Below, in pieces: positions 1 through 64,000 of a DNA stretch of 64,000 nucleotides. The notes beneath the pieces are model-generated. The model was not told the DNA's origin. It was given only the letters and a program-made list of their open reading frames with translations, and ran no database searches. Within the stretch, counting starts at the first letter, position 1; each line of letters opens with the position of its first letter. The stretch lies in NCBI GenBank assembly GCA_013265495.1, contig MU058221.1, positions 62,001-126,000 of the forward strand. The letters are read 5' to 3'. Position numbers and translations under genes: made by a program. This DNA is from Vicugna vicugna. Its lineage: Eukaryota.

Positions 1-44
1 CCAATTTGGCCCTGGGACCATATATAGTTTGCACTCCTCTGGTC

Positions 45-205
45 TAGAGTCTTCTACTCAAAGTATGGTCCAAAGACCAGCAGGATCCTCGGATCACTTG
101 GGAGCGCGTTAGGGCCATCTTGGGCACCCAGGCCTTGGGAATCAAGCTCTTCACTTTATATAAGATGCCCAACAGAGTCTGCAGATGCTCTGCTGGAAGT
201 CTGTG
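45..205. mobile_element. MER5-like hAT-Charlie DNA transposon remnant
   Basis: 'ctactcaaagtatggtccaaagaccagcag...atcacttgggagc' resembles the recalled MER5A consensus; degraded. Confidence 0.5.
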
Positions 206-673
206 AGCCCCTTTAGCCGAGCACTCAGATACTGTAACAGCACAGGCCTAGAAGGAGTTTCACTTAATGCCTCCTGTGTGAATCTGATCTGGGGTAGGAG
301 AGCCAGTACTTAGCAGCCAGCCACACAGTCAGTTCTGTAAGCGATGAAAGAGCACCTTAGTGAGGACACTGAGACAGAGGGCAGGACTCGGCACAGGAGA
401 GTCTGCTCAGGGCAGCTGCTCAAGAGTGACTAGGAAGCCCCTCTGTGGTCCATGTGGCACGAGTCACTGAAGAGCAGGGGTCAGCACACCTAAACATCCT
501 CACTAATGAGACAAGGTCTGCAGAAGCTAGATAAGTGATCACTCCCAGAGCCAAACTCTACTCCCAAGCCCTCTGCCTGGGCCCTTTCTTAACAGAGACG
601 GAGCAAATCCAGGCAGCTCTGCACCGCCCACTGGTGATTCTCCCTGTAATTAAAACATTTCCGCGCCTCCTAC

Positions 674-1163
674 TGTGATGGTTAGTTTTATGAGTCAACT
701 TGACTGGCCACGGGATGTCCAGATTAAACATTATTTCCAGGTATGTCTGTGAAGGTGTTTCCAGATGAGATCCGCATTTGAATTGGTGGACTCACTAAAG
801 CAGGTTGCCCTCCCCCCAGGATGGAGAGGCTTTACGCAATCCACTGAGAGCCTGAATAGAACAGAAGGAGGAGGAAGTAAGAAGTCTCCTCTTTTTCCCT
901 GATTCACCACTGAGCTGGAGCATCTCCTCCAGTCTCGTCTTCTCTGGCCCTCAGACTGGGATTTACGCCACTGGCTCTCCTGGTTTTCGGGCCTTTGGGC
1001 TTGGACTAAACCACACCCCTGGAGAGGCTTTCTGCGCCTCCAGGCTGCCGATGGCAGATATTGGGACTTCTCAGCCTCCATGATTGTGTGAGCCGAGTCT
1101 TCATAATAAATCTACTGTTATACATGCACAGTTCTGTTTCTTTGGAGAACCCTGACTAACACA
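674..1163 (+). mobile_element. MLT2-family (ERVL) solo LTR
   Basis: Starts 'tgtgatggttagttttatgagtcaacttgactgg', ends 'ggagaaccctgactaacaca'; TG...CA termini; internal AATAAA near 1105. Confidence 0.85.
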
Positions 1164-1269
1164 CTTAACCAACATAAAGGTAAGGGGCGTGAAGCGTTCA
1201 CCCACCTACAAGTGCAATTTTGTGCTCTGTTTCTCAAGGAAGTCCCTTATCACTGGCTACTTCCTAGAA

Positions 1270-1459
1270 CAGCGATTCTCAACTTTGGGCAGTGTGCTCC
1301 CCAGGAGACATCTGGCTGTCACAACTGCGGTGGGGGTTGAAAGTGGCCTCTAGTAGGGGGCAAGGATACTGCTAAAATCATACAATGCACAGGATATCAC
1401 CCCTACAACAAAGAACTATCTGGCCCCAAAATGTTAATGCATCAAGGCTATAAACCCTG
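1270..1459 (+). mobile_element. MER20 hAT DNA transposon
   Basis: CAG...CTG termini, body matches recalled MER20, 8-bp TSD tcctagaa (1262-1269) / ttctagaa (1460-1467). Confidence 0.85.
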
Positions 1460-1559
1460 TTCTAGAACAAACATCAAATTACTTCACTGAGCAGCCCAAG
1501 ACACTCTCAGTGTTTGCGGATCTCATGTGCATGACCAATACAGCGAGAAAGATGTCAGA

Positions 1560-2450
1560 GAGAGTGGCTGCTTGGCAGCTCCTTGATGAGGACACGAGCA
1601 ACCAAATGTTCCCAGTGGCCAGAAGTGTTCTCTGGGAGAAAAGATCACATCAACCAAGCCCTCAAGAATATACAGCATCAACCATACCAGCTATTAATTC
1701 ATAACTGGAGAGCCACTTGGCATAAGATCTGGATCAGACTCTCCTTTTGACAAACTGACCCTGGGAATTATCTTGGCTAGGGCAGAATTGTGACTTAGCA
1801 GCCACATATTTTCAAAGCCAGGGTTTTCTCCCTGTGATAACCCACTGGAGTGATCCCACACCATTCTAGGGGAAAATCATATCTAGAGAACACTCGGGGG
1901 CCAGTAAACTCCTGCAGCGTACTCTCTTTGAACAGCACCTACTAATTCTTATGTTTCTTACTCATTGACAACTTTCTTTCACCCGTAACCCAAAGCTCCT
2001 TCACCTAATTACTGAAAACATGTGGCAAAACTGAAGAGACACCTGCTTTCCATCACCTGCCTACCTCTCAGAAGTTTGTCTTCCTGAACACATGTTGGTC
2101 ACCTGATGAAGATGACAAGCTGGCTTATGAGCACCATCTCTTAGATGGAATAGCTAATTGCACGCATTGTATGCCATTTTCACTGGTTTCCATTTAGGGA
2201 TAAACTTGTTCCAAGTACTGCAAATTCATATTCCCTGAAACCTTGAGTCTACTCCTTTATATTGAGTATAACCACTGGATGTACCAAATGAAATGTGCCA
2301 GATGATGGTACACTTAATCTTCTATTTCAGTAGCAGCAGTAAGCACCCCTGGTATGGAAGCCCCCACGCAGATGACTACCTCATTATATAGCGTGCAAAG
2401 GGTCATAAAAAATCTTATTATCCCCTTAGCTACCTGGGGAGAGGTGTGCT
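1560..2450 (+). mobile_element. Highly decayed non-LTR retrotransposon RT fragment (RTE-X/L4-like)
   Basis: Collinear degraded motifs in shifting frames: QWPEV..DHINQALK, TDPGNY, RDKL, DGTL, HADDYLII (YADD-like); many stops and frameshifts. Confidence 0.4.
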
Positions 2451-4276
2451 GTCAAGAGCAGAGGAGTACCTGGTTAGAACATTTCATCCCTTGCAATGCT
2501 GGTATCAGACAGTAGAGGTTCTGAAACTTGACTGGCTCTGGTTGGCTCCTCAGGCTCTGAAAGAGAAGAAAGATGGCACAGAAAAATATCAGAGAGCCAT
2601 CACATGCCTGAGAGATCACAGCATGCCTTAGACTTGGTGTTGTTCTGGCTGCTTAGCAGAGAAAGCTTGGTGGCTTCCAGACCCCTGTAGATATAGAATA
2701 GCATTCTCTGAGGAGACAAAGCCCACTGCCAGGGTTTAACCTGGAATTGGATCCAGACAGCCAGAGAAACCAACTTTCCAAGGTCATGAAAGAAAGGGAA
2801 ACAAGGGGTAAAAGAGCAAAGATGCATGCTTCCTCTCCCTTCGATCAGCCAACACCCACAACACAGCTTGAGTGGGGTGTGCGTGTGTGGCTCTTCATCT
2901 GTGAAGTCTGCAAGCCAGACTCTCTGGAACAGGAAGGGAGGAATTTCACTTTCCAGATAATAATGCACAGATGGGCCATAAAATGAAGTCTCATGCAGCC
3001 CTGTGTGGGCACGAAAAACTGGACATACTGCTGCGTGGATTCCCACAGCCTGTATCTTCCATCCAGAAATCTCAACTCAGCTAGGGAAGCCACTGGAGGT
3101 CTCTGAAAGAACTAGGTCACACACAGTTCCCTTACGTTGCCAGTTTCAATTAGGATTGTGTAGAAAAATTAAATCAGTCACAGAGCTCCCAGGGCACTGA
3201 GCTGTCCCTCTCCTCCACGCATACACACTCATTCATTTGTCATCACTGCTTCCTGCCAAGTTTTGCAGAATCTGACTTCTGCTTGTTTATTTATATCTTT
3301 ACTCACCCCAGCTGCGTCTGCCTCACAAAGGCTTTGGGTCATCTCCCTACCTCCATTTTACTGTTAAGGGCAAGAAAGAAAAGGAAACTTAAAGCACAAG
3401 ATTGTAGTTCTTTAGAGACTTGTGCACCAAAACCTGGAAGCAGGTCTTTGAAACCCACTCACTCTCAAATCTATACTAAAGAATACCCATGCAAGCACTG
3501 ACCCCAATATGGTCACATGGAGTCTGAGATGCAAAGGCTTGAATAGAAAAATAGCTCCCATCTCACAAGATGCTAAGTTATACACATGGCCCTGGAGAAA
3601 TGGCTGAGCAGAGAGAAACCTCGATTTTCTCTATAAGACTGATAAACAGCTATGGATGACACATCCAGTATGCTAGCTTACCAGCTGCTCGGCTTGGTTC
3701 TACCAACATTCCCCTCCAACCCACTGCAGCAAACCATTTCCAGGGACACATCCTGGACCTTGCTTTCACTTAGAAAGGCATCACCTCTGAAGTCTGGGCT
3801 GTGAGCTCCTTAAGGGCAGGGACCATGTCTCCATTCTTCTCTGTTCCTAGAGTTTCCCACAGTAAATGGACAAAGCCAGTGTTCCATGGATGATTAACTC
3901 ACATTCAGAAATCCCACTCCCCAACCAGAAGCTTCCATTCCTACTACTCTCGCTCCTAGAATCAAAGCAAATTTGCTTTTCAGCCTCTCTGGGACCTCAA
4001 GCATCTTATACTCTCCAGCTCACCCAGTTTGTCAGTCTCAACTTCCATTTGCTTTTCCCTACACAATCTGACTACTATAACTACACTACATTCAGCTCTT
4101 ACCAGGACCTTTTTGTTGCCCTCCCACCGCCCTCAGACCACTCTAACCCTCACCTGCCAGCTTTTCTGTTCAAAGGCTAAGTGCTTCAGAAAAAAAATCA
4201 TTAATATAAGCACCGTTGCACATGTTTGGTTTATATCAATAGGTGCAGACTAAAACAAAATGAAACAACAAAGAAA

Positions 4277-4432
4277 TTTGTTTTTTATCTACTTTTATAT
4301 ATAGTGATTAACATTTGAAAATCTCAAAGTCCCAAATCTATCCCTTCTTATTTCCTTTCCCCTGGTATCCATAAGATTGTTTACTATGTCTGTGAGTCTG
4401 TTTCTGTTTTGTAGATGAGTTTATTAGTCCCC

Positions 4433-4488
<56 letters not shown>

Positions 4489-4491
4489 TTT

Positions 4492-4531
<40 letters not shown>

Positions 4532-5340
4532 TTTTTCTTTCATTCCACATATGAGTGATATCATATAGTATTTTTCTTCCTCTTTCTGGCTGAATTAACT
4601 TAGAATAACAATCTCCAGATCCATCCATGTTGCTGCAAGTGGCATTATTTTATTCTTTTTTATGGCTGAGAAGTATTCCATTGTATAAATGTACCACAAT
4701 TTCTTTATCCAGCCATCTGTCAGTGGACATTTAGGTTGTTTCTATGTCTTGACTACTGTATATAGTGCTGCTATGAATATTGAGGTGCATGCATCTTTTC
4801 AAATTAGATTTCCCTCCAGATATATGCCCAGGAGTGGGATTGCTGGATCATATGGTAAGTCTATTTTTAGTTTTTTGAGGAATCTCCATACTGTTTTCCA
4901 CAACGGCTACACCAAACTACATTCTCACCAGCAGTGTAGGAGGGTTCCCTTTTCTCCACACCCTCTCCAGCATGTATCATTTTGGGACTTTTTAATGATG
5001 ACCATTCTGACTGATGTGAGGTGGTACCTCATTGTAGTTTTGATTTGCATTTTTCTGATAATTAGCAATATTGAGCATTTTTTTATGTGCCTATTGGCCA
5101 CTGTATGTCTTCACTGAAGAAATGTTTGTTTAGGTCTTCTGCCCACTTTTGGATTGGGTTGTTTGGTTTTTTTTGTTATTAAGTTGTATGAGCTATTTAT
5201 ATATTCTGAAATTACGCCCTTGTCAGTTGCAACATTTGCAAATATTTTCTCCCATTCTGTAGGTTGTCATTTTGCTTTGCTTATGGTTTCCTTTGCTGTG
5301 CAAAAGCCTGTAAGTTTAATTAGGTCCCATTTGTTTATTG
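4277..5340 (-). mobile_element. Young LINE-1 fragment (ORF2 C-terminus and 3' UTR)
   Basis: Antisense L1 ORF2-end sequence (e.g. 'gtggtacctcattgtagttttgatttgcat'); contains an expanded (TTTC)n tract. Confidence 0.9.
4434..4541. repeat. (TTTC)n microsatellite inside the L1 3' UTR
   Basis: Seen directly. Confidence 0.95.
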
Positions 5341-5344
5341 ATTG

Positions 5345-6820
5345 ATTATATAGCTACATTAATCAAGACTGTGTTATTACAGGGAGATAGAAACAGATCA
5401 GTTCAGAAGAATAGAGAATCCAGAAATAGACCCATACAAATATGCTCAACTGATTTTTGACACAGATGCAAAAGCAATTCAGTGGAAGAAAGAACCTTTT
5501 CAACAAATGGAGCAACTGAACATCCATAAGCCAAAACATGAACTTTGTCCTAAGCCTCACACCTTATATAAAAATTACCTGAGAATGGATCATAAACCCA
5601 AATGTAAACTGTAAAACTACAAAACTTTCAGAAAAAAAAATAGACAAATTTGGGATCTAGCACTAGGCAATGAATTCTTAGACTTGGCACCAAAGTCACA
5701 ATGCATAAGAGAGAAAACTGATCATCTGGACTTAATCAAAATTAAAAACATTTTCTCTGTGTTAAGAGGATGAAAAGACAAGTTAGAGAGTGGGGAAAAA
5801 CTGTGCAAATCATCTATCTACCAAAGGGACTAGTATCTAGAATATATAAAGAACTCTCAAAACTCAACAGCAAAAAAAAAAAAAATAGCAAACAATCCAT
5901 TTAGATCAGGGATAAAGTTATGAGGAGATATTTCACCAAAGATATTGAAGTAACAAATAAGAATATGAAAAGATATTCAACACCACTGGTCACTAGAAAA
6001 ATGCAAATTAAGACCACAGTGAGATACCATTACACATCAAGCAGAATGGCTAAACTGAAACAAAGTGACAACACCAACTGCTGACAAAGATGTGAAGAAG
6101 CTGGATCACTCACACATTGCTGGTGGGAACGTAAAATGAAACAGCTACTCTGGAAAACAGTTTAGGAGTTTCTCAAAAAAAAAAAACTAGACATGCAACT
6201 ATCACATAACCCAGCAGCTGTACTGTTGCTGGTCATTTATCCCAAATAAATGAAGACTTATATTCACACAAAACCCACACATATACTTAGTAGTTTAATT
6301 TGTGATAGTCAAAAGCTAGGAACAACCCAAATTTCTTTCAGTGGGTGAATGTTCAAACAAACTGTGGTATATTCATGTCACAGAATACTATTCAGCAAGG
6401 AAAAAGGAACAAACTTTTAGTACACGCAACAACCTGGAAGAATCTCCAGAAAAGTATACTGAGCGATTAAACGCAATCCAAAAGACTGAATACCTTATGA
6501 CTTTGTTGATATACCATTATTAAAATGTCAAAATTATAAAAGCAGGGAGTAAATTAGTGGTTTTGGGAATTAAGGAGGATTGGGTTCAGAAGAGAAGTGA
6601 CTGCAGCAATAAAAGGGCAACAGAGGGATTCTTGTGATGATGGAAGTGTTCTGTATTTTGACTGTATCAAGTCAACATCCTGGTTGTTATACTGTACTAT
6701 AGTTTTGCAAGAATTTATCATTGGGGAATTTTTATATGGAATATGGGATCTCTGCCTTATTTCTTGCAACTGCAGGTAAATCTGAAATTATATCCAAAAA
6801 AAGTCTAATTTAAAAAAATA
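5345..6820 (+). mobile_element. Old LINE-1 (L1MC/MD-type) ORF2 end and 3' UTR
   Basis: Degraded ORF2 C-terminus, then 'gtcaacatcctggttgttatactgtactatagttttgcaaga' 3' UTR and an A-rich end. Confidence 0.8.
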
Positions 6821-9009
6821 ATTTAATGCATGATCTCCAGAGTTGTCCTGAATCATCATCTTCACACTGAAGTTTAAGAAGCATTAATCTAGAAGACTCA
6901 ATCATGATATCAGGAGAAATTCAAAATTCCTTCTCATAAGGAACAATTTGAAAAGACAGAGAACGTTTCATCTGGGGAGATCTTGGAGGAGAAGGTTATG
7001 CGAGTTCTCTTTCCAGACTATGAAGGGATTGCACAGGAGGAATCAGACTCCACTCATGTGGCAGCAGCAAACAGGGCACAGGTGTGTGTGGGGGCGAGGG
7101 CACAGGACTCAGGGCTGGTCCGGCCCGAGGTTAACCCGGAGCCTTACTGTTGCCTGTCTTTAAGACTGAGCAAGGTTAGCTAACCACTCTGATCTTCTGC
7201 TTCCTCATCCTGAAAATGAAGTTAATGATTCTTAACTCAATCCATCAATCGGTTTCCAACCAGAGAAACAGAAACAGCTTCAAGTATTGACAACAAAAGG
7301 AATTGAATGTAGGGACTTGGTTGCATGTGAGAAAAACAGAAATATAGGTCGAAGGTGACTGAGAAGCTGAGATTTGAAGACTGCTACAACAGATGACAAA
7401 GTCAAGGATTTAAAGATCTTCTCAAATTGATATGAACTTCAAAAAGAGGGAAAAGTTGGAGTAAGATTGTGTGGGATGGGATCATGAGGTCATCCAGTAA
7501 TTAGCAGCAACAAACAGCAGGCAGTGGAATGGACTGAGGGAGGAGGCAGTGCTCCCCAGGGGCCAGGGTCACAAGGAAAACTCTGCAACCATGGGGGACT
7601 CAGCTAGTGAAAGCTGGTATCACGGAGATGCAGCCACGACCAGCGGAGATGCTTGAGGAAAAGAGAGAGGGAGGAAATACTCTGGCTTCCTCTTTTCCTC
7701 TGCCCTCCAGTCTCCCACTGGTGAGTCCACTGGCCAGACCTAGCAGGAAGCCAGAGCACCCTCGAGACTGAGAAAGGCAGCCTCCAGGTTGGCCCCAGCT
7801 ATCCAGGGAAGAGCATGGATCAGAAGGCCAACAGGCCCAGGTACGGCACACTCACAGGGTCCCTAAGACGCCTTGCACTTAGCAGGTACTCAATGAATGG
7901 TCACCCTAACTTTTAAGCACCCATGTTGTATGATGGGCATTTAGAACTGTATTTTCTCATCACTTTACATAGAAACGCGAGCTGGGATATTTGGCTCATG
8001 CCACATGGATTCTGCGGAGAATGCTAAGTTTTTCCCCCAAGTCAGCTGCATATCTGAGAAAGATGGAAAATGCCCTGTCCTGAAGTTTCACTGTATAAAG
8101 CAAATGTTGAATTTCCACAGCTGCTGGCTTCAGCCCATCCAGAGGAATAGTTTCAGTGAAATATTAATTTCTGAGAGAGCCACGCTGGGGTAAAATTGCA
8201 CAGTAATCCAGGCAGCATGTGCAGAATGTATTTGGTGTCAGCCAGGAATGGTTTTAATTATGTGAAGTCTTCAGAATGAGAAGACAGTGACTGAAGACGC
8301 TTGACTAAGTGCCACAGAGGCTCTGGATGCGCCCAGACCCTTCCCCAGTGTCAGTTTATTTCTGGAGTCCCCAGACCTGAAACACAAAGGGAGCTCCCAT
8401 GGAATTAAATAGTGACACTGTCAGAACCAAGAGGCACCAGGAGCAAAACCAAGACTGGACACGTGAGCATCAGCAACGCAAAGACCTCCAGTGCAGCATG
8501 AAGTCTCGGCATCCAGCTGAGCAGCCGGGCAGCCAGGGAAGAACAGAGCGGGTGGAGAATCCAAAGGAATGCTCAGAACTCGGGAGGCAGGGTACAGGAT
8601 GCTTTCCTGAAAGGTCCCCATAGGTGCAAGGTGCAGAGTGAGGCATGCACATGTTGGACACCTCCCATTTCCTGGGAGTCACTGGTGAGGTGTAGTGCTG
8701 AACCTGAAGTAGCACCTGGGAGTGGGGAGAGGACCAGGGTCCATCCCTAAGGATGAACAGGCACTAAGGACTTGACCTTGCAGATAGAAAAGCTGAGCCA
8801 ACCCTATGGGCCTTAAAAATAGTCAATGACCAGAAGTCCCTATGCTAGTGGGACAGACAGAAATCAGGAAGTTATCTTTAAAGACTAGCTTTCAGTCTCT
8901 GGGTTCTGTCTGTGGATATCTGGACCCCGGCACTAGCCTGGGGCATGGGTTTCTGTCCCAGGAGGGCCTATATGAGTGAGAACTTAAGAAAGGGGACAGG
9001 AAAATAGCA

Positions 9010-9113
9010 GGGAGGGAAATAGCTCAGTGGTAGAGCACATGCTTAGCATGCATGAGGTCCTGGATTCAATCCCCAGTATCCCCATTTAAAAAAAATAAAT
9101 AAAAATTTTAAAA
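9010..9113 (+). mobile_element. tRNA-Ala(AGC)-derived SINE (camelid vic-1 type)
   Basis: A box 'tagctcagtgg', anticodon-arm remnant 'gcttagcatgc', B-box-like 'ggattcaatccc', A-rich tail. Confidence 0.85.
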
Positions 9114-11088
9114 GATTGAGAAAAGGGGAGGATGGGTTGGGGGCATGAATTTGAAAAGGAGACAAACAAAAGCTGGTCCTGTGAAGCAGAGTAAGTGGCT
9201 TGGAGATGGGCAGCAAGATCAGCCCCAGGCTGCCCTATCAGGGCGGATGCCCTGATATTCATACCCAGAGGGTCAGGGGATCCTCTTAAGTATTTACTGC
9301 CTGAAGTCATACAGGCTTGGGCATGCCAAGGTGGGGCTGATCCTAACTGGGAGTAGGGCATGGAGCCAAACCATCTTGACCTGAAAGAGAAGTCTCGAGT
9401 ACTGATGTTGGATGAGGCAAGAACAGAGTTCTAGGTTTCTCAGACATCTCTCCAGCCCAGTATGTCCTAAGTTCATGCCCCTACCCACCCCCTTCCGCTT
9501 TCCTCTACAGTGTTCTCAGCATCCTGAGCCTCCGGGTCACCCAGGCTTAAACCTGGGAGTCATCACAGGCCTTTTCTCTCCCTTACCCTGAAAAATTCTA
9601 CTTCACATCCCTTCTCTTCTGTCCTTATTGTCACTCCCCTAACTCAGGAGGTCTTCCCTCTTCTCTTTCCCCTACCCCAAGAGCACATGCTGGTGCCAGG
9701 ATGAGCATTCAGAAACAGCATCCTAATAATGCCACTCCTCTGTTCTAAAATCACCACCTACAGAGCAAAATTCAGGTGTCAGCCTTTAAATCAGGGCCCT
9801 TCGTAGGTTCTTCCCAACCTACCTTTCCAACACAGCCCCACGTCCAAGCAAATGGAATCACCTTTTTCTTCATATACCTCCCACCAGGCTCTACCTCTGG
9901 ATTTTGCTCTGCTGAATGCACTTCTTTACGGTAATGCATTTCTGAGTCTCACCCAGCCTCCGAGATCTATGTCCTATCGCCCCTGCGAGGACGCTCTCTG
10001 ATCCTCCCTGTACACAGAATCGCTCCTTCTTTTGGACCCCATAACTCCATGTGCTAGTCTTTTGCACACAGTAGAAGTATGTGTTTTTCATATTTTTGCT
10101 TTAAGCTGTAAGTGCTTTGAAATTAGGGGCCTTACATCAGATTCTCGTTCATGAAGGAGGTGTAGGGAGACCCAAGAACGTTGAGTTTGGCCAGCTTGTA
10201 AGAAATGTAAAGATGTTTGGAGGGAATAACATTGGAAAGGAAGACTGCAGTCATACTGTGATTCTGGAGAGATAATTAATGGCATTTGAGAGTCATCAGC
10301 TGAAGTATAAAAATAGACGAGGTAATCCTGACAAAGAATACCAAAGGTCAAGGAAAAAGCTCATGGCTGAACCCTGGAGAAAACCAGCTGCCAGTGTTGG
10401 ATGGAGAAAGATGAAACTGTCAGCGGAGACAGGCAGGAAGTGGTCAGACAGAATCACAACATTCTTGCCAACACTGGACCTGAAAAGAATGTCAGCCAAC
10501 ATGGGCTTGAATAACTCTGACCAAACCCTGTGTGCTTTTCTCAGTTGTAAGAGAAGCAGGACATGATGGCAGGCTTGTGGATCCTCAGTCTGGGCCGTTA
10601 AGAAGGAGGTCCAGTTGCATTTTATTCCTAACTAGTATTCCTCAAGCAAAGGCTTCAGTCTGCCATTAGTGGGCCTCCCAAGCTCAGTGTATTTGAAGCA
10701 TCTGCAAATGTGGAGAACTCACAGAAACAAAACCCCACCAAGGAATACACAAATGGGAACAAGAAGCATTCCTGATCATACGATTCTTTGTTTTGGCCTC
10801 CCAGTCCCAAGCTGACTTCCAAGTCCATTATAATTATTAAAACCAGAGCCATAGGCACAAGGACCCTGAGGAAGTCAGAAGGATGCATCAAAAACAAAGC
10901 GGAGTCAGGAAACCCAGGGCAATCCTTCAGGGAAGTGGAGAAAAGGGAAATTCTGGGTAGGAGGTATGCCAGCCTTCCTTGGCAGGGGCTGTGTGGATCC
11001 TTGAGGAGGTGGGCAGCTTCCACCTGGGACCTTCCTGATGGTTCCCCACCAGGGGGAGCCAGTCCACAGCCACAAGGATCTGCTCTGT

Positions 11089-11131
11089 GCCAATCCAATC
11101 CAATCCAATCCAATCCAATCCAGTTCAATCC
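11089..11131. repeat. (CCAAT)n pentanucleotide microsatellite
   Basis: Seen directly. Confidence 0.95.
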
Positions 11132-14100
11132 AGCGCATACAGACTGCTGAGCACCTGGGAGGCGAAAAGCCAGGAGGCTGGTTTGTCTGATTCTAACAGG
11201 GAAGCTCCCCTAAGTCAGTTCTGTGGCTTCCTGGAAACCACACCTGTCTTACACCACACTCCAATACACTTGTTTCAAGGGTTCCACAACAGTTTGATTC
11301 AAATTATGTTTTTTAAAATAGTTTTTAAACCCTAAACAGATACACTTAGTGTGTGAGATGCCAAATGTGAACAATCACAGAATAAAGGCTCTCCTGCCCA
11401 AACTGTGAATATGGTTCAACACATGTAGATGTGTCATTAACTAGGAAAACTGTAGTTTCGAAAATTTCTGTAACGATTCAGATCTACGCAAGTCTTCTCG
11501 TGCTGTGAAACTGGAGAAGTACACCACCACCACTCTGGCTCTCGTGGGCCACGTTCTATTACACGCCAGGCGAGGCTCACGGGTATCCACTGAGTGCCTG
11601 CTCATACAATGATACAACAGTAAACCGTACGGCAATAAGTAATCACATGCCCTGCTGCGCTGTGTTAACATTGGCAGCTTTAGTGCTTGTTTTATTTCTC
11701 AGAGTGCTTGGCAGCCTTTTATAAACCACATAAGACCAGCTCCGCAATGCAGGGCCAAAGCGTCAGTGATCAGATGACAAATGGACCATGGACTCAACAC
11801 GCCAAATTAAACATTTTTTGGTGTGTTAAAGTCTTCAAGTGATTACTAAAGAGAAACAGGCACCAAAGTTTCTCGGAATAGTTTTAATAACATAATTAGC
11901 ATCCTCGAATGGCACAATATGTTTTGGGGAAGTATTCTCTGTCAAAGGAAGAGAAAAATTGGTTCAAAAATCTATTCCTTTCAATTAGATCCCTTATAAT
12001 TGAGGACTGCAAATAATTGTTACATAGTGTTAATGAGTCAACATTAAAACCAAATTTTCCCATATTCCTCTTTCAAGCTTCTGGACCATTTTAATCAGAA
12101 TAACCTGAATCTGCAAGGTATTCTGGTTAAAAGTGCTATCACTTTGAATGTCTGGCTGTCATAATTTCTCAAGGCTGTGCGGCCAGCACAAAACACAGGG
12201 GCTCACTGACAGAGAGGAGACTGTAAAGGCCACAGCTGCTGTCACAAACCCTCAGCTTAGAATTTCATGTTCATCGTCAGAGCCTCATTGTTTTCATTCA
12301 TTAACTGCATGTTATAAATTAGAACCATCAAATAAAATAATAATATACATAACAAAATTTTGGTTTCTTCTCTTTTATTCATTAATATTCCATATAAGAT
12401 TTCTTAATGCTAAAAAAAAAATTGAAAATCACCGTGTCATTCAATACATAGGAGAAATCCAATATATTGACCAGGAAATGGTTAAAGAAATAGAGGTCTC
12501 CTTGCCATTCTGTGTCCCATGTGACCCAACCCTGACCAACAGGCCTCACCAAAAGGACTGCTGAATCAATGATACAATTCTTTTTTTCTTGGATATTTCT
12601 CTGTCTCTAAAGTCCTGTCCGAAATATTCGATGCAGAGACTGTCTCTTACGGAACCTGGTCATTGCACTAAAGTAATGATCCATGGGTCAGTAGACAACG
12701 TGGGGGAGAATGGTAGCTGAATTGATTTCCTTGACCATAATTGTAAGTTTGTCCTTTCAAAGGCTAACCTTAACCTCCAGGGCTAAAGCCTAGAAGTTTT
12801 CCCTTATCCGGTATTATTACCTAAATCTGACAAACATCTCCTGGGTGACTAGGCAGTGAGTAAGACAGTGTTCTAATCTAGACACTTAAAACTCAGGGAT
12901 TCCCTAACCCATAACCTAATACCATGTGTCTTCTCCAAAGTGTAGCATCAGGTTAGAATGACAGACTGGGGTTTGGGTTTTGCTGCATGTGCTTTGTCAG
13001 ACACAGAAGAACAGTCTCATACCTAACAGGTTCCACAGCTAAAGCACAGCTTCAGCCCTTGCTGTGCCAGAGGCCAGCTGAGAACCTTCAAGGGTTGGAC
13101 AGGTCCTCATGACGGACAGAAAGGAGAGAGAGGAGACAGCTGCACAGGTTTACAGAGTGGGGCTTCAGGTCACACCCTGCGAGGTGTGTGACCTGAAGGG
13201 GAAGAGACTCCACATTTTAGGGACGGCTCAGGCTGTGATACCATGCCAGGGTTCAGCCTCAGCTCCACCAGCTACATGACATATGTCGTTTGACTTAGCA
13301 TTTCCAAACTTCAGTTTGGAAAATGGGAAATATAGCTTAATATTCCTAAGAATTCTTAAGAATTATGCTCAAGTAGGGGGTAATCCATAGAATGCACACA
13401 GCATGGTCTCTTGTGGCCAACAGGCGGCCCCTCAGGATGTGCACATGGTTCTGAGTCACAAACCCTGAACGTCCACAATTTTCTTCTTCACTGGAAGAAT
13501 CAGCCCACTGAGCTCTGAAGAAAGAACTCGATATGTTCCCATTAAATTGGTTACGTATTTCTGTCATTTTGGTCTGGGACCATGTCACAAACCACTTCTC
13601 CTCACGGCCCCCTCTTTCTTCCCCTGAATTTCAGCAATGGCTCCTAAGCGGCCTCCCTGCCTCCGTTCCGCCCCGTTCTCGCATGCAGCCTCCAGCGAGT
13701 GCCTGCATTTATCGCTCTGGCACAGGGATCAGTAACCTTCAGCTCGCACGTAAATGAAGCCACTGCCTGTCAGCGCCAGTGACATTTTACTGGGTCACAG
13801 CCACGCTCACTTGTGCACGATCAAACGTGGTCGCTTCGCACCAGAGCGGCAGCAGAAACTCCGGCCTGCCAAGCCTAAATACTTCCTGCCTGGCCTCCAC
13901 AGAAAAAGCTTGCTGCACCCTCAGTAACTTGTCCTAGGGCACTCCCCATGGCAACTCATCACTCCCGCAGGGACTTGCCTCCCGGATAAAGTCCAAGCTG
14001 TGTGAGCCGGCCCTCGTCAGTCCATCCTGACTCAGCTCTCACCATCGCTCTACTTGCAGGCTGAACCCATCCTTGCTGAATAAGGGTCCTGCAAACACAC

Positions 14101-16082
14101 AAGATTCTCTTCACCTAGAAAAACGCTACTTCCTTTTCACATTTAAAATAGAAGAAGAAGGAGGAGAAACTTCTACCTTTAAGATGCTTCTTAAATCTCC
14201 CTTCCTTTATGGAGCCTTGGAGGGTGGTCCCCTCGCCCTGCCCGAGGGCCAAGCACTTCTTCCATGGAAGCAATATCCCACCAACAAACGGCACACGGCA
14301 CACAGTAGGTGTGGGTCTACCTACCTGTTTTCCGCGACAGACCCCCCAGGCTAAGCGGTCTTCCCTCTTTTCCTCCTAGAGCACCCTATGCTTTTCCAGC
14401 ATAGCATTTACCATGGTTTGCAGTTATGCATTTCTTTGTGTGTTTACTTCTTTAATGCCTGCCCCCTAATAACACTGAGCTCCCAGATGACAGGAACTAA
14501 GACTGCTGGATTCACCGCCACATCAGCGTCGCACGGCCTAGAGCCAGCCACACAGTAGTTCAGTTTGTTAAGTGAACATATGATTGGATGAATGAAAAAA
14601 TAAAAGCAAAGATTTTACTAATAAATCAAATGCCAGTGAAATCTAAGGAATCAAAGCTGTTAGTTTCTGAGCAAACCAGACACTGCCTCTCAGACCCCCT
14701 GGCACCCCCCTGGTCCAGAAGACTAGACAGGCGTCGGCGGCAGTAACAGCTCCGACGTGGGTGTTCGGAGCATGTGTGTATACTGCCCTGTTTAACCGTT
14801 CTTGGACTCGGGGTGGAACATTTACACAGCTTTTTCCCGTGAGCGCAAATTCAGACCCCACGGGACTGGAATAAAGCCACACGTAGGTTATATCATTGAG
14901 CCCACGTTTTCACTGAGCCACGCAGTGTCTCAGCCGTGCTCTCCTAGAGAGGGACCCCCTGTCCTCACTGTCTACGGAAGAGAAGTGGGCAGAGCCAACT
15001 CAGCTTCTGCCTGTCCCTAAGGAGAGAGTCCTGTTTGTGCATCACACACACACCCGGCCGAAGGCACTCCAGGCCACGCCCACATCCAGGTGAGAGACCT
15101 TGGTGGGAAGGAGTGAGGAGGGAGTTCGGCCGGAATGACCCTTTCTTGACTCATCCAGTGTCCTCCAGGACTGAGGGACTCTTCAAGCTCAAAATGTGAC
15201 TCTTGAAAGTTGCACTGTTCATTTTCCCCTAATACCTGAAACTCAAGACCAACCAAATAATTCAGCTGAGTTGCTGCTTTGTGTGGAAAAAGAAATATCC
15301 CAAGGCCATTTCCCGTGTGGCCTTTCTGATTCCGGACGGTGTCTCTCTGGGAGAGCGCCCCATCCACAAAGGCCTTCTGTGGAGGTGTGTGCACATCTCA
15401 CCGAGATGTTTCCAAGAAGAGCAAAGACACCGTTTCAACCAAGGCAAATTTATGAAGTTGGCAGCCAAACTCTAATTCCAGCCTGGAGCCTCAGGGACGT
15501 CAGCACCAGGAGCCGAGGCACAGCTGAGTTTCTCATTTAAGTCAAGCTTTTAACCCTCTGTGTCATCTCTCTGGTCTGGACAACAAAAGACTCCTGTGTA
15601 TTAAAACCCAGAGGATGTCTTTAGATTTAGATAAAGAGCTCTTCTCAAAGCTTGCTGGACCTGTCCTTTAAACCTGGTAACAAAGCATTCAGAAGGAAAT
15701 GCCAGTCTTTTCCATTACAAAGAACTCAAATGGCAACAGTCAAATCATCCAGATTTATTCTAAGCAAAAGGCTGTCACCCCAGCAAACCTCCTTATAAAA
15801 TACGCTTTCCACTTCCTATAAAATCCAAGCAACTCTCTTCTATAGATTTAGCCAATCACCTTTCCCTCTGCGCACAGGATCATACGTCTCACGTCCAGTT
15901 CAAAACCAGTGTCCCCTCCCTTCCTCCCACCCACTGATCTCTGAGTCACTTTCCTTCCTCTCAAGGCTCTGCGCCACCCATCATTCTTACTGCCCTGGTG
16001 TCCACAGAGCAGACACGTATTGCCCACGCATGATGGGGAGCCCCAGCACACTGTGCTCCCTCAGGACATCTCAAAGTAAATT

Positions 16083-16388
16083 TGTAATGGGAGAATTCAG
16101 CCGGCGGGGAGAGACAGACAGCACGACTCGGAGTATCAGAAAAAACTGGTTTATTCCGCACCGGTGCCGGCCCAGCAGTCACCTCCAAAGGCTGCGCGCC
16201 GGCTGGGGCTTTGACAGCCTTACATGTATCTTAGGCTGTCGGGTATCAGAGACCTTCCGGGGTAAGTGCAGTCAGTTTCTCAGTGGCTGTTACTGGCTGA
16301 TACAAGAAGCAAGCAAGACTACAGACGCCAACGGCACGACAGTGCGAGCAACGGTGTTTTCTCCTTTCTTATCTCTTCTTCCTCTTCA
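16083..16388 (-). mobile_element. ERV solo LTR (class I-like), CpG-rich
   Basis: Minus strand reads TGAAGAGG...AATAAA...CCCATTACA; 4-bp flanks aatt / agtt (one mismatch). Confidence 0.7.
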
Positions 16389-17091
16389 AGTTCAGTAGAT
16401 AACGTATTGTACATGAATTTGAGATGGTCTGGATTTAACAGCATGTGATGATGATTAACCACTGGGCATTGTGAGAGAAATTTTCTCTCCTCCACCTAAT
16501 AAAAGCTGAAGAGCTAAGGCACCTATCAGGGGCTTCCCGAGGGACTCCTAACCATCAGCGTGGAAGCTGTCCAGAACACGGGGAGAAATATGAAAAAAGC
16601 ACGTAAAAAGGAAAAATGAACACAGAGGTACTTTCCCAGTGTGCACAGCACACTTGTGGCCACACTGTGGGGCCTCCTCTGGCTCTGTCCCTCCCTATAT
16701 ATATTGACAGGTCTTCTCCATCTTTAGAATGTTCCCCCTACCTAGTACCCCTAGTTACCATCTTCTCTCTCTTGTTACTTTTATAACCGAGCTACTGGAA
16801 AGAATTACCTATGCTTAGTCTCTCTGCCTCCTCACCTCAACCCATCTCATCCTCCACACCCCTCTTACCAAGTCACCAGTGGCTTCCCAATCCCCAAGTC
16901 CATGGGTGTTCCTTTCCTCAGTGGACTTCCATCTACTTTGATGCTCTCGATTCCTCCCTCTTGGAAAACTCCTACATTCTAGTCTCTCGTATCCTCCTTT
17001 TCTGCCCAGCTCTTACCCTTGTGGCCTTCACGAGAGCCTCTCCTTCCCCTCCCTCAGAGGTCAGTGTTGCCCCCCAGGCCCTCCGCTCTCA

Positions 17092-17335
17092 GAGGCAGTC
17101 TGGCAAAGACACTAACGGCACAGGCTCGAACCCTGACTGCCTTGGCTAAAATCCTATGTCCATTACTTACAGCTTTATGACCTTGAACAAGTTACTTACC
17201 ATCCTGGTGCCTCAGTTTATTCAGCTGTATAGTGGGTATAATAATAGTCTTTTCTGGTAATAATCATTCAGGGCATTAATACCCTTAAAGTTCTTAGAAC
17301 ACACAGTACACACTCAATAAGCATTAGCCATTATA
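17092..17335 (+). mobile_element. MIR SINE
   Basis: MIR core 'ttacagctttatgaccttgaacaagttactt...gcctcagttt...tgtatagtggg'; lies among L2-like fragments. Confidence 0.7.
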
Positions 17336-17774
17336 ATTTCTCTTCCTGTGCTCTGCACGCCCCTGAACTACGCCATGACTTCATTACCTCTTGCTAAGAG
17401 TTTACCCTTGGATCTTCTTCAAGATTTTTCTCCTGAATCACAAACCGACAAAACCATGGCCCACCAGACTTGTCTCCCGGGTTATCCCTAAGATGCTTCA
17501 AATTGAGTTTGAGCTTTTTTTCCTACGACCTTTTCCTGCAAGTGCTCCTCCTCTTTCTCCACCTCCGTAACCTCTCCTAATGAATAGCCCCACTGTCCTT
17601 ACTCTTGGTTGCCCAGGCTGAAATCCCACAATCATCCAAGACTCCTGCACAGCCACCAAATTTTGTCGATTTACTGCCAAAATGTTCCTTGAGTCTGTGC
17701 CCAGTTCTCCAGTCCTATTACCAGTGACTTAAATAGAACCTCATATTTTTTTTCATCTGGATAAGTAACAATGA

Positions 17775-18035
17775 TATTAAAAATAATATTCACCACTATT
17801 ATTACATGCCAATTATGGATCAGTCACTGTAGTCGACACTTCACATACTTCACTGTCCATTATCCCAACAGTCAACCATGCACAAGGGAGGGGATCATCC
17901 ATTCCTGTTTTCAGAGGAGCGAGACAGAAGCTCAGAGACACTCCGTAAGTAACCTCAGTCACACACATGTGCTGTGGAGCTGGGATGTGGACTGAGGTTT
18001 GTCTGACTCCAAGCCCCTCTTCCTGCTCTCTAAAC
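17775..18035 (-). mobile_element. MIR SINE
   Basis: Antisense core 'ttttcagaggagcgagacagaagctcagagac...gtctgactccaagcc'. Confidence 0.6.
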
Positions 18036-18601
18036 TGCATCGGTGTCCTAAGTGGTCTTCCTGTCACCTGTCTTATTCCTTTCCAGTATCTACTCTATTG
18101 CCAGAAGGATCTGTTTTTGCAGGGAAACTCTGACCAGGTTTCTCCTCTGTGTGAAATCCTGTAATAGCTCCCTGCTGCCTTCAGAATGAAAAAAGCACAT
18201 TCTGTGGCAAGGCTTTTCCTTGTGCGCCACTCTGCCCACTTAGACATCTGCCTCCCTTCTGTCCAGCCACGCATACCTGTCTTTCATTCCTGGAGCACAC
18301 CACGCCTGGAGCACACCACGCCTGCTCCCCTGCTCATGCCACTCTCCTCCCGGTCCCTCCGCCTACGATGCCCTCCTCCTCTCGTCAGCCTGGATGCCTC
18401 CACTCAGCCTCCTGGACGGCCTTGAATCCACCTCCTGCCAAGGCCGAGTTTAGCTGTCCCTCCTCTGGACACCCACAGCACTCTGCAATTGCCTCTAGCA
18501 CTGAATTTTAGAGTGGTGCAGCAGGCACTGACTGAGCGCCTACAGTATGCCAGAGTTCACGGTGGACTCTAGTGATTTAGGAATCAATAAGATATGTCTT
18601 G

Positions 18602-19502
18602 TATGAATGGCCAACAGGCACATGAAAAAAATGCTCCATATCACTAATTACCAGAGAAATGCAAATCAAAACTACGATGAGGTATCACCTCACACCGGTC
18701 AGAATGGCCGTCATGCAAAAGCCCACAAACAATGAATGCGGGAGAGGCTGTGGAGAAAGGGGACCCTCCTGCACTGCTGGTGGGAATGCGGTTTGGTGCA
18801 GCAGTTATGGAAAACAGTAAGGAGATTCCTCAAGACTAAAAACAGACTTACCATAGGACCCAGCAGTCCCACTCCTGGGCATATATTCAAAGGGAATCCT
18901 AACTCAAAAAGACACACGCACCCCAACGTTCATAGCAGCACTATTTACAATCGCCAAGACATGGAAACAGCCTAAATGTCCATCAACAGAGGACTGGATA
19001 AAGAAGATTTGGTATATTTATACGATGGAATACTACTCAGCCTTCAAAAATGATAAAATAATGCCATTTGCAGCAACATGGATGGCCCTGGAGAATGTCA
19101 TTCTAAATGCAATAAGCCAGAAAGAGAAAGAAAAATACCATACGATATCAGTCACGTGTGGATTCTTAAAAAAAAAGATAAATGAACTTACATATAAAAC
19201 AGAAATAGACTCACAGACAGAATACAGACTTGTGGCTACCAGTTGGGAGAGAGGTGTGAAGGGATAAACTGGCATTTCGAGATTTGCAGATACTGACTGG
19301 TATGTATAAAATAGATAAGTAAGTTTATACTGTATAGCACAGGGAAGTATATTCAATATCTTACAGAAGCTCATGGTGAAAAAGAATATGAAAATGAATA
19401 TAGGTATGTTCATGTATGATTGAAGCACTGTGCTGTGCACCAGAAATTGACACATTGTAAATTGACTATAACTCAATAAAAAATTTGATTTGATTAAAAA
19501 AA
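18602..19502 (+). mobile_element. 5'-truncated young LINE-1
   Basis: ORF2 C-terminus, 3' UTR and poly(A); perfect 13-bp TSD aagatatgtcttg (18589-18601 / 19503-19515). Confidence 0.95.
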
Positions 19503-20452
19503 AAGATATGTCTTGATTTCTGAGATCGTCCTTTAATGAGAGAGATGGACAACAAAATGCTTCATCACTACCTCTGATTCCCCTGTCTCCACAGTGGATT
19601 TCTGAGGTTCTTGGGCAGGAAGTATATCTCGTTCATCTCCGCATCCCCAGGGCCTAGCATTACGCCTGGCACACGGGGATGTCAGTAAACACAGCTTGAG
19701 CTAAACAGACAAACCGAGGCCACCAAGCTACCTCTCTCTGCGAGCACACAGGCCATCCACGGGGACACTCTTCACTTCCATGTGTGTCTTTTCCAGACTC
19801 TAAATGTCCAAGTCCTTGTTTTCCATATTTTCAGGAGGTCCTCAAAGTGCACTTTAGCAAGGGAGGAAGCTAACATCAGACGTTGCTCAGCCAAGTGAAA
19901 CACACGATAGGAACTTCAGGGAAGTAACACGTGTGTCTTCCAATAAGACGCCCTTCCTGCCCCTGTGCGTGGGCAGCTGTGGCCCATCTTGTCAAGGTGA
20001 GTGAGGAAGAGGACAAGCCAGCTGTATCTGTGTAGGTCCCTGGGGCAAGACAGGTTTAAAAGGAGGCCCTTTTGATCAGGGGTCCCTGTGCAGAAACAAG
20101 GCCCCCCCGAAGTCAATTCCCTCCTGCTGCTGACCAACTGAACGACACAGGGCAGAGAAGGGCACAAAGGGGAGAGGCTCAGATTTCAGCAGATTGCTTT
20201 GTGAAATTCATTCTTTTCTTCAAAATTTATGGTTACTTTCCTGCTGAGCAGCATTTCCACGTCCTCTCACCTTGGAGGACAAAGTGCATGCTGCCTAGAT
20301 GATCAAAGAGGGGGCAAGAGGAGGAAGAGAGAGGTGCTGATCCCCAGAGCAGGGAGCTTCTAACGGCCCTGAGTTCTAACAAGGCAAGGCCCCAGCCATC
20401 AGGGCGGGGAGAGGGAAAGGGGGAAAAACGTGGAGGGAATGACCGTTCTCAC

Positions 20453-20547
20453 CTGAACCACAGCAACCCGCACACCTGTGGTTTCCTCTTTGAAAACTAG
20501 ATTTTCTAAAAGCATCTCTGATAATAATATGACCATCCTGACACGGC
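20453..20547 (-). other. Candidate internal exon (95 nt) of an unidentified transcript from the CpG island
   Basis: Minus-strand acceptor 'cttcaccgttgccccag|' and strong donor 'CAG|gtgaga'; unique sequence. Confidence 0.45.
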
Positions 20548-21328
20548 CTGGGGCAACGGTGAAGAGTTTAGAGGCCGGTGGCCTGGATCTGGTCCCAGGT
20601 CTGCCTTTTGCCTGTGGTGGGATCCTGATTCCTCCTGTAATACAACCGCAGAGGATGGCTGTGAGGGTCAATGCAAGAAGGCATGCAAATCCCTTAGCAC
20701 AGGCTCCGGCACCTACGCCAGGTGCTCCTATTGTAGCTGACCACTAGGAACCACCCACGGGACCACCTTCCCTGCAGGAAGGATGTTCCGCAGGGAGACG
20801 TCCCTTCCCTCGGCCTCCGTTCCCTGACCCCCGGCTGGACCGCCTTCCTCTGCACCTGTATCTTCTCTGTCACAGGTTTACTCCACTGCGCTGTGTTGAT
20901 TTTCTTGTCTTTGTCCCCATTTGAGCCGTTAGCACCTTGAAGGTCAGGATGTGACCTAGGGCATTCACGCACTCACTTACCACTTACTAAGTGTCTCCTA
21001 CGTGCCAGGGGGTCACTAAGTGATAAATAGATTAAAGAAGCCAACAAGCATATTGTTCCCGTCACCTGTGGTGAGCTTTGGCAAAAGACTTTGGGGTCAA
21101 AGAGAAGGGCTGTAGATGTGAACGTGATTCCTGGGAAATGTGTCAGTCCTGATGGTTGATCTGGGTCTCGTGCTGATTTTATGTAACACAGAATTGATCA
21201 ATCAGTCAATCAGGTGTGCTCTCTCTTCCTCTGTCTCTCACTCTCTCTCCATTCTTCCTCCCTCTCGAAGTTCAGAGTCTCTCTCCCTTCTTTCTCCCTA
21301 AGTCCAGAGAAACTTAGCAATTACTTAC

Positions 21329-21379
21329 CGATTCATACAGACCTTTGGATCTCTGAAGGTAATGTTCAAAAGCCCAGAC
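21329..21379 (-). other. Candidate internal exon (51 nt) of an unidentified transcript
   Basis: Minus-strand acceptor 'cccctcccag|' and consensus donor 'TCG|gtaagt'. Confidence 0.45.
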
Positions 21380-24300
21380 CTGGGAGGGGCCATCCACACG
21401 GTTCATCAGCTAGGGCTTTGAAAAATAAAATAAAACAAAACCACCACCCACAACCACTAAGCACAGCCTGGCGACTGCGGTTTCTTTGCTTACTGGAGAC
21501 AGTGTCCCTCCCCCAGCCCCTGGGCTCTGGTCCCACTGCCCCCGGAGGAAGCAGGAGGCAGAGCCACCAAAGAGCTCAGCACACCTGAGCTTTAACTGCC
21601 CGCTCCACTGGCTCCCAACACGCAGAGACAGATCCCGCTCGAAGGCCCAGCCCATCACCACCACCTCCTCTAGCCTCCTGGTCACCACACACCCACACAT
21701 CTGTCAGGCCGTCCACGGGCTCAATCCCAGGCACGTGCCGCTTCCTGTCTGTCAGTGATGGCTGGCTCCTCTGAGCTCCCAGGTCTCTGCTCAGGTCTCT
21801 TCATCCCACTTATCATACTCTGGTGACCTGCTTATGTGTCCATCACACATCATGAACTGTGACCTTAATGATAAGGAGCACGTCCTCCTCACGGCTGTGT
21901 CTCTGGCACCAGCACAGAGCTACTCCCCCCACCCATATTCCAAACGCACCCTCACTCCTCAAGATCCCATCACCGTGTATGGTCCACTCTAGACTAAACG
22001 CCCCTTATGGAACCTCAAAGGGCATCATATAGAGTCAGACAGTGCGGGGCGTTTCACAGCGAACACAGCTCACGGCCTAAGCAGGGTGAGGCACCTCTCC
22101 GCAGAACTCCACACGCAAGCAGGAGCCAGCGTCACTGGGAATCGGACTGCTGGTCAGCTAAGAGGTGCCGCCCAACATGGCAGCAAGGGGATGGCACCAG
22201 AGGCCTGAAAACCTGGGGCTGGGCCTGACACTCCCTCCTGGGCTAGTTCATCTTCTGGATCAGGCCTTAAAAGCCGCAGTGAAAATGCAAGTGGTGCCCC
22301 AGAGACCTTGGGTCAGACTCTGGCTCCAACTGTTAGCACCCTGGGGGAATCTGTTTCTCAGATCAGTCAACTTGTGATCCAGGAAAGGGGATAACGCCAG
22401 AAGACAGTAAGAGTCTGGGTCTGAAGGGAGAAGGCAGTGCTACAGGGGCCTTGAGGGGTCGCTAACGTGTTGATGGGTGGGGGCACCCTCACCCTGCTCC
22501 ATTCTCGAAAGCAGCCCTATCAGAGGATTTCTGTGACCCCTAGCAAGACTGCAAGGCCTTGCACACACCAAGTAACCTCATTCCACTGAAGTTTTGGGGA
22601 CAGCCTACCAAAACAAGCAAACTCAAGGGGGTCACAGCTGTGTGGGTCGCTGTGAAAGAAACCAGAGCACACAAATGTGCAAGTATTCGTGCACGGAGGT
22701 CTGGCCTATGCAGCAAGCAGCCAATGGACCAGCAAGGTAAGGGTTCAAGTTCCAAAAGCAGGGCTTCATTCAGGGAAACAAAAGACTCCAAGTCGGTGAA
22801 GTGATCCACTGTAACCTCGTATCCAATGTCACACATGACTCAGACAGGGAGTCAGTGACAGGTTCCAACCTGGCTTTCCAAAATTCCACGGGAGTCATTA
22901 AATCCTTAAGTTTTATCTTTAATATATAAATGTTCTTTATAACACGTAGAGAGAAAGTATACTCTGTATCTCATCAAGTATAAGGTGGGAGACCCAGCTG
23001 GTGTCATTCATCCATCCATCCCACACCCGCTGATTAATTTAACCCAGTATTTATGTGCTAGGTGCACACTGCAAAGGGCACGTGCTTAGAAAGGACAAAG
23101 CCGGAGTCAGGTAGCTCCTGACCCTAAGTCTGCACCTCTCTCCTCCAGGCAGGTGTGCTGACTCCATGAGCCCCTCCCCAAAGAGTTAATGCTGATCTGA
23201 CCCTGGTCAGACACACTTAAGACTTCATTTGGCATCAGGTTCATTGGTGCTGACCTAGAGCTGTGACAGGAGATAGACCCCAATGTCTCGTCCTTCTGAG
23301 ACTGGGTTAGGGGCAAGGAGGAGGGGAAAGGAACGGGAGGTGTAAAAATAACGGCACAGTCTTAGACCACAAGTGTGGTGCAGCTGAAAAAGCCGATGGA
23401 CTTTGACTCTTATTAATGTACACAACAAACTCCAGCTCATGTTTACAGAGCACTTACTGTATGTGGACCACTGGATTAAGCCCTTCACCTGCATAGTGTG
23501 AAGAGTGTGTGTTTTGCAATTCGGATGTCTCTGTGAACCCTGGCCTACCACTCAAAGTGGCCTACCACTTCGGGGAAACCATGTGGCGTCTTTGTGCCTT
23601 CATTTCTTTGCCTGGAGGATAGGGTAATACCAGTACTAACTTTGTATGGTCCTCATAAATAAAGATTAAGTGATTAAAATATAAAATGCCAAACTTGAAC
23701 CATGTCCTGGCACAGAGCAGGCACTCAGTATTAAGATGAGCAATCATTATCCCATCAGTCAGTCACAGTCTGTAGAGAAGGCAGACTGCTTCTTTCTATT
23801 TTATTAAAAACCGTTTGAGAGACTAAGTCAAAGTGCTTAAGGTCACAGAGTTAATAAATGGCAGAACTGGGACTTGAAAGTGGGCAGCCTGACTCCAAAG
23901 CCTACAAGCTTAGCCACCACCGTGAACACAGCACTGTACTACGTTCCAGGTACACGTGACCAGGCAGGCGATCCCTTATACAGGGCAGTAGACACTACAA
24001 GAGACACAATGAAAGAAAAAAGGGGCTGGGGCTGGGGTAGCAGGGAGGGACAGAGCTGAGCCATCTCCAGGAACTAAAGAACACTTCACCCAGAGGGGTA
24101 CTTGAGCTGTAGTCTCAAAGAATGATGAGGGATTTGCCAGCCATGGAGGAGGAAGGGCATTCCAAAAAGTCAAGACCTAGAACACCAGGAGAATAGTAAC
24201 GGGAGGAAGTGTCATAAGGTGAGTCTGGGAAGGTAAGTCGACACCAGCGTGAACAGGCAATGTATGCCAACGTCGGAGGTTAGTTTTTATTCTGTAAGAC

Positions 24301-24436
24301 AGTGATTCTCAAACTTTAATATGCACAGGATCTATCTCTGGTGCTTGTAAAACACAACCAGATTCCTGTCCCTTCCATTAGCACAGGGAGCCCAACAAGG
24401 TTATTAAGGCAGTGTAGTAGCATGGCCTGCAGTGGG

Positions 24437-25207
24437 TTTTTTTTTTAATTTTTTTTTTATTGTGGTATAGTTGGTTTACAGTGTGTCAATTTCTGGTGCA
24501 CAGCACAATGCTTCAGTCATATCTAAGTATACGTATATTCATTTTCATATTCTTTTTCACCATAGGCTACTACAAGATATTGAAACTGTCCTATATAAAC
24601 TTGTTTATCTATTTTATATATACCAGTCAGTATCTGCAAATCTCAAACTCCCAGTTTATCCCTTCTCACCCCCCTCCCCCCTGGCAACCACAAGTCTGTA
24701 TTCTATGCCTGTGAGTCTGTTTCTGTTTTATATATAAGTTCATTTGTCTTTTTTTTTAAGATTCCAGATATGAGTGGTATCATGTGGTATTTTTCTTTCT
24801 CTTTCTGGCTTACTTCACTTAGAATGACATTCTCCAGGGCCATCCATGTTGCTGCAAATGGCATTATTTTATCATTTTTGAAGGCTGAGTAGTATTCCAT
24901 TGTATAAATATACCACAATGGTATCTTTATCCAGTCCTCTGTTAATGGACATTTTGGTGGTTTCCATGTCTTGGCTATTGTAAACAGTACTTCTATGAAT
25001 GTTGGGGTGCAGGTGTCTTTTTGAATTAGGGTTCTCTTTGAATATATGCCCAGGAGTGGGAGTGCTGGGTCATATGGTAAGTCTGTTTGTGGCCTTTTGA
25101 GGAATCTCCATGCTGTTTTTCACAGTGACTGCACCAAACTGCATTCCGACCAACACTGTAGGAGGGTTCCCTTTTCTCCACACCTTCTCTAGCATTTATC
25201 ATTTGTG
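24437..25207 (-). mobile_element. 5'-truncated young LINE-1
   Basis: Poly(T) at 24437, antisense 3' UTR and ORF2 end; imperfect TSD with core gcagtg on both sides. Confidence 0.92.
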
Positions 25208-25347
25208 GCAGTGTTTTTAACAATAGAATTCTAGCACTGGAATGAGGGGGAATTTGGGACAGAGGCTGGTATGATCAGCCAAACTGAAGCAGGTAAGAGG
25301 ATGAGAGTTGGGAATGACAGTGCTCTTCATCAACTGATACATTAACA

Positions 25348-25566
25348 CAGTGGTTTCTCATCGTCAGCAAGCACCACTAGAGTGGGATAATTCTTTGTTG
25401 TGCGGAGCTGTCCTGTGCATCCCAGGATGCTTAGCACCATCCCTGGTCTCTGCCCATCAGATGAATAGCATCCTTCCCCACTTACATGTTAATAGCCAGG
25501 AATGTTCCTAGACATTGCCAGATGTCATCTGGGAGGCAAAACCAAAACCCTAGTTGAGAGCCACTG
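25348..25566 (-). mobile_element. MER20 hAT DNA transposon
   Basis: CAG...CTG termini; antisense to the copy at 1270-1459. Confidence 0.8.
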
Positions 25567-26299
25567 CTTTAAATCCTCCCATCCTTACTTTACAGATGAG
25601 GAAATCGCAGAAAGTTCTCATCCAGGATTCAAATGCTGATGGTCTCACTCCAGGGCTTGGGATCTTAGCCATTAAGCTTAATGCCTTTTGGGGAGAGAGA
25701 CTCAAGCCAGCCTTTTGGGGAAGAATTACATATTTGGTGACAGGCTGGATGGATGATGGGAAAAGGATGAAAGAGTGAGGGTCAAAGGTGAAACACCAGT
25801 GCTTACCACTGAACTGTGAGGACAGCAGGTACTAAATAAATCATCTGGATTTGAATGGAATCAAGATGTATTTGCTCAAAGTGGAAAAAGCCCAGTCCCC
25901 CATAGTATAAGCCAACGGTAGGATCCTACTCAGACCGGACAGAGGAACCCTTAGGGCTGGGCATGGGATGTGCGGTACAGAGCAACCCACTCCCAGATCC
26001 TGGCTGGGCCCCTTCTCAGCTTTACGGCCCTGGTGGCATTACTGAACCTCTGCACGTCATTTTGCCCGTTTGTAAACTAGGGATAGGAGTTCCCAATCAG
26101 AGGCTTCAATGTGAGAACTCAGGCAGTCAGTAAGAGCAAAATGGCAAGCTAGCACGAAGTGGTTGGCTGTCCTCTCCTTCCAAGCCAGCCTCGTTACCTC
26201 CATGTCCCACGTGCGTCCCATATCCAGTGCTCCTCCCCACCTCTACACGCCAATTCTTGGGAACCCCAAACAGAAGGGCAAGGAGCTGACGGCGCCCCT

Positions 26300-27450
26300 C
26301 TCCACTAGCAGAGCGTCTCCCTGAGGCTACAGGGGCCCCAAGCGCCTTTTCACTCCCCAATCCGCTTTGACTTCAGGGTCCTGCGGGTCGCCAAAAGCAT
26401 GTGGCCAGCCGAGTGCTTACAAGGAGCCAGGTAAATGAGTTCAACGTGAGCCACGGAGACTTCGCGCAGGGTCGCACCCGGCAGGCCCGGGTCAAAGCCA
26501 GACAGTGTCGCGGGGCCCGCATGCTCAGCCCCCGGTCCCAGAGGCGGAGGAGGAGAGCGGCGCCGAGATTTTAAAGGACTCTCTCTCGCTCTCCGAAGCC
26601 GCACTGCTTAAGCAGGGAGCAGAGCTGTTGGCACCAGAAAAAGCGGGGCGGAGGCAACAGGAAAGTGCGAGGAGAGAGAGAGAGGGAGAAAGTGCTGGGA
26701 AGCGAAGTCCCGGGGGGCCCAGCCTGGAACACCCGGGCAGGGGGTCAGCAGTGCTCCGGTGTTTCCGAAGAGGGGCCGATGCGGCCAGGCCAGGGCCCGC
26801 CGGGGATGCCGGGCGCCCCCCGCCCCGAGCGCGCTCACCGGCGCCGCTTACCTTCGCTGGCACCGCCGGCGCGCACTTCCGGGGTCTGAGGTCCGGGCGC
26901 CGGGGCCCGAGCCGGGGGACCAGAGCCGATCCCTAAGGGAAGGACGCCACCAGGCTGGCACCGGCGCCTGGGGAAGAAGTCCCAGCGGGGGACTCGCCGC
27001 GGCTGGCGCGGGGCGCGGGGTCCCGGGCGGCAGCGCCGCGCCCCGCAGACGCCGGAGGCGCGCGAGTCCGCGGGAGGAAAGGGTTGCCTCATTTCCTTCT
27101 GTCTCCCCCTCCACTCCAGCCCCTCTGCCCGGGACTGCCCTCTCCCCCCGCCCCCGCCCCTTCCCCCGGCGAGCGGCCCCTGTGGGCGCTGGAGAGACGC
27201 GGAACCTGACTGGCTGCGGCGGGCGGCGGCGCCTCCCTCCGCATCGAGTCGGTGCGAGCTCCCGCGCTCCGTCCTCCCTTGAGCGCTCCTGACCGTGTGC
27301 AGGGCCCTGGAGGGTTCCCCGGCGGCTGTCCCCACCCTGGCCCGGAGCTCTACCCCTTCCCTCTGCTGGGACGGGCCAGGTTTGGAAGCAGACCCCCAAG
27401 CGGCCGCCCGCATCCATGCTCTCCTTCCTGTCCTGTCGCCTGCTTTGAGC
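26300..27450. promoter_or_regulatory. CpG island / probable promoter and first-exon region
   Basis: Very high GC and CpG density against CpG-poor flanks; GC boxes; ETS motif ACTTCCGG at 26875-26882; minus-strand donors AAG|gtaagc (after 26852) and CCG|gtgagc (after 26839). Confidence 0.85.
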
Positions 27451-28089
27451 TCCCATTAAACTACGGGAAATAATACTTACTTTGTTGAGTTTGGTCAACT
27501 TTTTTTTTCCAGGTGGGTAGTTTAAAACCTGATGCATAATCTTAAAGGAATGTTCATTTTGATCGGAAGCAGAGCAGCTGAGGCCTTTGTTTGGCTTGCT
27601 CATTCAGAGGTGGGGTTTTCGTTCTTAAATTCAACAACCGTTAGGCTGATAGGCTCTCAGCTGGGCGCCGGAAACTTAGAGAAGAATCAGAAGGGCATAC
27701 TGTTCCCAGACAGTCAGTGGTCGTACGTGACTAGTGCGGGCAGCAGGGGTCCAGGGATTCTGTGGTCTCTTAAGAGGTAGGTCAAGGCCTGGAAGAGCTT
27801 TCTACAGAGTAAAACCGGCGTGCGCAGCGCCAAGAAGGAGTCAAAAAAGCCCCATGAGGAGACGATCTAGCAGAGAGCACAGCCCAGTTGGGGAGTGACG
27901 GTGGACGAACATGGAAGAGAACGTCGCCCACTCTATTAAGAGAGGACAGGAGCTGCAGGGAGCAGTGGGTGGAATCGACGAGAGCTGATAGGGTGCGGAT
28001 TGAGAGGATGAAGGAAAGAGGTGATTTCCTGGCCTCTGGCTGGAGTAACTAGTGACCACTGGATGACCAGTATCCAGAGCACCTTCTGG

Positions 28090-28470
28090 AGAGGCTATTC
28101 CAAGTGTGGTCTGGGAACTGGCAGTATTACCATGAACTGGGAGCTTGTTAGATATGGGAACTTTCCAGTCCCACTTAATGTACTGAGTCAGAATCTGCAT
28201 TTTAATAAGATCTCCAGATAATTAAAATGTGCATTAGAATTTTGAAAGCACTGATCTCTAGACCACTGACTGTATATTAGAGTGATTGGATATTAGACCA
28301 TGGATCCCTGACTGTACATTAGGAACACCTGGAGAGCTTTAAAAACCAGTCTGAGGCCCCTGCTCCCACAAATGCTTATTTAATTGGTCTGGTGTAGGAC
28401 TCCAAGATCAGTATTTTTTTAAATGCTTCTCAGATGATCTAATACAGTCAGAGCTGAGAACAACCATTCT
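28090..28470. mobile_element. Two adjacent MER5-like hAT elements
   Basis: 'ccaagtgtggtctggg...tcagaatctgcattttaataagatctccag' and a second 'acctggagagctttaaaaa...gagctgagaacaacc'. Confidence 0.65.
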
Positions 28471-28956
28471 AGATTTATTCAAGAACTACTTCATTTAGTT
28501 TTGAAATGCACCTCTTCAGAAAAGAACACCTATGTGTAGATGAAAATATAAAAGACTAGTCATGTCACTCTCATACAGAGGCAGCTGGCCTGCTGAAAAG
28601 GGCCCTTGTCTCCTAAACTGATCAGGGAACCAGATTCTAGCCCCAGATGGCCAGCAGAGTACTCTCTGAACTTGGGCAAATACTCTGCTCTCAGACCTCA
28701 GTTTCCTTATCTGTCAAATACATACATAACTAACTCCAGATTTCACACCCTGGCTTGTAAGTTGCCGTGATCAGAGCTCCTACTAACTCTCCAGCTTTAT
28801 CAGCAGGGAGACAGAGAAGTGGTATTGAGAAGTGGGTTTTCTTGGTGTAACACTATTTGTACCAGCCCAGTGTAACTGCCACGGATGAACACCAGAAGTC
28901 AGAGAATTGTGTGCTGAGCAAAGAGCAATACAAATCAGTGGTGCTCAATAAATGTG

Positions 28957-28987
28957 AAAGAAAGAAAAGAAAAGAAAAATTAAAGAA

Positions 28988-29063
<76 letters not shown>

Positions 29064-29080
29064 AAAGAGAAAGAAAGAAG
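28957..29080. repeat. (GAAA)n microsatellite
   Basis: Seen directly. Confidence 0.95.
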
Positions 29081-31186
29081 ACACAAATGTTAGTAGGTGT
29101 CAGAGACTTTCCATAGATTGGCCCTAACCCAGAGCCTATTCGCTTGCTCCCTAAACTGGAGGAAAGACATTTGGAAGCACTCTGACCCATGAACCCAGCT
29201 TTGGATTAAAAATTACTACTATTAAGAACTGCCAACATTTGTTGCAGGCTTAGTACATACCAGGCATTGGGCTAAATGCTCTGCTTAGGATCACCTCATA
29301 TCACTATAATGAAGAAGATACTGGAGAACCATGCACTCCATCTGGTCTCAGGAGTCGTAGATATAAAGGGGTGAGAACTGCCACGAGGGCAGCCCCTGCC
29401 TCTGGTTGTGCAGCTGGACCTAAGTGGCCAGAGAGCCCTTTTGGGGTCATTCTCCAAAGCATACATCCTTGCATAGAAACCAACCTGAGGGAAGAGCTGC
29501 GGAGTGACTGCTCCAGGATCCTATAGAAATGGATGCTTCCAGAACAGCTATCTCAGGAGACCTGTGGACTATGGTTAAGCCTTGGAAGGAACTCTTCAAA
29601 GCTACCCACTTCATGGTTGCATGTGTGTGCACTTACTGCCTTACTTACTAACAAGAGCCTCTTAGGTGCCCAACCCTGCACCAGTCCTTTACACATATAA
29701 TTCTTTTAATCTTCACAGCATCTTGACATGTTAAGTACTCTTGTTTTTCATATTTTATAGATGAGAAAACTGAGATTTCATGAAGTGAAGATCTGTTTGT
29801 TCCAGCAACCCAGGTTTCTCAAGAGCTACACTTTAATACCACAACTTTCCACATTCACCATGACCCTTTCCATGGGAAGGAAAGTCCTCATTTCAGGTCC
29901 CACTCACTTCTTACAGTTATGCAATCATCAAAACTCTCTGTGCCTCAGTTTTCCACCAATCCCATAAGTTGTCTGTGATTGCCTTTTACTAAGACACTAT
30001 GTGTGGCTTGATCCTCCGTAGCCTGAGATGAGGAGAGATAAATTGTGGACAGTTAAGGGAAACCAAAAGCACTGTGGAGATTTATCCCAAAATGAGAGGG
30101 TCCAGTACATCACTAGTGGCATAACTATCATAAAAGAGGGGAGCCTGTATTTTCCATCTCTAGGGGGACATAATTAAATAATAGCAGAACAATTCAGACT
30201 TTGGATCGGATGTGAGAAGGGGTACTAAGACCCTCTGCTGGGCCAGGGGATTTGCTCAGGGGCTACCTTGTGCAGCTACTCCCCCGGTCACGGGACTTAG
30301 AGCTGAGGTGGATAGGAACACAAGCTGGGTCTGAGCCACACAGGATGAGCTGGGCAGGGGCACAGGCAGGAGGGAGATGAGCCGGGCAGGGGCGCAGGCA
30401 GGAGGGAGTCCTTGTGCAGGAGGGAGTCCTTGTGTGTAACTGGAGTGCGCAGCTCCAGTCGCAGCCAGAGGCAGGGGTTAGAAGGGGAAGGAGGCTCATC
30501 CCAGGACCCCAGCACCTAAAGTAGCTGCTCCACGCGTGGCTCCAGGCCCAGAGCTGCGAACCAAGCTCAGTGTGAGCACTCTTGCTGATGTGCATCCCAG
30601 CAGACCTGGGCCTCCCTGCAGGGCGTTCAGGACTACCACAGCGCTGGTGGTTAAGAGCAGGGCTCCACCATCCTGCACCCTGGTGTCCTGGCCAGCAGCA
30701 CGTCCAGCTCATAGGAGAGGTCTAGCCCTCAGAGCCCCTTCACTCCGCACGAAGGAGGAGTGGTAGTTTCAGCCTCAGCCAGGGGAGGCTGTGGCATTTA
30801 TTTCTTCAGCAACACTAATGTCGCGATCCTGGGTGGGAGGATCCCTAAGTCCACATCATCACTGAGCCCTACTGATCAGCTTCGACAAGGACCCCAAACA
30901 CATTTCTGCTGCTTCCGCTTCCCAAACTCCCACCCGGGTTTGCATGATTTCGTACAAAGCTCACTGTGGCAAATTTTTACTGGTGCTGGTTTTTGCCTTA
31001 AACAAAAATACAGCCTCAAACTTTGATTATTTCCATTTTACTGTTGAGGAAACTAGGCACAGCACCGAAGGGGAGACCATAATACAAACCGGAGCCACCA
31101 GCTGAGCTAAGGTGAGACCTTCAGGCCCCTGTGGTTTTACCCCCAAATGAGGAGCTGCTTAAGGTACTACAGGATGCCAGCCGTGA

Positions 31187-31951
31187 GGTAGGAATGCAGT
31201 TTGGTGCAGCCACTGTGGAAAATAGCATGGAGATTCCTCAAAAGACTAGGAATGGACTTACCATATGACCCAGGAATCCTGCTCCTGGGTATATATCCAG
31301 AAGGAACCCTACTTCAAAATGACACCTGCACCCCAATGTTCATAGCAGCACTATTTACAATAGCCAAGACATGGAGACAGCCTAAATGTCCATCAACAGA
31401 TGACTGGATAAAGAAGATGTGGTATATTTATACAGTGGAATATTACTCGGCCATAAAAACCGACAACATAACGCCATTTGCAGCAACATGGATGTCCCTG
31501 GAGAATGTCATTCTAAGTGAAGTAAGCCAGGAAGAGAAAGAAAAATACCATATGAGATCGCTCATATGCGGACTCTAAAAAAAATAGAAAAAAGAAAAAA
31601 AAAAAGAAAGGAAGAAAAGAAAAAGACAAATGAACGTAAATACAAAACAGCAAACAGACTCACAGACATAGAACACAAACTTGCGGTTGCCAGAGGGGGA
31701 GGGGGGCTGGAAGGGACAGACTGAGAGTTAGAAATCTGTAGACACTGACAGGCATATGTAGAATAGATACACAAGATTATACTGTACAGCACAGGGAGAT
31801 GTATACAAGATCTTGTGTTAGCTCACAGCGAAAAAGCATGCGACAATGAATATATGTATGTTCCTGTATAACTGAAAAATTGTGTTCTACACTGGAAACT
31901 GACACAACATTGTAAACTGACTATACCTCAATAAAATAAAATTTAAAAAAA
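31187..31951 (+). mobile_element. 5'-truncated young LINE-1
   Basis: ORF 31201-31578 is the ORF2 C-terminus (QPLWK...[14 protein letters not shown]); 16-bp TSD aggatgccagccgtga / aagatgccagcagtga. Confidence 0.95.
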
Positions 31952-34046
31952 AAGATGCCAGCAGTGAAGTATGTCCAGATATGTCCTCTCCCAAAATCAT
32001 CTGGCCCTGTGTAGCCCATTTTCCAATGTGTTTCAATTTAACTGCCATTTCCTGGAGCCACCCGCTCTTCACAGGGACTTGTTCCAGACACCATAAGCAA
32101 CCTTGCTGCAGGCTATACCCAAGCCTCACTGAGGAGTATTCTGAAATACCAAGCTGGGGTCCAGACCAGACCAACTGAATCAGAATTTCTAGGTGTGGGC
32201 CCCCCGTTTTTTGTTTTTTTTTTTTTAACCTCTGCAGGTAACTAGAATGTGCAGTCAGGATAGAGAACCACTTCAGCAGGAAATGCAGAGACAAAGCCTG
32301 GGTCCTGACAGGTGAGGAGCCTGCAAAATAGGAAGGCTCTCAGTTTAGTAATGGATGATCGCCGAAAGTCATCAGGAAGAGGAAGATACTAAAATCTCTC
32401 TCTTGACCAAAGCATGTCAAGATGATGCCAAACTAACAAATACCCCTGGACTCAGCCTTGAGTGAGAGAGGGCATCACCACACTGCTAAGAGCAGGACCT
32501 CCGGTTCCACCCCAAGAAAACGCGAACGATTGAAACCAGAATCCTTGTCCCTTCTCTGATGGCACTGTTGTTTATAAGAAGCCTTCAGACATCGAGCAGT
32601 TATGAATTCCAGAAATAGTAAATGATCTCCAGGAGCATTGGAGCAAGGCAGTCATGTAAATCGAAAAATGAAAGACAAAAGAAATTGCCTCATGGCCTGA
32701 TGAGAGGCTAATAGATGTACAGACAGAGAGATCGGTGTGTCACCACTAATGATGTCACTTTAGGAAAATCAGAAGGCTGAGAATTGTTTTTTTAATGTCC
32801 TGCCCTACAGTCATTTCATATTCATTCATCTTAACAAAAGTAAGCCGGAAAAAAATGTGTACTTGTTTAAAATATTAGTCAGGAAAGGTAAAACAATTTC
32901 TCTTTCTTTCTTTGCTTCTTTGTTTCTTCCTTCTTTCCTTCCTACCTTCCTTCCTTCTTTTTTTTAAACCATGTTCTCACTTTGCCACTGCATTCCCTGG
33001 CAAAGTAATGGGGTGCCTGTTAAGGCCCATGGATAGTCATTAAGCAGGTGGCATTTAAATTTGTTCATCTCACAACAGCCCGATGAAATGGAACTAGTCA
33101 CTCGATAGTATTAGCTACTAACACCCGCTCCTAGACACCAAGGTTGAAGAATGCAGCACCACTCATTTATAGTCCAACCTTTCACCAGTATTTTACAAGG
33201 CCTGATGGATGCCTTTAATGACCACATAAATCAGTGTTGACAGTTGTGCCCCCTCTGCGTTCTAGTTTCCAGATGTAGCTAATGAAATTAACATGCTCAG
33301 TCCTTCTCTTCCTTTGCAGAATGGGGCGCTTTACCTGTACAGAGGACTATAAGAGGATGCTGGAAGCACTGGTACAAAAAATGTCAGTAAAACTAAAAGG
33401 CTCAGGGAACTTAAGCTGTACATGCCCCGTCCAGCCTCCAGTGTGCTCATCACCTCCCTTACCTTTCTTAAAATGTTACATGCCCAAAGGGGATGAAATA
33501 ATGGAGAACAAATATCAATTAAGCAAGTCTTTATTCTATTACAAAGTGGAGGCTTATCTCGCGTTGAGTCACTTCCTCACAGACCCAGCCAGAAGAGTAG
33601 AAGTCGAAATCCTCTGTGCTCAACCACTTTATCTTGCTTGAGGTAACAGAGTGGAAATCAAAATACTTCTCTAGCCAGTTTCTGCTGCCCAACACAACAT
33701 TGCCTCTGATTAATGATAGGTTTTAAATCAAAACGTGTTCACCAGTTAAGCCGTAAACATAGCTGAGTGTAAATTTTGCTTTTGTTTTATTCCCTTTATT
33801 TTCCTTAAGGAGATTGTCGCGCCCAGGCTGACACCTCCTTTACTTTTTTCATCTTGGCTAACAAGTTTAAATAAGCATGGGCAGAATTTCATTCAATAAA
33901 TCGTTCATACAAAACAGTCTCTTTCTAACAAAGAGGAAGTTACTGTAAAATGGAGAAGTTTTAATTATTTAAAAAATGAGGCACTAGAACTATGAAGCAT
34001 GCCTAGTAAAACTGTTAACAGTTGTGCTTTAAGAAAATGCAAGTTA

Positions 34047-34980
34047 AATGGGCAGAAGACCTGAACAAGCAATTCTCCAATGAAGACATACGAATGACCA
34101 ATAGGCACATGAAAAAATGCTCAATATCACTAATTATAAGAGAAATGCAACTCAAAACTACAATGAGGTATCACCTCACACCAGTCAGAATGGCCATCAT
34201 GCAAAAGTTCACAAATGATAAATGCTGGAGAGGGTGTGGAGAAAAGGGAACCCTCCTATAGTGTTCGTGGGAATGCGGTTTGGTGCAGCCATTGTGGCAA
34301 ACAGTACGGAGAGTCCTCAAAAGACTAAAATTAGACTTACCATAGGACCCAGCAATCTCATTCCTGGGCATATATCCAGAGGGAACCCTAACTCAAAAAG
34401 ACACCTGCACCCCAACATTCATAGAAGTACTGTTTACAATAGCCAAGACATGGAAACCACCAAAATGTCCATCAACAGAGGGCTGGATAAAGATACCATT
34501 GTGGTATATTTATATGATGGAATACTACTCAGCCTTCAAAACTGATAAAATAATGTGATTTGCAGCAACATGGATGGCCCTGGAGAATGTCATTCTAAGT
34601 GAATTAAGCCAGAAAAAGAAAGAAAAATACCATGTGATATCACTCATATGTGGAATCTAAAAAAAAAAAGACAAATGAACTTATATAGAAAACAGAAACA
34701 GACTCACAGACATAGAATGCAGACTTGTGGTTGTCGGGGGGAGGGGAGTGGGAAGGGATAAACTGGGAATTTGAGATTTGCAGATACTGACTGGTATAGA
34801 TAAAATAGATAAACAAGTTTATACTGTACAGCACAGGGAAATATATTCAATATCTTGTAGTAGCCTATGGTGAAAAAGAATATGAAAATGAATATATTCA
34901 TTCAAGTATGACTGAAGAATTGTGCTGTGCACCAGAAATTGACACAACATAAGCTGACTATACCTCAATTAAAAAGAAAA
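34047..34980 (+). mobile_element. 5'-truncated young LINE-1
   Basis: ORF2 end and 3' UTR; 16-bp TSD aagaaaatgcaagtta (34031-34046) / aagaaaatgaaagtta (34981-34996) at a TT|AAGA endonuclease-type site. Confidence 0.95.
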
Positions 34981-37900
34981 AAGAAAATGAAAGTTATAGC
35001 TTTGTCCCTGAGCTTGTGTTGGCACCTCTTGGCAGCACTATCCACTGATGGTCACTTTCTGCTTCACAAAGTCTTCTCCCTTCACTTCTGCGTTTCCCCA
35101 TCTCCCAGAATCTCTTTTACCTTTGTGGTCATTCCTCCTTTGTGACCTTCCTTAAGTGGCTTTGATTCGTAATAATGCATCTGTTAATGTCACTAAAATC
35201 CTTTGGGAGTTGCCCACCTTCTACAGGATAAAGTCTAGACTCCTTAGCATGGGATGCAAAGCCCTTCAGGATCGGCCCCACCAACCTTCCCCACCCATCC
35301 TATAACAACCTGTCATGCTTCAGCTGTATCAGCCTCCTTCCTGTTTCCTAAACCTGTCATGTTATTTCACACTTCTGTATCTTTGTACAGAATGTTCTCA
35401 ACTCCACCCCCATCCTCCCCTGAGGAATTCTAATTCATCTTTAAAGAGTCAGGGGAAAAAGGTGAGCAATTCTGGAAGGGTTTCCCTGAGCCTAATTAGA
35501 GGAAACACTCCCTTCTGGGTCCCTGGCATCTGCGACATGTCTTTATCGTGAACTCTGCAACGTGCTGCCTCACCTGTGAGGGCAGTAGGTGCTTGTTCTC
35601 CAGAGTTCGGCTCAGTGCCTTGTACCCAGTAGGTGCTACTATGTGATTAGGGTGCAAGAACCATCACACTTATTTCTCTAAACTGAATTTAATTTGCCCA
35701 GAGCTCTTTACTCCCTCCACAGGGAAATTTCACCTCAGTCCTTACTGGGGCGTGCTCCCTCCCCAGGGTCAAGGGTATGTTCCTGGCAAAGAGGGCCCTC
35801 CAAACTCTGTCTGCACTGGTCCCCATCCAGGCTTATTTTCCAGTCCTGCGTGGACCCAGGAGGCGGGTTCTTATGAGGCCTGGGACTTGGGATTTTTCCA
35901 CAGGGGTTCTCAAGGCCGCAGTCCTTAATGCTTAGCTGTTTCTACTCTACCCCACCCCTCCTCCTGCCCCTCAGCATCCCTCACTGGGAGTGCTGTGGGA
36001 AAGGAAGCCCCGGGCAGTCACACTTCACGAGCACCCTCAATAGCCTTGTTTTTCTTTCCTTTTCAGGGACCTCCTTAGCCTGCAGTCAGGATGTGCGCCC
36101 TCAAAAACCCGAAGCCCCCACTCCAGCGCCAGCACAGGGCACACGGTTCCCCTCACGAGCACAGGTGGCCGAAACAAAGCCAAGAGTAAGGGTGTCGTCT
36201 TCTCCTGGAAAGTCCGTTTTCACCCCTGCAGGGAAAGGCCCCCAAAGACAAGGGCACACGAGAGTTTTCCTACCTTCTTGGTGCAGAGGAGAGACGAGCG
36301 CTGACAACAAAGAGAAAAAGACACCAGAGAGCTTCTCAATAAGTTACCTTGCCGTGCAGCGCTCAGTGAATTCGTTCAACTGCTTAATTAAGAGCAGAAG
36401 TGTCCCTGAGAAAACACATGAATAAGATTTCTCTCCAGAAGAAAAGCACCTGTACTCGGCAGCCTCCTCCCTTCAGCTTAGCCTCCTCCTCCGTTCCGTG
36501 GGGACGAGACCCTAAGATGCTTGGGGCCCTCCCAGCTGTGGTGCAGGAATGCCACTCACAGGGCCGAATTTAGGTTGAACTGCGGGCCTGGGTGGCTCAC
36601 AGGGGCACTTGCAGCGGCTGTGCTAACCTACTTTCTCTCACGGGTGCTTTTAATCTCTTTAAATCTCGCCCAGCCAGTGAAGAACTGAAAGCCTGGCTGA
36701 GAGGCAGTGGAAGACAGACGCTGCAGGCCACAGGCGAGAAGGGGTTAAAGCCTACGGGGGAAGCAGGCACGTGGGTGATCCTTCCAGGAAAGCACGTGGT
36801 ACTGGGGAGGAGAGAGCTGCCAGTGTAACTTTGTTTCGAGAATAAATCGCACATTTTCCCTCCGTGTTTGCTTTTCTCTCTTTGATCCCCTTGAAGCCCT
36901 CTGGAAATGCCCAGCCAGGATTCTTTCCCTCCCTTCTGAGGCTGACGAGAAGGAGCCCAAGAACTCTCTTGAGATTCCTCAAGCGGAGACATAAATAGGG
37001 ACCCCCAGGCCATGATGGAGCCACGGGGCCTGTGGAAACCTAGGACCCAGACATTTTTTCAGTGAAGTTTAATCACCACAAATATGCCATGGTGTTTCCA
37101 AGCATGTCGTCACGGCGCCCAGAAGCTGTTTAAAAGGGAGCAATCACAGACAGGGTCTATAACCAAAGCCACCGAGAGTCATGGGGGTTTAAAAACAAAA
37201 GGAGAAAAGTGGCGCTCGGGTGGGTTAGGGTTTAGCTTTTATCCTAGGAAGTGGCGAATGTCTGCACGCGGAGAGGCCGCCCAAATCACGCCCTCACTGT
37301 GGGGAGTTTATGATTAAAATGCTCTAGAAACCGCGGCTCCTAGTTAAGCAGTTCCCCCTCTTTTTTCACCCAGATAGCTTCATTTCAAGGGAGTTGTAGG
37401 TAGGATGGTACCAGTGAAAGATAAGGACCTTGGCCTCAGACAGATCTGCATTCAGTTCCGGCTTTTCCAGTGCTGGTTGTGAGATAAAGCAAGTTAAGTG
37501 CTTGGTTTCCTTGTCTGTCAGACGGGAGTAACACCACTTGCACAACGAGCATCAAAATACACGAAATGCGACGTGTAAACCCAGTATTGTGCTTGGCTCT
37601 GAATGTTCAATAAATGCCAATCCCCTTCCTTTTTTAGAGGGAGTATAAAGTTTACTCATACATTTTAAAAATGACCAATTATTTACAGAGAATGTAGTAA
37701 AATTAGTCAAAAGTAATGTCACGTGATTTGTTTTTAAAGTGGCTGTGCCGTACAGGAAAAGCCATGGCTGCAGTAACCACATGAGAGACTCACACAAGAG
37801 CACCTACACGTATTCCTTGAAGAAACGTGCAAATTTTCGTTTTTTTCTTTTTCCATTTTTAATTTCTGAATTTCAGCTCTATTTTAAGTCCTTTTGGTAG

Positions 37901-38415
37901 GTGATATTAACATCTGAAGTTAGTTACAGGCCTGTCGCCATCTTCTTTGAATATTTCATCTTTCTATTCCTATGACTATAATCATCTTTCAGCTGCATGC
38001 TTCCCTCAGCCTGATTCACATGTCATACCCCAATGAATGCATTTTTGATAGAGACTGCACATTGATTCCGCTATTAATCTCTTCATATCACTGTCAGGTC
38101 CTTCAAGGCTACGCTTCTGCTCACACATGAAGTTAACAGCCAGCCACGTGTTCCCTCTGCTTCCCTTGGGAGTAGTTCTTATTTTATGGGTAGCTAGGGT
38201 GCCCGTTCAGGACGTGAGATGACTACTGCACAGATAAAACCAGTCATGGAAATGTAATGTAGCCGCTGCCTCCTCACAGTGCAGTATTCAAGTCAGAAAA
38301 CACTTCCTCAGCAACGGTTAATGCTGAAAGCCCAGCCACATACGCCCCACTCGACGGGAAGGTACATACAAGATGAGGCTCAGGTCTGGAAAGTGTCAAG
38401 TAACAGCTGCACGTA

Positions 38416-38722
38416 TATTCAGCCCTCCACACCCACGGTTCCACGTCTGTCAGTCCAACCAGCTGCAGTTCAAAAATATTTTCCAGAGCATTCTGAAAAG
38501 GAAAACTTGAATTTGCTATACACCCAGCAACTAATTATATAGCATTTCCATTGTATTAGGTGTTAAAAGTAATCAAGTGATGATCTAAAGTACACGGGAG
38601 GATTTGCAGTGGTCATTTGCAAATACTATGCCATTTTATAGAAGGCACTTGAGCATCTGAACACATTGGAACCTTCAAGGGGTCCTGGAACCAATCCCCT
38701 GTGGATACCAACAAATAACTGT
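38416..38722 (+). mobile_element. Tigger3-like (TcMar-Tigger) non-autonomous DNA transposon
   Basis: 'cagccctccacacccacggttcc...gggtcctggaaccaatcccctgtggatacc' resembles recalled Tigger3a. Confidence 0.7.
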
Positions 38723-38947
38723 GTTGTCATAAAACTGCACGGAGGCACTGATCAATGGCCAATCCTGACAGCCAGTTCTGGGATCCTCCAAAGGGCAGAG
38801 GTATCCAAAGGAAGACTTCATGGAGATGGGCAGGCTAGCTCTGGACAGAAAGGAAACAAAAAACCAGGCAAGCCTTGGAAAAGCTAACAGATTTACCTTG
38901 CTTCATAGAGTCCCCTTGGGTGATATTTGGAATGGAAACTGGGGAAT

Positions 38948-39454
38948 GTGGTGGCTTAAATGTGATGGCAAATGCTTTGTCACTGTCTCTATCTAGAGGC
39001 AGACTTCACTCCTAATTTTGACTCTGGGCCGGTTCTGTGACTGACTGACAAATAGAACATAGCAGAAATAACGCCATGCCAGTCTGGGGCCTAACATTTA
39101 GGAGAAACGGTAGTTTTCACTCCCTGCTTTTGCTTTTGAGATACTGCCTCTTCGGATTCAGCCACCATGCTATGAGAAGCCCAAGCCACGTGGAGAAGCC
39201 ATGTGTAGGCTCGTTGATCAAAGCCCCAGTTGAGTTCCCACCTAACAGACAACATTAAGACCACCGTGTGAGTGAGTCAGCTCACATATTCCAACCCAGT
39301 AAAGCCCCCAGATGACTCCAGTCAATACCACAGGGAGCAGAAGATCTACTCGACTGAGCTCAGTCAACCCACGGAATTGCAAGAGACAATAAAGTAGTCT
39401 TGCTGTTAGGTACAAACTTTGGAAGAGGTATGTTACACAATAGATAATTGAAAC
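38948..39454 (+). mobile_element. MLT1 (MaLR; G/H-like) solo LTR
   Basis: TG start 'tgtggtggct', MaLR body 'gccaccatgctatgagaagcccaagccac', end 'atagataattgaaaca'. Confidence 0.75.
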
Positions 39455-40031
39455 AGGGAGGGTCTTGTGGGAGCCCTTGAATGCCAAATACCAAAGTCCA
39501 CCCTTTATCATTATCCTCCTCCTCCTCATCACCATTGTCATCACAGAAACCATTAGTAAATGGCCACCATGTGCCAGACAATACATTGTGAATTTTTAAT
39601 ATACTTTTAAAATTTAACTTGCTTATAAACTTCTGTGGTACATACTATTATTCATACTTAATGGTCAAGAAAACCAAAATGTATAAATCTTTAGAAATTC
39701 ACTCAAGTTGATACAGCCAGGAAACAGTAGAGATGGGGTTTAACAAGTCACATTCCGACAGCTCCCAAACCTGCCATCTTCTCTCTGAAAGAAGAATAAG
39801 CAGTGGACATGCTGATCATCTTGGGAGATGAAAACAACTCTTCCGGCGGAACTGGCAACCAGCTGGAAAAAACAAGCTGCCCGGACTTGTCAAATAATTC
39901 CAGGCAAGAAGAAAGGCAGCGGGTCCAACCCACGTTGCTCAGTGACTATATAGGTACACAAGACAAATTGAGAAAAATAAGAGTAAGAAGTTTTTTTTAA
40001 TAAGCATTTAGTCAGGAAAATGGAAGCCACT

Positions 40032-40525
40032 TGTATTACTTATCTGTTTCTGCATAATTATGCCCCCCAAAAATAAAACTTAGCCTATAATAACTATAAT
40101 CATCTATTATCTGTCACAATTTCTGTCTGCCGGGAATTTGGAAGTGGCTCCACTGGGAAAGACCATCTTGCTGTCTCTCAGCTTGAAACTGGAGGGTCCG
40201 TTCAAAGCAGCTCACTCACATGGCTGCCAGGGTTAGGGTTAGGGTTAGGGTTAGGACCCAGGTCCTCATTAAGTAGAACTCTCCAGAGGGCTGTCTGAGT
40301 GTCCTCCTGAGCTGACAACTGGCTTCCCCCAGAGCGTGGCTTCCAAAGGCCAAGACACAAGCCACAACACCGTATTGGAACCACCTCAAAAGTCACACAC
40401 CATCTCTTCCACCTGATTCTGTGGGTTACACAAATTCCTGATTCAGTCTAGGAGGAGAGGTCATAAAGATTTGAATACCAGGAAAAAGCAATCTTTGGGG
40501 GCCATCTTGGAGGCTGGCTACCACA
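40032..40525 (-). mobile_element. Old MLT1 (MaLR) LTR containing a telomeric-repeat tract
   Basis: Antisense MaLR ends 'tgtattact...' and 'gccatcttggaggctggctaccaca'. Confidence 0.7.
40229..40255 (+). repeat. Short interstitial telomeric sequence (TTAGGG)n, about 4.5 units
   Basis: agggttagggttagggttagggttagg seen directly. Confidence 0.9.
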
Positions 40526-40821
40526 TTCTTCTACTCCAAGTACTAAAGGCTTTAAATCAAGACATTCAAGCCTTTCACCTCTGTTTGCAGGACTGGGGAG
40601 CAGGGGTCAAGGAGGTTATTTGTGAGGGTCTCAGCCTGCATCACCATCATCATGGTTCTGAAGAGCTCACCTGGGTGCTGCTTCAAATATCAGAACACTT
40701 TGAGAAATTCCTACCATGCATTTTAGCCAGCAATTGTGAAGTGAGAAATTCTCTAGAGGCTACTTCTGGCTATCTTAGTGCCTGCTGTACCTAAGACGGT
40801 CATTCAGAAGAGTACCCTGAA

Positions 40822-41555
40822 CCCTCCTACGCTATTGATGGGGATGCAGTTTGGTGCAACCATTGTGGAAAATAGTATAGAGATTCCTCAAAAGACTAAA
40901 ATTAGACTTACCATATGACCCAGGAATCTCACTCCTGGGCATATATCCAGAGGGAACCCTGACTCAAAAAGACACCTGCACACCAATGTTCACAGCAGCA
41001 CTATTTACAATAGCCAAGACATAGAAACAGCCTAAATGTCCCTTGACAGATGACTGGATAAAGATACCATTGTGGTATATTTATACAATGGAATACTACT
41101 CAGCCTTCAAAACTGATAAAATAGTGCCATTTGCAGCAATATGGGTGGCCCTGGAGAATGTCATTCTAAGTGAATTAAGCCAGAAAGAGAAAGAAAAATA
41201 CCATGTGATATCACTCATATGTGGAATAATAATAAAAAAAAAGACAGATGAACTTATACATAAAACAGAAACAGGCTCACAGACAGAATATAGATTTCTG
41301 GTTCCCAGTGGGGAGGGGCGTGGGAAGGGATAAACTGGGAGTTCGAGATTTGCAGATACTGACTGGTATATATAAAATAGATAAACAAGTTTATACTGTA
41401 TAGCACAGGGACAGATATTCAAGATCTTGTAGTAACTCATGGTGGAAAAGAATATGAAAATGAATATATGTATATTCATGCATGACTGAAGAATTGTGCT
41501 GTGCACCAGAAATTAACACAACATTGTAAACTGACTAAAACTCAGTAGAAAAAAA
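40822..41555 (+). mobile_element. 5'-truncated young LINE-1
   Basis: ORF2 end and 3' UTR; 14-bp TSD aagagtaccctgaa (40808-40821) / aagagtgccctgaa (41556-41569). Confidence 0.95.
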
Positions 41556-42032
41556 AAGAGTGCCCTGAAGCTGCTGAGAACCTCACATCTGCTTCCAGAG
41601 TGTGACCCCTCCCATTCCTCTGCCTTCCAATCTCAAGTAAAAATCTCTCATTGCCTGATGCTGCCCTGGAATCATGGAGAGAAGGGAATTCTGGGAAAAG
41701 CCATTCCTGTAGCCTCCTTGCTAACGCAGGGAGTTTTTGGAAGCAGGCGATAATGCTGAGCTGACCACGGATAATGCAGCCTAGACTTTGGGGAGTTTTC
41801 AGTCAGTGAAACATGCATAGTAGTATTTCATGCATTTTACCATGAACTTCTCCCATCTGCTTCAAAAATAGTAAAAAAAAAAAAGTTTAATTTTTTTTTA
41901 AAGTAAGATAAAGCATGCTTACAAACAAGGTGAACATTTCCATGAACGAGATAGTAATGAACAGGGGCTGAAGCCATAAATCTATGGATCCAGGAATGGG
42001 CAGAGAGGGTTAGAGTTCTACTCCTATAAAAA

Positions 42033-42205
42033 TGTTATGGACTGAATGCTTGTGTTGCCCATATTCACGTGTCGAAGCCCCAGTCACCAAGGTGATTGTA
42101 TGAGGAGGTAAAATCTCTGGAGGTGATGAGGTTCAGTAGGGCCAGGAGGGTGGAGTCCTCATAATGGGATTAGCATCCCCACAAGAAGAGAAAGAAGATC
42201 AGAAC
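42033..42205 (+). mobile_element. MLT1A-like LTR 5' fragment
   Basis: 'tgttatggactgaatgcttgtg...gggtggagtcctcataatgggattag'. Confidence 0.7.
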
Positions 42206-42299
42206 TTACTGCGGAGAGGACACAAAGGGTCAAGATGTGGACAAGATAATTCTGAAACAAAGAATCTACCCCACAAGCTATACAGGCTCACTGAAAAGT

Positions 42300-43880
42300 A
42301 AGACAGCAAGTGAAGTCCTAAGATAATAACAGCCCAGAGATGGACAAACAGACCAATGGGATAGAATAAGAGCCCGGGAATGAACCCAAGTGTACGTGTG
42401 CCTTTGGTAAAAGTAGATGAGGCCTCATTAATCGCTGGGGTGAAGGCAGACTGCCTACAGAGTGGGGGTGAGACAACTTGACTTCCGTATGCAAATTCCA
42501 AAGCTGGAAAATACCACTGAGTATCCACCTAACACCGTTCAAAAAATGAATCCCAGACTGATTGAAAAATAACAGTATCTCTATGACACTGGAAAGGGAA
42601 GGAGCTCTTCTCCTCCCCAGTTCTACTGTGTAGAATTATTACAATCCGACTGCACACACGTTATATTGCATGTAAATACATAGAGACAGTATACTGCACA
42701 TTTTGTTGTTTTCATATATGTACTAATTATTGTTTCTAAGAACAGATTAGATCTTTAGCTTTTTAAACTTACATAGTTATCAAAGGAATAAAGCCAACCA
42801 CAAAATAAGGAACAACAGAATGCGGTGATCCAATCATAAAGGACAGTCACATGTGCTCACACATATTCAAGAAATCAACATAATAATTAGTTCATTTGTG
42901 TCCTTATTATTACTACTATTATTTTTTAGATTCTTCATATAAATAATGTCACGTGGCATTTTTCTTGGAAAGGGAAGGAACTCTTAAAACGATACAAAAA
43001 GCAGAAATCATAAAGGCTTAATTAATTTGACTAAATCAAAACTACAGTTTCAGTACAATAGAGGCCACTTTTTTGAGAGGACAATTGTCAGCTCCTTATA
43101 TTCACAGAAAAAGAACATAAATCGATGATTCACGTATGAAATTCTGGTAAGAGGAGACTGAAATATACAACAACAGTCCACTTCCATCTAACATTTCTCT
43201 GCAGTACACAAGCTGGAAATCTGGCACATTCCCCTTGGCTGGGATAAAGGAAAACAAGAGCTGTCAGACACTGCAAGTGGGAGTACAGTCTGAGGCAGCC
43301 ACTTTGGAGACGTGTTTCATAATCATTGTTGACAATCCAGACATTCCAACGGTAGGTTAACACCTCGAGTGAAGTCCTACACCTATGCTCTGGAAGAGAG
43401 CTCTGTTTGTGATCACAGAATGTTGGAAACATCTCAAATGTCCATTAGAAGAAAAACAGATAAGTATTGATGTATACATATGATAAAATACTATAGCACA
43501 ATTAAAATGACAATTATGTTTTTTATATATCAACAAAAATAATTTTTAACAATGTAATGTTGAGTAAGGAAAGTTGTGTAACACTATGTACCCTATGATA
43601 TCATTTCTACACAGTTTATAAAAAATTATATATTAGTTGTGTATGTCTGTATATGCTTACATTACAAATTCATGGAAGCCCCTGTTTCTGGAGAGGAAAG
43701 GAGGTGAATGAAATTGAGGAGGTAAGCAAAGGAGAGTTCAATTTTATTGTAATGTTTTATTTCTTTAAAAAGAAACTAAAGTAAATATGATAAAATATTG
43801 GCACTTACTTATTTTTGTTGTTGGGTACATTCATGTTTATTCTCTGTAATTCTTTTGTGTTTTTTCTCTGATTAAAAAGT
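42300..43880 (+). mobile_element. Old L1ME-type remnant, interrupted by a younger L1
   Basis: Degraded ORF2-end and 3' UTR motifs ('cagaccaatgggatagaataagagcccggg', 'ctcaaatgtccattaga'). Confidence 0.6.
42610..42965 (-). mobile_element. Very short LINE-1 3' end with an atypical terminal tail
   Basis: 20-bp TSD tggaaagggaagga(g/a)ctctt (42590-42609 / 42966-42985) at a TCTT|AA site; tail homologous to 50060-50360. Confidence 0.8.
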
Positions 43881-43883
43881 CAA

Positions 43884-43944
43884 AGTGTTAACGGCGCTTT
43901 TAGAATTTGTCTGGCAGGCTTTCTGACCTGTACCAGAAACCCCC
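43884..43944 (+). pseudogene. RNU7: U7 snRNA retrocopy, forming the 5' end of a chimeric retrocopy
   Basis: agtgttaacggcgcttttagaatttgtctggcaggctttctgacctgtaccagaaacccc aligns end to end with recalled mammalian U7; U7-type Sm site aatttgtct(a>g)g at 43904-43914; 3' hairpin tttctg/cagaaa. Confidence 0.9.
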
Positions 43945-44099
43945 CCACGCAGGTAATTTCCAACAGCTGAGTCATTCTGGTTCGGGTGACTTGGTCTCCA
44001 CCTGTGAAGCTGGTTGAGTGCGGGAGGTCTGACCTGGCTCCTGCCAGTCGAGAGTGGGGAGGCTGGGACTGTGTGGGAGGCCTCCAGCTTCAGGCTGAT

Positions 44100-45048
44100 C
44101 CAGCTTCCCCTGCACCCCAGGCCGCCACCTGAGCACTGAACAAGCCAAGCTGGTCCTGGCCAAGGTGACACAGGCGTTCTTGGCCCAGGAGAACACCGTG
44201 CACACGGATGAAGCTCAGGACAATGGGTGCAACTGAGACAGGCTGGGATCTGAGACCCGGAACCCTGTGCTGCAGTGCTTGCACCTGGTCAAATGTATCC
44301 TTGAGCAACAGATACAAAGAAACCGTAAAGGACTAAAAGTAAGTGCATGCATGCACTGTTGGGGCAAATTATGAACAAGATAGAAAAAAATAAAAATCCC
44401 AACTGCCACTTCTGAAGTGTTCGGTGCAAAAACAGGGTGCTGTACTGCGCATGATCCCTGGACACAGCATCACCAAGGGCGCAGGAAGACTACCGGAGCC
44501 ACCCCTTCAGCTGGACCCCCGGATCCGCCCCTCCTCTTACTCCCTCTAAGGCACCAGTCTGCCCCACGTCAGGGAGTGAACAAGGGAACCGGTTACTTGT
44601 TCTCACTCCCTGGTGCTACAGCGGGAGTCCTGGCGAAGCCTTGCCTGAGTTTCTCTGGCTTCTTACCAATTTCTGTTGATTAAGGAGTCTAAGAATCCTG
44701 ATGAGTAACACAACAACATGGGCAAGATGCTGCAATTCAAGCTGCCCATGGCCGTGCAGATGCAGCAGGAAGTTATCAAATCCTCTGACTTCAACCGTGA
44801 TGGGGAAGGTGTCCTTAAGATTGCCCGCTTGGTCAAATCTTAAAAAGCATAGGATCCTGAGATGGCCAGCCTGTCTAGGAAGCTAAAGGTTCTGTTCCTG
44901 TCACCCATGACCCTGCCACCCCACAGGGCTGCTCTGAGTGGCAGTGTGGTCGCCTCCTGAGGGCTGGCCCTCTGGTGACACTGCCAGGGAAGGGAAGAAC
45001 TTGGTGTTCTGGAGGATAATAAATGTGCCTGTGACTTAAAAAAAAAAA
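44100..45048 (+). pseudogene. C12orf57: Processed pseudogene of C12orf57 (GRCC10, protein C10), interrupted by an LTR
   Basis: Translation LSTEQAKLVLAKVTQAFLAQENTVHTDEAQDNGCN-[LTR]-NMGKMLQFKLPMAVQMQQEVIKSSDFNRDGEGVLKIARLVKS*KA*DPEMASLSRKLKVLFLSPMTLPPHRAALSGSVVAS* matches recalled C10; no introns; ATG lost; stops at 44841 and 44850; native TGA 44958-44960; AATAAA 45018-45023; poly(A) 45038-45048. Confidence 0.95.
44234..44710 (+). mobile_element. ERV1-type solo LTR inserted in the C12orf57 pseudogene
   Basis: TG...CA termini (tgagacagg...gagtaaca); perfect 4-bp TSD caac (44230-44233 / 44711-44714); removing it restores the C10 frame. Confidence 0.9.
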
Positions 45049-45867
45049 GTCAAAAAGTTATTTCCTTTTCTATCAGAACATATAAATCCATCAAAATGTT
45101 TCCTGTGTTTTAAGATGTACTGAGTCAAAGAAATAACACCAACCCTGAGGCTGGGTTACCTAGCCCCAGAGCTTCTTCAAAAAAAACAGCCACAGTGAAG
45201 CTGGTGACGCAGAGTCGGTCAGAGGCCTCTAGATCCTGTAAGAGCCAAGCCTGAATGCTACCAACCTGTCCACTTCAGCTACCTTTGGGGAGTCTTGTCC
45301 CCAGATCCTAACTACCTCACATGTTCACCATGGCCACGTCAACCAGTGGCAAAACCTAGGAAACTCTGATCAGGGATGCATACAGGAGAGCGCCAAGTGG
45401 TTCATAAAATTTGCAGCCATGCTAATTCTGAAATCAGAGCATACAGTCACCTGATCGAATTCGCTCAGAACCAGAATCAGTGAGGAGGGTTGTTTTTTTT
45501 CCCCCTCTAGCAAATGCTCAGCCCCAAGGGTTTGTTTGTTTTTTTTAACCTAATCTAGATGGTTCCCAAACTCTTTCTTTACTATATTCTAACCCTAATT
45601 ATACTGGCAGTTGTAATCTGGTTCTAATTAAGCAAAGTCAGTTCTCAAGGTGCAGATCTGTTCCAGACCAGCTTACTGAAGGAGCACAGAGGACACAATG
45701 GAGCAAGTAGTCAGTCATTCCCCAGAAATCAGAATAATGTAGAGACTGACGAATTAATATCCAAAATTTCAAACAAAAGATAAAATGGACCTCATGAGTT
45801 ATATAGATCAGATGGACTCTAGAAAATATTTGTGTCTATCAAGACAAAAATTTAAAAATATACATGA

Positions 45868-46060
45868 GGGAGGAGGGTATAACTCGGTGGTAGAGTGTAT
45901 GCTTAGCATGAATGAGGCCCTGGGTTCAATCCCCAGTACCTCCATTAATGATGATGATGATGATAATGATAATAATAATAATAATAATTTAAATATCCCC
46001 CAAAATTGGATACAATTTTAAATTAAAAAAAAATAAAGTTTATAAAAATACAAAAAAAAA
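45868..46060 (+). mobile_element. tRNA-Ala-derived SINE (vic-1 type) with (GAT)n/(AAT)n-expanded tail
   Basis: 'ggagggtataactcggtggtagagtgtatgcttagcatg...gggttcaatccccagtacctcca' plus AT-rich tail. Confidence 0.85.
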
Positions 46061-46089
46061 ATGAATGAGAAGTAATGTTCACATGAATT

Positions 46090-46255
46090 TCAGAATCAGG
46101 CAGGCCTTGAAGGCTAGCTCCACCCTCTATGAGAAACATGAAGTTGAAAATTTACTTAACTTCCCTGACTCTCAGTTTCCTTTTCTGTAAAATGAGGAAT
46201 TAGTACCTCCTTTACAGGATTTTTGTGAAGATTAAAGTGGTAATGAATGTAAAAA
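46090..46255 (+). mobile_element. MIR SINE
   Basis: Core 'ttacttaacttccctgactctcagtttccttttctgtaaaatgagg'. Confidence 0.7.
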
Positions 46256-49200
46256 GAACCAGATCAGATAAGGAACCAGATTATAGGAGGAAAACTCAAG
46301 GACTCATAATGACCAGACTGAAGGAAAAAAAAGTGTGGGAAACATTATCATTACATTCACACATTTAAAGGAGGAAAACTATGACTCAGGAATCCCACTT
46401 GCAGCAAGTTTGTCTTTTACGGCTCAGAGTAAAAGGACGACGTTGTCAGCTAAGCAAAGATCCAGAAAGCGCACAACTCAGCTCAATAACAGAGGAGCTG
46501 CTGGATTACGGTGCATCCTTGTTGTTAAATGTCTTGAAACCATTACAAATGTTTACGAAGTTTGTATTAACAAATGAAAATGTTTATATTGTAATATGAA
46601 GTTTAAAAGCTGGATATGAAATCCGAGTTGTAGCCCTAACTGCTGTGCAATTTAAGTAAATAGAAAAGAAGATTGGGAAAAGAAACCTCTCAAATCTAAT
46701 GCACATTTTCTCTGGGTATTGGACTCTTTTTCTCTATTTTCTAGCTTTTTAAATATACATCTATAAATTTATATATACATATAATACTTTTGTAATAAAA
46801 AATTTATAAAAAGATTTGAGCTAGTTCCATTATGTATAACAGTTTAGAGGTTAACCTCTCTCCTCTCTCCTCCAGGCTTTGCTTCACTATAGAATGTTAA
46901 AGGACGGAGAATGAAAGTCTGAAAATTGCACAGCATAAAATAACTTATAAGGATTTTTTTTAGAACATGAACTATGGTTTAATCCATTAGAGCTGTGGGA
47001 AAAAAAAACTATCTATGTGCTTCTAAGCGGTCACAAATGGCTTAGAGGCAGGACAGCTCCAGATAGAAAAGTGTGCCACGGATATCTCAGCTGGAGAGGA
47101 GGGTCCCTTATATAAAGACAGGAAACAAAGCTAGAGTGAAGAGGAATTAGAATCTGTCCCAGACCCTGGACAAAAAAAAAATTACATCTTAATGTACACA
47201 AATATTCTTAAAATAAATATGGCAATAATCCAAGCTGAAAAAGCATGTAGCTAAAGATGACATTTATCCAGAACAAAGATTTAAGTCTCATTACCAAAAA
47301 TGCTTCATGCAACCATCAAATAGAGAGCACAGATAATCCAAGTTGGGGGGCGTAAATGCCATCGACAAAACACCAAACGCAACATATACAGGGAAGCGTT
47401 CTGTCACGGAGAGCGAGTTCCTCACGGAACGCCAGTGAAAACAGCCTCACACACAAAGATGAAGGAGAGCGTCATCCCTTTTACATGGGGGGAGAAACGG
47501 TCTGGCCAAACGTTACCAGCACCTGTGCCCGTCTTGCACAGCCATCCTTGGATATTTAGAAATCCTGCAACTGCTGCAGAGGCTAGCCGTAGGTCAGTGA
47601 CCCTCCAAAGGCGTCCCATCCAGCGGGGCATTTCACCTTCCCAATGATGGGCCGCCTATGTGTGTGAGCTGTTCGTAAGTTTCACTCGTAGTCCTTTTGC
47701 TGTCTGTTGCTAGCCCAAAATTTGGGCTTTTTAGCTCTAATACCAGGGCAAATCAAAACACATTTTGATAAATGTTGCTTCTATAAAATGTTTATAGGCC
47801 TGTTACTGGTCTCAGTTCAATTTTGTCCCTGCTAATATAAAACTGGCACCAACAGGCCAAGCTGCTATCAAGCCCATGGAATACATTCACAGTTCAGTCT
47901 AGTGTGCGCGTCTGCCTCCAGGACTGCAGGACGACGGCTTCTCCCCAGTGGGCGCAGCACAGTCAGGCTGTTAGAGCTAGTTTCCAGCAGTTCTCAGTGT
48001 CCTGAAACTTCCATTCCAAGAGCAGCTACAGAGACTTAAAGAATGATTTGTATGCATTAAAAAAATCTAGGAATAATACTGTAAATTCATTTCTGTCAAA
48101 TAGTTATAATTTCCACACATCTGCATTCCTACTGAACTCAGGGGAGTTTGATAATGGAGAATATGTCCAGTGTGAATCAGAATGCTTTGACTTCCCTCGA
48201 TAAATGAGAGGTGCTCTTGACTTTTTCCCTTTGAAGTTTCAAGGTTAATGTGTTCAAATGTCTTGTCATTTCACCAAGGATTTAAAATTCTCCCAACCAT
48301 CCAGAAACCAATGAATATGTTCTCTTAGGGGTAACATTCTTTTCCCAAAATTTTGAATCTGAGAACAAAGTCCAGTAAACCTCCTCTGACTACATTAAAT
48401 AACATAAACTTTATCTGCTCCAACTTACTTAAGTATCTCTCAGAGTATAGTCCTGAAGAAAATTCAGCCTTGCTCAGTTTCTCTTTTTTATCATGTAACT
48501 GATACGAACATTCACAGGAGAAAATTTCCTAATAGGAGATGAATGGATGCTGGAGTCACCCACCGCCGTTAACATAAATGCAGATGACAGTTCTGTTTTC
48601 CATTATAATGGCCTATCTGGGACATGTGAACTGAATTATTCCAAGGTATTGTGTATATTGGTAAGTAGGGCAAAATGCAGTGGGTGTCACCCCAGGATCA
48701 AATAACACATTGACTGAAACTCACTGAGATACAGACTTAACCTTTTTGATTCTTGCTCATTCTTATAGGTCCCTGTGCTCTCATAGAAAGCGTGGGTCCC
48801 CGAAACTGAGGAAGAGAGAAAGGAGAAATTAAGGACTGTTTGCCAAGGCCCACAGTCAATGAGTGGGATTCTCCCTGTCCACCTGCTGCCAGGCTTAGTC
48901 AAGGCGAAGTTCGCCAGGCAACCTTTCCTTTCAACCCAAATTCTTACGATACTCCACTCTGGAAAACAAGACGTACACTCAGTGGATCACAAATCAGGAG
49001 AAAAAATTGCTAAAATATGGGATACAGGTAAGACTGGACTGAAGAAGAAAACCACAACCAAAGTGTACACAGGCAGCTGCAAAAGGCGAAGCAAAGACAA
49101 GGCGCAGCCTACGAGGAGGGGAGAGAGGGAGGGTCCAGGACTCACTAGCAGGGCTAGCGTCTAAGGGTTCACAGTAAGAGTCACCAACTGTGTGGAATCC

Positions 49201-49638
49201 TTCCTCTCCTTCCACCTTCCCATCTTCCCACTTTGTCTTACCTGGACTGATCTACTTAGATTAGGCAGCAGACAGCAGAGCTGTCTGCACTCAGAGATGA
49301 GCAATGAGCATGAGGGCTTGGAGGAAAAACAGACTTGCCATGCGCAGCTCACAACCCCTTGCAAGTATGAGGAGATCTCCTGCCTGAGTCTATCAAAGTA
49401 ACACACCTGGCAGCAGCTTATTTCTTCCTAGGCTCACTTAATCCACTCTAGAATACAGAGCAGCATGAAATGCGCCTGCTCCTACCTCTCACCTACCTCA
49501 TTCAGACTTGCCAACAATAATGCGTGCATAGCAGTTAACAAGGCAAAAGAAATACAGAAAGTTGCTCACAGTTACAAATCATTAAACCTCTGAGGAAAAC
49601 TAACACCATTAAGAGACACCAAACTCAAAGAATAGAAG

Positions 49639-50366
49639 AACTCTCCTACACTCTTGGTGGGAGTGTAGATTGGTGCAGCCACTATGGAGGACAGTATGGA
49701 GGTTCCTTAAAAAATTGCAAATTGACCTACCATATGATCCAACAATCCCACTCCTGGGCATATATCCAGAGAAGAATAAAATTCAAAAAGACACATGCAC
49801 CCCAATGTTCACAGCAGCACTATTTACAATAGCTAAGACCTGGAAACAACCCAAATGTCCACCCACAGATGACTCAGTAAAGAAGATGTGGTGCATATAT
49901 ACAATGGAACACTACTCAGTCATAAAAAAGAATAAAATAATATCATTTGCAGCAACATGGATGGACCTGAAGATTGTCATTCTAAGTAAAGTGGGCCAGA
50001 AAGAGAAAGAAAAATGCCATATGACATCATTTATATTAGAAATCTAAAATAATCATAATCATAAGGACACAAATGAACTACTTTTTATTTACAACTAAGA
50101 TGATTGTTTTCTTGAATATGTGTAAGCACATTTGTCCTTTATGATTACATTACCACATTCTGTTGATTCTAATTTTGCAGTTGGCTTTATTCCTTTGAAA
50201 ACCATGTAAATTTAAAAAGCTAAAGCTAATCGGTTCTTAGATACTTTGATCGGTACATATACGTAAACTAACAAAAAAGTGCAGTATATTGTATGTAGGT
50301 ATCTACATGCAACATAATGTGTATGTGCAAACTGTAATAATTCTACCTAATAAAACTGGAAAAGAA
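49639..50366 (+). mobile_element. 5'-truncated LINE-1 with an atypical 3' tail
   Basis: ORF 49670-50047 is the ORF2 C-terminus; AATAAA near 50349; perfect 12-bp TSD aaagaatagaag (49627-49638 / 50367-50378). Confidence 0.9.
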
Positions 50367-50429
50367 AAAGAATAGAAGTAATGAGGCAAGCAGAAAAACA
50401 GCCACAAATTTAAAAGGGACATGCTTAGA

Positions 50430-51092
50430 GACAATAATTGCAATGAATATGGCAAAGGCAGAGTATGCAGAATAAAGAACTCTAATAAATCAATGAGGAA
50501 AAGATAATCCAGTAGGAAAATGAGAAAAGATTTCAAAGAAGTAGTTTATAGAAATAAAAATATAAAAAGGGTTTAATCTCATTATTAATTGGAGAAATGC
50601 AAATTAAAATGAAATAGCACTTTTGCCTTCTGGATAAGTGCTTCTTAATATAAAATCATGGCAAGAATAGGGGGAAATAATTGCTCTTATGTAATAATCT
50701 AGCCACTTGGAGGGAAACTGAAGAGAATATATTAAATGAGAGTTCCAAAACAAAATGAGGTACATGCACACAACAGAATATTATTCAGCCTTAAAAAGGA
50801 AGGAAATTCTGACAAATGCTACAACGCAGATGAACACAGAAGACATTGTGACAAGTGAGATAAGCCAATAAAAAAGGACAAGTATTGCATGATTCTACCC
50901 AAATGAGGCACTTAAAGTATTCAAAGTCAGAGATAGAAAGTAGAATGATGGTGCCCTGCGGATTAGAATAGAGACAAATGGACTTAATGTTTAATGGGTA
51001 CAGAGTTTCAGTTCTGCAAGATGAAAAAATTTCCATGGGTGGATTATGGTGATGGTTGCACAGTATGTGAATGTACTTAATGCTACTGAACT
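50430..51092 (+). mobile_element. Old L1M 3' fragments (L1MA/MB-type end)
   Basis: 'tattattcagccttaaaaaggaaggaaattctgac...cagagtttcagttctgcaagatgaaaaa...gtacttaatgctactgaact'. Confidence 0.75.
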
Positions 51093-51215
51093 NNNNNNNN
51101 NNNNNNNNNNNNNNNNNNNNNNNNNNNNNNNNNNNNNNNNNNNNNNNNNNNNNNNNNNNNNNNNNNNNNNNNNNNNNNNNNNNNNNNNNNNNNNNNNNNN
51201 NNNNNNNNNNNNNNN
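51093..51215. other. Assembly gap (N run)
   Basis: Seen directly. Confidence 1.

Positions 51216-64000: not shown

Follow-up and report, generated by a model that had tools for sequence, protein, structure and literature searches.

The window analysed here, a stretch of 64,000 nucleotides from contig MU058221.1 of Vicugna vicugna, contains between positions 43874 and 45054 one insert inside a single pair of target-site duplications, in which U7 snRNA sequence, a spacer, an intron-less C12orf57 region, a 3' UTR, an AATAAA signal and a poly(A) tract follow each other (Table 1). When the A-rich right flank was shuffled 60 times, the perfect match of the two duplications (11/11) was equalled once, and the left duplication copy is situated at gaTT/AAAAAG (43872-43879). 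The motif TT/AAAA is the endonuclease consensus of L1-type insertion sites, and it is present here. According to the alignments, the polyadenylation cleavage site is identical to that of the parental gene and of two other copies in this genome that are described below. The element had been described in an earlier note made from the window sequence, and it is confirmed as real, including one duplication pair at a TT/AAAA site as well as the 3' UTR, AATAAA and poly(A).

Table 1. Features of the insert in the window and positions of the two further retrocopies.
Feature	Position	Strand	Basis or remarks
5' target-site duplication, AAAAAGTCAAA	43874..43884		TT/AAAA site; 11/11 match to 45044-45054
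U7 snRNA sequence, full length, promoter-less pseudogene part	43883..43945	+	Rfam RF00066, 45.1 bits
Spacer, copy of parental DNA 3' of U7	43946..44120	+	alignments and permutation test
Deletion junction, GCCGCC microhomology	44121..44126	+	alignment columns 253-356
C12orf57 coding part 1, exon 1 end joined to exon 2	44127..44233	+	alignment; LSTEQAKLVLAKVTQAFLAQENTVHTDEAQDNGCN
Solo-LTR-like insertion, 477 bp, TG...CA	44234..44710	+	genomic matches, shared termini
C12orf57 coding part 2, rest of exon 2 and exon 3	44715..44960	+	Pfam PF14974, alignment
3' UTR, AATAAA (45018-45023) and poly(A) (from 45038)	44961..45043	+	read from sequence and alignments
3' target-site duplication, AAAAAGTCAAA	45044..45054		11/11 match to 43874-43884
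Second retrocopy, fully spliced	C4817:256323-257105	+	U7, spacer, exons, AATAAA, A-tail, own duplications
Third retrocopy, intron 1 kept, intron 2 removed	C6892:10016621-10015603	-	U7, spacer, exons, AATAAA, A-tail, own duplications

The Rfam model RF00066 matches the U7 part over its full length (model positions 1-62, 45.1 bits compared to a gathering score of 34). Hence, the earlier claim of a full-length U7 is correct regarding the complete model match. The final two bases of the left duplication are at the same time U7 positions 1-2, which fixes the 5' end only to U7 nucleotides 1-3. Upstream of this U7 neither the distal octamer nor the proximal element of an snRNA-type promoter is present, and the flank consists of unrelated AT-rich DNA without similarity to the parental upstream DNA at E<=1e-5. 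Judged from these features, the U7 sequence in the window is a pseudogene part and no U7 gene.

The C12orf57 part is free of introns, with the exon 1/exon 2 junction at 44150/44151 and the exon 2/exon 3 junction at 44808/44809, and both parental introns (297 and ~760 bp) are absent. The Pfam family P_C10 (PF14974) was recognized at 44715-44840 with 37.7 bits (curated cut-off 27), and the natural stop of the coding region is found at 44958-44960. The previously reported intron-less coding sequence is thus indeed intron-less but not intact. Relative to the parent and the other copies, a deletion of 104 nt took away the ATG, roughly 10 codons after it and the final ~74 nt of the leader before it, two in-frame stops occur (TAA at 44841-44843, TAG at 44850-44852), and an LTR-like element interrupts exon 2, so that no intact reading frame with a start codon exists. 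This element is flanked by the 4-bp duplication CAAC (44230-44233 and 44711-44714), and the join of 44233 to 44715 that had been proposed before is exactly right. All 40 scored genomic matches of the repeat, chosen from 552 first-look candidates, were near full length with 74-77% identity; identical termini were found in five other copies, three of which display clear 4-bp duplications. The LTR-like insertion is later than the retrocopy. Collectively, the copy in the window is promoter-less, decayed and non-functional.

The parental locus was identified in the same genome on contig C8359, where U7 (76 bits with the Rfam model) and C12orf57 are adjacent on the same strand and 245 nt separate the U7 3' end from the C12orf57 ATG. 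The parental gene comprises three exons separated by introns of 297 and ~760 bp, and its exon 2 matches PF14974 with 77.4 bits. Inspection by eye revealed ATTTGCAT ~200 bp and a TCACCCTCACC-type motif ~55 bp upstream of U7, which we take to be the octamer and the proximal element of an snRNA promoter, respectively, while no upstream ATG was seen in the parental leader of ~308 nt. The same arrangement, which the earlier note had named for human and mouse, exists in humans, where C12orf57 is located 206 bp from RNU7-1 and both are disease genes (PMC9402729).

The spacer of the window copy, ~175 nt long, covers the 3'-box region, which was left uncut, as well as the more upstream portion of the C12orf57 leader. 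Its identity to the spacer of today's parent amounts to only 56.8% over 162 aligned columns, and when the genome was searched for the parental spacer together with exon 1, the other two copies were found and the one in the window was missed. Its homology is based on the permutation test and on the C4817 copy as an intermediate: the local alignment with the parental spacer gave z=12.2 with none of 500 shuffles as good, that with the C4817 spacer gave z=30.6 in the shuffle test, and positions 1-228 of the window query are 69% identical to the C4817 copy. The spacers of the C4817 and C6892 copies match the parent with z=29-33, and over all six spacer pairs z ranged from 12 to 50, with 0/500 shuffles as good. 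The comparison that the earlier note had named as a possible refutation, namely of the linker with the DNA between U7 and C12orf57 at the parental locus, hence ended in a colinear match and did not refute the read-through origin.

The insert was initially regarded as a single retrocopy, which is not the case, since three such copies exist genome-wide, on the window contig, C4817 and C6892. Parental exon 3, exon 2 and the spacer plus exon 1 as well as PF14974 in six frames served as queries, and all candidates were scored (4/4, 4/4, 3/3 and 12/12, respectively). Beyond the parent and the three retrocopies, no further C12orf57 locus was found by these exon, spacer and six-frame PF14974 searches. 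Thus, all detectable C12orf57 retrocopies (3/3, DNA and protein-profile searches) are led by U7. The searches covered one genome; with an assembly in 12,405 contigs, additional copies may be absent from the count. The C4817 copy aligns in one piece to positions 5422-5779 of the parent and the C6892 copy to 5422-6256. Their target-site duplications match at 10/11 and 18/20 positions, values reached by 2/60 and 0/60 shuffles, respectively; both insertion sites are A/T-rich, with an endonuclease consensus that is not clear-cut. When metagenomes were compared with parental exon 2, two of 222 pattern matches encoded a relative. The first (L045), from an organism that does not look mammalian, is a C10 gene with introns and has no Rfam U7 on its contig; the other is a weak match of 36%. 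Neither of them dates or generalises the U7-C12orf57 retrocopies.

The flanks of the three retrocopies share no similarity at E<=1e-5. In 602 four-way columns comprising the parent and the three copies, the possible pairings are supported by 11, 9 and 9 sites, which corresponds to a star. The unrelated flanks together with the star topology imply that the three retrocopies are independent. Moreover, the C6892 copy, which retained intron 1 and lacks intron 2, must be derived from an intron-bearing parent. The sequences thus document that U7-C12orf57 RNA was copied into the genome in three separate events. Private changes in these columns numbered 62 for the window copy, 48 for C6892, 34 for C4817 and 26 for the parent; by relative-rate arithmetic the window copy is significantly older than the C4817 copy (62 versus 34, chi-square 8.2, p ~0.004).

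All three retrocopies begin within U7 nucleotides 1-3, with an ambiguity of at most 2 nt for each because the duplication overlaps U7 nucleotides 1-2. The same start is found in those classical U7 retropseudogenes whose target-site duplication is clear. The genome contains at least 11 classical copies (Rfam; 65 of ~603,000 first-look candidates were scored); for five of the 11 no shuffle reached the duplication score, and one (L012) is 5'-truncated. Most of them stop in an A-run 0-8 nt past the mature U7 3' end, whereas the chimeric copies run ~0.75-1.05 kb into C12orf57; L011, and arguably also L014, show no A-run in the bases inspected.

RNA polymerase II snRNAs are normally cut by Integrator at the 3' box and are not polyadenylated, and in the classical view an snRNA promoter is tied to 3'-box processing and yields no mRNA. 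The insert is most probably (we estimate a probability of about 0.88) a processed retrocopy of LINE-1 type, made from a single uninterrupted RNA that Pol II transcribed across the parental U7-C12orf57 locus. Its structure shows that the copied RNA contained U7 from nucleotides 1-3, the uncut U7 3' flank and the whole spacer, and likewise the joined, intron-free C12orf57 exons with poly(A) added at the normal site of the gene. Transcription would have started at the U7 snRNA promoter, which we infer because the 5' ends of the three copies coincide with the U7 5' end. Integrator would then have failed to cut this transcript at its 3' box; splicing and polyadenylation would have followed as for an mRNA, and reverse transcription would have taken place in the germ line or the early embryo, at a nick made by the endonuclease. 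Afterwards the copy in the window decayed by the 104-nt deletion including the ATG, the two stop codons and the solo-LTR insertion. The three copies are best read as traces of U7-promoter transcripts that, on repeated occasions, went uncleaved at the 3' box and became C12orf57 mRNA in germ-line cells. Of 24 sequencing runs found for the parental locus, 14 were labelled as, or guessed to be, RNA and contained a share of 0.24-0.34 of the words sampled from it, which speaks neither for nor against read-through.

Several other origins have to be weighed. Chimeras that include an snRNA form a known class of retrocopies (PMC6789731, PMC4476161), and a template switch or RNA ligation could have joined U7 snRNA to an unrelated C12orf57 mRNA as in U6-L1. 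However, the 175-265 nt found between U7 and the coding region in the different copies are the parental spacer, colinear and contiguous, C12orf57 directly follows U7 at the parental locus and is joined to it in the same way in 3/3 copies, and U7 is followed neither by an A-tail nor by a junction scar in the copies. Because the spacer is colinear with the parental DNA, a chimera of unlinked RNAs is excluded with a residual probability close to nil. The earlier view that one U7-led read-through RNA and not a template switch provided the template is supported by this colinearity and by the two further copies. The presence of at least 11 classical U7 retropseudogenes would make it conceivable that one of them came to lie beside a separately inserted C12orf57 retrocopy. 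The anatomy of the copies refutes such a double insertion, which we regard as practically negligible, since one duplication pair encloses the whole unit, the A-tail expected behind U7 is missing, the parental spacer connects the two parts and the pattern is repeated three times.

The remaining possibilities concern the RNA itself and the number of events. The copies might be 5'-truncated versions of a longer transcript that began upstream of U7, either at an alternative promoter or by read-through from the preceding gene, in which case the U7 promoter would not be involved. Truncation at the 5' end is common among L1-mediated copies, and human gene models include C12orf57 variants starting upstream of RNU7-1. 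Nevertheless, three independent insertions end within the same 3 nt, as do the classical U7 retropseudogenes whose duplication is clear, and not one base from upstream of U7 is present in any of them. The 5' end common to three independent copies rules out random truncation and makes this origin very unlikely. A longer RNA initiated upstream may instead have been trimmed to the U7 5' end before it was copied, but we know of no processing that does so. It could also be argued that a first chimeric retrocopy was multiplied afterwards, through DNA duplication or through re-transcription and renewed copying, such that a single read-through event would suffice, because the architecture and the poly(A) site are common to all three copies. 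This scenario is highly unlikely: each copy has duplications of its own and flanks unlike those of the others, the intron 1 of the C6892 copy can only stem from an intron-bearing parent, derived changes shared between copies (11/9/9 sites) do not exceed noise, and re-transcription from exactly U7 +1 without an external U7 promoter is implausible.

Repeated read-through from the U7 promoter hence stays the preferred explanation, and the three retrocopies can be regarded as independent fossils of U7-started transcripts that would have been spliced, polyadenylated and present in heritable cells without any perturbation. Read-through of snRNAs into downstream genes has been seen mainly after experimental disabling of Integrator (PMC6390993). 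The U7 promoter may serve as a C12orf57 promoter also at present. It is a more tentative and rather doubtful idea that it represents a physiological, long-standing second C12orf57 promoter, and in germ-line cells perhaps even the principal one, so that in each round the choice between Integrator cleavage and read-through would decide whether U7 snRNA or an mRNA with a U7 leader is made. If true, C12orf57 output would be coupled to Integrator efficiency, and a variant in RNU7-1 or in its 3' box could have effects on C12orf57 as well. Since the parental leader lacks an upstream ATG, the U7-led mRNA could in principle be translated. From the count of 3/3, the U7-started share of retrocopied C12orf57 mRNAs is at least 37% (one-sided 95% bound). 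A contribution of the U7 promoter to the expression of the human disease gene C12orf57 is thus a directly testable hypothesis. In general, retrocopies can be used as a record of germ-line transcript 5' ends and of read-through events that were missed by annotation.

In the literature outside subscription journals and supplementary tables, no description of a U7-C12orf57 chimeric RNA or retrocopy was found; C12orf57 may well appear in supplementary RNA-seq tables on Integrator knock-downs. Regarding known systems, the insert resembles L1-mediated processed pseudogenes of mRNAs in its duplications, TT/AAAA-type site, poly(A) at the gene's own site, loss of introns, missing promoter and decay. 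It differs from them because the copied RNA starts at the beginning of an snRNA gene and its leader comprises a complete snRNA with uncut 3' flank. Retrocopies of read-through co-transcripts, or transcription-induced chimeras, are also similar, since an RNA spanning two adjacent genes on the same strand was reverse transcribed into a new locus; the hominoid PIPSL, a retrocopy of a read-through co-transcript of neighbouring genes, belongs here. However, the upstream partner in our case is an snRNA gene transcribed by Pol II, whose RNA is not polyadenylated and depends on Integrator for its 3' end, the U7-C12orf57 spacer was kept instead of being spliced out, and three events took place. PIPSL is mentioned as a gene in PMC4231362. 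Chimeric sn-mRNAs arise in C. elegans when Integrator is disrupted (PMC6390993), but those were observed after experimental Integrator loss, while the U7-C12orf57 RNA is deduced from mammalian genomic fossils under unperturbed conditions. With U6-L1 and other chimeric snRNA retrocopies the insert has the snRNA at the 5' end of the composite in common, but there unlinked RNAs were joined (PMC6789731, PMC4476161) by ligation or template switching without genomic spacer, whereas the parental spacer is present here. The classical U7 retropseudogenes share the 5' end with the chimeric copies and differ in where they stop. For Integrator function itself, GFP read-through reporters driven by the U7 promoter exist.

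The U7 sequence of the window heads a C12orf57 copy enclosed by one pair of target-site duplications (AAAAAGTCAAA; Table), and it is complete from its first nucleotides, as the earlier note had described; it covers the full Rfam model. The 3' duplication directly follows an A-run starting at 45038, which is 15 nt past AATAAA (45018-45023). The C12orf57 coding sequence claimed for this copy is indeed spliced, but it is not intact. An alignment gap of 104 columns, bounded by GCCGCC microhomologies, has removed the ATG; with two internal stops, an LTR insertion and no promoter, the copy is dead. The inserted 477-bp unit begins with TG, ends with CA and has CAAC on either side. In the genome search with this unit all 40 matches scored among 552 first-look candidates were near full length at 74-77% identity, i.e. 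it belongs to a dispersed family; its termini are common to five other copies, three of them with clear 4-bp duplications. With the unit and one CAAC taken out, the sequence runs TGCAAC-(G>A)AC-ATGGGC, as in the parent, and we interpret the unit as a solo LTR of later insertion. Elsewhere in the window, three Rfam tRNA matches at 9013-9084, 45873-45944 and 59281-59353 (+), with 42-55 bits, look like putative tRNA-derived SINE heads and not tRNA genes.

Table. Coordinates of the window copy, in window positions, and of two further U7-led C12orf57 retrocopies on their own contigs
Feature	Position	Strand	Details
Target-site duplication AAAAAGTCAAA	43874-43884 and 45044-45054		window read 43700-45250
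Full-length U7 snRNA	43883-43945	+	Rfam, model positions 1-62, 45.1 bits (gathering score 34)
C12orf57-like coding parts	44129-44233 and 44715-44960		in-frame translation, two internal stops
Pfam P_C10 (PF14974) match	44715-44840		37.7 bits
Solo-LTR-like unit, 477 bp	44234-44710		between the two coding parts
C4817 copy	256323-257105	+	spliced throughout; ATG and the whole 263-nt spacer kept; duplication GGGAGAGACTA / GGTAGAGACTA
C6892 copy	10016621-10015603	-	intron 1 kept, intron 2 gone; duplication about 20 nt, 18/20 identical

Searches of the window's own assembly (2.03 Gb, 12,405 contigs) with window 43884-44233 and with Rfam U7 reached the parental locus on contig C8359, where U7 scores 76 bits and is preceded by an ATTTGCAT octamer at ~200 bp and a TCACCCTCACC-type proximal element at ~55 bp (both read by eye). 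The ATG lies 245 nt past the U7 3' end, and two introns, 297 and about 760 bp long, divide C12orf57 into three exons, of which exon 2 reaches 77.4 bits for P_C10. The same searches found the C4817 and C6892 copies; hence, the retrocopy in the window is not single, contrary to what had been assumed, since two more loci share its build. The C4817 copy ends in AATATA and an A-tail carrying a GAAA repeat; this tail (L002:2283-2316) now consists of a (GAAA)n microsatellite, with GGCGAC between it and the 3' duplication. The C6892 copy consists of U7, spacer, exon 1, retained intron 1, joined exons 2 and 3, AATAAA and a degenerate A-tail. No C12orf57 loci beyond the parent and these three copies came up in the genome when exon 3, exon 2 or the spacer with exon 1 of the parent, or PF14974 in six frames, served as the query and every candidate was scored, so that 3/3 detectable C12orf57 retrocopies are U7-led. 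The sole yield of a metagenome scan was a C10 gene with introns from a different organism that does not look mammalian (contig L045, 4256 bp; exons ~1743-1804, 2125-2302 and 2423-2560, exon 2 83% identical). Rfam U7 had no match anywhere on this contig; U7-C10 adjacency may therefore fail outside mammals.

The U7-led anatomy recurs in three copies, and four rival origins can be weighed: template switching between RNAs, separate insertions of U7 and C12orf57, one copy that was later amplified, and a longer RNA truncated at random at its 5' end. For C4817 and C6892, the alignment to the parent is one unbroken piece that extends from U7 across the spacer, and in spacer-only local alignments every pair was better than all 500 shuffles (z-scores: parent-C6892 32.6, window-C4817 30.6, parent-C4817 29.3). 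The linker of the window copy, which had been expected to match the parental U7-C12orf57 DNA, does so with z = 12.2 and 0/500 shuffles as good. The window spacer is heavily decayed, being 56.8% identical to that of the present parent across 162 columns, and it was missed when the genome was searched with the parental spacer, which we count as a weakness. Judged by 17 changes private to it among 143 four-way columns, as many as in the pseudogenes, the parental spacer (L020:5484-5728) has itself evolved fast although it is promoter and leader DNA; a high CpG count is kept only by the parent and the C6892 copy (22 each).

Flanking sequences show no similarity at E<=1e-5 among the three copies and the parent, and over 602 four-way columns support for the three pairings that are possible is 11, 9 and 9 sites, hence a star. 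U7 position 1 or positions 1-2 are shared with the duplication in every copy, so the insert starts at U7 nt 1-3, as in those classical U7 retropseudogenes whose target-site duplication is clear. Because of these colinearity, independence, 5'-end and completeness results all four rivals are contradicted, and a U7-started read-through RNA, retrocopied repeatedly, is the remaining reading. Polymerase II would have started at the U7 start site and transcribed past the uncut 3'-box region, and the transcript would have undergone splicing, in one case incomplete, and polyadenylation at the site of C12orf57, before L1-type machinery copied it on at least three occasions into heritable DNA. The sequences themselves show the anatomy and its recurrence; on established knowledge, the RNA would have used the U7 promoter, escaped Integrator and been made in a germ-line setting.

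Private changes in the 602 columns number 62 for the window copy, 48 for C6892, 34 for C4817 and 26 for the parent. It follows that the window copy predates the C4817 copy (62 vs 34, chi-square 8.2, own arithmetic), and C6892 is not separable in age from either by this measure. Its retained intron differs from the parental one by K2P 0.178 over 291 sites, which at mammalian substitution rates corresponds to tens of millions of years. Near its 5' end (L003:1500-1511) parental U7 reads AGTGTAACAG, compared with window 43883-43895, L002:1500-1512 in the C4817 copy and L004/L007; AGTGTTA(C/A) stands there in the three old chimeric copies, most old retropseudogenes and the Rfam consensus. Of the classical retropseudogenes, the one best preserved (C2329, with its 13-nt duplication intact) also has the parental TAAC. 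The change in functional U7 looks like a lineage-specific substitution by which retrocopies can be ordered in time.

Classical retropseudogenes make up the remaining 11 U7 matches. Most of them pass into an A-run 0-8 nt past U7, which L011 and arguably L014 lack in the bases inspected. Seven of them (L005, L007-L010, L013, L016) carry 2-8 extra bases between the mature U7 3' end and the A-tail, e.g. CG, TGG, ATGG or CGGGGAGG, which suggests that their templates may have been 3'-extended U7 precursors or tailed decay intermediates. In L012 (C1645:3091514-3091573) the first ~8 nt of U7 (the 'AAGTGTTAC' part) are swapped for an A-run, giving an atypical 5' end.

Nothing in the literature searched, with subscription journals and supplements outside its scope, describes a U7-C12orf57 retrocopy or chimeric RNA. 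Among known genomic events, the nearest are retrocopied read-through co-transcripts such as PIPSL. U6-L1-type chimeras (PMC6789731, PMC4476161) differ from the U7-C12orf57 copies in having no genomic spacer. The nearest known RNAs are the chimeric sn-mRNAs that are reported to arise after Integrator disruption in C. elegans (PMC6390993).
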